Assembly: GCA_004431415.1 (NCBI GenBank) | Contig: QPMI01000527.1 | Location: forward strand, 1-64,000 | Length of the DNA: 64,000 nt | Direction of reading: 5' to 3' | DNA from: Cyanophora paradoxa CCMP329 | Taxonomy: Eukaryota > Plantae > Glaucophyta | In this document: positions 1 to 64,000 of the stretch, piece by piece | How positions within the stretch are numbered: position 1 is the stretch's first letter | Layout: the number at the start of each line of letters is the position of its first letter | The notes under the pieces: model-generated | Database searches by the model: none | The model's input: only the letters and a program-made list of their open reading frames with translations | What the model was told of the DNA's origin: nothing | Translations under genes and position numbers: made by a program

Positions 1-5
1 GTAAA

Positions 6-1429
6 ATGGCCAAGGACCCCAAGAAGCCGAAGAAGCCGAAGGCGGCCAAGCCCCAGCCCGCCAGCCCGCAGGCGCAGCGCCCGCGGCCCCGCCCCGCCGG
101 CCAGGCCACCGGCACGGGCTCGGGCACGGCCCCCGCCGCCGCGCCAGCTGCGCCATGGCATGCAGAAGGACGGCCAGCAGCTCACGCCCGAGCAGGTCAA
201 CGCCTTTCCTCGACAACTCGAAGACGGGCGGCATCGAGCGCATGGCCTGCCTGCCCGAGCTCAAGTGGTTCGACGTGAACACCGTCAAGTCCGACGCCAC
301 GTCGTCTGCGTCGCAAGCGGCGCACGGCAAGTCCTTCTTCCTCCGCGATCTCATGTTCAACCTCTCCGGCACCTTCCCGGGGGGTATCGTGATCAGCCAG
401 ACCGATCGCCTGAACGGCTACTGGAAGCAGTACATCCGCAGCGCTTCATCTGGCCCAAGTACAACCCGGGCGTGCTCTTCCATTTATTCAGGAGGCAGCA
501 GGCGATCATGCAGCACAACAAGTCCGAAGACGTGCTGCGGGAAAGGAGGATCCCGTCGACCCGCGATTTTTCGTGTTGCTCGACGACGTGATTTCCGACG
601 CTCGGCTGCGGTACGACGAGGCCCTCAACGAGCTCTTCGTGGCGGGCGCCACTACAAAATCATGACCCTTATCACGACGCAGTATGCCAAGGGCATCAAT
701 CCCGTCCTGCGCTCCAATACTGATCTGGCTGTCATTTTCAAGTGCTCGCAGGCGATGCAGCGCGAGGCCCCGCAAAGGAGTGGGGCGACATCATCTCCAG
801 CGCGCCTTCTACTACCTGCTCGATAAGTACACGCAGGATAACCACTGCCTTATCATCGATTCTTCCAACAACTCTACGAACCCTCTGGACGTTTGTACGT
901 CTACAAGGCCGAGGAGCCGCCCCCCTTCCGCATCGGATCCAAGGAGTACTGGGAGGGCGAAACCGTCAACGGAGAAAATCTCGTGGGTCCGGACGACGGC
1001 ACGGTGGACAAGACGCTCCTCGGCATGATAGATAATTTCAGGAAGCACCGCGGCCCGCCTGATTTTTCTGAGCTCGTGCGTAAGCAGTCGCCAGCGCCCA
1101 CACGCCTCCGTCTTCCGCGTCGAGTCCATCGCTTACGACTGCCTCCTGGAGCGAGCCTCGACCCCTCTCGCCCTTTAACGACGGCGAGGTCAGCAGCGCC
1201 CTGGAAGGATCTGCGACGCGCTGGAATTACTGGGAGCGCCTGACCGCGGAGCGCGGACGAGCCGCGGCCGAGTCGCTGGGCAGTGAGGACACCACTCGGA
1301 GGAGATGACAGACAAGAGGGAACAGGGTGATTACGTGCGCGACCCGGACGATTTTGCGACCTCGAATCGGGCTCGAGAGGAGGCAGAGAGACCGAGGACG
1401 AGGACTCCGACGCTAGGCGCGCCCCTTAA
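6..1429 (+). CDS. A32-like (FtsK/HerA family) virion DNA packaging ATPase, frameshifted; 3' end approximate
   Basis: Joined frames give a Walker A-like ..HGKSFFLRDLM, Walker B (F)VLLDDVISD, GRHYKI, ITTQYAKGINPVLRSNTD and LDKYTQDNHCLIID..YKAEEPPPFRIGSKEYW. These are typical of NCLDV/virophage/PLV A32 ATPases. Confidence 0.92.
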
Positions 1430-1451
1430 AAATTTCCGAGGCGCTAGGAAA

Positions 1452-1772
1452 ATGTCAAAGTGCTCCTAGGCTCTCCAGGCTATCGTGCAGTACGCCCTCG
1501 CCTGGCATCCGCTCCTCATCGACGCCGCTTCTCTCGCACGAAGGCGAAAACAGGCGGCCACGCAGCCGAGCTCGCCGCGCAAGTCGCCGTCAACGGCCTC
1601 TCCTCGGCCTGCTCTCGAAATACGTGCTCACCCTCAAGTTCTTCGACGACGACCCCACCGGCGGAATATGTTCATCCTCGGATTCACACACGGGCAGACG
1701 AACATGCTAATCAAGGCTACCAGCGCCAGCTTCGAATCAAGCAGCGCTCGAGCGGAAGCCGCCGATCACTAA
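1452..1772 (+). CDS. Small viral hypothetical protein, frameshifted
   Basis: ATG at 1452 preceded by the shared upstream motif; coding-like fragments in alternating frames. Confidence 0.45.
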
Positions 1773-1779
1773 AGAGTAG

Positions 1780-2703
1780 CTAAAGAGTAGGAAAGAAATG
1801 CCAGTCGTTGTACTCGCAGATCCTGTTCCAAATCGAATCTAACTCCGAGAGTTTCTGCCTGCTCTTGAGCAAGGGGAAAAGGAGTGCTGGCAAATCCAGC
1901 AGCACGAAAATCTGCCTGAAAACGTAATTGTAGTTGAGCATGTTCTTCCTGCCCTCGACTTGAACATGCTGAAGGGGACCTCCACCAGGGCGAACATCTC
2001 CTGCACCCGGTCCATGTCCTCCGCGCTCATCGGAGGCGGCGCTCGCCCGTGATGCGCCACTTGATCTGCGCCCAGCGCTCGATGTACTTCTGCTGCTTCA
2101 GAGCCCGGAGAACTTGGCGGATATTGTCTTTGCTCCACTCCTTCCCGCCATCGCCTCGCAATAGCTGCCAGCACGTCCTCGGTACCGGAGAATCCTCCAG
2201 GCAGTGCTGCTTAAGTCGCTCGGAAACGTGGTACTTGCGCAGGTAGTTGCTGTGGAGCTCGCTGACAGCCAGGGTTGATGTCCGATAATAAAGATCCAGG
2301 ACCAGACGCAGCCTTGCAACCAGATCCCATCCAGGTGAACACCAACGAGGGCGGTAGAGCTGCAATTCCGCAGGGACAGCGGCTTCGCCTTGGGGCCTTG
2401 GTGCGGCGGTTGCGCTTGCGGGGCGCTCTCCGCCCCGAGGTAGGATTGGCGATGGCGGCGCGGCGGCGGGTACGGTGCCGGAGTGTCGAAGTCTGGGTCC
2501 CCTCGTCGTGAAGGATGGCGCGTAGCGCTGGATCTGCTCGAAGTTTCGGAGAGGAGATCGATTTCGTTAGAGTCTGCATTCCTGAGCCTCGTACTGCAGC
2601 TGAGCTATTCCCTGCAGAACCAACAGGTTGGCTCTCAGAGGAGAGTGGGTCCCACTTGCAAGTGAGGAAGCACTTGTTGCAGAAGCGTTGCTCAGGTGAT
2701 CAT
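1780..2703 (-). CDS. VLTF3: Viral late transcription factor 3 (poxvirus A2L-like), frameshifted; start uncertain
   Basis: Reconstructed NYLRKYHVSERLKQ..., MFALVEVPFSMFK..GRKNMLNYNYVFRQIFVLLDLP..FPLLKSRQKLSELDSIWNRICEYNDWHFFPTL-stop, matching the VLTF3 C-terminal signature. Cys-rich N-terminus. Confidence 0.9.
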
Positions 2704-2796
2704 GTGAGGCTCAGTGATGCTCAGTGAGTGCGGACGTACCCCGGGCCCCACGTGGAAGCTCACCCAGCCTCGGAAATTTTCTAGCCTTGGTCTGAC

Positions 2797-3583
2797 ATGC
2801 TCAACCTCATCGCGAGGCGTGGCAGCAAACAGGCAAGCCCGGCACCGAACCCTCACCTCCGCATGACGCCTCCGGCCGCTCCGGGTAGAGACGCACATCG
2901 TGTGGGCAACATCAACGACAAGGTGCTGGCGCCCGACAAGACGTGGTTCCAGAAGTGCTGGACGCGGCGCCCGTGAGGAAACTGAACGGGAGGATCGGCC
3001 GCAGCGCGAGTCGAATTTCATGATCACCATCCAGACCAACTACAAGCCGCGGAGCAGGGAGAGGCTCCAAGGTGCAGGACGCTTTCACAGGGGCTGGAGG
3101 CCCTCTTCTACGACGACAGGCAGCTGGCGCGGTGCATAAAGATGGGGGTGTACCCCGACAAGGCGAACCCCAAGGGCTTCGATTTCAAGTCCGACCAGTA
3201 CGACACGCACGTGGAGAAGGGCAACGCGAACATCGGCATCGAGTACGGGCGCGGTCGGGGCGGCTCCACGCGCACATCTGCTCACGCTGGTGCACTACTC
3301 GCGCGTGCAATTCGACGGCAAGAAGGCGTCGGATTTCCTCATCAAGTTCATGCAAACGGAGGGGCAGGCGGCCTGCCGAATTTCTACAAGGACGACTGGT
3401 TCGGGGAGGAGTACAGAAGACGGCGGTGCGGCCGATACGGAGAAAGACGCCCTCGCATGCAGTGGACGGGCAAGGAGACGGCTACAGGAAGCGAGAAACC
3501 GCCAGCAGATGCACGTAGACGTAAAATTGCTGCCGCAGAGCAACCTTAAGGATCTGCTGCAGCTGTACATTACGAAGACGTAG
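2797..3583 (+). CDS. HUH superfamily (Rep-like) endonuclease, copy 1, frameshifted
   Basis: Motif I SNFMITIQTN, motif II GIEYG..GRLHAHI, motif III LLQLYITKT (YxxK). Confidence 0.8.
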
Positions 3584-3637
3584 AGCCCTCGAGACGGCGC
3601 TGTAAAGCTCGTGTAAATTTTTTCTCGTGTCCAATAA

Positions 3638-4629
3638 ATGCCTCCGAAGCGCCGAGGCCGCAAGAAGAAGCCAGAGAGCTCGAGCGAGTCAGAGGAAGAG
3701 GAGCCCACGTCCCGTCCTCCGAGTCGGAGGAAGAAGAGGAGGAAGAGGAAGAGGAGCCGGAGCCTAAGCGAAGGGCAAGGGCAAGGGGAAGGGAAAGGAA
3801 AGGCAAAGGGAAACGCGCCCGATACCGGCGTGGACGAGCTCGAGACGCCCGTCGTTGAGATTCCGAAGCGATACGTGCTGGTCAGGCGAGGACGGCATAT
3901 TCCAGCAGCAGAAGAGCATATCCGATTACATCAAGCTCTCGGCCACCAAAGAAGTTCAGATGCTCCCATCGCTGCTCGATAAATCATACCACGAGCCCGC
4001 GACCCTCTGGAGCATCCACAGCGAAATCGAGTACGATAAACTCCCCGAGGAGCGACTGCGCGCCATACCGCGCACGTACCAGAGCGCGCAGAAATCGCCG
4101 CCAATCTGCTACCGCTGCCTTCGCCTCATGTACGAAGCCACGCCCGTGCCGAGCGCCAAGGGGCCAACACGCCAGAGAAAATCGCCGCGAGGGAGGCAGC
4201 GCAGGCGAGGAAGGATGCCGTGTACGAAGAGTACGTCGCGGTCATAGAGAAGGCAAACGCGTGGGCGGCCAAGCAAAACGGCAAGGGAAAGAAAAGGGCC
4301 AGGAGCCGTACCCCTCATCAAGGACAAGAAGCCGCGCAGGTGCCCACGGTGTCGCCCAGAAACTCGTGGCTCTGCCAGAAGTGCGTCACGCTGCTCGGCA
4401 ACAAGGCCTGCTCGTGATCTTGGCCTGCAGAGGCGAAAGAGGGGCGACACGGCCACCGTCTCCAAGCAGACGCGCGACCACATGGTCGAGAGCGTGCTCG
4501 CGGGCCGAAGCCAAGACACGAAAAAGGCAAAGGATACGGCCGCTGACTCGATCGTCCGTCATCGAGCCAACTCTGCGCAGTCGAAAATCAGAAAGGCGAA
4601 AATCGTGGCGCCGAGCATGGAAGATTTAA
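3638..4629 (+). CDS. Viral hypothetical protein with NLS-like basic/acidic N-terminus and CxxC pairs, frameshifted
   Basis: MPPKRRGRKKK, poly-E tract, CYRC and WLCQKC. Upstream motif present; stop overlaps the next start (TAATG at 4627-4631). Confidence 0.55.
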
Positions 4630-5637
4630 TGGCAACCTTCGCGACGCGCAAGAGGTAAAGCAGAACATAGAGAAGGCGAAAACGGACTGCAGGCGGCGCA
4701 GGCAAACGGCTGGAGGCGCTCGAGAAGGTGATCACGGAAATCAGCGAGACGGGCGGTCGTCTTCATCCTCAACAAAAAGAATCCCGACGGAAGCACGCGG
4801 TACGACATACGACAGGCGCGCCAGTCGCGCTACTGGGTGCTCTTCAACACCCACAAGCGCCTGGAGAGGCGCGAGAATTCGAGGCGGCGGCGCTGCGCGA
4901 CAGCCTCGCAGAGGTGCTCTCGGATGCAGAATTCTACAAGTTCATACGCTTCAATATGAAGGAAGAGAACGGCAAGTACAAGGACGACACGTACGCCAAC
5001 GCAATCATCGGAATTCGCGTGCAAGGGGCGTGGAGGTGGGGCCGACGGACGGCGCGCTGCACGCCACGTGCTGGTGACGATCGATCACATATCGAATTTG
5101 CAGGTGCTGTGGCGAATTACGACTGGGTGGTGCTGCTGAAGGAGAAGGAGCCGAGCACCACGACGGTGTACGAGCGGCTGCACCAAATTCTGTCCGCGAA
5201 ATTCACGGCGGCGGGGCAGCGCCTCGTAGACCAGAAGAGGCAGAGGCAGGGCCTCAACCGAGCATCGATACGATGGTGGAAATCGCAGAGCTCGAGCGCA
5301 TGCTGACGGAAGAGAAGATAGGCATGGGGAAAGATCCGCCCACCGTCCTTGCGTCGCTGATCCCAGAGGAAAATTACGCGAGCAAGCTGCAGGAGTACCT
5401 CTCAAAGACGCTGCCCGACAAGCAGAGGCGCGATTTACTGAAAGAGTGGTCGCACGCGCGAAACACGAACAACACCGACAACAACACGGACGGGTACCTC
5501 TTCACGATTTTCCAGGCGGACGCCGGCAGGCGGACGATCCCCGCTTCGCGCCGCAGGCCGCGGAAATCGGCGACCTGAGGGCCAGGGCCGAGGGCGCGGC
5601 AAAGGCAAGGGCGCGGAAGGGAAGGGGTAGCGGATAA
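4629..5637 (+). CDS. HUH endonuclease, copy 2 (paralog of 2797-3583), frameshifted
   Basis: SRYWVLFNTHK (motif I), VEVGPTDGALHA[H]VLVTIDH (restored by a 1-nt insertion) and KLQEYLSKT (YxxK), collinear with copy 1. Confidence 0.75.
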
Positions 5638-5658
5638 TAAATCTGACGGCCCGCGAAA

Positions 5659-5919
5659 ATGTTCCAGGGGGAATGCACCCACTCGGACATCATCACCGTC
5701 GTCTGCGGCGCGCTCTTCCTGTCTCGGAGCTGCTGGCGGCACGGAGCGCGTCGGCCCAACACAGTGCTGGGCGCCCTGAAGGCGGCGGCCCTTAGGTCGT
5801 CCGCCGCGGACAGCCCGAGCCCGAACCCCCACCGAGCAGCAGAGGCGCGAGAGCACGCAGAACATAGGCCGCACCACGTCGACATTCAGATGACGCAAAC
5901 CGGTACCGTTTTTTTCTAG
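5659..5919 (+). CDS. Small putative membrane protein
   Basis: ORF with hydrophobic segment IITVVCGALFL; upstream motif present. Confidence 0.4.
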   Translation: MFQGECTHSDIITVVCGALFLSRSCWRHGARRPNTVLGALKAAALRSSAADSPSPNPHRAAEAREHAEHRPHHVDIQMTQTGTVFF

Positions 5920-5931
5920 AGAACATGGGAA

Positions 5932-6276
5932 ATGGAGACTCCCGCGACACCAGCCCCCAGCGCAGAGGCTCCAGCGCCCAGCAACTCCAGCAGCAGCACC
6001 GCGGCCTACCCTTGGCTTCTTAGACTTACGCGCGAAAGAAGCAGCAGCAGCCGAAGGCACCGGCGGAAATGGCGGCTGACCTGGATCGGTGCACCCGCCG
6101 CGCCATCGCGAGCTACGCCAAGCGCGTCGAGCAGTACCACCCCAGATGGCAGAGGACGCCCGGCGTACCGAAGAACCCGCCGCGAGCCCGCCCGTGATGG
6201 CCGCCGTCATCGACCGGCTGCAGTGGCGCTGCACGAGGAGGGAGAGCGCGTCAGGAATTTCTTCATGCCCAAGTAA
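5932..6276 (+). CDS. Small viral hypothetical protein
   Basis: ORF preceded by TTTTTCTA-N-AAATG; probably frameshifted internally. Confidence 0.4.
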   Translation: METPATPAPSAEAPAPSNSSSSTAAYPWLLRLTRERSSSSRRHRRKWRLTWIGAPAAPSRATPSASSSTTPDGRGRPAYRRTRREPARDGRRHRPAAVALHEEGERVRNFFMPK

Positions 6277-6298
6277 ATTTCTGAATGGGCCCTTAACA

Positions 6299-6481
6299 AT
6301 GTCGTCCATGCTCCCGAGCCTCGATGATATCACCAGCGATTCCCGCTACCTGGCAGCCTGCTGACCCTCGCGCGGTCGCCTACATGTCGCCCGCGCGCTA
6401 CTACCTCGTGCGGATCCTCGCCGCGCAGTTCGCGGCTACTACTTCGTGGGCCTACCTCCTCAACGGCCTGAGGAAGGCATA
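6299..6481 (+). CDS. Small two-TM membrane protein (~60 aa), frameshifted
   Basis: MSSMLPSLDDITSDSRYLAA(L)LTLA(A)VAYMSPARYYLVRILAAQF..YYFV..LLNGLRKA-stop; upstream motif present. Confidence 0.5.
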
Positions 6482-6504
6482 ATTTCTCAGGCCCTTCCTA
6501 AATA

Positions 6505-6951
6505 ATGTCCTGCGTCAACCTCTACGTCCAGTCGAACGGAGAGACGCAGGATTCCGAGGGCTTCTGGCGCCTCAGGCTGAACCAGATCCCCGCCGACATC
6601 GACACGCTGCAGATCAAGGCGTCTACCTGGAGCTGGACACGACCGCGATTCCGGACCCACCGCCGCGAAAACCGTCAACGTTCTGCTGATGGACGTGCCC
6701 GACTTGAACGTCACGACCATCTCGAACGTCAACACGTGCATCAACAAGGTCGTGATCCCGACGTGGGCCACGACGGCCTCGAGAACACCATCCTCTACTG
6801 GTTCGAGGTGCCCATGGCCGTGCGCCCGAACTACGTCGCGTACGACAAGTTCCAGGAGCTGCGCGTGCGCTTCACCGACATCACGGGCGCCACCAAGAAG
6901 AACAACGCCTTCATCGTCAAGAACTTCGGCCTCTGGGCCTTTGCGAAATAG
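6505..6951 (+). CDS. Beta-rich viral protein, possible single jelly-roll minor capsid/penton-like
   Basis: Alternating hydrophobic strands VNLYVQS, WRLRLN, TLQIK, VLLMDVPDL, KFQELRVRFTDITG. The fold is inference only. Confidence 0.4.
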   Translation: MSCVNLYVQSNGETQDSEGFWRLRLNQIPADIDTLQIKASTWSWTRPRFRTHRRENRQRSADGRARLERHDHLERQHVHQQGRDPDVGHDGLENTILYWFEVPMAVRPNYVAYDKFQELRVRFTDITGATKKNNAFIVKNFGLWAFAK

Positions 6952-6971
6952 ATTTTCGCAGGCCCCCTTAA

Positions 6972-7442
6972 ATGCGCCTGATCATATTCCCGCGAAAGGC
7001 TCGGGCGTCAAGACGCGCACCTTTACGGGCGTGCCTGGCTACCCTCGCCCTCACTTACAGAGTCGATCTTGTAACCGCCTCTGGTCCAATTAAATACGGG
7101 CTGCTGCACAGCCTCAGTCACATCCGTCTCGGCGAGAGCGCATGGCAGGACTTGGCCTTAATCGTAGAATTCGAGTACAGGGGGTAGACACGCTAACGGC
7201 GAGCACGTTTACAGGGTACGGGTAGCAAGGGAGGGTACTCGCTGCCGAACGGCACGGCGGGAATACTGGGAGCCGAAAATACGCGACGCCTCCGAGCCTA
7301 CCGCTGGCTGCGTGACGAGCAGATCACTATCAGGCCCGATTACCCCTACGCCGACGTTTTCTGCAGGTGCCCGTGGGCCGTTGGACAACGGGCGAGGTGA
7401 GCGGCAAGCTGAAGTGGACGTGGGACGCGGAGCATTAGTTAA
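6972..7442 (+). CDS. Viral hypothetical protein, heavily frameshifted
   Basis: ATG preceded by the shared motif; fragments such as LALIVEFEYRG. Confidence 0.35.
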
Positions 7443-7463
7443 TTTTTCTCTCTCGCGGATAAA

Positions 7464-10400
7464 ATGTCGATGCTCGACGACCCCTGGCGCATGGCCATCC
7501 CGAATCCGGACGAGGTGCTGAACGGCGCCTTCGCGATAGACGGGAGCCTGAGCGTGAGGGGAATTTACGCGGACGAGATAAGGCTGCGCAAGGGCGCGAC
7601 CTACAGCGATTTCCTGACGTCCGTCGTACCTTGGACGATTACGGTGACCTCACCGCAATTATCAAGGGGCTCTGGGGCGTCACGACCGAGACGGCGTGGA
7701 CTGGAACATTATTAAGAGGCGGCCGACGTGAAAATCGCAAACTCCGTTACAGCGAAAGACGCCACCCTGAACCTCGTGAAACTGACTCTAAAGGGCGCAG
7801 AGGGGACGTGAGCCCGGGTACAACGCACTCGAGCGCATCGCGGGCCCCCTGCGCCACATCTACTGGAGCCGCCAGGCGCTGCCGAGCATGGAGCCCGAGC
7901 AGTACAGGCGCGACAGGGAGGAGTTTTTCGCGTGGTTCGACCACTTCAAGGTGAACATCCGCGCCCTGAGCGCCGACAGGACGGGCGAGACGCCGGAGAC
8001 GACGGGCGGGGCCGCATCCCAACGGCACCCGACGTGCTCCCCGATCGCTCAGACTGGGCGAAGACGCAGAACTGGGCGCTGAAGGACCACTTCCACGACG
8101 AGAGGTACGCCCTCGTCAAGCACCCGCATGTGAAGGCCGACATCACGGACTGGCGCACCGCCACCTGTACGACGACATCATCGGCGGCCCAAGGTGCCGG
8201 GCGCGATTCCGGGTGGGGTACGGGCGGCGGAAGCACGGGAGGTGGGGTACAGCACCGGGGGTGGGGTACAGGCACCGGGGGTGGGGTACAGGCACGGGGG
8301 CGGAGGGGCTCCAGTGGCACGCCCGTGGGAGGGGCGGGGGTAGCAGCGGCTCGGGTGGCGGCGGCTCGGGCGGAGAGAGCGGCGGAGGGGGTACGCTCGT
8401 GCCGATCCTTGGTACAACAACGGGAATCTTCGGCGCGGCCCTGATTGCAGGCGGTGCAAAGTACTACAGGGATCGGAAGGCGTACGAAAGGGACATTGCA
8501 GAGCTGCAGAAAGATAACAAAACGATCGTTTACTCAGACGAGCAGGTGAGAATACTGGCAGAGGAGCTGAAGACAAGGGAGCGGCAATTTAACGAAATGA
8601 GGACAGCGGCCGAGAAAAAGATAGCGGACGATTTGAAAGAGGCGAGCGATAGAATTGAGAAATCCCTGGAGGCCGAGGAGAAAGCCGAGATCCGGAAGAG
8701 AGAGGCCGATAGGATCGTGGAAAACGCGATAAGGGAGGCAAAGGAGCAGGCAAGGACCGAGCTGGAGAAACTGGACATGGAAATAGCAAACAAGGTCAAC
8801 ATAGCAAACGAGGTCGAAGAGGGCACAAAGATGCTGGACGATGAGCGAAAGGCAGCGGAGGAGCAAGCCAGAAAAGCAAAGGAGGATTTAAGGCAGCTCG
8901 AACTGCGAGAACAGGAGAGGCAGAAGGCAGAGGGCTCGCATCCACCATACGATTCAACCTAGAGCAGCAAGTGAAAACGCTGACGGCCGAGCTGCAGAGG
9001 ATAGGGACGGCTGTGCCAAGGGGCACAATGGAGACGCAGACGACGCCAAGGCCCGATCCAAGGCCGGCCGCCGAGAGGCTGCCCTTCGCGCGGCTGGGTA
9101 GGAGCGACCAGGTGGAAGAGCTCATTGGCCTCACGCTCGAGGATCAGAGGGCCCTCTTCGACGCGTTAGAGCAGCGGCGCAGGGCGGACGAGGAGGCAGC
9201 TGCCAAGACAGAAGAGGAACGACTGAAGGCAATGCAAACTGCATCAGACGAGGAATTTGCACGGCTGGAGGAGCCGAAGGTAGCGGAGCGTAAGCGACGA
9301 CTGGAGACGTTCAGGGGGCGCAGATGGATTTTTACCGCTCGGAGCTCAAAAGACTGAAAGAAGGAAATGCATCGGGGACAGGCTCCGCGCCATGGAAGAG
9401 AACATGCGCGACTTTAGCTACGTTATGGATCAGCTGACGGGAAGGGGTCAGAAAGACGCCGAAGAACTGAGGAGAAAGATGGCCGATGAGAAGTGGAAAA
9501 ACTTGAGCGTCAGGCTGTTCAGAGGCCCATCAGCGATGCCATCTGGATAGCATACGGCGACGTGGAGGAGATGCACAGAGAACTGCGGACGGAAGCGAGC
9601 CTGTGGCGGGGAGCCCTCGAATGGTCACTGTACCGGATACAAAAGGGGGAGTTTTTGGCAGAGCTGCGAGCCAATCCGAAAACGGTGAGCGCGGGCGCAC
9701 AGAGCGCGTACCTCTCCATGGTCGATTACGTGGGCAAGCTGAGCAAATTTTGGGAAATGCGAAGAGCCATCATTCCAGCGGAGGGGCTCGCGCAGTACGA
9801 TGCCATGGTGCGCGATCTGGAGGCCTTCAAACGTGAGCACCCACCCGCCAAATACAAGATTCACATAGATACGACGGCATTCATGGGCGATCTAAGGAAG
9901 AGAGGAGACGAGGCCAAGAGTCAGATCGAGGAGCGCTACAGAAAGGCCCAAGCGGACAAGGAGTACGCAAACAGGGTGATCGAAGAGCGGAAGCAGCAAG
10001 CCAAGGAGAACGCGGCGAGACGCAACGCCGAGATAGAAGAGCAGAGGCGGAAGATCGCAGAGCGCAAGGCGGCAGAGGAAGAGGCAAGAAAGACCAAGGT
10101 AGAGACAGAGTACCAAGCATTGAAACGGGAGGCCAATCAACTGTTAAAAAGGAGGGGAAGGGCCTACGCCGACGAGGGCGCGGGCGTGGGCTCGGCCAGC
10201 CCGGACGACATCACCCTCGCGGAAAGGACGACGTTTCCGTAGAGGAAATGCGCCCGGGCACGGCTCGCCTGCCCTCCGAGGGCGTATTTCAGACGCTCGA
10301 CAGGCGCGTGATGGCGACTCGGACGTTATTCTGCGCAACGCCCTCATGCCCTACGGCGACTGGAACCGCGCCACCGCCGACGCCCTTGCCGATTTCGACC

Positions 10401-12541
10401 TCGAGCGATTCACCACCAAAGAGCAGCGCGACGCCTTCCTGGGGCGCCCGAGGGCCAGGCGGCCCGGGGTGGCCAAGGAGGCCTTCAGCGCAGAGACCCT
10501 CTTCTCCGCGATGGGTACGGCGAACAACGACGGCATGTCTTTCGGGGCAGCCGATTTATTTCAGGGGGCGGGCATCGACTTGGTGGGCGCCGGGCTGGGG
10601 GTACGGGCTCGCGGGCCATGCGGCGGCGGGCGCGGCGGCGGCCGGCCTTGGGCTGGCGACGGCGGGCGGCCTGCTCTCGGCCTACCAGGCGCTCTCGCAG
10701 GGCAAGATAGGGGAGGCCGAGTTCTTCGATACGTTCCGCGATCAGATGATCATGACGGTCGGCTCTTTTGGCCTTCAGACGGGCATGTCGTCCGCCCTGA
10801 GCGCCCTCACGAAAATGAGGATCGGCACGGTGGGCGGACTTGGCCTGTCCATCCTCGCGGGCGCCATCGCGCAGGTGATCGTGGATATCATCAACGGGCG
10901 CAGCGCGGAAGAAATCGTGAAGAACTTTTTCAAGTACCCCGTCGACTGGGCGACCGACACCATACAGTTCATCGCGGAGCTCTCGCAACAGATCTACGAC
11001 TGGGGCGTCGAGACGTGGGCGACGAGGCGAGCCAGCTGCGCAACCGAATTAATCGGCTGGAGGGCGAGCTGGGCTCCGGATTTTTGGGTGTGTACGACCC
11101 CTCGGAGGCGCGCGAAATGGCCTCGCTCTTGGCCCAGGAGCTGCGGTTAAACGAAATCAAGGAGCCGAAGGAGCTGCAGGCCTTCATTCGCGCGCTCGAC
11201 AACAGCATCAACGATTACCGTACCCCCAAGGACCAGAAGACCCTGCTCGAAATCGATCGCGCGACCGTGCTCTTCCTCTCCCAGCTCACCGTTAAAATGC
11301 AGGAGGGCTTCGGGTCGACTTCGCTCGCCCTGAGTCGACTTATGCGCGACCTGAAGCAGATGATAAAGGAGGAGACCAAGGGGCGGAAGCGCGTCTTAAT
11401 TGCCGTCTACCAGGAGGCCTCAACAGGATCAATCACATCGAAGCCCTAAGGCGCGAATTCGGCTCGGCCATCCGTCACTCGGGCGTCTCGTCGAACGGAG
11501 GGGCGCAGGTGGCCCGCCTGGCGGACGCCAACTCGCGCCTCGAGATTCCCGGACCTTCCGCATGCAGGATTGGTGGGAGGCCGAGGCCTTCAGGAATTAC
11601 GGGGCCTTCATAGACAACGGGATCAATTCGCAGAGCCCCAAGGCAAACTGGCTGGTACCCAAGGCCTACGTCGATAAATTGGTTGACAGGCCTGCAGCAC
11701 CATACACCAAGAAGATCGCCAAAGGCATCGAGTACTGGGCGCCCGAGCCAGGCCAGCCCGTGTTTGCATCGCAGAACTACGAGTGGCACATGGCGCCGGG
11801 GCGAGCCAGGCCGTGAGCACCGTGGGCGTTGCCGTGCCGCAGCTGGCGACGGTGGCACACACGGGGCGTATGCAGATCTCAGCGGGAGGCCGACGATACC
11901 CGTGATACCAACAACGTGGGCGTGGGATAGCATCACGGGAAGCCGAGTACGTATCCCCACGCAGACCACCAGCACACCATCTCTCAGATCAGCGACTGGA
12001 CGGCCCCGGACTTGACGAACATCTCCGTGGATTGGGACAACGTAACGGGCAAGCCACTTACCTTCCCCCCTCTACACACAGTCACAATGTGTACTGGATA
12101 ATGTCATCGACCGACCCACTTCCTTCCCACCCTCTACGCACAGTCACACAGAGTACTCGCTCACCAGCCACGGCACAGAAACGTGAACATGGATGCGTAC
12201 ATAACGCACGGCACGTCCTTCCACTCCTACGCTGCGTACACGGAGTTTAACATCAATTCAACATACACGGTGACGTTCAACATTACATTCGGACAGGCGT
12301 ACGACACTGGAGGCGGACTGGGGACCCCAGCAAACCCAACGCCGGTTATTAACGTAACCCCTCGTTCGACATCAATCCCGGCGGCAGCACGGATGTCGAT
12401 TTCTACGGGGCCAACGTCACGGCGGTGAGTCACACTGGCTTTACAGTTAAAGTGAGATTCCAACCCAGAATGACGGTCACGCCCACCCAAATTGTCCAGC
12501 TTTTTATTCATTGGACCGCGATCGGCAAGCTGCTTATGTAA
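7464..12541 (+). CDS. Very large (~1,600-1,700 aa) coiled-coil protein with hydrophobic helices, structural/tape-measure-like; many frameshifts, may be more than one gene
   Basis: Successive overlapping plus-strand ORFs (7464, 7888, 8213, 8971, 9493, 10346, 12183) with E/K/R/A-rich heptads, Gly/Ala-rich hydrophobic segments (GIFGAALIAGG; GLGLSILAGAIAQVIVDII) and a Thr-rich beta-like C-terminus. No internal copy of the upstream motif noticed. Confidence 0.55.
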
Positions 12542-12565
12542 TCGATTTTCTGATGCAATCCAAAA

Positions 12566-13624
12566 ATGTCGGTCGCTGTCCCTCTATTTACCTATGCTGC
12601 CAGCGTGAATCACAAGGGCGATCACACGATTAAGGAGACCACCCTCGGAAACCAGGCCACCGAGGCCCCCTACAACGCCACGGCCGTCCCCTTTCCGAGG
12701 CCGACCTCGTCCGCGTCGGCGAGCTGCGCTGCGACAAGATGCGCACGCGGGAGGGCGGGTCGGCCGTGCCGGGGCGCGTGAGGACGCAGAGGCTCACCGT
12801 CACGAACGGGGCCTGGGACGGGAGCGGGTACACCACGAATCAGGTGACCTTTAATGGGACTGTGAACGGGGAGGGGAATGCGGCTCTGTATGTGCAAGGA
12901 GGCGGAGCAAACGTGGTGGGGGGCTTAGGGTGAGCGGGGCTTCAAACTTGGCGGGCATCGTTACATTGGACGATAAGCTGCAAATTACCGGAACGTCACC
13001 GTACATAAATGGCGGTGGTTCAGGCGTAGCTATAAAGTACAACGAAAACGATAGACTCCTCTGTGGGACTCTTGGCGTTGGTGTTACAGGTACTCTATTT
13101 ACCTCGGCAATCGAAGGCCCTACTAATGGCCTAAGCATAGCAAACACTTCAATCGTTGATAGCGGAAGCGTCAGCTCTGGTCTATCCTTGAGAAACAACG
13201 GCACCGAACGACTGCTGTGCGGAACCGTCGGCGTTGGCATCACGGGTCGGCTCATCGTCTCGACGCTCACGGGCGATGGAAACCGAGCCGTTTATTCGGA
13301 TGCTCAAGGATACCTGACAAACTCGTCGAGCGATAGCCGCCTGAAAGAAAATGTCGCGAGCATGTCGGGCATTCTCCCTCTTCTGCTGCAGCTGAATCCC
13401 GTGTCGTTCACCTGGAAGAACACATCCTCGGGGGTTCGAAAACGGATTACGGTCTCATCGCACAGGAAGTCCAAGGCGTCTTCCCGAGTCTCGTTTTCGA
13501 GAACGCGGATGGATTTCTCGGGGTAAACTACGACAGGCTCATTTCCCTGTCGTTGAAGGCAATTCAGGAACTTTCACAAGAAGTTCAAACTCTCAAAGAC
13601 CAGGTAGCGGCACTGGCGAGCTGA
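12566..13624 (+). CDS. Fibre/spike protein with C-terminal intramolecular chaperone (Peptidase S74), frameshifted
   Basis: SSDSRLKENV..LLQLNPVSFTWK..DYGLIAQEVQGVFPSLV..GVNYDRLISLSLKAIQEL followed by a coiled coil. Internal repeats DRLLCGTLGVGVTG and ERLLCGTVGVGITG. Confidence 0.85.
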
Positions 13625-13644
13625 TCTGGAACAACTAGGAATAA

Positions 13645-15778
13645 CTACACCGCGAGTATCACAATTCGACCGTTGCCACCGTCGCTGAAAGACGAGCCAC
13701 CGTTGCCGCCCCTACCAATGCCTGCTGCGTAGTGAGCGTCTCCGCTATTTCCTGCCACCTGGCCGGACCCAGGATACACCGTAGCATCCGTCAAGTTTCC
13801 TATGTAGCTCGAGCCACCGCCACCTCCAAACATTCTTGCTATTGGGTTCTCTGACACTCCGCTCCTGCTGGACCCAGAGCCTCCACCGAAGTAACCACCA
13901 CCACCACCACCACCGAACCTGTAGCCGCTTGAATCAGGCCCAGTCTCTCCACCTTGGCGCAAAGTTCCCGGGTTGCTGGGCCTGGCCCCTGAGGCCACAA
14001 CACCGGCTCCGCCAGCGGTTTGGGTGCCTCCTTGAGCCGGTATCTCTCCGGTTACTCCAACCAACCCAGCCGCACCACCGGTCAACCCCCCGCCTACTCC
14101 CCCGCCGCCATTCGAATCACATGTACCCCACCTCCGGCCCCTGCAACAACCAAGTCGGTCCCTGCAACGCGCTGAATTGCAGAACGACCACCACCGGCGC
14201 CGTTTTTGTACTCCGGATCGACGCTATGGCTCCAGCCCCTTCCACCACCTCCGTAGACGGTAGCAGTGGCAGTCCCCGATACACCCTTTGGGCCGCCGCA
14301 TCCAACAACAAGGATGAGCGTCTCCCCCGAGGACACAGCCAATGTACCAACTACGCAAGCACCCGCGCCTCCACGGACCCCCGTACCTGCGCGTTCTCCG
14401 CCTCCACCCCGGCCGCCCATACGATGACACGCACAGCCACAGTCCCCGTTGGTACTACGAAAGTCTGGTCGGCCCCGGTGTAGGAGAATGTACCCAAAAC
14501 AGGAGCGTTTGCAGTTGTTGCACTGGCAGACGAGGACTGAGGGCCTTCCTCGCCGATCTGGTTGACGCCCTTGATGGTGTAAGTGTAAGTGGTTCCGTAA
14601 ACGGTCGTTGTGTCCGAAAAGGGCTGCTCGTGTCGCTGGCAAGGAACACGCCACCCCTGTAGATGTTGTAGGAGACGGTGACGCCCGTCACCGGCACCGA
14701 CCACTCGAGCACAACAGGCTGTGCTGCCCCCGCCGCGGGGGTTGCAGTGAGCCCAGTGGGCGCCCCCGGGTCCGTGGTGACGTACGCCGCAATACTCTTC
14801 GGCCCTCCCCTCCCGTGTTCGTCGCGGAGATCTGGTACTCGTACCCTGTACCCAGACGGTGGTCGTGTCGCTGTAGGAGTTGGTCGCGGAGTCTGTGAGG
14901 TAGGCCCCGTCTCTGTAAATCTTGTATCCCGTCGCTCCCGTGGACGCAGTCCAGCTGAGGCTGACAGGCTGCTGCTGGTCGTTGGGTGCTGATGCCGTCA
15001 CGTTCGTGGGGCGTTTGGCATAGTCCAGACCAGGAGCGGATCGGACTTGTCGTATTCGACACCGCCCACGATGCCGGCCACCTGGTAAGAGTATTCCGTG
15101 CCCCACGTAAGAGCAGTGCTATCGTCAATGTACGAGGTAGACAGGGCACTGCTCGCAAATCCGATTGGCGTACCGTTCCTGTAAATTCGAATCGAGTCCG
15201 CGCCCTCCATGGCCACCCAGTTGATTGTGACGACTATGGCGGGTTTCGGGAAGCCCGAAGACGCGGGGCCGCCCCGGCAATAAAATCGCCGTAGGTCTGG
15301 GCCGTGGCGGTCGTGAGCGTGGTGTAGGCTTCGATCTGCGGGCTGAAGCCGCCTATGCCTTGGAAGAGAATGTAATTGCTCATGGCACCCTCGTGGGTGT
15401 AGAGAAGCGACTGTGCGTAGGTTGTGGGCGGGGCTTTGCCATCAGAGCCCGTGCTGCTGCTGCCCTGTTCGCGAACCGCCGCCACGCGGTAGAGTCGCTG
15501 GGCCCCCAAACTAAAGGGAGAGTCCGTGTAGGTGACGGTTGGCGCATTCACCGTGGCCACGAGATCCCAGGGGCCGTTGATGCTGGTCGCCCTGTACACC
15601 TTGTACTTGACGGCGTTGGTGACCGCGACCCAGTTCAGCTGAAAGCCGTACGTACTGTTCCCGTTGTTGAGCACGGAGCCCGATCGCACCTGGGCCTGCC
15701 CACAGTCAGCGAGATCGGCTCCACGCCATACTGCGGAGCCTGCACCACCTGCTTTTTCACGAATACGAAGCGGGGCAT
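13645..15778 (-). CDS. Fibronectin type III repeat protein with C-terminal glycine-rich (ALK/LTK-like) domain, frameshifted
   Basis: About four FN3-like repeats (LNWVAVTNAVKYKVYR; LSWTASTGATGYKIYRDG; LEWS..SYNIYRGG..YTYTIKGVN), then FSYTGADQTFVVPTG..VIVWAAG..GGAGA..LAVSSGETL..GGGGGGYFGGG..GGNGRIVI. Likely start ATG at 15778. Confidence 0.8.
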
Positions 15779-15816
15779 TTTCCTCTACGATCCGAAAAAA
15801 TATCTGCCCCGGGTAA

Positions 15817-16497
15817 ATGACTTCCAACTGGTACCAGACCCTCAGCGGCTCACTTGACGTTGGCAACAACACCAAGGATTTCGCACGCATACCCTCCGGC
15901 AGTTACGTCGACGTCTTTCTGCAGAATCCCGTCGTGATTCAGGTCGTTCAGAACGCCTACGCCACGCCCAAGATTTATTCCTACCAGCTCTTCTTCGACC
16001 CTCTGAGCCTCAGCGCAGAGGTTATCGAGCTGCTGCACGAATCAGGACTCGTGAAAAAGGTGGCACCTGCCACGGCCACTGCCAACGTCTTGCGCTGTCT
16101 CGAGGTCAAGTTCAGGGAGACGGGGTACGGCCCCACCGTGAACCGGTACCCCAGTTCTTCGAATCTTCCGGGTACGGGAACTTACCAGATGAGGGGTACG
16201 CTCAAGGGCGACGTGCTCTTCACGAAATTCAATCCAAGTCCCGCGACCCTGGGGCCCTCTACACGGGCGGCAACCCACGCGGCTCGACTCTACCCCGCTT
16301 CCCCTTCACCTTTTTCAGGTTCCAGGTCTTCCCCCTCTCCTACGCCGCCGACCAGCCCCACTTCAGCACGGGCGCCAGCCTCTGCGCGGAGCTGCGTGAG
16401 TGCTCGATTTCCTACGCGTACGGCACCGACGCTGACTCTGTGCCTGGGGCCCGCGTCATGAACATCGGTGGCGACATCACCCTCTTTCACGGATAAT
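15817..16497 (+). CDS. Viral beta-rich protein, paralog A of a tandem pair; 3' end approximate
   Basis: Shares QNPV..V..N....P...S...FD, SGL.KK..P, R.LE.KF and LFTKF with the next gene. Confidence 0.6.
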
Positions 16498-16519
16498 CTT
16501 TCTCATTTGAGGTCGCAAA

Positions 16520-17331
16520 ATGCCGACCACCTCGGCCACCATCGTGAAGACCGTGTCTGCCGGCTCGATCGTCCCCGATTTCTACGGCAACGCTGGAACG
16601 TGGCCAACGCAGGGACGGACAAGGTGGAGTGGGACGGAAACTACGCCACCCCGCTCACCGTGAGGGTCCAGAATCCCGTCATGTTGCGCGTCACCTCCAA
16701 CGATTTCGAGAATCCCGCCTCCTGCTCCGTGTACGTGTACTTTGACATCGACTCGGGCGTGAGCGCGGATGAGGCGGAGGCGCTCTGGCTCTCGGGCCTC
16801 CTGAAAAAGATAGAGCCCTCTGTGCCTGATCGGCCCGCCATTCGCGTGCTCGAACTCAAGTTCACCGCTAACACCGCCCTCACTCGCAAATTCGGGAATG
16901 GTGCGAATCCGAACATCAAAACGCATTTAGATGGCGCCCTCATCGATGCCACACACAAGACCACGCAGGCCGTTCCCTTTGAGATGTACAACCTCTGGAA
17001 GATGACCGCAAAGGAGATGATGACGAATGCCACCACGGGCGGCGCCTCGGGTACCGATTATTCATACGGCGCCTCGAATCCCCGTACCCAGGTCTGGCCC
17101 CGGCTCCTCTTCACGAAATTCACTTTCAAATTGTACAACAACATCGCCGGAATGCCTACCTCTGGAATGGTCGTGGGCTCTACCCTCATGGCCGAACTAA
17201 TTGAGGCAGAGGCGGACTACACGACTGCGACTACCAACTCGACAGCGCCAGGCGCCGGAGCCGAAGTTTACGTGGCCTGGGAAACGGTCGGTCGCGAGTA
17301 CGACACCAAGATTCACACCACTAGCGTCTAG
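16520..17331 (+). CDS. Viral beta-rich protein, paralog B of a tandem pair
   Basis: VQNPVMLRVTSND..FD..SGLLKKIEP..RVLELKF..LLFTKF. ATG at 16520 preceded by the shared motif, with one early frameshift. Confidence 0.6.
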
Positions 17332-17685
17332 ACTGGCTAAGCTGCATTAGCACCTGTGTCGCCTCCATCATCTCCCGAATCTCCTCGCTCTTCTCCTGTA
17401 AATTGGCGTACCCCCTCCTCTTCTTGCGAATCTCCGACATTGATGCCCAGCGCAGGTTCTCCCTCCTGTAGTCCAGCGGGTTGCCGTTGATGTGTTCCAC
17501 GTAGCGTCCACGTGGCGACTTCCCGAGGATCAGCTGGGAGAGGTAGTGCTTGCGCCCTCCAAACGTCTTGCTCACCCTGTCCCTGTCCACTCTCCAGGGA
17601 AACTCCAAGGCACTCGGGGTACGTCCGAGTTGACCAGGACGTTGTAGGCGACGTCTTGCGAGTCGGTGCACCGGAGCAGGGCCAT
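17321..17685 (-). CDS. HNH endonuclease-like protein (HNH_3 type), possibly degenerate
   Basis: YLSQLILG...VEHINGNPLDYRRENLRW resembles the DHINGN.LDNRRENLR motif. Start ATG at 17685 with upstream TTTTTCTG-N-AAAATG. Confidence 0.75.
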
Positions 17686-17709
17686 TTTGCCCTAGGTTCA
17701 GAAAAACCT

Positions 17710-17789
17710 GGGACTTGGGACTTGGGACTTGGGACTTGGGACTTGGGACTTGGGACTTGGGACTTGGGACTTGGGACTTGGGACTTGGG
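17710..17789 (+). repeat. (GGGACTT)11 heptamer array
   Basis: 11 perfect units plus GGG. Confidence 0.97.
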
Positions 17790-18232
17790 AAGAGTTGAAA
17801 CCCAGGTCCCGGCCCAGACTTTCTCCAGGATCAGAAATTTGTCAGACAAGTCAGGTGAGTTTTTCTACCGACTTTTTTACTCCTACCACTCCTCATACTC
17901 TTTTTTACTCGTAGTCTTTTTTACTCGTAGTCTTTTTTACTCGTATCCCATCTCGTACCCTCCTTCTCTCGACATCTCACACGAAAACTCCTACCCCTCT
18001 TCACATCCGTTTTCGGTTGCATACTCTCGTGAGCTTTCATGTCCAGTATCATGCTACAAGTCGTACACCAGTTCAGACTCTACCTCGCTTGAAATCTCAC
18101 CTGGAATGTCACCAGAAACGTCATATGCAGATTTCCGTACCCCTCTACATGTCTGCCCGGTGGTTAGGGACTTGGCGCGGCAAACTCTCAGATCCAGAGA
18201 GATTCTGGGCCCAGACCCTGAGTCTAACTCTT

Positions 18233-18284
18233 CCCAAGTCCCAAGTCCCAAGTCCCAAGTCCCAAGTCCCAAGTCCCAAGTCCC
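18233..18284 (-). repeat. (GGGACTT)7 array, inverted relative to 17710-17789
   Basis: 7 perfect CCCAAGT units plus CCC; homologous flank. Confidence 0.97.
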
Positions 18285-18358
18285 AGGATCGCGCCAAGTC
18301 GTAACTGAATAGTCGGCCAATTTTTACAAGTATGTACAATGGAATGACGCAATACTAT

Positions 18359-19424
18359 TTACAGCATCTCAAAGTCAGAGTCATCGTCATCGGAAACCAA
18401 CTCAATGAGGCCCTCGGGCGCCGACTTAAGGGGAATGCGGGGAAGGGACTGCGCTGCCTGCACCAAGTCCTGCCGCTCGCGCTCGCGCTGCGCCGCCAAG
18501 GCCGCTGCCGCCTCTGCCTCGCGCTGCTGCTGAGCCTCGATGCGCGCCTTGAGCTCGGCCGCCTCCTTCTGCTTGCGCTCGGCGATCCGCGCCTTGTTGA
18601 TCTGGTACTGGACAAGGCGCTCGTGGCGCCGCTTGCGCTCCAACTCCTTGCGGAGCTCGTTGCAGAGGACGCGCTTCTCAATGGTCTTGACGTGCTGAGT
18701 CAGGCGCTCGCTGTAGTGTGACGTCACGCGAGAACGGGCAATGCCGGCGCCGAGCTTCAAGTCCTTCTCGTGTGCCTTGGCGGGGTCCTTGACGCGCTCG
18801 GAGTTGTCGGTGAATGACGTAGTCTCCATGAACTTCTTCTTGACGATTGACTTGGTCTTGATAATGCGGCGCTTGCGAGTCGGGTTTTCGTTGTCGCCTT
18901 CAGAGTCAGAAGACGACTCAGAGTCGTATGGAATCGGCACGTCAAAGTCGATGAAGTCGTTGATGTCAGACTCGACGTCAGAGGCCTCGGACTTGGCGTC
19001 ATCGGCGGGCTCGGGGGCGGCTCGGCGACGGGCTGAGGGCAGATGACGACGATGACGGAGGGGGTAATTCGTGAAGACTTGAGGGGGTAGGCCCAGGCGA
19101 GCGTCTCGGCAGCAGACTCGGCGAAAAGCTTGGGGTCGCCCCAGCCGTTGGCGGTCTTGACCCAGCCGGGGACGGGGGGCACGTCGACGGGGGCTCGGGC
19201 TTGGGTTGCTTGGACTTGGATTTCTTGGCCTTGGACGTGAAGGCGGACTTGGGGAGAAGTTGCACTTCGGGGCCAGTGGCGCGTAAGATGGCATAATTGT
19301 AGATGTACCCCAGAGCGTCGGCGCGCTGCTCCATCTCAGGGGTAGCCCCTTGAGTGCCACCGGAGTTAGCCCACGTTGCTTGGACAAAGGCGAAGTCCTC
19401 GGCAAGCTCAGCGGGAATCGACAT
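18359..19424 (-). CDS. Viral hypothetical protein, acidic/basic with coiled coil and C-terminal SIM-like motif, frameshifted
   Basis: MSIPAELAEDF...; RKRRIIK; coiled coil; ends LIELVSDDDDSDFEML. Confidence 0.6.
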
Positions 19425-19842
19425 CTGCGCAAAGGGAAAAGAAATCAGCAAAGGCAAAACGTGAGGTGACTGTGAGGGCGGACTTGTGAAAATTCGGAGA
19501 GGCGGGTTTCCTTGGGCTGAGAGAAGGCGGCGAACCCGTTTCAAGAGTGAGCCAAAATGGCGGCGGACCGCGGTTTTGTGGGCGATTTTTTTCGCGGTCT
19601 AGTTCGCAACGGAAAACGTTGCCAACTGGCCTGAAAAAAGCCAAATTTAGCGTTGGACCGAAGGCAGAAAAAGGGAGCCGGCCTGACGGAAATCGCCCGA
19701 GTGCGTCCGCCGAAGGTCGAGTCTCGGGCCGGGGGTACACCCTCAGGGGCCCCCCTGGCCCCTCACCCTGGTAGTGCCCTCTCAAAGGGATTTTCGAAGC
19801 CGTACAATTCTTGGTAAGTCTCGTAATCCGGGCTGTACCCCC

Positions 19843-20232
19843 TCACAATCTGCGGGAGCCCATTGAAAGCCTCCGTCTATCCTCTCTCAATTCCCTGCGG
19901 AAAAGTCTACGGTCTTCTCGAGCTTCGCGTGTCACGCCAGCTGGGCGTGGTCTATGATTGTTAGGGTTGTCGTAGCCTGGTCCCACCAGCCTCACGAAAT
20001 TTTCGCGTATGGCCTCGGGGAGGCTCTGGAAACGGCTCGTCGCGTGGAACTCAATCCATTCATTGAATCGACGCGGATATTGACGGATGACTTCAAGCAC
20101 GCCCTGTGTGTTGGGCTCTGGTGTTACGTCGGGGATGTCATGTCCCGTGAGGTGCCAACGCCAGAACTCGCGCAACCTCTCGAATGCCATATTCAACTCA
20201 AAGGGAAAATCGTAATAGAGATTGCCTGACAT
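19843..20232 (-). CDS. Viral hypothetical protein (~129 aa)
   Basis: MSGNLYYDFPFELN... preceded by AAATTTTCG-N-AAAATG. Confidence 0.55.
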   Translation of the reverse strand: MSGNLYYDFPFELNMAFERLREFWRWHLTGHDIPDVTPEPNTQGVLEVIRQYPRRFNEWIEFHATSRFQSLPEAIRENFVRLVGPGYDNPNNHRPRPAGVTREAREDRRLFRRELREDRRRLSMGSRRL

Positions 20233-20290
20233 TTTTCTCCCCGTCCGAAAATTTCCCCGCTTTTGGGTCCAGACTCTGATTCCAACTCTT

Positions 20291-20342
20291 CCCAAGTCCC
20301 AAGTCCCAAGTCCCAAGTCCCAAGTCCCAAGTCCCAAGTCCC
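20291..20342 (-). repeat. (GGGACTT)7 array near the inferred viral end
   Basis: 7 perfect CCCAAGT units plus CCC, with the same GGGAAGAGTT flank as the other arrays. Confidence 0.97.
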
Positions 20343-21093
20343 AGGTCACATTTTTCTCCCATTTTGACTCGAGATTCTGACCAAGTCCAAATCCGGGCCC
20401 GGGATTCGAACCCTCGTTTTCGATCGATTTCACGCGTGAAAACGGCACTTTTCGGCCTTTTCCGATTTTTCCTTTCTCGCGATCGCATTAATGTCCCCGA
20501 TCTCGAAATCGCGATCGAAAAGGGTCGCGATCGGGAGAAAATCGCGATCGCCAGGGTCGTGATCGCCGCGATCGCCAGCCTCGGAGGGGGTACCCCCACA
20601 GCTGTTGCGGCGGTTATAAGAACCTCCGCAATCCAAGCGTCACTTCCGAGTCTCGAGCTCTCGGAGTTGCCTTTTCGCGTTTGGCCCATTGATGGCCCAT
20701 TTATATATATAACGGGCGGGCGGCCGCGTCCGAATCGGTCCGATGGTCCAGGCCTACCGGACCAGTAGTACCGGTAGCCTGCGGTAGGCTGCGTCCTGGC
20801 GCGCGGCGCCGGCGTCCCGGGTCCAGGCGGTTTGAAATACTTAGCCGTCAATTGCCAAGAGGTCGAATTCACCAAAAAACAAAAAAGAGGTCGAATTCGG
20901 AAATCATTGAATTTTAAACGACGGCAATGTTGCTGGGGGTAGGGATTTGCTAAGGCGCCATAGAGGCTGATGATAGAGCTAGCGCTAACGTCTCAGTTAC
21001 GTGAACTTACGTCTGGCAATTTATCGCCACGGCAATTCCGGTTTTGGGCGAATTCGGCAAATTTACTCCACGGCAATTTAACTTCGCCTACAG

Positions 21094-21322
21094 TACTGTA
21101 GGATGGCTTAAATTGCCGTGTAGTTAAATTGCCGAATTCGGCCAAAACCGGAATTGCCGTGGCGATAAATTGCCGAAATTCTGGATTTCTTCTATGGCGC
21201 CATACAAAAGCGGCCGTTTAGCCCTACCCCCTGAGAATTGCCGCGGCTCTAAATTGCCGAATTTGGCGTCTCGGCAATATACGGCAATTTAAAAGTACGG
21301 CTAAAAAAGCCATCCTACAGTA
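21094..21322. mobile_element. TA-flanked MITE (Tc1/mariner-pogo-like termini)
   Basis: TA-CTGTAGGATGGCTT ... AAGCCATCCTACAG-TA terminal inverted repeats. Confidence 0.7.
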
Positions 21323-22443
21323 GCACTACCGGTCTACCGGTGGTCTATAGCCTACTAGTACTAGTAGTAGCTACGCCGCAGCTACGCGCGGTACCGCGCG
21401 ACGTACGTACTAGTACGGGAGTCACGGGACTACGGTCCGCGGAGACTCGACCGTCGGACTGCGATCGATCGTAAATTATTCGTAATCGATTCGGAAACCT
21501 ACATATAGGTCCTAGGAGTCCAGGACCATGGCCCTTAACGATGGATATCGATTCGGGGACCGGAGTCCGGAGTCTGCCTGTCTAGGACGCTACGGAGACT
21601 CGACCGTCGGACTGCGATCGATCGGAGATCGACTATGACCCGGTAGTAGTGCTGGACCTACCGTACTATCTGGTCCAGTACTGGTCCAGTTGAATCGAGT
21701 CTCCGACCAGTACCGTGGCAGTACGGTCACATACTACGGTGGCACCGTGGCAGTACCACCGGGTAGTCTATCATAATGATTGATCGAAGGTCGACCACCG
21801 ACCGTCGGACGATTAATTGCTGCTCAATTCAAGCTATAGACTCTGAGAATTTGCCTGGAAATTGCGGTAGATTCCCATATTGTTTTTTAGTGAATGTACA
21901 GGGCGGCGTCAGGGCCACAGCTGCAGGCTCCACAGGACCACAGCTAGTCTCTAGACAAAAAAGCAATCAACACTGTGACAAATCAAAGAAGTCGCAGAAA
22001 TTTGATGTTTCCGAGTCGACTAGTACTAGTACTACCGGTAATTTCCGATATCGATCGCGACTCGCGACTCGAGTCGCGACTCGCGAGTCCGACGCGGTCC
22101 GACTCACCCGGTCTCACCGTCGATCGCGACGTCCGAGTCCGTCCGACGCCGGACCGACGGCCGATTCGCGAGTCGCGACTCGCGACTCGCGAGTCTCGGT
22201 ACCGCATAATAATTAGTGCGACTGTAACAGAATATTAGTGCGCGCATAATATTAGTGCAGTACCAAATTAGTGCGTTTTTTGCCATGAAAACGCACTAAT
22301 TTGAGACCGCACAAATTAAAGTGTGCTAAGAAACTGCTGTTGGGGTACAGCTAGCTTGTACCTCCCGCCCCATACGGTGGGCCATACACTGGAAACGAAA
22401 AAACGCATGTACTAATTTGAGACCGAACTAATTACAATTTACA

Positions 22444-23245
22444 TTTTTTTTTGGTAAATTACCGGCCACAGTCTCTAGACACCAGCACTGCGGGGGCTGC
22501 CCAGGGGGCATAAAGACAAAAAAGCAAAATAACTAAGACAAGAGCACGAAGAAAGATAAGACAAAGAGCCAAAATCGACAATAAAAAAGAAAAGACACGG
22601 AGCTCGAGCTCGAGACAGATCGAGAAGAGACGAGAAATCGAGCAGATCTAGGGACAGAGGATGACTGACACGAAGAAGAGCCAGAGCTAGAGATACCATC
22701 AATATCGGAAGGAATTACATCACTAAGAAGCGGAGGACAAATTTGAGAAAGATAAATAACAGGAAGCAGACAAGTAAGAGGAACAACAAGACGACGCGGA
22801 GGCGGAGGCGAAGCAGGACGACGCGAAAGGGCAGAGCTACGGCACGAGGTCGAGGAGGACACAGGAGGCGGAGCAGGCGGATCAAGAGCAGGCAAAAGGA
22901 CAGTCAAAGGAATCACTAAAGCCGGCCGGGGTCGAGGCGGGCAGTCGAACTGCAAACGACGGCGAACAACAGGTCGAGCACGAGGACTATAGCTAGTATT
23001 GAAACTAACTCTAGCATCAACACTAGTACTACGATCAGAATCCGAACTAGACCGAACTAAACTATAAGACGAAGTACGCCGGCGCCGGCGGGATACGACC
23101 AGCGAAGCAGAAGACGAAGGCAAAGGCGGCGGTCCGGTATCAAGAACAAAGGCCGGAGGGTCCGGCCCGGCAAACCGCCGGAGGGAAGTAGAAGGAGACG
23201 CAGGCACGGCAAGCCGGCGACGGGTACGACCACGAGTCCAAAAAA
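22444..23245 (-). mobile_element. Retroposed insertion (SINE, truncated LINE or processed transcript)
   Basis: 15-bp direct repeat TAATTACAATTTACA at 22429-22443 and 23246-23260; T9 tract at the left end (minus-strand poly-A); strong purine skew unlike the flanks. Confidence 0.65.
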
Positions 23246-23366
23246 TAATTACAATTTACAATGGCCGGGGTCCGGGTTTATTAAATATATAACGCAGTAT
23301 ATTATATATAGCTACGTGACTCGGGGAGTCCGGATCCGGATGCCCGACTCGGGGAGTCCGGATGCC

Positions 23367-23529
23367 TACTGTAAACGTAGAAATGTTCGTCGAGACTTAA
23401 TTTCGACAAAACCCGAAAATCATGACGAAAATATGGTCGACAGCATCAAATTTTCGTCAGCCCCGCGACTCCGCCATAGAAGGGTCAGCCGTTAGTTTGA
23501 CGCTGTCGAAGATTCCTACGTTTACAGTA
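23367..23529. mobile_element. TA-flanked MITE
   Basis: TA-CTGTAAACGTAG ... CTACGTTTACAG-TA terminal inverted repeats. Confidence 0.7.
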
Positions 23530-24227
23530 CTACGGTACGTGACTCGGGGAGTCCGGAGTACGTGACTCGGGGAGTCCGGAGTACAGGCGCCGCGGCGGCC
23601 GGTAGTCTGTAGACTGAGACTGTAGGCTGTAGCTAAGAGCCTAGCTATAGCCTATAGGAGGCTAGGAGTCCTCAGGGCCTACGACTCCTACCCCGGTACC
23701 GGTAGGACTCGAGCTCCTAGCCTACTGCCGGCGTCTGCCGCATATGCATTAGTACTACTGTTACTAGTAGTACTGTACTAGCTATAGTACTAGTGCGGGC
23801 CCTGATGATGGGCCTGATCAGAGCTGGGGCCGGGGCCCGGGGGTGCGGGAATCCGGGATATCCGGATTCCGGACTCCGGGATCTGCCGCAGTGCGCCGAT
23901 ATCGCTTCGAATTCTGCGCGTGCGGTAGTAGTTAACGTACGTTCAACGGTTGCAAGCTTAAGCTCAGCTCCGCAGCATATGTATTACCGCCGGCGCTAGC
24001 GCTGCATACATGTACAACTTGTTGAACTTCACTCAGTGACTGTAAGTTCATACTAGGACACCGCGGCGGCCGGGCCGGCGTATACGTACTATGTAGTACG
24101 TACTGCATACAGCTACTTGACAAGTAATACGTATTCATCGCCGGGCCGCGCGTTTAGCTCGACTGCAGCCAGCGCAAGCTTAAGCTGCAGCCGTCCGGTC
24201 CGTTCAAACTGCAAGATATATAGGTTT

Positions 24228-27200
24228 ATGGCGCACGCCGGCTTCGTGCAAGCGCGAGGCCTCTGGGTGCTGTGCTTCGCCCTCGCTCTGCTTGATGAAG
24301 CGGCTGGTCGCATTGCGATTGCCCCTCAAGATCGCTTCATCGAGAACTTTGTCGCGACATCGAGCCCGGTGGAATTCGAAGGAAATGTCAGCTCAACAGA
24401 GTTCGCCAGCGGCATCGTTCACATTGCCATGTGGTCTGTTTGCTGGCTAGACTAGTGGCTAGCTCGGATCGCACTAAAGTTGCATCGCGGCACGCATGTG
24501 CAGGACCATCAGAGCCGAAGCAGAGGGGCACCGCGTCCAGCTGGAGTTAACATCGGTCACTGAAGGAGCCGAATTCCTACGGGTGCGCATATATATATAA
24601 ATGCGGGCACATGCCGCAGTGCATGTAAACATGCATATGCTAACGGCAAGATGCTTCGTGATCGCCTGGCAACGCAACATATACGCCCCATTAACGCCAT
24701 ATACATAGGTAATTGACTTCGGCGACCCTGCTTTTCTTCTGGCTCCATACATCGACACGGGCGAGCTACCAAAGAGATTCACGAGCACGTCGAACAGACT
24801 GCTTGTTCTCGGGTACAAGCCAGGCGACCGTCTATTTCGCGTTCCCTCTCGCATTGCGTTCAATGCAACGTACAAGAGTGTACCATCCAGCGGTGCGCAA
24901 AAACTCCTGAATAAAAAATTGCCTAAATATTTCGAGAGAACTCTCTGAGGCGGTCGAACCAACCCGCATACGTAGTTTACTAACATTAAATATTCGCAAA
25001 CTCGTAATCACATGCAAGCATTAAATATTCGCAAACTCGTAACATTTAATATTCGCAAACTCGTTCTGCAAAATTTACCTGACTTGCAACTGCACTCCGA
25101 CAGAGACACCCAGTCCAGCCACAGTTCTGCCGGTCGGCACGTCGATGCACGATAGCCCCGCGAACTTCGGTTACACGGCGGTCCCCGTGCCCCTTGGTGT
25201 TACGACCAACATATCATTGCCAGCCAACATTACATTACGAAGTCAACGCTACCTTCACATATGGTCTTATCCTCCGCTCCCCGTTCATAGATCTAAAGCC
25301 AGAGGCTGCAATCTTTTTAGCTTAATCGTTTCGGCGCAAAGAACAGAGAATTTTAAATGCAATCTTGAGAAGCGTTTACAAACTGATGAGTGTCTTGAAC
25401 AGGTCGGTAAAGACGGCCCCGAATGCCGGCTGTGACATCAGCACGCTTAAGAAAGTCGGGATTGAAGTGAGGGTGGAGCAAGGCGAGACCTTTCTCGAAG
25501 CCAACAAACACGTAATATCCGTGAGATCGATTTCTTTCTTTGACATTGCAGCGCGCACGGTTTAGAGTTTGAACTGTGTGCGCAGGTTTACCTCATGGAC
25601 ACGACCAACATCATTTTCCGATATTATACGGTCGACCTTAAGGCTAACCTTCAGACGGTTGTAAACAATTTCGACAACGTAAACGGGATGCTTGTGATTT
25701 TTCACGCGGCAACAGCCGACCCTGCCATTAATTATGGAGGCCTAAACCAGCCAGCGGTCGGAGAATTCGCATCGTTCAAGGCAGCAGCCACAATAAGTGC
25801 GGAAGCATAGCTCAAGATCGAAGCCGCGGCCGTCTTATTTCACCAGCTTTTGATTTCAATCTTCACAGAGCGCTGCGTCAGCGAAACACCGACGCCTGCA
25901 CCCTTTCACAGGTAAACGCGACTTCCCTCCTACCCGTTTTGTTTTTGAACGCTCGAACTCGGACTTAACCTTGTCGCAGCCCACAGCCCCCTCTGATTGA
26001 AATCGATACCGCGACGCCATCACCAGTCGCAAGCTTACTCCCAAGGTACCGGGCCCCAATATTAATGGCCACACCGTGGCACCGGACCGCCCTGCGCTTA
26101 AACGTGTCCATTGAAACTTCGCATTTTTATACTACTCCCGTAAATTAAAGCAATACACATTGTACGCAAATTTAAAGCGTCCGGATCCGGATCCTGCCAG
26201 CCTCAAGACCCTCTTTTAATAAACTAAGCTTTCCCCGCGCCCGCCCAAATTGACTCCGTGCGGGGCATTGTCGCCAGCACGAACTTCAACACTTCGGACT
26301 CCTGCCAAAGGGGCGGCGAGTCGGGCACTGCGCATTGTTCCGCCCTGTTGCCTTCCGCTTCCGCTTCCCCCTCCCCGTCCCCGTCCCCTACAAATACGGC
26401 CACCCTCTCTCCGGATCCACCAGGAGAAACGCCCTCCTCAAGGTCCGTTTCTTACTAAATATATATTCTGCATTTTGTAACAGCCGGGCGCCTTTCGAAT
26501 TCGCACCGTACGTGCGTCAACATTAATTCACACCTCGAGCTCGACCCGCAGCACGACCCCGCCGACAGCCCTAGATTATCCTATTCTGGTGCGCGATCGC
26601 TGGCCATGGCCCATGGCCATCAATATAGATACACGTCCGCGCCTCTTTTAATCTGTGCGCCTGCGCAGCCCGCCTTCTTGGAACCGAATAAGACTGTCAA
26701 CATAAATGGAGTACCGGTACATTCGAATTCGAATTTCGAATTCGTGCACTTGCGTATCTGCGTGCTATAGCTACTGATTGCTCAACCTCGGAACCGCGGC
26801 AGCTCTCAACTTCGTCGTTTGAAAAGATCACTGTGTGTATCTGCGTCTCTTCATTGCACGATTATCAAAATCATTTAGCAAGCGCCGCTTGTGCATCTAT
26901 ATATGCATCCTTCGGTCACGTGCACGTGTGCTGTAAAATAATATAATGCTGCCAGGACTAGGGTGGACGTCTTTGTACATGTCTTGGCTTATGCATCTTG
27001 CTCGCTGTCTCTCCCCCGTGCTCATCTGATCATGAACTGAAACAACCTCCCCCCGTGTTCCGCGTGCAGGAGAACAGCACGGATGTCTACGCGCTCGACC
27101 TGTTCCTGGTGTCCGAGCTCGAGCTAATGGGAAAAGAGGACGGAACCACTTCGGTGACTCTCGAAGTTACGGGCCTCCTCTCCGTGCGCCAAATGAAATA

Positions 27201-28317
27201 TACTGCGATGATATGGCATGGATCAGCGGCCGGCCTCGGGATCACGCTGCACCCATCTGATCATGACGGCCGTGCTCGCGCGCAGCCGGAGCAGCGGGTC
27301 ACGATTTACGTGATCGACAGCAATACCGGGGCCAGGTCTGCCCCGGCTGAGGACGTATCGGTCGTTGAATTGGGTTCAAAGGTCTTTCTAAATTTCAGTG
27401 CGTGCAAAGCAGTTGTAGCAGTCGGGTTTTTCACCATGCATGGCACTCAGTGACTGTACACCGCAGGGGCTCCCAAGAAAGCGATTGCGACTCGCGGACG
27501 CCGTCACGTCCTCTTCGAAGTCAACACGCAGGTTTGTTTGCGTGGGAAAAAGGAGAATTGTCGGCCATTCGAGCCGCAATATTGTTGGCCAAGCCGCGTC
27601 GACATCAATATACTTCGATTTTCAACTAAATATTACAGCTGCAGTGATCTCTGATCGATATTAATATTGCTCGCTGACACATCGCGCACTGTCTGCAGTA
27701 CAACATCCGGATCGAGCCCTCCGGCTTCGCCCCCGTGGTCCTGCAAAACGTTCGCGACGCCTTAGCGCGCGCAGGACACCGTATACGTACCCGCACCCGT
27801 GTCGTGGCTAACTGCGAGTCCGGATCCCGCAGGCGTTCATGTGGACCCCCGCGATCGACCCCGGCTTGATAAGCTCGATCGAGAGTTCCGTCGTACCGAC
27901 CTGGTCCACGCCCACACGCGCTAGCGGCACCAGTGCTAGCGCCCGCGCGAGCGCAGGAGCAACTGCGGTAAGCACATGCTTCTACTAGGCTAGAGCTGCA
28001 CATTTTAAAGGCATTTGCCATTGCCTCTGAATCGATGAAGCCATGGCAATTTAATACAACTTCGTCTTTTTTAATTTCCTTGTTTATATTTAATGGAGGA
28101 GCGCTTTCCGCAGCCTCTCGCGCTCCTCCTGCTCCTTCTCATCATCCCGGCATGCGGAATCGCTTTCTGGGCGTGGAAGAGGAGACAAGGCCGACGCAGT
28201 GATCACAGAGCAGCCAAGAAGGACGATAGCAATTGGCGCCACGTACGCGTCAACGCCTCAACAGATTTGGAAGAAAACGCCGACATCGACGTTCGAATTC
28301 GCAGGATCGAAATTTAA
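24228..28317 (+). CDS. Host multi-exon gene, probable type-I membrane/secreted protein; exon structure not resolved
   Basis: Signal peptide-like MAHAGFVQARGLWVLCFALALL; short exons bounded by ..GCAG acceptors; Pro/Ser linker (ASASPSPSPSPT); final TM ALLLLLLIIPACGIAFWAW followed by KRR. Confidence 0.5.
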
Positions 28318-29793
28318 AGCCGAGCATATGCACCGCTGAGCATTACGAGTAATTATATATAATGATCATGATGATCTGCAAGAGTGCGAGTGTGCCTCGC
28401 GATCGCTGCTGGAATGCTCGGGGGCTAGAATGCTGGAATACATGCGTATGGGGAACTCGAACGAGAGGGTTCGAATTCAAAGATTGTGTAGGACTAGAGT
28501 GTCACGGCTGCTCCAGATCCGGCTCCGACCGTCGGACTCGGCGAAGCTTCGGAAAGAAGTTTCGGAATCCGGCGAGCCCGGGGAGGGGGGGGGGGGGGGG
28601 GGGGGGGTTGCGTGGGGGTGGCCTCGGGGAGGGGCAAGGGGAGGCCTAGGGGAGGGGAGGGACCCTCATAACTCCTCAGGTGATCGACGCGGCGGCGTTC
28701 GCGCTGAGCTCCGCGCTAGAACGGTCACCGCCCGTGGAGCTGACGGGGCCGGGGAGTCGCAGGAAACCGCCACCCCGATGGATACGGCAGCGGGTCCGGC
28801 TGCGGCCGGCCAGGGCCGGGCCGGGCGCAGGCTCGGATGGAGCGCCCGGGGCCGACGCCTGGCAGGGGTAGGGGCGGGGGCAAGGGTAGGGGGCTCTCGA
28901 CGACCAGCGGGCTCGGCCGCCGGGCGCTAGGAGCCCCCTACCCGCTAGGAGCGACGACGTCAATATTAATGTTAATGCACCAGCTGTCCCGGCGTTCGCG
29001 CTGCTGCTGCCGCCGCTGCCGGCCGCGGCCACCGCTGCCGTCTGGTCCCAGGAGGGCCAAGGCCCTGCACTGCAGCTACGCCCGCGTCGGCGCCCTGCGG
29101 CCGCGGCCGGCGGCCCCGCCCCTCAAGATCTAGCCTCCAGCCGGGCGGGCGCCGACGTCGCCCAGAGGGGGCCGGGGCGACGGTGAGGCGGCCAAGCTTC
29201 AGCGGCTGCGCATGCGCAGGTACAGCTTGGCGCATGCGGCCAGCTCTATATAGAGCTAGCTGCAGCTGCAGGCTGCAGCTAGCGCTAGCGCTAGCGCTGC
29301 AGCCTGCACGAGTAGCTGCAGGCTGCAGCCTGCAGGCTGCAGGCTGCAGCTGCTCCGCGCCACGCCGCACAGCCGTTAAACGTTAACGTTAACGTTTGCA
29401 AATTTAAATGCTCGCGATCGCGATCGCTTCACCCCCAGCATCGGCGGGGGCCTGTGTCCGGGCCGGGTACGCGAATCAACGTCCGCGCTGCAGACTCGAG
29501 TCTGATCATGAGGGCAATGCGGCAGCGCAGCGTTTTCCAGCGCATTCTAGCTAGCTTGGTGTAGCATTCGGTGCACTTTCCGGCCGCCCCGTCCTGTCGC
29601 CTCCGAATCGCCGCTTCCGAGGAGCTCGAGCCGACAGTCACCTGCAGCTGCGCTCGCCGCACGACAAGAGGCGAAGAGACTGAAGTCAGGCGATCAGCCA
29701 GAGCGCTCGCGCGAAAGCCCAGCTCCAACTCTAGGCTCCGGAACACAGCTGCAGGAGACAGCCGCGCGCAGCAGCCGTAGCAGCAGCTGAGCC

Positions 29794-32700
29794 ATGTCGC
29801 GCAGCACGTGGGCGAACCCCGACCTCATCTCCTTGTTCGTTCAGTCCCCCCGGCCCGCGGCGCGGCACTCGACGCGCGCGTCGCAATTGCAACGTGCAAC
29901 ACGCGGCGCCGTCGAGCGCCCACTGGTACTGACTCTCCACCGCTCGCTCGCTCAGGCTGGAGAACGCATCTATGCGCTCCGGTGCGCGATTGCGCATGCA
30001 AGCGGCCCCGCTGCGCGCCGGCGCTCGCCCTCCGAGTCGTGGAAACTGTAACGCTCGAGCTCATCGATACCGCGATCGTTTCGCAGACGTATTCGAGGAC
30101 GAGGTGACAGCGAGGGAAGTTGTGCTCGCCTCGGTCTCCGCTTTCTTCGCGCTCGCCTACCAGGTCTGCGCGGCGAATCGAAGCTTTCGGAGCTAAGGTC
30201 CGCCTCTGATGGCGCGCTTGTCGCCGCAGGTTCTCCTGAAGGGCTCCATACACCGCGCGGCGTGGTTCAGGGCCCTCCTCAGCGCCGCGCAGCTTCTGGA
30301 TAGATTCAAGCTGACCGTGCTCGTCTGCGGCTTCGAGATCCTCGTGTACCCCTCACTTCCCGTGGACCATCCTCGGATAGCCTCCGTGTTCACCTTTCGG
30401 CCGGCGTACCCCCTCGACTCCGCGCGAACTTTCTTCTGGCTCTTCTTCGCGTACATGCTCGTCGTCGCGGGGGTAGTCCTTTTGATCGCGATCGGAGAGG
30501 CGCGATTCGAGAGGCAGGAGGCCATCCTCAGCGTACCCCCCTCTCCCCCGCTCCCGTTTTCTCTGTCCCCCCTCGACGATGTCCCGCAGTTCTTCCGGGG
30601 ATACGCGAACGCTTCCCTCTCGCTGCTGTACTCGTGCGCTGCGAATTCCCGCCCTGTACCCCCGCCCTCTCTGACCCCTTACCCCAGCCCGATGATGTTC
30701 TCCGCCCTACCCATGATGGCCTGCGACTCATACCGCGCCGGGGGTACCATGCTCTTCTTCCCGGACGAGGTGCGCCCGCTGCATCCTGTACCCCTTGTAC
30801 CTGTCACCCCGCTCAATCGCGGCCCCAGGCCTGCCCAACCTCGTACCCCTCCTTCTGGCTGGCCCTCGTCGTCGTCTGCACGGCCATCTCCTCAATGCAC
30901 CTCTACGCGTTTCTGTGCGTACCTCGGAATTGCCGTACCCCCCTGCGCTCACTCCCTTCGCTCAGGCGCATCGACCTGCACCGTACCCAGGGCTCCCTCT
31001 TCTCGCAGAACTGGTCCCGCCTGGACGTCGTTCTCACGTGCGTACCCCTTTCCCCTTCTGAGCCCCTCTGATCCCTGATCGCGGCCGTGTACCCCCAGGG
31101 CCGCCCTCTCGGCGTGCATGCTGAAGTCCGTCTTCCTGCGGGCCTACCCCGCCGCCTTCGCTGCGGTACAGGCCTTCGCCTCGGCCGGCGTGCTGGCCGG
31201 CACCCTCTACTACCTCCCGTACCGCCGGACGGCCGTGAACCTAGCGTCCGCGGCCTGGGCCGGGGCTAACCTCGGCCTCTCCGCCGCCCCGGCCTTCCTC
31301 CCCCACCTGGACGCCCCGCTCTACGCTTCGGCGTATGCCGCGCTCGCGGCCTGCGGCGCGGCGGGGGGCGCAATCGCCGCGCGGGCCCGCCTCAGTCGCG
31401 TCGCGTCGCGCCTTCCCCCCGCCGAGGACGAGGAGGCGGGGGAGGGGGAGGGGGAGGGGTACGCGGGCCGGGCGGCCCCCGAGCCCTTCGAGCGGCTCGC
31501 CGACGTCGACATCGCGCTGCGTCTCCTGGAGGCCCGGGAGGGGGGGTACGACGCCGTCGAGCCGCTCTTCCGGACCGCCCTCCGGCAGTGGCCGGACGAC
31601 CCCACCCTCCTCTGCACCGCCGGTGAGCTTTCTTTCCCTTGCCTTGTTCTCCCTTCCAAAGCGTGGGGGGTACAGCTGCGGCATACTTCGCGGCGGGAAA
31701 CGGGCCCCTCGCGACTGCGTACCTCAGACGGTGCCCCGCCCCCCCCCCCCCCCCCACCCCATCCCCCCCAACCCCCCCCCTCCTCTCCCCCCTCCGCCTC
31801 CCCTTCTCCCCCCTCCGCCTCCCTCTTCCGCTTCCACACCCTGCCCCCACCCCCGTCTCGCCCTCCCTCCCCCTCCTCCACCCCTCCTCCGTTTTCACCC
31901 CTCCCCTCCCCCTTCCCCTTCCCCCACCCTTCCCTCCTCCCCTCTCCCTTCCCCTCCCTTCCCCCTCCCGCCTCTCTTACCCAACTCCCCTCCCCCGCTT
32001 CACTCCCCTCACCCCCCTCACCCCCCCCTCTCCCCCTGAAATGCTCCCTCGTTTTCCGCACGCGCGCAGGGCCGCGCACACGCGCGGGGCGGCGGTGGAC
32101 GTCCTCTTCGCCATGTACGCGCTGGACCGCATGCGCAAGGAGCACCAGACCGACCGCGGCGAGGGTGCGTCGTCGTCGTCGTTGTTGTTGCTCGAACCCC
32201 GTCGCCCGTTCGCTTGCTGGCTTACGCGGCGCAGAGAACACGGACGTGGCGAGTCAGCTGGCGGCGGCGCAGGTGCTCCTTTCTACTGTGGCCGCTTCTT
32301 TTGGGGTTTTAATTTGCTGAGGGGTCGCCCGCAGGTCTACGAGGGGCGCACCCGCGCCCGCATCCGTCACTTGTACCCCCCTCCTTGTCCTGCGGCTCGC
32401 TGTAGCGCCTCTCTAAGTGACTTCGTTCGCAGCTGGGACCTCATCCTGCGGTCCGACGTCGACGTGGCCCTCATCCCAGAGTGCGCTTCCGTCGCCCCTC
32501 GCCGAAGCAAAGAGAATATTCGAATCGGCTCTGAGAAACGAAACGCGCAGCGCGGTGGCGGCGGTCGAGCGGACCAAGGCAAGGGCCGAGCACGTCTACG
32601 TAGCCCTCGCAAAGCAGTACCCCAACGTCGCCCGCGTCCACTCCGTACCCCCTTTGTTTTTATATTATAAGATCTGATACCTCTGCTTACTCTCGATCGC

Positions 32701-35700
32701 AGCACTTCTCGAGCTTTTTGATTGAGTTCAAGCAGGACTACGACGGGGCGTTAAAGGCTCTCCACAGGGCCGAGCGCGCAGAAGAGCTCCACCGCAGACG
32801 GGTACGTCATTCGTTCGTGCCTGCTGCTCGAGATTCGCTGAGAGTTTGTTCAGGCCGAGGAGGCGGCAGCGGAGCGGGAGGCAGCCGCTAAGGCGCGCCT
32901 GAGAACGCAGCGGGCGGGGGGCGCGGGCGCGCCGGGCGGCCCCGGCAACTCCCGCCGCGGGCCCGGGGCTCGGCCGCGGACGGCCGGCGCCGCCACCGGG
33001 TCGGCATCGGATGTTGAGCGGGGCTCGCCGGTGCCGGCACATGGGCCCGAGCAGCGGAGGGGAGATACGCGGCCCGCCTCCAGCCCGCGCCGCGCCGTCC
33101 AGCCGACCGCGGCCGTCGCGATCGACGTGTACCCCGTGCGGCCCCCGTTCCTAAGCACTAGAACTCCTTTCCTACTGACGCTGAGCAGCCCCCGGCCAAA
33201 CCGAGCGCGGACCCCCGCGCCCGTGCCCACGCCCACGCGTCCAGCGAACCAGAGACGCCAACGACAACGTCGATAACGGCCGCGGCCGGACTTGGCTCCC
33301 TCGCCAGCGCCCTCGCCGGGGCCCCCGCCGCCCGCCCTTCCCTCAGCCCGCGCCGCCTCGGGCCGCCCTCGAGACGGAACTCCCTCGCGGAATCGACCAA
33401 CGCGGGGCCGGGGTCGGGCGCGGGGCAGCAGCAGCAGCAGCAGCAGCCAGGGCGCAGGGGCTCTCTGGCGTCCCTCGCGGTCCTGACGGACCGCGCGCTC
33501 ATCCACTCGGCGCCGCTGTCCCAGCGGGACGCCCTCTCCTCATTCACAATCGGTGAGCGCGCCGCTATACATCTAAGGAGGAGAACGAGTGGAGAACTCT
33601 AACTGATGAACGTTTTCTAACTAACGTGTTCTAATAGATCTCTAACTGACGAATTTTCGAACGTTTCTAACTAACGTTTTCTAATAGACCGACACAACAT
33701 CCGCGACGTCATCCGACGCAAGTTCTATAGGGAGCGCATCTTCGGCAACCGGCCGCGGTGCGTTCGAATTCGTCCGTCCCGAGGGCGTCGTTCCGGATCC
33801 ATCGATATCCAGACACGCCGCGCTCCAAACTGATCGTATATGCAATCTGCGCTTGGCTTGGCTTGGCTATGAAGATAGAACTAGACGAGACGCCGGGCGC
33901 CACCGCCCAGCGCTTTGTTTTTACTTAGTTACGATCTTGGCTTGACCCCATTGCCAGGTCGCACGTGCGCCTCGTCGTTCTTTCAGTCGTCGCCGCCCTC
34001 GCCCTCGCCGCCGCCGCCGCCGCCCTTTACTCCGCGGTCCGCCGTTGTCGGCCTTCTTCCGAGAGAGAGAGATCTTTGCCTGACCCGCGGCCGCCGCGGC
34101 CCGCCCGCAGGCTCACTCGCTCCTCGCGCCGTACCCATCCGCCCTTCGCCGAGCCGTCGACGGCGTCGGCGCCCTGCGAGAGGTAACTTCTAATCCTCTA
34201 TATATCGCGCGACGTAGACGCAGCTGACTCTGCCTCGGCAGTCCGTGGCCCGCGTCGCCCTCGCCGCACGCCTCGCGCAGCTGCCGCCCCTCCCGGCCTC
34301 GTCGATGTCCCTGCCCCCGCCCCGCTCCGAGCTCTCCCTCCGCTCGGCCGCCCTCTCCGCGGCCGTCGAGGACATGTACCACTCGGGGTACGCCTTTTAT
34401 TCACTTTCGTACTCGCTCTGTACCCCTCGGAGCTCAGCGGCTTTGCAGGGACGTACCCTCCGATGAGGCGAGGCGCCTGTGGGAGGCGCCCGTCGTGCCT
34501 GTCCTTGAGTACGACGCAGGTACGCGTTTTCGATTTCTGCGCTATTTTTGGAACCAAATATGTACCCCAGACTGGGCGGAGCCGGCGGCAAAGGAGTCGG
34601 TACCCCTCGTCGACGCGCTAGAGCGGTACGCCCGCAGCGGGGCCGAGGCCGCGGAACCCTCTACCCCCCTCGTGGCCGGCTCGACGCCCTTCCGCTTCGT
34701 CGTGGACAACGCGGGCCCCGCGCTGCTCCCGGCGCTCTCGGCCCTCTCCGAGGCGTATGTCGCCGCGCTCCGCCGCGGCTCGGAGCGCGCCCTCGCGGCC
34801 GCGGCCGCCGCGTACGGCGCATCGCCCCTCGTGCGTGGGTCCCACCGCGCCGCAGAGCGGCAGCGGCGCGATCGCGTCGCGACCGCGACGCCTTAGCCTT
34901 AGGCTTAGCCTTCGCCCTCGCAGGTCGTCCTGGCGGCTGGGGTTGCTTTCGCCCTCCTGCTCCGGCAGTCCCTCTCCGAGAAGCGCTCCGCCGTCCTTCT
35001 CTTCTTCGAGATACCCCCGTGCGACGTCGACATTTCAGTTTGGAAGGCTTAAATCAGTTCTGACGCTTAAACCTTTTTTAGGAGCGTGGTGAGGCAGCTG
35101 CGGGAGGCGGCGGGGGCCGGCAGGAGCCGCGGCGCGCGCGCCCGGGAGGAGAGCCGCCTCGCCCGCCGCGCGTCGGACGGCGTTGTCGTCGGGATCGGCA
35201 GGGGCCGGAGGAGGAGGCGGAGCCAGGTAAACACTTGTTCTTGTTCTCAGTCAAATCAGCAAGCTTACGCCTTTAATTTTGGACGGCCGGTATCCTAACT
35301 AAAAGCCATTTGCGCAGGCTGGAGAGTCGGAGCCGCTGACGCGGGGCGCGCTGGCCGGCTCGGACCAATCGGAGCTCGACGAGAGCGTCAGCCGCGACGG
35401 CCGCACGGACGAGGAGGCACGTGCCCCATTCTTCCTCTTTTTTTGAGCGACAAGTAACTCTACCCCCAGCTTGAAGAGGTTCTGTACGACGTGGACAGGG
35501 ACACGTACGAGGCGCGTACCCCTCTTGGATAGTAGTGCCGAGAAGCTTATATATAATGCGAATTAAACGCGCCCTCCCCTGCAGATCCACCAGGTCAAGA
35601 AGCAGCGGACGCTGCTGCGGGTCTCCCTCCGGGCCGCCGCGTTCGCGATCGCGGCTCTGGCCCTTCCCACCGCCGCTTTCGTCACGGCCCTCTCCGCCTT

Positions 35701-38700
35701 TCGCCTTGGCCGGGTACGCGGACAGCCGCAGACCGCCTCTTTCATTCACGAACCCTGACTGTGTGATATGTGCAGTCGGCGGTCGGCACCTGCGCAGCCC
35801 TCCGGGCCCTCGCCGGAGGGGTTCCGGAGGCCGTTCTGGCCGCTCAAGAGGCTCTCGTGTACCCCGACTCGCCGGCGTCGGCCGCCGCCCTCGCCGCCGC
35901 GGGGGCGGCCTTGGAGGCAGCCCACGCGGCCGTCCGCTTCGGGGCGCCGGGCGTCGGACCCCTGCCGCCGGGCTCCGCCGCCCGCCGCCTCGCGCACGAC
36001 TCCGGGCTCGATTCCGCCCTCTTCGACTTTGTGAGGGACCTGAAATCCGTCCTGCGGTACCCCCCCGCCGCCCGCTCCCCCTCCGTCCCGGAGTACCCGT
36101 CCCTCCTCCTCGCCGCCTCGTCGTCCAACGCCACTTCTTCGAGCCTGTACCCACTGGCCGCGGGCCTGGCGGAGGCCGTCGCCACCGACGCGGCGGCGGC
36201 GCAGGAGTCCGCCCTGCGGTCCGCGGGCCTGCAGCTGGCCCTCTCCGCTCCCGTGCTCCTCCTCGCTTTCGTCCTTCTGCTCTGGCCGGCGCTCAGGACG
36301 CTCCGCCTCGAGCACGAGCGGACCACCGCGATGCTGCTCATGATCCGTGCGTTTATACAACGCTCTTACTTGTCTTATACTCACAAACCACTTCTTGCAG
36401 CGATGGAGGTCGTCGACTCGGTGGAGGCCATCAAAGAGTTCCTCGCGACGGGGCGCACGAGGGACGTGCGGCAGCAGCTGAGAGAGAACACGGAGCAGAC
36501 CAAGTCCATACTGCAGGTACCGGGCCGCTTCTTCCCTTCAGAGCTTTTTCTCGTTCATTTCATTTGCCTAACTCGTCTCGCAGGCGGCCGACGACGCGAT
36601 TATTGTGGCGGATCACCAGGGCCTCATCACCGTACGTGTTCCCGCATCTTAGAAATCTCTATGTTTCGCTCTAGCTCGCGCATCACTCCGAGCTTGAGTT
36701 TCAACGTTAACGCTTAAGCTTCGAATTCACGCTCGCAGGTGTTCAATGGGGCGGCGGAGCGGGCGTTCGGCTGCCCCCACAGCGAGGCCGAGGGGCGCCC
36801 CCTCACCGACTTCCTCCCGTCCTTCCCCGCCCCGTCCGTGCCCGTACCCGTGCTTGAGCTCGAGCTTAAATCCTCGGTGGCGATTAATAGACTGGGCGCA
36901 GGTCCTGGGGCGACGCCGCCTCCTCCTCCTCGGCGGCGGCGGCGACTGCGCCTGCGAGCTCGAGCTCGCTCCGCCGCCGCGCCTCCGCCGCCTCATCCGC
37001 GGGCGGCGCCAGCGCCTCCGCCAGCAACGCCAAAGACGGCGGCTCGAGCGGCGGCGCCGGCTCGCGGCTCCTGGAGGCCGGCGGCAAGGGCGAGGCGGTC
37101 GCCCGGAGGCGGGACGGGAGCGCTTTCCCCGCCAGCGTCTCTGTCGGGAGGGGCACCGGCGCCGCCAGGAAGCCGTTCTACGTCCTCTTCGTGCGTGACG
37201 TCACGCACGAGAAGGCGCAGGAGGCGGAGCTCGAGGCCGCCAACCGCCGCACGGACGATCTCTTGGTACGCCCGCCCCCTTTCGCTCTTGTTCCATACCG
37301 AATTCGAAGCTGGATATTTATCTTGTTCGAAGCTTCATATGTAATATATTGTTCGATACCGAAGCTTCATAAATAATATCTTGTTCGATACCGAAGCCTG
37401 AGATGTGCCCGCAGCGGAACGTGCTGCCGGGGCCGATCGCGGAGCGCCTGAAGCGGGGGGAGGAGCGGCCCGCCGACCTCCTCGACGACTGCACCGTCCT
37501 CGTGCGCGCCCGCCGCCTTCAGCTTATAAAATTCCATGCCATTTAAATTTATCTTGAGCTTCTACGTCAATTTAGCTCACGTTTCTAGCTTGTTCTACCT
37601 TATAGATTGCACCGTCCTCGTGCGCGCGCGCCGCCTCGTGATCGCGATCGCGATGCATTGATCCCCTCTAATCGACCGATCAGTTTGCGGACATCTGCAG
37701 CTTGTGCGCGATTTCCTTCACATTCCTTCCCCTCCTCGCTCTTCGTAATTTATGACCCGCGCGCCCGCAGCTGCTCGATGTCCTCCAAGATGACGCCTGG
37801 TAAGCAATTGCGATCGCGAGCCGCATGGATATCGCACGCCTAACCCCCTCAGCACCCCTCACCCCGCCCCGCCCCGCCAGCCCCGCCCCGCCCCAAAAGC
37901 CCTCTATAGCTAAGGCTTCGAAGCTCTCGAGCTTCCAAGGGCCCACCCTGCCCCACCTGATTTCGACGGACCGCACCGTTCCGCCCCGCCCCAGACGCTT
38001 AAGGTTTCTTCTTTACAGATACGATTTAATGGCGGGGAATCTAAGAGGAGTTGGAAGCAATCTAATTATCCCGCCCCGCCCCGCCCCGCCCCGCCCCGCC
38101 CCGCCCGCCAGGCGAGGTGGTCGGGCTTCTCTCGGACGTCTTCGACGCCGTCGACGCCCTCCTCGAGAAATTCCAGGCGCCCGCAGCTGCTTCCTTTCTT
38201 CCTTCTGATTTGAACGTCTTTAATTTCTGATGACTTTCTCCGCAATGTCTTTTTGACGGCGCCAACGTCGACGGAGCAGGTTGAGAAGGTGGAATTTCGA
38301 ATTCATTCTTCAAATACAAGTCCGGGTACCTGTTTCGCCTGACGACGTCGATGGCGCGCGCAGGTGAAAACCATAGGCGACGCGTGGATGGGATTCACGA
38401 CGCGACCCGCGGAAACGGTGCGCGCGGCTCCAATCGATCACACGGCCCGTCGGGTCGGGCCGGGCGCCCTTCAGGCTCCCGGGGGGCGGATCCGATCGAT
38501 CAGATCTAGACCTAGACCTAGATCTCGACGACCGCCTTCAAGACTTCCTAGGCTTCAGCTCCGGTTAATCCCCCCCCCCCCCCCCCCGCCCCCCCCGCCC
38601 CCCCCCCTGCAGCTTCAGATCACCCTGCAGCTGGCAGCTGGCCTGAAGCGCCACCGCGGCGCGCGCAGATGGTGGAGTTCGGGCTCGCGATGCTCTCCAC

Positions 38701-40693
38701 CATCGAGCAGATCAACGCCGAGGTCCCTCTTGGCTTCTCATTCCTCGCAACTAGCTCATTCGAGCTAACTAACTAACTAACGTTAACCAACTAGCTAGCT
38801 AACTAACGAATAGCTAGCTAGCTTCCGTATCAGCTTCTCATCCCTTTTTGATTTCTCGTCCTCGACTGAAGCTTATGCTTTCGCCTCTTCCTTCTCGTTG
38901 CGAACTCGAATCCCCGGGCGCGCGCAGCACAAGACGGAGCTGAGGATGCGGGTGGGGATCAACACGGGCTCGGTCATCGCCGGCGTCCTCGGCAGGCAGC
39001 GCCTCGCCTACGACCTCTGGGGCAAGTATTATTGATAAGCAATCTAGCAATCGAACGTACATCGATAATGCTAGCTACCGATTGCTAGGACTTCGAGGAG
39101 GCGCGAAGTTAATAAGCAATCTAGCGATCTAATATACATCGATTTATATCCGCTTCGATACTCTAGCTATAGTAAAGTCGCTCATGATGATGCGCTTTAG
39201 CACCAATTTCTAAATGCGCTTCAACGTAAACCGCTAATACTACCTCTGGGGCAAGCAATCAAGCCTCTATATCTGCTTTAACCCCGCTAGCTATAGCCAA
39301 GCTAAGGTCGCTTCTAACTACGACGCGGCGAACAGGAGACGCGGTGAACGTGTCGCAGCGGATGGAGAGCACGGGCGTCCCGGGCCGTGTCCAGGTGTGC
39401 TTCGAATCACGTAGTTGGCGCTGTCCTGGATCTAGATTGCTGTGCTTAGCGTCGTTGTTATTAGTCCTCGGCCCGCTAGCGCTTTGGTACGAGGTTTTCA
39501 CGGGCCGAGGCGCATCTAGAAGTATATTCAACAGCTTGTGTAAGTTCAACTCAACGTTGTTTCGTTGTTAGGCCTAGTTTTCCCTTCGATTAACATTACA
39601 TACTCCAGCCTCGTTATTCGTTAGCCTCTGCAACATCGATCTAGATTAATGTCAATAACAAAACCGTGGCAGGTCTCCGAGGCGACGTACCAGCGGATCA
39701 AGTACAAGTTCGACTTCGAGGAGCGCCGCGAGCTCGACGTCAAGGGTGCGCGCTTCAATTCGATTTCGGTTTCCTGGATCGCGGTTAATTAGATCGATAT
39801 CGCGTTGATATCACGGGTGCGCGCGCGGCTGCGCGCGCGGGGCGAAGGCGGCTGGGGAACTAGGGGGGGACTAGGCCGGCGAAGGACTAGGGGCCGCCGG
39901 GCCCGGCCGTTAGGGGGACGTCAAGGGTGCTTGCTTCAATTCGATTTCGGTTTCCTGGATCGCGGTTAATTAGATCGCGTTTAATGGTTTGATTCGATAT
40001 CGATATCGCGTTTGAATTATAGATTTAATAAGATCGATATCGCGTTTGATTTGATCGCAGGAATCGGAAAGATGTTCGGGTACCTGGTCAAGGGGCGCAG
40101 GCGCGCGCTCGTCCTCTACCTCTTCCGATGGCTTCGCCGGCTTTTACATTAACGCACGATCTGCCGCAGGCCGGAAGGGTCGATTCGGCGGCGCTCGCAC
40201 CGGGCGCAGTCCCTCGTACTCGGCACGAGCGCCGGCGCTTCGTTCGCCTTAGGCTTCGCCGGCGGCGGCGGCTGTGACGGCGACGGCAACGTCGACGGCC
40301 GCGGGCCCCGCGGGTCGCCCGAGGTGGGATCCCTGCAAACAGTTATTATATTAAAAGAAAGAAACGCGATGGGCACGCAGGTCGACGTAAACGCTGTGAT
40401 GGCGCCCCGCTTCTCGAGCCTCCCGGAGGGCAGTCTCCTCGCCGAGGGCGCCCCGCCCTCGTGCGCGTTTATAATTAGAGGATCAGTTGTTTCTTTGTTT
40501 GATTTTGCATTCTCACTTCGTTCGCAGGCCGATGGCGCTGCTCCGCGCCCGCCGCGCGCCCCGCGAGGGATCCGGGGCTCCCGCCTCGTGCGCCTCTGAT
40601 TGCCCTCTTCCCCCTTATTGCCCTTCTGCTCCCTTGGATTAATTATTGCTGACGTTTGAAGGCGCAGCGCGGGCCTGGCCTCTGTTCCCCTAG
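29794..40693 (+). CDS. Host multi-exon TmcB/TmcC-like membrane protein with TPR-like region, PAS domain and class III adenylyl cyclase; ends approximate
   Basis: Spliced reconstruction: TM helices; [130 protein letters not shown]. The K in KTIGD and D in YDLW indicate ATP specificity. Confidence 0.88.
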
Positions 40694-41134
40694 CGGTTCC
40701 AGGGGCGGAGGCGGACCCTACTCCGGCCTGGGATCGGGATCTAGTCTAGTTATCGAGTTCACAGCAGCGACTTCTCGCTGCAAGTACCTAGTACGACTTC
40801 ACAGCAGCCGCTGAGCAATTTGTGATTGCAAATACTTCCGAACTACGTCGCGCGTTCGACTTCCCTTGGATGAGCTCCCCTTAAATTAAATAGATAGTTG
40901 TCGGTCTTCTTTATTGCCAGGCCCGGCGGCCAGACGTCAACCGTATTTTGGAGCAAACTCGATTCGCCTGAGCATGGACCTTCGATCCGCGCGGACGCCG
41001 CTATCTGCGCGGATCGAAGGTCCATGCTGTGCCGAATCGCGGGCTCATGGTCATGATCAGGTTCCCTCGGGTTCCATGATCAGGAGGAGGGGGGAGGGGA
41101 GGGGGGGGGGGGGGCGGGGGCTATCGGGACTACC

Positions 41135-41180
41135 TTTTTTGCAAAAGTGGACGTCGCATTGGTACACCACGGCACATGTA
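41135..41180 (-). mobile_element. Very short 3'-end fragment of the same LINE family
   Basis: T6-GCAAAAGTGGACGTCGCATTGGTACACCACGGCACATGTA matches 44758-44797 with 2 mismatches. Confidence 0.8.
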
Positions 41181-41639
41181 CCTGGGAGGTTCAATATATC
41201 TTGAGCTGTATTTTACGTAAAATAGCTAGAATATAGCACACGTAAAAATTTCCTTTCTCTCTCTCTATCTCGTGTGCTTCAGCCCCCCCCCCCCCCCCTT
41301 CTCCTCCCCTCCCCCTACATCTCCCTCCACCTCCTGCGCACCCTCCCACTAATTTGTATATATAATGATCGAAGGATGCCGCCGGTCATGCAGGTTTCTC
41401 CTCTCGAAATATTGTCTTGTCTAGATCTATAGGTCTTGTGTTTCGTATAGATATACGCCAGCGGCCCGGCCGCGCAGAGGAGCGTTTGTTTAACGTTGCA
41501 CGTGGGCGAAGCCCATCCCGGCGGGGGCGATCGCGACATCGATTCGCCCGAACGACTTGAATTCGCGCGGAATTAGAATTCGAAGCGGTCATGCAGCTTG
41601 TTTTGGAATCCTGCACCTCCTCGCAGCTCGTCACGCGCA

Positions 41640-43200
41640 TGGCTTTCAAGAGATTCAATCCAGTGCGTGCAGCCTGCGCCGGAGCCCTGCATCTGGCCAA
41701 TGCGGGATCCCGGAGCTTTTTGTCGTCGCGCAAAATCGCTCATTTCCGCTCCTCCGGACGCAGGCGTCGGCTGAAATCGAAGATGTAGACATGGAGCTCG
41801 TCGTTGTGAAGCCCGACCTCTCCATTGCGGGCAGCGAAGCGCGAACGCGGGTCCGAATCTAATTCGGCGCTATTCGGGAAGCGAGCGCTCTGACGACCTT
41901 CGCACACGCGCGCAGTGGCAAATATATTTGGCCCTGCCTTCCGAAACTCCTCCCGAATTGAAGGCAGCGGTGATCTGGATCGCAATTCTGGAACCATTCG
42001 CATATTATACTCTGTGTGTGTAATCCTTTCGAATTCGCAGTTTTCGCAGTGGGAGAAGCATGTGAACTACCCTCGCATCAAGAATGCCCTGCAAATTCTC
42101 GATGCTCTCGGCCAGGAAAACCTGGGGCCGGAAGAAGCACCGGCAATCGCGACTTTGGTCGACAAATTAGACGAGGCGCGATCGACATCCCGCACGTTAA
42201 CGTTTTGCAGTGCTAGGCTTTCAACCCTCGATGTGAAATCGTAGATGTTCATTGAATCCCTTCAATTTGACCGCAGTGCATCCGAGATTTCGACATACCC
42301 CGGGGCCTATTCTTGGATTTGTCGGAGCTGGTATCGACATTTCTCTGGTGGCATTTCAATTGTCGTGCCCTTGGGTCTCGGCCGATCTTTTGTACTGCGC
42401 ATGATGTTTTAAAGAATGCGCAGGTATGCGTCTTTATTAATGCGCGGATAGCTATAGCTATATATTATCATATATGAGGGTTTTGACGTCGACAACCTTG
42501 CATGCAGAGCGCTGCAACATTAGGCAGAGCACCGTCGACGTCGACGTCGACGTCGGACTCTGCAGAGCACATCGAGACGCGCTACCGTCGGACGGAAGCT
42601 TCGCTGTTCGCGTCGTTCAACGCGGGGCAGATGCTCCAGCTGTGCGCGGGGGAGCTCGAGGTGGCCATCAAACACTACCAGGTCTGCTAATTGCGTTACG
42701 ATTAGTTCTGTACATGCGTTATAATATTGTGACCTTGCATCCACGTTTAATAAATTTTCAACAGGACGCTCTCCATCACCCGATCTTCGCCAGCTTTTCT
42801 GGGACTTCCGACGTCGAGCGCATGCCGTTTGCGGGCGATGAACGGCTCACGCGTGTCCTGCACGCGATCCTCGAGAACCTCTCCACGTGCCACCGAAAGA
42901 TCGGAGACACAGATGCTGCTCAAAAATATAACGAGGTTCGACAATGAATGTTAATTGGCGCCATATTTAAATTAAAGCACCGCTTCGAATTCGAGGCCGC
43001 TTCGAATTCGAAGCCGCTTCGAATATAAGCCGAATTGCAATATCTTAATTACATTAATTTCAACCTCCGGATCCAGATGCAAGTCCGAGCGGAGAAAATG
43101 TTTGGGTTCTACTGGAAGGGCATTGTAAGAAATTCAAAGCAACGTGCAGCGCTACGGGCAGGGCGGGCTTCGAAAGAACACGTTGCAGCTGCAGCTGCAA
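41640..43200 (+). CDS. Host multi-exon TPR-like gene, paralog 1; boundaries approximate
   Basis: VVKPDLSIAG..; SLFASFNAGQM..VAIKHYQ|DALHHP..LHAILENLSTCHRKIGD. Confidence 0.5.
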
Positions 43201-43576
43201 GCTTAAGGCCAGATGCCACGACTTCCGGCACTATAGCTAGTTCTGCAGCTATAGCTTGCTCGAAGCCCGCTGGATCAGCGCCGGTTCTGCTTCCCACGCC
43301 CACTGAGCTCCAAGCCGCCACGACCGCAAGCTCCAGTCATTCTCCAATGCCGACGTCGACGCTAGCGCTGACCTGGATGAGAGGCTATGGGGAGCTATTC
43401 ACGTCGACTTGCGTGCGTTCGCATCGAGTCCCCTCGATCTTTAGTATCCTCGCGATCGAGAACGAGCTCGCACTTAATACTCAAATATCCGGATCCTGAT
43501 TGCGCATGCTTCGCGCATTCGAACCGGATCTCGGCGCTCGCGATTTAAGTTTATGCTTAATTTGTCACTGTGCAGG

Positions 43577-44733
43577 CGACTGTACGTGGACAAACGAAGC
43601 TCGAGCATGAGCGTGACATGGAGGGTGTTCTTGTCAAGCCGGACATGTCCATTGACGGCGGTCGAGCTCGCTTAAAGGTGCATTCACACGTAGTCCACGC
43701 GTGCATGCGCCACATAACGAATGCTCCCCAAGTTATTCTCGATCTCTGTTGCTTGCAATTGGAAACGTTGAAGAATCCTTTCCATTCGCAGTGGAATGAG
43801 CGAGCGAATAAGAATATACACGAGAAAGAAGTCCTCCGCTTCTTTGACCTTCTGAAAGACAAGGACTTGAGTGCAGAGGAAGCTAAATCCATCGATGAGA
43901 TCACGACAGCCATGAGCGCGGTGCGGCTTGTGATGCGTGAGGATGGGATGACTTCAGCTGACCGCTAGCGCTCTGGATCCGATCGACTCACATGTACAGT
44001 ATATATCTCGCGTCTCACAAAATCGAATGCATGGCCACGGCAAGGATCGCCTCTCACGTTCGGTTGGATTCGCGGAGGAAGTCGCAGAAATGTCGTCTTC
44101 TGCAGACTGGTGGTGCTTCAATTCCGTTATGCTGCAGGAAAATGTCGACGTTTCCGACTATGAGCGCGCTTTGGACTTTGCAAAGGTCCGGCGCCGGGGC
44201 GCCGCATTTCCTTCACGTCTAGATCTAGCTGTAGTGCAGTGTGTGAATTCCTCCTCATCTTCCAGATCTGACATCATTGAAAGCGCGCAGCAGATACAAA
44301 TGCGGCCTTGAAGAGCTCTCGTCGCGAGTTCACCGGTTTCCGTCGCGATCTTGCAGAGTTCACCGCGCAGCTCTACCGCCAGTCAGATTCTTATCTATTC
44401 GCCTGTTTCAACCTCGCACAAATCGCGCAAGTGAAGAAGGACTTCAGTCTTGCAATCGAGAACTATCGCGTGCGTATCAGGCTTTCGTATTAGCAATTGA
44501 GCTAGGGCCGGAACCGGGTTCGCTATCGATATCCAACGCAATCGATGCAGAATGCTCTCGTCCACGAGGAATTCTTGGACTTCATTCGTGGGGGATTTCC
44601 CATTGTAGAAATTCCGCAAAAGTGCTGCATTGATGACCCCCGGCTGAGGGTCACCCTCCACGCGATCTGCAAAAATCTCTCCACATGCTACCGAGCGACC
44701 GGGAACGGAGTTGCAGCTATTCAATACGCTAAG
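43577..44733 (+). CDS. Host multi-exon TPR-like gene, paralog 2, interrupted in an intron by the LINE
   Basis: LVKPDMSIDG..; YLFACFNLAQI..LAIENYR|NALVHE..LHAICKNLSTCYRATGN. The donor AAG|GTGCG is followed within ~13 nt by the LINE poly-T. Confidence 0.55.
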
Positions 44734-45072
44734 GTGCGATTTTTTCTTTTTTTTTTTGCAAGAGTGGACGTCGCATTGATACACCACGGCACATGTATCA
44801 ATGTTCTACGTGACGTGCCCTTCCGACCGGTCATCTGTCTAGCCGAAGACGCTAGCAAGGTGCCGGCCATGGGTCGCTCAATATGGGAGGTTCGCCTGAG
44901 TGGGGGAGCCATGGTTTTCGGTGATAGCCGTAACCAGGCCCGCGCGCCCACCCCTTGATCAACTCCTCCATCCCTCATGAGCCCTGGAAGTGAAATGTCT
45001 CGCAGTCCGCCGCCCTCCCTTGCCGCCGCTCCGCCACCCCTCCTCCTCCTCACTCTGCCTCCTCCCTCCTCC

Positions 45073-46137
45073 TCACCTGCGCCCCAGGACCCCGATTAAT
45101 CGGTGTCCCGTTCTGTCGAGGTGAAGAAGGTGGTAGGAGGAAGATATGAGGAAGGAGAGGGAGTGGGCGGCGGCAGCGGGAGGGGGTGGGCAGCGGATGC
45201 GGGGCAGGGCAGGGAGCGGTGCCGGGACGGCAGAGTGGAGTGAGCGTGGGCACTGACAGGCGGCGCAGAGAGCGGGGAGTGCGGAGACGAGGCGGGTCGC
45301 GAGGGGTCGGGAGGGGTCGGTCTGAGTAGGGGGGGTGGCCGAGGCCAGAGGGGTGGCCGAGGCCGATGGGTGGCCGAAGCCGGGGGGGGCCGAAGCCGAT
45401 GGGGTGGCCGAAGCCGAGGGGGGGCCGAAGCCAGTGGGGGGCCGAAGCCATGGGGTGGCCGGAGTCAACGAGGGGTTCGACACTTGTGAGTCGGTTGGGG
45501 CCGGGGGAGGGACCGTAGGGGGCGGCGGGGCGGCCTCGTGCGGGGTCTCGGTCGGGGGGGCCGGCTGAAGCGAGGAGGGGGGGGGAGAGTCGGCTACTGG
45601 AAGCGTCGTTAGTGGTTTGTACACTCCAGGTGCGAAGAGGGACGTGATTGTGAGTTGTCCAGCGGGTATCGACACCGTTCGCGCTTTTTTGGTCCCGCGC
45701 TTGGGGGTCTTGCGACCGGCTGCCTTTCTTTTCGCCGTAGGTACGGGTGGGGCGGGTGCAGAGGCGGGAAGGGGAGGGGTCATGGGGCGCGGGCGTTTGG
45801 GTGCCGGGGCGGGGGGAGTATCGGTTGTCCGTTTGCGTGAGGCAGGCGACGGGCGAGTTCGTTTCGAGGGAGGGGCCAGGGGGGGCTTTAGGGCGGGGCG
45901 CTTGGAAGGTTGAGTAGCGGACGTAGGGCCCGTGGGCAAAGCGGGCAGGGTGCCATTGTCGGGGTTCTTGTGAGAAGGTTGCGTTGGGGGTGCAGCAGGT
46001 TGGGAGGCAGATCTAGAGTATGAGGTGGTCTCAGGGCGAGCGGGGCACTTTCCCCGTCTGGCGGCGGAGTGGGCCTGGAGGGCAGCTGCGGAGGCAAATC
46101 GGGTGCCACAGGTACAAGAGAAGTCAGATGTCATGGC
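45073..46137 (-). CDS. LINE 3' ORF: C2HC Zn-finger plus Pro-rich region with PSASATP repeats
   Basis: MTSDFSCTCGTRFASAAALQAHSAARRGKC; 18-bp-type repeats at ~45335-45460. Confidence 0.45.
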   Translation of the reverse strand, partial: AMTSDFSCTCGTRFASAAALQAHSAARRGKCPARPETTSYSRSASQPAAPPTQPSHKNPDNGTLPALPTGPTSATQPSKRPALKPPLAPPSKRTRPSPASRKRTTDTPPAPAPKRPRPMTPPLPASAPAPPVPTAKRKAAGRKTPKRGTKKARTVSIPAGQLTITSLFAPGVYKPLTTLPVADSPPPSSLQPAPPTETPHEAAPPPPTVPPPAPTDSQVSNPSLTPATPWLRPPTGFGPPSASATPSASAPPGFGHPSASATPLASATPPTQTDPSRPLATRLVSALPALCAACQCPRSLHSAVPAPLPALPRIRCPPPPAAAAHSLSFLISSSYHLLHLDRTGHRLIGVLGRR

Positions 46138-47505
46138 TACGGTGCTGGTATTGGGCGGCTGGGGGAGGGGGGGCCTGGGGGAGGGGCGGTCTGGGGCGAG
46201 GGGGAGGCAGGGAGTCGTGCAATTGCCTGGCGGAAATTTTCCAGGAGAACCCATGGTTGGCTTTCCGAGTCCAATCCGCAGCAGAAGTCAGTGATGGAGA
46301 TAGTATCATGGAGGGAGGGGGCGGGGGGGGCGGGGGGGAGGGGGGACCAGGCGGCTGTACTGGCGGCGAGCGGGAGGGTTTGGTGTCGGCATGTTTGCGG
46401 TATCGACGTTTGGTTCTGTCAGTGATGCCTTGTCGGAGCTCCCAGGCGTGGTTGCGGGCGCAGCGGTCCCTCCAGATCGCACGGAGGTGTTGGTCGAGGA
46501 GTAGCGCTAAATCTTTTTGGATTGACATTGTGGTGGTCTTGTTAATGCCCAGGGCTGTGCAGAGGGCGGGCAATCCTGCCGGGGTACCGAGGCGCAGGAG
46601 GGCAGGGGCGGGGAAGGGAGCAGGTCAGCCAAGGCCGGGCTAAGCTTTGTCCATAGGGTATCGGTGAGACCTGGGGGCGGAAAAGGGCCGGATTTTCAGT
46701 GGGGGAGAGGAGGGCGGATTGGAGGGAGAGGCGGGTCAGGGGAGACGAGGCGGAGGAAGGGAAAGAGTTGAAAAATAGTATCGTCGTGTCCTAAGGGTTT
46801 GGGCGAGTGGCGGAGAACCCGGGTGCGGAGGAAGGTCACGAGTGCGTCCTGGAGAGCTTGGAGGAGGAGGCGAGCGGCGGGGCAAGTAAATATGTGAATG
46901 AAGTCTTCGGGGGGTGGGTTGTGGGGTCGGGCTGTCTGGGTCTGCGGCCCTCGGTGGGAAGAGGGCGGGGGGAGCCCGGGGGGTGAACGTGGCAGGGGCG
47001 GGGAGGGTGGGGGTGGGGAAGCAGGGTCCTCGGGGACTGGGCAGGGTGGGAGGGAGGTGACAGAAGGGCAGTGGGCGATACCGTCAGGAAAGAGAGGGCC
47101 GTATAGGTCGGGGTCGTGGAGGAGGCGGATGGTGAGGGAGGGGAGGCCTCCAAGAATGCATTGGAATCTGACTTTGCGGAGGTGATCGCCTGTGGGGGTA
47201 CGGCGGTCCGGTGGCTTGTCGGACACGAGGGAGAGGGCTGGGGCGAGGGTAACGTGAGGATTGCTGAGGACGGCCCCCGCGTTGCGAAGCTGGCGCCAGT
47301 CGAGGTATTGGGAGAGGGAGGCTTCGGCTAGGAAGTGAGAGCGGGGGTCCCCCTCAACGCGGTATGCATGGAGTCTGCCTCTGTAGGGCTCGGCTCCTGG
47401 AACTGGGCCTTGGGATGACGGGGGCGGGAGGCCGACGCGGATGAGGAAGCATTTGAAACTGTGGGGAATGAAGAGAAGGGCTGAGAGGGGGGCGTCTGGG
47501 GTCGT

Positions 47506-50500
47506 TTTGGCAAGCTTGTCAACGGCGTCATTGTGGCAGTTGTCAGGAGTATATGCTGGGTTCGGGATACGGTTCTTGGCCGGGGTCCGGGCCGCCTCTT
47601 TCTTTGCGACCGTTTTAGATGTTTTGGCGGACCGTGGTGGCGGCTGGGCGGCGTCGCGGTGAGCGGCTTCAGCTAGGATGGTCGCCGCCTCGAGTGGGGT
47701 CACGTGGGACGGCCGGAAGAGACGGCGTGCTGTTGCGGAAGCTTCGTTGCGGGCCAGGTCAGCGAGCTGAGAGGCGAGTTCTTGGGCGTAGCGAGCACCG
47801 GGAGGGAGGGGGTGGCGGGCCCTGCAGGGCGAGGCGGGGTAGACTCAAGCACAGTTGGGGAGCGCGGAGGGCTGGGTGGTCGGGGGAGGATGGTGGGGAG
47901 TCTAGGGTAGGCAGGGTGCCGCCAGTGGAGACCGGGGGCGGCGTGGCGGGTGGGACGCCCGGGAAGGTCGGTGGGGTCTGAGGGCCGGGAGGGCAGGACC
48001 ACAGCATATAGGGTCAAGGGTGACGGACCCGTAGCAGAGGCTGAGGGCAATATATTCACGGTATCTGCGGAGCGTTGCATTGTCGATCTGAATGTAGGCT
48101 GGGGGGCGGGGCAAGTCCGACGGGGCAAGTGCTGAGGAGCGACTGAGTAGGTCAGCTGTGAGGAGGAGGAGAGGGCCGCAGGCCGTGCTGTTGGGGGGCT
48201 GGAGAACGGAGAGGGATGTCTCCGGGCGTAAATAGGTCCATCTGCAGAATGGAGTGAGGGGGAGGGGGGAACCAGAGTCGCGGTGACTCCAAGTGGCGGC
48301 CAAGTCTTGTGCAAAGGAGACAAGGTGATCAGGGACGTCGAGGGAGCCGTTGTGAATGTAGAACGAGCGCGTCTGAGGAAATAAAGCGAGTAGGTGCCAG
48401 TGTCCCGGGGGCCCTGAGGGTGCCGGGATCTGCCTGAGGGAAGGGTCGGCGAGGGGCTGGTGGGGTATGATGAGTGGGGCGATAGGTAAGGATGGGACAA
48501 GGACAAGGCGGGCATCGAGAAGGCGTCCGGGGGAAGGTATTGGTGCAGGGGGAGAAGGGCAGAGCCCCGAGAGTCAAATTGGGAGGCTGCACTAGCGGGA
48601 TAGGAGCTGGACGACAGGAAGTAGGCAGGGTGAGGCGAGGCCAGGGCGGCTTCACGGGAGGAGAGCATGTCAAGGAAGGCTTCCACAAGGGGGAGGCTGA
48701 GGGCGGCATGCGGCCGGAGGTGGATAAGGTCGCCTCGTCGAATGAGGGAGTGGCGATGAGGGTCATGTCGGGGGGCGGGTGGGAGGGGGGGTTTCGACAT
48801 GAGAGTTTGCTCCGCGCAGTAATCATTGTCTGCAAACCGGAAGGCATTCCCCAGCCAACTTTTCTCCGCCAGCGTCAGGGGGCGAGGGAGGGAAATTCAG
48901 TCGGGTGAGCGGGGTTCGGCCTGGGGAAGTAGTTGGTCGGGCCTCGGGCGCCGGGGGCGTGGGGGTGGGAAGGGCAGGGTGGGGGGGGGTGGGGGCTGCG
49001 GGAGGAGGGAGGGAATTGGGGGACCGGGGGTTACCGGTGTAAGGGACGGGGGGAGAGGGGAGGACGGAAGGAGGAGGGGTGGGGTCTCGCTTGCGTCTGA
49101 CCGGACGGCGGGCTTTGGCTGCCGTGTGCTGGGAGGGGCGGGAGCTGGTGCGCGGGGTCATGCGCTGTCGTTTTGTTGTGAATGCCGGGTCGTTAGCCTG
49201 GACTGTCCCCAGGAGAACCTCAGGGTCCCGGAGAAGGAGAGCGGCCGCCCAACGCTCCCGGTAGATGGGGGCGTGGAAGGGGATAGGGCGGCCCCGTCCT
49301 TTGCCATACAGGTGGACTTCCTCACCGCGGCCAATGAACTCAGCAGCGGTCATGACGAAGAGAGCGTCTTCACCCGTGTGGACGTTTTTCCAGGCTTGTG
49401 TGGGGAAGGTGCTGGTGTCGTACTTCCAGGCCGAGCGTGGGGAGGGGTCGCCGGGGCGGAGAGTCGCCGTCCACCAGCTGATGACCCAGTCGTTAAGAGG
49501 GGCCGTGACGTCGGAGGCGGGTTTGCGGGTGACGTCCAGGATGCGGATTTCGCGGAGGCGGGCCGAGATGATTGCTAGTCGCCAGGGTCGGGACCCAGAG
49601 GGGGGCAGGGGGAGGAGAATATAATCGTATTCCGTTGGGGAGAAAGGGTGCGGGACGTAGGGTCGGTCCAGGTGTGGCTGGCCTGCGCGGGCTTTGAGAG
49701 AGAGGGCAGTGGGGGCTGTGCCCATGAGGATCGAGGTTGCGTGGGAGGACGAGAGGAAGAGGCACTTGGGGGTGGTCGGGGCATGAAGGCGGAAGGAGAC
49801 TTGTCGGTTTTGGAGAAGTCTGAAGAAAGCGTCGACGGGTTCTGCAGGTATGGGTTGTGCGAGGAGAACGGGTGTGGCCAGGTGGGCCCCAGACCGGGGG
49901 TTGGGGTCGATGAGGGAGAGGGGGGCCGCTTTAAGGGCAGCCAGGCGAGATTTTATGCCGTCGAGGAGGGGAAGTACTCGGCGATCATACCTGGGGCCGT
50001 CAGGGTCGATGGCAGCTGAGTAGGGGATGGCTCGGCGTCCATAGCGTTCGAATAAAACAGGAAGGGCGCCGGTTTGGTCGCGGAAAGGGAACGTGGGTGG
50101 GGGGCCAGGCGGGGCGGGGGTGGGGTGGCAGTGCGGGCAGGACAGGGCGGGTCCCCGTGCCCATTGTTCTGCGATCAGGGAGGAAATAGGAACGCCCCAC
50201 ATGCCAGGGTCGCAACGGTGGTACGCGACCAGAGGGGTGCCAGCCTCGGTCTGGGAGGTGGGGGCGAGTGTAAGATCCTCGTCCCAGTACCAGGCGGGGA
50301 GAGGCGTGTCACGGTCGGCGGGGACAGCGGGTTTGCAGAGGGAAGTGGGGTAGAAATGCCAGGTGGGGCCGGAACCCCTAGGATGGGCTAAGTAATAGTC
50401 GAGGGCGAGTTTCCTTGTAGGCCCGGGATCAGGGTAGTCAACATCAGGGGCGTCCTCGGGGAGTGGTTGAAGGAAGATTGGGTTGGGAGGGGAGCAGCAC

Positions 50501-51510
50501 TGGAAGGAGATGCTGTGAGTGATGTCTCTGCGTCCTAAGGCTTCAAGGAAAGCGGAGTAGGCGCGGAGGATGTCGCAGTCCGAGACAATGGTCAGGTGTT
50601 CGTCGGAGGGGAAGAGAGCATGATCCTTGGGAAGTCGGATGCAGCGGTTCCAGATGACGGTTTCCGCCGCCGTGAAGGCGCGTTCAAGTCTGGCGGACGC
50701 GAGGGGGACGAGGTCGAGGACCAGGTGGGTGTTGGTAGTCTCAGAGGCGTCTACATAGTCAACGAGGTCCGCTTGGCATCGGAGGAAATGGTAGTCGGCG
50801 GGGCTGTCAGCTAGAATATATGTGCGAATGTGCCGGCGAGGCGGGAAGAGGGACGAGAATAGGGACGGGGGGAGGGGTGGGGAGGAGTCGTCCGAAAAAA
50901 GGAGTCGGGCATCGGGGATGTCCATTCCGCCAATATAGTGGTAGGGAGCCGAGGCAGAGAACGTCTGCGGGGCGGTAGGTAGGGGGGCAGCTGGTCCGCT
51001 GAGGGGGACACGGGGTCGGCGGGGGGAAGAGGGGGCCGGGCGGCGGGTCGTCGTTGGTGTTGGAGCCGTTGCAGGTGGCCGCGGGATGGTCTTTGGTTGG
51101 TGAGAGGGGACCCACTGAAGCGTGACTTGGAAGTTCGGGTCTTGGGCGATACGAATGGCGTATTGCGTTCGAGCGTTGAGGAGGAGGGCCCCGTCTTCTC
51201 GGCGGAGCAGGGTGCGGAAGTTGATGGGATGGGGGAAAGATGAAGGGTCTTGAAAGGCGAAGGCTGTCAGGGCTCGGATAGTGTTCTGACTGTCCGTGAT
51301 AATTTTCCCGCCCGTGGGCCCGAAATACGTGAATGCTGCGGAGATTGTGCCTGCTAGCTCTCCCAGGTTCACGTTGTGTTGGACGCCGGGGAGACGGAGG
51401 GCGAACTCGATTTTGTCAGGCAGGTCGGGATTATTTTCGAGGGGTGCAAGGCCGGCGTAAGTGGTTCGGACGGAGGCGGAGCCCTGTTTTTGTGTGCTGG
51501 CGTCCGTGTA
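47506..51510 (-). CDS. LINE RNase H domain split by a large insertion
   Basis: YTDAS (starting 51510), NLGEL, IITDSQ, WVPSH (51114-51100) ... HNDAVDKLAK (47535-47506). Confidence 0.75.
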
Positions 51511-53049
51511 TATTACCCGGGGAGTAGGTCCGGAGGGAAGGGGCGGGAGTTTAGTGCGCGGAGTGTAGGGCAGAGCTCTGCGAAAAGGGCTCGGGAGGTA
51601 ATGAAAAGGAAGTCGAGCCCGGCCGGGGATTCATAGAAGTCGCGGTCGGCTTGTGATGCGGGGTCATAAGGCGTGGGCGTCTCTCGAGGGCAACATTGGT
51701 AGCCTGGGCCTCCGCTCGGAAAGAGTCCCACCAGTCAGTTTCCCGGAGCCAGAGGTCGATGAAGCCAATGTGTGTGATTTCGCGGGGAGGTTGGGAGGGG
51801 GAGTTCGGGGTCATATTGAGCAGGAGGGGTAGCTGAGGAGGGTCAAGGCGGGCTTTTTTAGCTGCTCGTGTGGGTTGAGCACGGGAGGGCTGCTGTCCTC
51901 TAGAGTGGGAGCATGTGAAGGCGGAGGTGGAGTCGGGCAGCTGCCGGGAGCGGGTGGGCACCGGCCTATTGAGATTGGAGAGGCTCGGAGACCAGCCCTT
52001 CGATTCGCACGACGAGCCTGCCGGGATTCGGCGGACGTGAGATGCGTACTCGACCCATCGACAAGCAGTCGTAGAGAGGCCCAGCTCGCGATGAAGCTGT
52101 TCAGAGCCGCAGTATTTTGGGTGAGGGCAAAATTGGAATTCCAGTCTGCGTTCACGCCAGGCGGGGTCGAGCTCAAGCGCCGATAGACCGGGGTCGCGCA
52201 TGGAGAAGCCATCATATGGGGTGAGGCAGTAATGGACGAGTTCCACCCCATAGTTATACTCTGAATCTCGGGGGCAGTTAGGATCCGCATCGGAGTCCTC
52301 CGAAGCTAGTTCGTCCGGGTTTTCGTCTGGGATAGGGGGTTTCCCCACGACGCGGCCGACCAGGCCTTGGGATGTCCAGACAAAGTCACCAATGTTGAGT
52401 CCCGCAAGGACGGCATTAGCTTGGAGAGAGCGACGAATGTCTGGGATAGAGGGCGGCGGAGGCATAGGGTGGCGGGGGAGGAAAGGGGACCGGGTGGAGG
52501 GGCGGGGAAGAGAGAGTTCTTCGCGGACAGCGTCCCACCAGGAGGGGGCACGTTTGTAGTATGCCGGGACACGGCCGTGACTCCAGAGGAGGGACCATTC
52601 GGCAAGGGAGCCGTCAGGGGCCGTGATGTCGCGGATTGTGAGGAGGCCGCAGCGATAGAGTCGCTGACCGGCTTGTTGGAGGGTGAGGGGCGACAATTGC
52701 GTTGATATAATATATTCTCGTCGAAGATGGGAGCGGCGGGAGGGGAGGCCATGTGTCCAGGAGTCGCACGTTGTGAGGATGTGATGGGAGGTGGAGGTCA
52801 GGTCTGCCGTGATGGCAAGCGTAATATTTTTCTGTAGTGTGAGGGCCCCGAGGGGAGGTTCGGATATTCGTGTGGGAGAAGGGGAAGCCCGTATCGGGCC
52901 TGGGTGTCGAGGACACGTTGTCGGTATATTTGGCCGTAGAGTGATGATGTGTGAGAGGCTAGTTCCTGGCGGAGGCGCTCGTCGACGCACTGCTGTTGGC
53001 GTTGGATGACAGCTATTGAGGGAAGGCGATAGATGGAAGAGAAGGCAGC

Positions 53050-54688
53050 CGTGGAAACGGACTGGGCCAGGTTGGCCGTGTGTTTGGCCGCGGTGAGCCA
53101 GACAGCGTCGAGGGATTGGCATTGGGATGGCGTTAAGGTCATGATGCGGAGAGGGTATGCCAGTTTGGGGAAGAGAACCCGATGTAGTATCACTTGGAAT
53201 TCGTGGACGGTAATCTTCTTTGTGGCTAAGACGGAGATTGCGGACTGGAGCTGGGACTTGAGTAGACGGACTTGGTGGGTCCAAGACAGGGTCGCAGTAA
53301 ACTGGACGCCGAGGACGCGGAATGGTGTTGTGGGGGAGAGGATGTGGCCAACCTCAGCTCTGGAATCGCCGACGCCGACATAGTATTTGCTCTTGACTGG
53401 CGCTTCGGATCGGGGGGTTTCCAGTGGAAAATTTCCGTCTTTTTGGCGTTCAGGTTCATGCCATGGATATGGAGAAATTCGGACAACCAGTCAAGCATAT
53501 GTTGGAGACCCTGAGCCGAGCTGGCAAGCATGGTGGTGTCATCGGCGTATGCGAGCACAGAGACTGTGGGGCAGGGACCGGCGGGGAAGTAGAGGGGTTC
53601 GCCAGGACATGGTGGGCGGGGGAACGGGGGCGGGTAGGGTCAGATCGGTGCGGCCCGAGCTGGTAGCCGAAATTGGACTGAGTCGCTCGTTCTTCTATGG
53701 CGGTGAGAGCGGCGTCGAAGAAAATGCACCAGTGGAGAGGGGCTTCGATGCCTCCTTGGGGGAGGCCACAGGGGACTTGAAAATATTCCGTGCGGCCGTG
53801 GGGGGTAAGGATGCACGCCGTGCGGTGTTGAGCTGCTTTTTTGTGGAGGGCTATATAGCGTTTTCCTTCAGGATGGAGGTGGAGTTGGATACGATTAAGG
53901 CTGAGCTCTTGGCTATGCCAGGAGACACTGTCGTAGGCGCTGGCAATATCCCCCAGGCCGCCGAAGATTGGCTTTTTGAACTGGTGCGCGTCCTCGAGGG
54001 AGGATCGGAGGGCGTAGAGAACAGGGTCGGTAGATTCGCGGCGACAAAAACCATAGTTGCGGCCGCGTAGTATGTTATGTGTATCAATGCGGTCTTCCAT
54101 GCGGTGGGTCAGGAGGCCCGTGACCAGCTTCCAGGTGACTTCTTGAAGGGTGATGGGGCGGAGATCGGCAAGATCTGCTGAATTATCACGTTTCGGGATA
54201 GCGTAGACTTGACCGCGAAGTGCGTGGTCGGGCACGTGGCCGAGAAGAGTGGATTGAACTAGAGCTCGGATGGCGTCGCGCGAGGTGGTCCAGTGAGCCG
54301 CGGACTCGAAGCTGTTTATCTCGTCGGTAGAGTGTGAGGCGGCTAAGGCCTGGCGTTCCGTCTTGGAGAGGCGGAGGGGGGACCAGAGCATTTTAATCAT
54401 TCCGTTCGTGAGGCCGGAGGGACCGCCTGCGCCATTGGACAGGGACGAGATGAGGCGATCGAGTTCGGGGTCCTCTGGCATGGCCATTAGTCCGTCCCAG
54501 ACGGCGGGGGTGAAGTGGGAAAGGGGTCGGTACTGGCGTTTCCAAAATCTGCCCAACCAGGCGCCGTTTTCAATGTCCGCGAATTTCGTAGCTATGGCAT
54601 CCAGGTTTGGGGCAGCCTTGCGGAGTCGCCAGAAATTTTTGAAGTGATCCAGATGTGCGCGTTTAATTTCATTGGGATCAGTGAGCAC
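53050..54688 (-). CDS. LINE reverse transcriptase domain, frameshifted
   Basis: DLRPITLQEVTWKL, NYGF, DIASAYDSV, GLPQGGIEAP, LAYADD (YADD at 53549-53538), GMNLNAKKT, FRVLGV, LFPKLAY. Confidence 0.95.
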
Positions 54689-55514
54689 TTCGGGTAGCCC
54701 CGCTGCCGTGCGGGTAAGGTATAGGCGGGGGCGGATCGGAAGCGGGAGAGGAGGAGTTGAATAGCCCGACCCATACTTCGACAGTGGGACAGGAGGTGGC
54801 GGCGGGTGTCAATATTGCGAGCAATGTCGGCTTCGGTATATGCACGGCGATGATTGTCCAGGGCGGCCCGCGCCTGTAAGTGCCATGTACTTAGTTGAGT
54901 ATGGTACTCGGCGATTTCAGAGCCTGTAATGGTACCATTCTCGAAGTCAGGGTAATTGGGAGGGTCGGGGAAAGCGAGGAGGGAGGGGCAGAATGTCAGT
55001 GTGGTGTCCGAGCCCGCAGCTTTTCGGATGTCCGTCACGTCTTTGGGAAGGTCCCGGAGGACGGCCCGGATAGTTTCGTCAGGCGGGTGGTCTGTGGAGC
55101 CTTGGTGCGCCCAGTCGTGTAAGGCCTGTCCAACGCGGCCAACGAGTTGTTCGTCGTCAGCGTCCAGTGCAGATAGATGGTTGAACTTAGCCATATCTCC
55201 CTGGGCAGCTACGCGGTGTTGGAGGACTTTAGCAGTAGAGAATTCTTGGGAGTGGGCGACGGACTTGATACTTTGGGCGATAGCACAGAGGAGGGAGCGG
55301 TGGGATTTCGTGGCGCGTTGGGCGTAGTCGGGGCTGCTCTCGGGAGTGAGAAGGAGCTGGATATACCGCTGGCCGTGTTTATTGAGAAAAGTTTCGACAG
55401 CGAGCTTGAAAGCAAGCCGGATGGGTGCAGGTTGGGCGGCATAGTTGAAGAGAGGAGGGAGAGGCTGGGGTCGGGGCTGGCGGGGCTCCGTAGGGGGGCA
55501 GAGAGCACGCCTTC

Positions 55515-56395
55515 GGTTTTGAAGGTCGCAAGTACGGGGAGATGGTCGGCTGTGAGTAAAGGGGACGGTCGGCCAGGGACATAAAGCGTGCGAGTCCCTA
55601 GTGATCGGGCCGCGAGAGTGGGGGAGGCAAGGGCGTAGTCGATGCGGGCGGCGTCCAGGAGGGGGCGGTGGCCCTGATCGTCAAGAAAGTCGGCGTGGCG
55701 GGAAACATGTGTGAAATCGCCCGGGGTTCCGGTATCATAAAGACCCCAGGTCTCGCGGAAAAGGGTCCATATTTCTGCGTAGGAGTTCGGGGGGGTAGTT
55801 TCAGTGCGCCGGTTGCCCCCGGTGATCCGGTCGTTGCACGGAGAGTAGGTGCTATTCATATCGCCGAGTACCAGGAGATGCGTCTGCCAGTCAGGTTCGT
55901 GGATGTCGGGTGCAACCTTCGCGGTCAGGTATTCGGTGAGGTCGTGGAGCTCTTTTTGCAAATTGTCGTGCCCGCAGTCCGGCACGTAGAGTGAGAGGAC
56001 AATGAGGCGCTCGCGCGTGCGCGGGAAGTCAAATCGGGCGCCGGCTACTCGGCCGTCAAACGCATAATCCGCCTGGCGGTGCGCTGCATAGCTTGCTGAG
56101 ATCCATAGCGCGGAGCCAGCGGTGCCAGGGCGGGCCGCGGATGGAGGAGAATAGACAAGGTAGCTAGATTTATGGCGGCGGACTGCTGTCTTAATCAGGT
56201 GATCGCGGATATTGGGCGGAAAGGGCTTCGAGGGGGGGCGGTCGGTAGGGACCATGTCGACCTCTTGAAGAGCAACGAAGTGGCAGTCCCAGTCACGGCG
56301 GCCATAGTCAATTGCGCTGATAAATTTAGTTGCAATATTGTTGCCGCTCGCCTTCCCCTCCAAGCGGCGAATATTCCACGTGAGGGCGCGGAGGT
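55515..56395 (-). CDS. LINE apurinic-like (APE/EEP) endonuclease domain
   Basis: LTWNIRRL, ALQEVD, SLYVP, LGDMNS, FTH, RIDYAL, ADHLPV. Confidence 0.92.
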
Positions 56396-57859
56396 TCAGC
56401 TTCGCATTTGCCGCGTCCGGGGGGTGTGCTAGGACAGGGATCTGGAGCGCATCACGGTGGTGGCGAGCGTCAATACGGTCAGCGGTGTACAGAGAGGGAG
56501 GGTATAATGTTAGAAGGGACGAGGCCGCCGTGACTAGTGGCGGAGAGGAGAGGGCGGCGGCGGCGGTAGCGACTGCGGCGGCCGTTGCTGTGCTGGGCTC
56601 GATGTCCGCAAGGGCGACGGGGACAAGGGCGGCGAGGAGAACACAGAGGAGGAGGTGTGTGAGGAGAGGGGCCGGGCGGCTGAAGGACCGTTGGGTTTGT
56701 GGGGCGCGGCGCGCAGGCCGGCGCCGGCCCAGGAGTTCGAGACCGGCGTCATGCGGCGCAGCGTCCGTGACGCCGGCGTCGGCGGGGCCAGCGCCGGCGT
56801 GCACGTGGGCACTAGCGCGGGGGCTAACTGCGAGGTACGCGGCCGTACGCATGGCTAGTACGCGTCCGGATCCGTACGCGTGGTTCGTACGACAACTCTC
56901 GGCGTCATGCAGCGCAGCGTCCGAGCTCGAGGCGCCGGCGTTGGTGGGGCCAGCACTAGCGTGGGCGCCAGTGCTAGCTGAGTAACCTGCAATGGCAGTG
57001 CCGGTGCTACAGCCAGGCGCCGGCTCGCGGCCGTACGCAGGGGGAACGGTATACGTACTAGCTATAGTGCAGCTAGTCAAGCACTCGCGGATTGCGGTCC
57101 AATTTGCGGAGGCATTGGGCCGCTTCGAATCATTGCCCGACTCATCAATCGCATGAATAAAAAAACCTGTTCGCGTTGGGGTTTTTTGACGGCACGCGGT
57201 GGGGGTACCGGTAGGCGCAGTGTCGTCCGGGGCCCTGAGACGTTCCGACCGGAAGGGGAAACTCCACCGGCTACTGCAGTATGCGACGGCTCTGATGGGG
57301 CTTCCGTGCTCCAGTCCAGCGATCAAGTTCTGGAGCATGCCGTAGCGCGGTCTAGCGACCGTGGTCCAGGAGGTGCTCCAGATGTAGACACGGCGACTGA
57401 GCTGTGAAAGTACTTGCGCGGCCTGCTGGATGCCGAGGCGAGCAGCGCGGCGTGGCGCGGCAGCGGCAATAGTATCTCGACTGGGATTGACCTCTTGCGA
57501 CGCGCTCGACGGGCGGGGCGTCGCAGATGGACCTCCGGGACACTTCTGCAGCCTTAGGTTTGCTCTAGGGATCGGACAGTCGACTCGGGCGCGGCGCCGA
57601 GCCGCCGGGCCGACAGCGTCCTGCAGGTCGCGCGGCGTGGGCGGAGGCGAGACGGGCGGCGCGCTGAGGACCGGCGGCGGCTTCGCGTCAGGTCCGGGTC
57701 CGTCAGCACGGGCGCGGGGCCGGGCGGCGGAAAGGCTGATAGTGTCTTGCAGGTCGCGTGGTGCCGGCGCGGGCGGAGGCGAGACGGGCGGCGCGCGGGG
57801 GCCCGGCGGCGGCTTCACTGCGGGTCCGGGTCCGTAAGCGCGGGTGCGGCGCCGGGCGG

Positions 57860-60800
57860 CGGTGAGGCCGACAGCGTCCCGCAGGTCTAGCGGCGCGAGC
57901 TGGGGCGAGGCGGGCGGTGCGCGGGGGCTCGGTGGCGGCGTCACTTCCGGCCCAGGTCCGTCAAATCGGGCGCAGGGCGGGGCGGCGGTGAGGCCGACAG
58001 CGTCCCGCAGGTCTAGCGGCGCGAGCTGGGGCGAGGCGGGCGGTGCGCGAGGGCTCGGTGGCGGCGTCACTTCCGGCCCAGGTCCGTCAGCTCGGGCGCA
58101 GCGCGGGGCAGCAGGGGGGTCGACAGCGTCCCGCAGGTCTAGCGGCGCGAGCTGGGGCGAGGCGGGTGGCGCACGGGGGCACGGCGGCGGCTTCACTTCC
58201 GGCCCAGGTCCGTCAGCTCGGGCGCAGCGCGGGGCGGCGGGAGGGCCGACAGCGTCCCGCAGGTCTAGCGGCGCGAGCTGGGGCGAGGCGGGTGGCGCAC
58301 GGGGGCACGGCGACGGCTTCACTTCCGGCCCAGGTCCGTCAGCTCGGGCGCAGCGCGGGGCGGCGGAGGGGCCGACATCGTCCCGCAGGTCTAGCGGCGC
58401 GAGCTGGGGCGAGGCGGGTGGCGCGCGGGGGCTCGGTGGCGGCGTCACTTCCGGCCCAGGTCCGTCAGCTCGGGCGCAGCGCGGGGCGGCGGGAGGGCCG
58501 ACAGCGTCCCGCAGGTCTAGCGGCGCGAGCTGGGGCGAGGCGGGCGGCGCGCTGGGGCACGGCGGCGGCTTCACTTCCGGCCCAGGTCCGTCAGCTCGGG
58601 CGCAGCGCGGGGCAGCAGGGGGGCCGACAGCGTCCCGCAGATCTAGCGGCGCGAGCTGGGGCGAGGCGGGCGGCGCGCGGGGGCCCGGCGGCGGCTTGTC
58701 TTCAGGTCCAGGCCCGTCAAATCGGGCGCAGCGCGGGGCGGCAGTGAGGCCGACAGCGTCCCGCAGGTCTAGCGGCGCGAGCTGGGGCGAGGCGGGCGGC
58801 GAGCGAGGGCTCGGCGGCGGCTTGTCTTCAGGTCCAGGCCCGTCAAATCGGGCGCAGCGCGGGGCGGCGGTGAGGCCGACAGCGTCCCGCAGGTCTAGCG
58901 GCGCGAGCTGGGGCGAGGCGGGCGGTGCGCGAGGGCTCGGTGGCGGCGTCACTTCCGGCCCAGGTCCGTCAGCTCGGGCGCAGCGCGGGGCAGCAGGGGG
59001 GTCGACAGCGTCCCGCAGGTCTAGCGGCGCGAGCTGGGGCGAGGCGGGCGGCGCGCGGGGGCACGGCGGCGGCTTCACTTCCGGCCCAGGTCCGTCAGCT
59101 CGGGCGCAGCGCGGGGCGGCGGGAGGGCCGACATCGTCCCGCAGGTCTAGCGGCGCGAGCTGGGGCGAGGCGGGTGGCGCACGGGGGCACGGCGACGGCT
59201 TCACTTCCGGCCCAGGTCCGTCAGCTCGGGCGCAGCGCGGGGCGGCGGAGGGGCCGACATCGTCCCGCAGGTCTAGCGGCGCGAGCTGGGGCGAGGCGGG
59301 TGGCGCGCGGGGGCTCGGTGGCGGCGTCACTTCCGGCCCAGGTCCGTCAGCTCGGGCGCAGCGCGGGGCGGCGGGAGGGCCGACAGCGTCCCGCAGGTCT
59401 AGCGGCGCGAGCTGGGGCGAGGCGGGCGGCGCGCTGGGGCACGGCGGCGGCTTCACTTCCGGCCCAGGTCCGTCAGCTCGGGCGCAGCGCGGGGCAGCAG
59501 GGGGCCGACAGCGTCCCGCAGATCTAGCGGCGCGAGCTGGGGCGAGGCGGGCGGCGCGCGGGGGCCCGGCGGCGGCTTGTCTTCAGGTCCAGGCCCGTCA
59601 AATCGGGCGCAGCGCGGGGCGGCAGTGAGGCCGACAGCGTCCCGCAGGTCTAGCGGCGCGAGCTGGGGCGAGGCGGGCGGCGAGCGAGGGCTCGGCGGCG
59701 GCTTGTCTTCAGGTCCAGGCCCGTCAAATCGGGCGCAGCGCGGGGCGGCGGTGAGGCCGACAGCGTCCCGCAGGTCTAGCGGCGCGAGCTGGGGCGAGGC
59801 GGGCGGTGCGCGGGGGCTCGGTGGCGGCGTCACTTCCGGCCCAGGTCCGTCAGCTCGGGCGCAGCGCGGGGCGGCGGGAGGGCCGATAGCGTCCCGCAGG
59901 TCTAGCGGCGCGAGCTGGGGCGAGGCGGGCGGCGCGCGGGGGCTCGGCGACGGCTTCACTTCCGGCCCAGGTCCGTCAGCTCGGGCGCAGCGCGGGGCGG
60001 CGGGAGGGCCGACATCGTCCCGCAGGTCTAGCGGCGCGAGCTGGGGCGAGGCGGGCGGCGCGCTGGGGCACGGCGGCGGCTTCACTTCCGGCCCAGGTCC
60101 GTCAGCTCGGGCGCAGCGCGGGGCAGCAGGGGGGCCGACAGCGTCCCGCAGATCTAGCGGCGCGAGCTGGGGCGAGGCGGGCGGCGCGCGGGGGCCCGGC
60201 GGCGGCTTGTCTTCAGGTCCAGGCCCGTCAAATCGGGCGCAGCGCGGGGCGGCAGTGAGGCCGACAGCGTCCCGCAGGTCTAGCGGCGCGAGCTGGGGCG
60301 AGGCGGGCGGCGAGCGAGGGCTCGGCGGCGGCTTGTCTTCAGGTCCAGGCCCGTCAAATCGGGCGCAGCGCGGGGCGGCGGAGGGGCCGACATCGTCCCG
60401 CAGGTCTAGCGGCGCGAGCTGGGGCGAGGCGGGCGGCGCGCGGGGGCTCGGCGACGGCTTCACTTCCGGCCCAGGTCCGTCAGCTCGGGCGCAGCGCGGG
60501 GCGGCGGGAGGGCCGACAGCGTCTCGCAGGTCTAGCGGCGCGAGCTGGGGCGAGGCGGGCGGCGCGCTGGGGCACGGCGGCGGCTTCACTTCCGGCCCAG
60601 GTCCGTCAGCTCGGGCGCAGCGCGGGGCGGCGGAGGGGCCGACATCGTCCCGCAGGTCTAGCGGCGCGAGCTGGGGCGAGGCGGGCGGCGCGCGGGGGCT
60701 CGGTGGCGGCGTCACTTCCGGCCCAGGTCCGTCAGCTCGGGCGCAGCGCGGGGCGGCGGGAGGGCCGATAGCGTCCCGCAGGTCTAGCGGCGCGAGCTGG

Positions 60801-62140
60801 GGCGAGGCGGGCGGCGCGCGAGGGCGCGGCGGCGGCTTCACTTCCGGCCCAGGTCCGTCAGCACGGGCGCAGCGCGGGGCGGCAGGAGGGCCGACAGCGT
60901 CCCGCAGGTCTAGCGGCGTGGGCTGGGGCGAGGCGGGCGGCGCGCGGGGGCTCGGCGGCGGCTTCACTTCCGGCCCAGGTCCGTCAGCTCGGGCGCAGCG
61001 CGGGGCGGCGGGAGGGCCGACAGCGTCCCGCAGGTCTAGCGGCGCGAGCTGGGGCGAGGCGGGCGGCGCGCTGGGGCACGGCGGCGGCTTCACTTCCGGC
61101 CCAGGTCCGTCAGCTCGGGCGCAGCGCGGGGCGGCGGGAGGGCCGACAGCGTCCCGCAGGTCTAGCGGCGCGAGCTGGGGCGAGGCGGGTGGCGCACGGG
61201 GGCACGGCGACGGCTTCACTTCCGGCCCAGGTCCGTCAGCTCGGGCGCAGCGCGGGGCGGCGGGAGGGCCGATAGCGTCCCGCAGGTCTAGCGGCGCGAG
61301 CTGGGGCGAGGCGGGCGGCGCGCGGGGGCGCGGCGGCGGCTTCACTTCCGGCCCAGGTCCGTCAGCACGGGCGCAGCGCGGGGCGGCGGGAGGGCCGACA
61401 TCGTCCCGCAGGTCTAGCGGCGCGAGCTGGGGCGAGGCGGGCGGCGCGCGGGGGCTCGGTGGCGGCGTCACTTCCGGCCCAGGTCCGTCAGCTCGGGCGC
61501 AGCGCGGGGCGGCGGGAGGGCCGATAGCGTCCCGCAGGTCTAGCGGCGCGAGCTGGGGCGAGGCGGGCGGCGCGCAAGGGCGCGGCGGCGGCTTCACTTC
61601 CGGCCCAGGTCCGTCAGCACGGGCGCAGCGCGGGGCGGCGGTGAGGCCGACAGCGTCCCGCAGGTCTAGCGGCGCGAGCTGGGGCGAGGCGGGCGGTGCG
61701 CGAGGGCTCGGTGGCGGCGTCACTTCCGGCCCAGGTCCGTCAGCTCGGGCGCAGCGCGGGGCAGCAGGGGGGTCGACAGCGTCCCGCAGGTCTAGCGGCG
61801 CGAGCTGGGGCGAGGCGGGCGGCGCGCGGGGGCTCGGTGGCGGCGTCACTTCCGGCCCAGGTCCGTCAGCTCGGGCGCAGCGCGGGGCGGCGGGAGGGCC
61901 GACAGCGTCCCGCAGGTCTAGCGGCGCAAGCTGGGGCGAGGCGGGCGGCGCGCTGGGGCACGGCGGCGGCTTCACTTCCGGCCCAGGTCCGTCAGTTCGG
62001 GCGCAGCGCGGGGCAGCAGGGGGGCCGACAGCGTCCCGCAGGTCTAGCGGCGCGAGCTGGGGCGAGGCGGGCGGCGCGCGGGGGCTCGGCGGCGGCCTCA
62101 TCTCAGGTCCGGGTCCGTTAGCACGGGCGCAGCGCGGGGC
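57860..62140 (-). repeat. Coding tandem array, ~34 x 126 bp (42-aa Pro/Ala unit) with degenerate flanking units
   Basis: The GCAG(G/A)TCTAG marker recurs every 126 bp from 57881 to 62038: 33 intervals minus 1 nt, matching the single frameshift near 59500. Confidence 0.95.
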
Positions 62141-64000
62141 GGTGGGAGGGCCGACGACGTCCTGCAGGTCGCATGGCGCAGTGGGAGGCAAGGCGCGCGG
62201 GGGGTTGGGGCCCGGCGGCACATGTGGCATGCGAGGCGTGATGCAGCTGGGGCCCCGGCAGGTGGTTAGACCCTGTCCGTCGATCCAACCAGTAGACGTC
62301 GGAGTGGTCATGCTCGAGGGCCCCCGCATTTGCGTGCGGCCGCAAGCAAGGAGGGCAGCGATAGCTCCAAGAGCAATGAGAAGGGGACTGGCCATGGGTA
62401 GAAGGGGGATGAGGGGAAGGTGCAGGACGGGATTCGCAGCAGCAGGTTGAATGTGCCACAAGAGGGCGGCGATGATGGTGAGGAGCTTGGGGGAGTAGTG
62501 TGGGTACGGGGCTTTCTTTAAGGGGCCACGGGGGGATATAGTGTCTAGAGCAGTTTGTAGGGCGTGGCCTGCTAAAGCAGAAACGGTCACTATCGAAATA
62601 AATTCTAGGGGTTCTGGAGGATGGCCTAGAAGAAGGAGGAAAGGCAGGGTAAACGGTGCAGCCAGCACAGCCGGGGCCAGGCCAGGGTCATCTGAGACAT
62701 AGAGTGCATGCAGGAGATCAGCCCCGAGCTGCCATAGTGCACAGGAAAGCACATGCCATTCGGCCGCTAGGAAGGCCGGGAAAATAATAGAAAATTCAAG
62801 GAGACGGGGTGCGAGAAGGAGAGCAAAGTCGGCGAGGCGGGTCCAAGCAAACGCTGCCCGGCGGCGTGCCAAAGGGGACAAGGCCGGGGGAGGGCGAGGG
62901 GAGGTCGGGGGGGGAGGGACAGGGCAGGTAAGGAGTTGAAGAAGAGCAGGGCCGGACGAGTCAAGAAACCGCCGGCGGCGCCGGGAGAGGAGTGCGAGCA
63001 GAAGGATCCCGGCAGCTGGCGGGGGGAGGGGCAGAGGGGTAGGAGGAGGCGGGGGCGGGGGGAGGGAGAAGGGTGGGAGGGGGGGAGCAGTTGCTCGGGG
63101 TGTCCTAAGAGGAGGGGCGGGGGGAGGGCTGGTCGAGGGGGCCGGGTACGAGGGATCAATGAGCCATAGTGGGGATACGGGAACCGCTGCAATAACGAAG
63201 CGGAGGGCGTCGATAAGGTGAGGGGCAGTTGTAAGGGGAGGGAGGGCAAGGAGACAGTGAAGGGAGAGGATAAGGAGGGGGGCCCCGCGGTAAGGGCCTC
63301 CACATCGACGCCCGCGGGCTCGTCGCGCATGCTGGGCTTGCCGGCGGGCGCGAATGAGGAGGGGACGGTGGGCGCTGGGAGCGGGATCGGGAAAAACAAG
63401 GTGGCGAAGGAAGCGAGCAGACAGCAGGAGGAGAAGCAGCGAGGGGAGGGCGAGGAAGGCGGGGGAGAGCTGAAGATAAGACGGGGGCCTGATAGAAGGG
63501 GGGAAGAAAGAGGCGGGAGAGGCGGGGAGAGGGGGCGGTGCCCTAGGGGTAGTCCACAAGGGGAGAGGGGGTGGGTCAGGGGGGGCCGAGAGAGGAGGCG
63601 ACTCCGCGAAGGACACTGCTGAGGGGGTCCAAGGGGGGGAAAGGAGAGTTCTATGTATATATTAATCATATCGAAGGTCTCGATGAATCATTGAAATTCG
63701 ATGACTATTTGAAAAAATTCGCCGATAGCGAGAAACATCCCGAAGTATTATACAAATACATTGATTACGGAAAGTTACCAGAAAAATTAAAAAATCCCAA
63801 TCTAGAATCATTTGAGGATAATAAAACCAAATTAATCAGTCTAATAAAGAAAAAGAGCCGGGCAATCAAGGGATGCAGGGGGGGGTACTCTGAGAGGCGG
63901 GGGGGTAACTGGAGGAGAAGTGAGAAAGGGAGTAACGAGAGGGCGAGGAGAAAGGAAAGAAGAAAAAGGAGAGAGAGGGCGGAGAGGGCGAGGAGCTCGG

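Follow-up and report, generated by a model that had tools for sequence, protein, structure and literature searches.

Genes and features of the virus-like region

The window, by which we mean the whole 64,000-nucleotide stretch of Cyanophora paradoxa CCMP329 DNA analyzed here, is virus-like and dense in genes over its first 20 kb. It begins at an ATPase gene and does not reach into the left part of the element. The following features were assigned:

6..1062, plus strand: A32-like DNA packaging ATPase; intact model P0204, 356 aa
1453..1780, plus strand: small ORF; possible, weakly argued counterpart of a 113-120 aa gene that lies between ATPase and VLTF3 in relatives
1780..2703, minus strand: VLTF3; Pfam Pox_VLTF3 on 1783-2097 (E 1.7e-9, 38 bits, cut-off 25)
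2774..2784, plus strand: A/T-run motif about 20 bases 5' of the start codon, presumably promoter-like
2797..3616, plus strand: short HUH endonuclease of about 280 aa; E158, H167, H169, H176, Y269 and K272 (numbering of model P0005)
3638..5637, plus strand: long HUH protein of 676 aa with an acidic/basic N-terminal part, CxxC motifs at 159 and 249, a coiled coil predicted for 333-378 and the HUH domain at about 400-600
12566..13624, plus strand: tail-fibre-like gene with a Peptidase_S74 chaperone domain, in the same element as the HUH pair
17324..17690, minus strand: HNH endonuclease of the same element (Pfam HNH_3, E 2.7e-7), adjoining a repeat region
20350..20700: approximate right boundary of the element as judged from composition, with intron-rich host DNA beyond

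VLTF2/3 is taken as diagnostic of an affinity to the Nucleocytoviricota (PMC11253617), and the VLTF3 gene of the window reached 142.9 bits with a profile built from three relatives, compared with at most 25.2 bits for controls. A relative of the ATPase, P0207, matched Pox_A32 with an E value of 7e-4, which is below the cut-off. For the small ORF at 1453..1780 the best match of a three-sequence profile ends at 1706 and scored 22.4 bits versus a control maximum of 22.3, and position is the sole argument for the weak identification with the gene of the relatives. The A/T-run motif recurs before the long HUH gene (3615) and before at least four other genes.

Further reading frames are found between the long HUH gene and the right boundary. 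A 149-aa ORF on the plus strand (6505-6951) looks rich in beta strands, is without a family match and may resemble a minor capsid protein. It is followed on the same strand by one or more long, broken genes (7.5-12.5 kb) with coiled-coil and hydrophobic stretches and a weak tape-measure match (E 1e-5), while a broken gene on the minus strand (13.65-15.8 kb) has repeats that look fibronectin-like by eye, and it matches an ALK/LTK glycine-rich domain (E 6e-6). Two consecutive plus-strand ORFs, 15817-16496 and 16520-17331, look like paralogues by eye and gave no Pfam or PHROG match. The HNH_3 domain, detected here in the gene at 17324..17690, occurs in 40 of 156 glaucophyte elements according to the columns of Table S6 in PMC12220804.

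At 17.7-18.3 kb, two arrays of a 7-base tandem unit are oriented toward each other with about 400 bases of gene-free DNA between them, and a third array at 20.26-20.35 kb, near the end of the element, repeats the second one as an 85-base direct repeat with 94% identity; these arrays are candidates for an origin or iteron region. When folded, the DNA of the right end formed several hairpins, none of which stands out, and an 80-base inverted repeat with perfectly abutting arms (89% complementary) is situated at 21015-21174, just outside the right boundary. The frequency of 6-mer palindromes is 8-22 per kb within 15.0-20.5 kb and 64, 52, 32 and 60 per kb in the four bins of 500 bases that follow, and beyond about 20.4-20.7 kb an intron-rich gene and retroelement domains follow. 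The plus strand at 29.8-40.6 kb carries an intron-rich host gene whose product looks, by eye, like a membrane protein containing PAS and nucleotide-cyclase regions, and the minus strand at 48.8-59.6 kb a LINE-like retroelement with endonuclease, reverse transcriptase and RNase H domains.

For comparison with the Mriyaviricetes we used the traits HUH, A32 ATPase, VLTF3, MCP, helicase, RuvC, PDDEXK, a size of 35-45 kb and the absence of a DNA polymerase. An MCP of the mriyavirus clade, a helicase, RuvC and PDDEXK were not seen in the visible 20 kb, which do not include the left part of the element. Integrase-bearing Polinton-like viruses have a tyrosine recombinase or retroviral integrase, terminal repeats and target-site duplications. 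No tyrosine recombinase or retroviral integrase family was found among the scanned frame pieces of 1-20.8 kb, in a scan of 107 proteins, 101 of them window pieces, plus further pieces, that was confined to pieces of at least 75 aa and made less sensitive by broken frames.

Integrity of the reading frames

Both HUH genes are interrupted by frame breaks in the window. Natural gene models match them in colinear pieces, mostly with 75-100% identity: the intact model P0028 (280 aa) covers 2810-3580 and the intact model P0017 (676 aa) covers 3638-5616. The short gene spans 820 bases, 23 fewer than the coding length of P0028, and the long gene, which begins 21 bases after the short one, spans 2,000 bases, 31 fewer than that of P0017.

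The earlier note had proposed correcting the frames with short reads. In a comparison with short-read contigs of which 12 of 74 gap rows are listed, one DNA contig differed from the window over 3817-5607 by 0 substitutions and 26 gaps (net +26), a second one over 3817-5688 by 0 substitutions and 29 gaps (net +29), and a contig possibly derived from RNA over 2822-3580 by 1 substitution and 18 gaps (net +18). The frame breaks are therefore most likely assembly or long-read errors, since the short-read contigs supply the missing single bases. Bases that are only added, with near-zero substitutions, are the typical error pattern of long reads. That the breaks are genuine and the window copy is a dead relic is conceivable insofar as the family has many copies and the short-read contigs may stem from other members of it; moreover, among the contig pieces listed none spans the entire stretch. 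We nevertheless regard this as very improbable, as every gap adds bases and substitutions number 0-1 across 0.7-1.9 kb, and as many contigs carry full-length models. Two contigs possibly derived from RNA, from two studies, extend over most of the short gene, one from 2819 and one from 2822 onward; their status as RNA is a guess, with none of the listed runs recorded as RNA, and they provide a weak hint that the short gene is transcribed.

Catalytic motifs and domain structure of the two HUH proteins

In a frameshift-tolerant scan of all 64 kb, a profile made from eight short HUH proteins from IMG/VR, none of them from Cyanophora, gave 80.4 and 57.7 bits for the two HUH genes, with 22.3 bits at the next-best place and no more than 28.3 bits in 50 shuffles. 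A putative third HUH domain at 4184, which reached 48.8 bits with a broader HUH profile, was discarded: its peak disappeared with profiles made from IMG/VR proteins only, and the broad profile includes one chimeric Cyanophora gene model.

The earlier note had described two homologous HUH-Y1 domains at this place in an endogenous virus, and this was borne out: the glutamate, the HUH motif and the YxxK motif are kept in both copies, albeit spread over shifting frames. In the short gene, FMITIQTN is located at 3017-3040, EYG at 3241, HAH at 3267-3275, LLTLVHYS from 3278 and YITK at 3566-3577. The corresponding motifs of the long gene are YWVLFNTH (4831-4854), EVGPTDGALHA (5033-5065), HVLVTIDHIS (from 5065) and EYLSK (5393-5407), with E474, H483, H485, H492, Y596 and K599 as the conserved residues of the protein. 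HAH (motif II) occurs in 21 of 25 models of the short gene and in 21 of 27 of the long gene, and motifs II and III are found together in 19 of 25 and 15 of 27, respectively. The six remaining long models are without the entire motif II stretch, and none has this stretch while missing the second histidine, the residue of the long copy that had been in doubt. E158, H167, H169, H176 and Y269 are invariant in all 99 proteins of the short-protein alignment, with K272 conserved in at least 90%; in the long-protein alignment the glutamate, both histidines, the further histidine and the tyrosine are invariant in 102 of 102 proteins, again with at least 90% conservation of the lysine. In the columns of Y269/K272 and Y596/K599 the tyrosine is present in 141 and the lysine in 139 of 148 domains.

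The two proteins share 27% identity across 107 residues. A Walker A motif is absent from both, in agreement with the earlier statement that neither carries a fused helicase. One correction concerns the long copy, which is not a second small Rep: its motifs belong to the C-terminal domain, at about residues 400-600, of a protein of 676 aa whose start is at 3638.

Pfam and PHROG contain no family that matches the intact short or long protein, and Pfam was also blank on the broken frame pieces. Rep-family matches were obtained for just 7 of 99 relatives and were all weak. A sequence search against solved structures gave nothing significant, and the ESM Atlas no usable match with the short protein as query.

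Predicted structures

The AlphaFold model of the short protein (mean pLDDT 78.4, pTM 0.71) has a ferredoxin/RRM-like core, and in that of the long protein (overall pLDDT 65.2) the HUH part shows the strand-helix order of the short model. Among 48,161 chains, TnpA of ISHp608 ranked second for the short model (Z 6.5, rmsd 4.5, 114 aligned residues), over residues 75-273 and including the tyrosine helix, and SIRV1 ORF119 gave a Z score of 5.0. Residues 401-600 of the long model aligned with the same TnpA at Z 6.0 and rmsd 4.0, also with 114 residues. These scores are middling, with no chain at Z 8 and an unrelated adenovirus protein tied for first place, and Foldseek returned no match in the PDB at E <= 0.001. 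With regard to the HUH fold proposed for both copies, the fold class thus fits and TnpA ranks second, while scores of 6.5 and 6.0 are tied with those of unrelated folds; taken alone, the alignments with TnpA would speak for a common fold only. Among viral structures, both models matched A0A2H4YB87_2 best (E 2.7e-11 and 1.7e-9). This is the second part of a split entry and has 793 residues, which would agree with a protein as large as HUH_long.

Occurrence in Cyanophora paradoxa

EukProt models with Cyanophora paradoxa accessions are 85-100% identical to the frames of the window. HUH gene models are present on at least 37 Cyanophora contigs, some of which may be redundant, the short gene on 26 and the long gene on 26 of them; on all 15 contigs where both are named the two are consecutive. 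A second subfamily (P0020, 67% identical) was seen in reads too, at lower depth. Between the two subfamilies, identity amounts to 91% over residues 399-500, the region of motifs I to II, compared with 56-73% elsewhere.

A literature search revealed no publication on a mriyavirus of Cyanophora or on the HUH pair of such a virus, though supplementary tables may list one. A catalogue of 156 glaucophyte elements assigns them to the PLV type and, in its main text, never uses the term HUH (PMC12220804); the Cyanophora family may be among these elements. The main text of PMC10120064 mentions neither Cyanophora nor glaucophytes nor VLTF3.

Related viruses

A search with P0005 retrieved 153 representatives at E <= 0.001, 150 of which are listed, that comprise short forms as well as forms of up to 1,934 aa; in the long representatives the match sits at the C-terminus. 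With 13 aligned long-type domains as the query, eight IMG/VR loci (L001-L008) were retrieved, in all of which an HUH protein of 240-288 aa directly precedes one of 1,591-1,888 aa on one strand, i.e., in the order found in the window. The ATPases of all three IMG/VR two-HUH viruses tested are 43-49% identical to P0204, as opposed to 28% for the ATPase of a further locus, L009, in a comparison of identities only. In all three related records searched as a whole, a VLTF3 gene lies beside the ATPase gene on the opposite strand, and that of the window has the same relative position. Judged by their gene architecture, L001-L008 may be regarded as gamadviruses, and the same reasoning from architecture would place the Cyanophora HUH proteins in the mriyavirus family.

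Neither window pieces nor P0005 nor the ATPase alignment detected close relatives in IMG/VR. A metagenome scan with the short HUH protein gave no match and one with the ATPase the single distant locus L009, which is yaravirus-like: a single 191-aa HUH protein is encoded directly before the A32 ATPase (L009:9240-10948), and a RuvC-like ORF was seen by eye farther along. The phage collection contributed one Mollivirus ATPase with 23.5% identity and no HUH protein. For another distant relative, ATPase, short HUH and long HUH each gave a longest contig of 8,181 bases, and the three genes probably reside on one contig. In addition, P0080 (1,155 aa), P0123 (1,048 aa) and P0193 (613 aa) are long HUH proteins of intermediate length with CxxC motifs closer together, possibly representing steps between the compact and the long type, or fragments.

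Origin of the gene pair

A pair of adjacent genes for HUH and HUH_long is conserved in gamadviruses, and both proteins are predicted to be active (PMC11253617). The duplication as such is therefore already known, the Cyanophora genes showing the arrangement of this published pair, and the pair is not a local invention of the Cyanophora element, since it has been published for gamadviruses and is present also in free metagenomic virus contigs. As far as can be deduced from sequence, the long gene and gamadvirus HUH_long likely descend from one old duplication, the Cyanophora protein having about 1,000 residues fewer.

In 30 of 30 long relatives the HUH domain is preceded by two CxxC motifs, and this also holds for P0017, P0020 and P0193. 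Among 300 shuffles that preserve CxxC, 1, 1 and 3 were as high as the first motif of the latter three, and 7, 31 and 1 as high as the second, which is thus the weaker one. A second control used 422 CxxC sites, up to three of which are the true motifs in a shifted register; here, 3, 3 and 7 sites were as high as the first motif and 10, 10 and 3 as high as the second. When an N-terminal profile of the long relatives was compared with the Cyanophora type, only the region of the first CxxC aligned (hhalign probability 40%, E 3e-4). In trees of 44 and 39 chosen domains, the second of which omits five long-branched or odd rows, the long form of Cyanophora joins the long relatives with support of 97/86 and 93/83, and its short form stands apart from the short forms of the relatives. 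An AU test with the short forms constrained together gave p 0.037 under LG+G4 (rejected) and p 0.088 under a mixture model (not rejected), with P0056 placed in the short group in the mixture-model test only.

These data bear on an independent duplication in the Cyanophora lineage that would have converged with the gamadvirus pair. The mixture model does not reject a local duplication (p 0.081), and motif II reads LHAH in both copies versus HPHFH in most long relatives; on the other hand, a local duplication is rejected under LG+G4 (p 0.013), the gene order is identical, the CxxC pair is common to both sides, and ATPase and VLTF3 are closely related. We attribute a small chance to such a convergence. 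The common CxxC pair provides an initial point of access to the N-terminal region of HUH_long, which has been termed "uncharacterized".

Proposed function

Y1 HUH enzymes use one tyrosine to nick DNA and to hold its 5' end, and finishing a round of replication needs a second active site, usually that of a dimer partner. We consider it reasonably probable that the pair represents the short and long HUH-Y1 enzymes of an endogenous, gamadvirus-related virus of the Mriyaviricetes, acting jointly in rolling-circle replication. The short protein would nick the origin and remain attached through its tyrosine, and strand extension and displacement would be left to a host polymerase together with a separately encoded helicase (none was seen in the window). 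Cutting and resealing at the end of the round would require a second active site, since each protein has a single catalytic tyrosine; the long protein, with its predicted zinc site and coiled coil, would most likely provide this site or resolve concatemers into unit genomes. Integration would then be a side effect, caused by stray strand transfer or host repair, or would be carried out by a gene of the element's left part. Rolling-circle replication of mriyaviruses and the role of the second HUH protein of gamadviruses have themselves been predicted from sequence alone (PMC11253617).

A different division of labor, with the short protein in replication and the long one as a dedicated enzyme for integration and excision in the manner of IS200/IS608 TnpA or Helitron Rep, appears possible, yet unlikely. 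It would account for dozens of chromosomal copies without an integrase, given that one or the other gene is present on at least 37 host contigs and that the scanned pieces of 1-20.8 kb yielded neither of the two recombinase families. Furthermore, PF00589 was not found in three of three related virus records (fragments), TnpA is the best HUH fold match, and mriyaviruses, which include endogenous viruses in chlorophytes, are reported to be without integration genes, these being "notably absent" in the words of 10.64898/2026.06.19.733378. Against this stands that free metagenomic viruses have the same pair, which is thus not peculiar to integrated forms, that the window does not extend to the left part of the element and broken frames weaken the family scans, and that a retroviral integrase is listed for 85 of the 156 glaucophyte elements in the columns of Table S6 of PMC12220804, although these may be other families. 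In its full form, to which we likewise assign a low probability, this proposal would hold that a sister lineage of the gamadviruses persists as dozens of integrase-less copies in Cyanophora, its long zinc-site HUH protein inserting and excising a genome of tens of kb and its short HUH protein starting replication. If true, this would be a eukaryotic dsDNA virus with HUH-based lysogeny. Many near-intact copies in two subfamilies of a cultured alga afford many independent junctions, and the proteins (280 and 676 aa) are small enough to be assayed; both would make the purpose of the second HUH gene and the endogenization of integrase-less mriyaviruses testable.

Still less probable is an action of the long protein outside of replication, e.g., in binding or processing the genome during packaging, with its nuclease site serving that process only. 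Its 400 N-terminal residues are charged, largely of low confidence in the model and partly coiled coil, and the gene for the packaging ATPase is near the pair, but there is no direct sign of a virion function, and yaravirus-like relatives have one HUH protein only (L009; PMC11253617).

Comparison with known systems

Helitron RepHel and AAV Rep are HUH nucleases that can insert DNA into a host, and they share with the Cyanophora pair the nuclease chemistry predicted for the latter. They differ by a fused helicase, whereas the Cyanophora proteins are without a Walker A motif. TnpA of IS200/IS608 and SIRV1 ORF119 resemble the pair, as far as the predicted structures go, in a ferredoxin-like core with HUH and one tyrosine helix (Z 6.5 and 5.0). 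These, however, are single genes for proteins of about 120-140 aa with 11-22% identity in the structural overlap, and, unlike for IS200/IS608, there is no sign of an insertion sequence at the Cyanophora locus.

Yaraviridae and the groups "Zoravirus" (VC102) and VC218 possess the same HUH family, as exemplified by the 191-aa protein of L009 encoded beside its ATPase. In contrast to Cyanophora they have one HUH gene, and the ATPase of L009 is only 28% identical. Members of Zora and VC218 often bear a retroviral integrase, as stated in 10.64898/2026.06.19.733378.

The closest correspondence is that with "Gamadviridae", e.g., genes 11 and 10 of Pleurochrysis endemic virus 2 (PEV2; PMC11253617), in the adjacent genes for a short HUH protein and a protein with C-terminal HUH domain, in motifs II and III in both HUH proteins, in the absence of a fused helicase and in an A32 ATPase beside VLTF3. 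In contrast, the long protein of Cyanophora has 613-676 aa, as compared to an HUH domain that extends to residue 1574 in PEV2 and to 1,591-1,888 aa in L001-L008, the ATPase-VLTF3 block lies directly upstream of the pair, and many copies are integrated in a glaucophyte. Gamadviruses are also characterized by VLTF2 and by PEV genes specific to the family. A further difference concerns 15 other gene families that flank the HUH pair in L001-L008, none of which was detected in 21 kb of the window; they may be located in the left part of the element or have diverged. What is new is that the long protein is much shorter, that a predicted zinc site is shared and that a glaucophyte harbors a large endogenous family; this compact integrated version likely constitutes a new branch in a culturable host.
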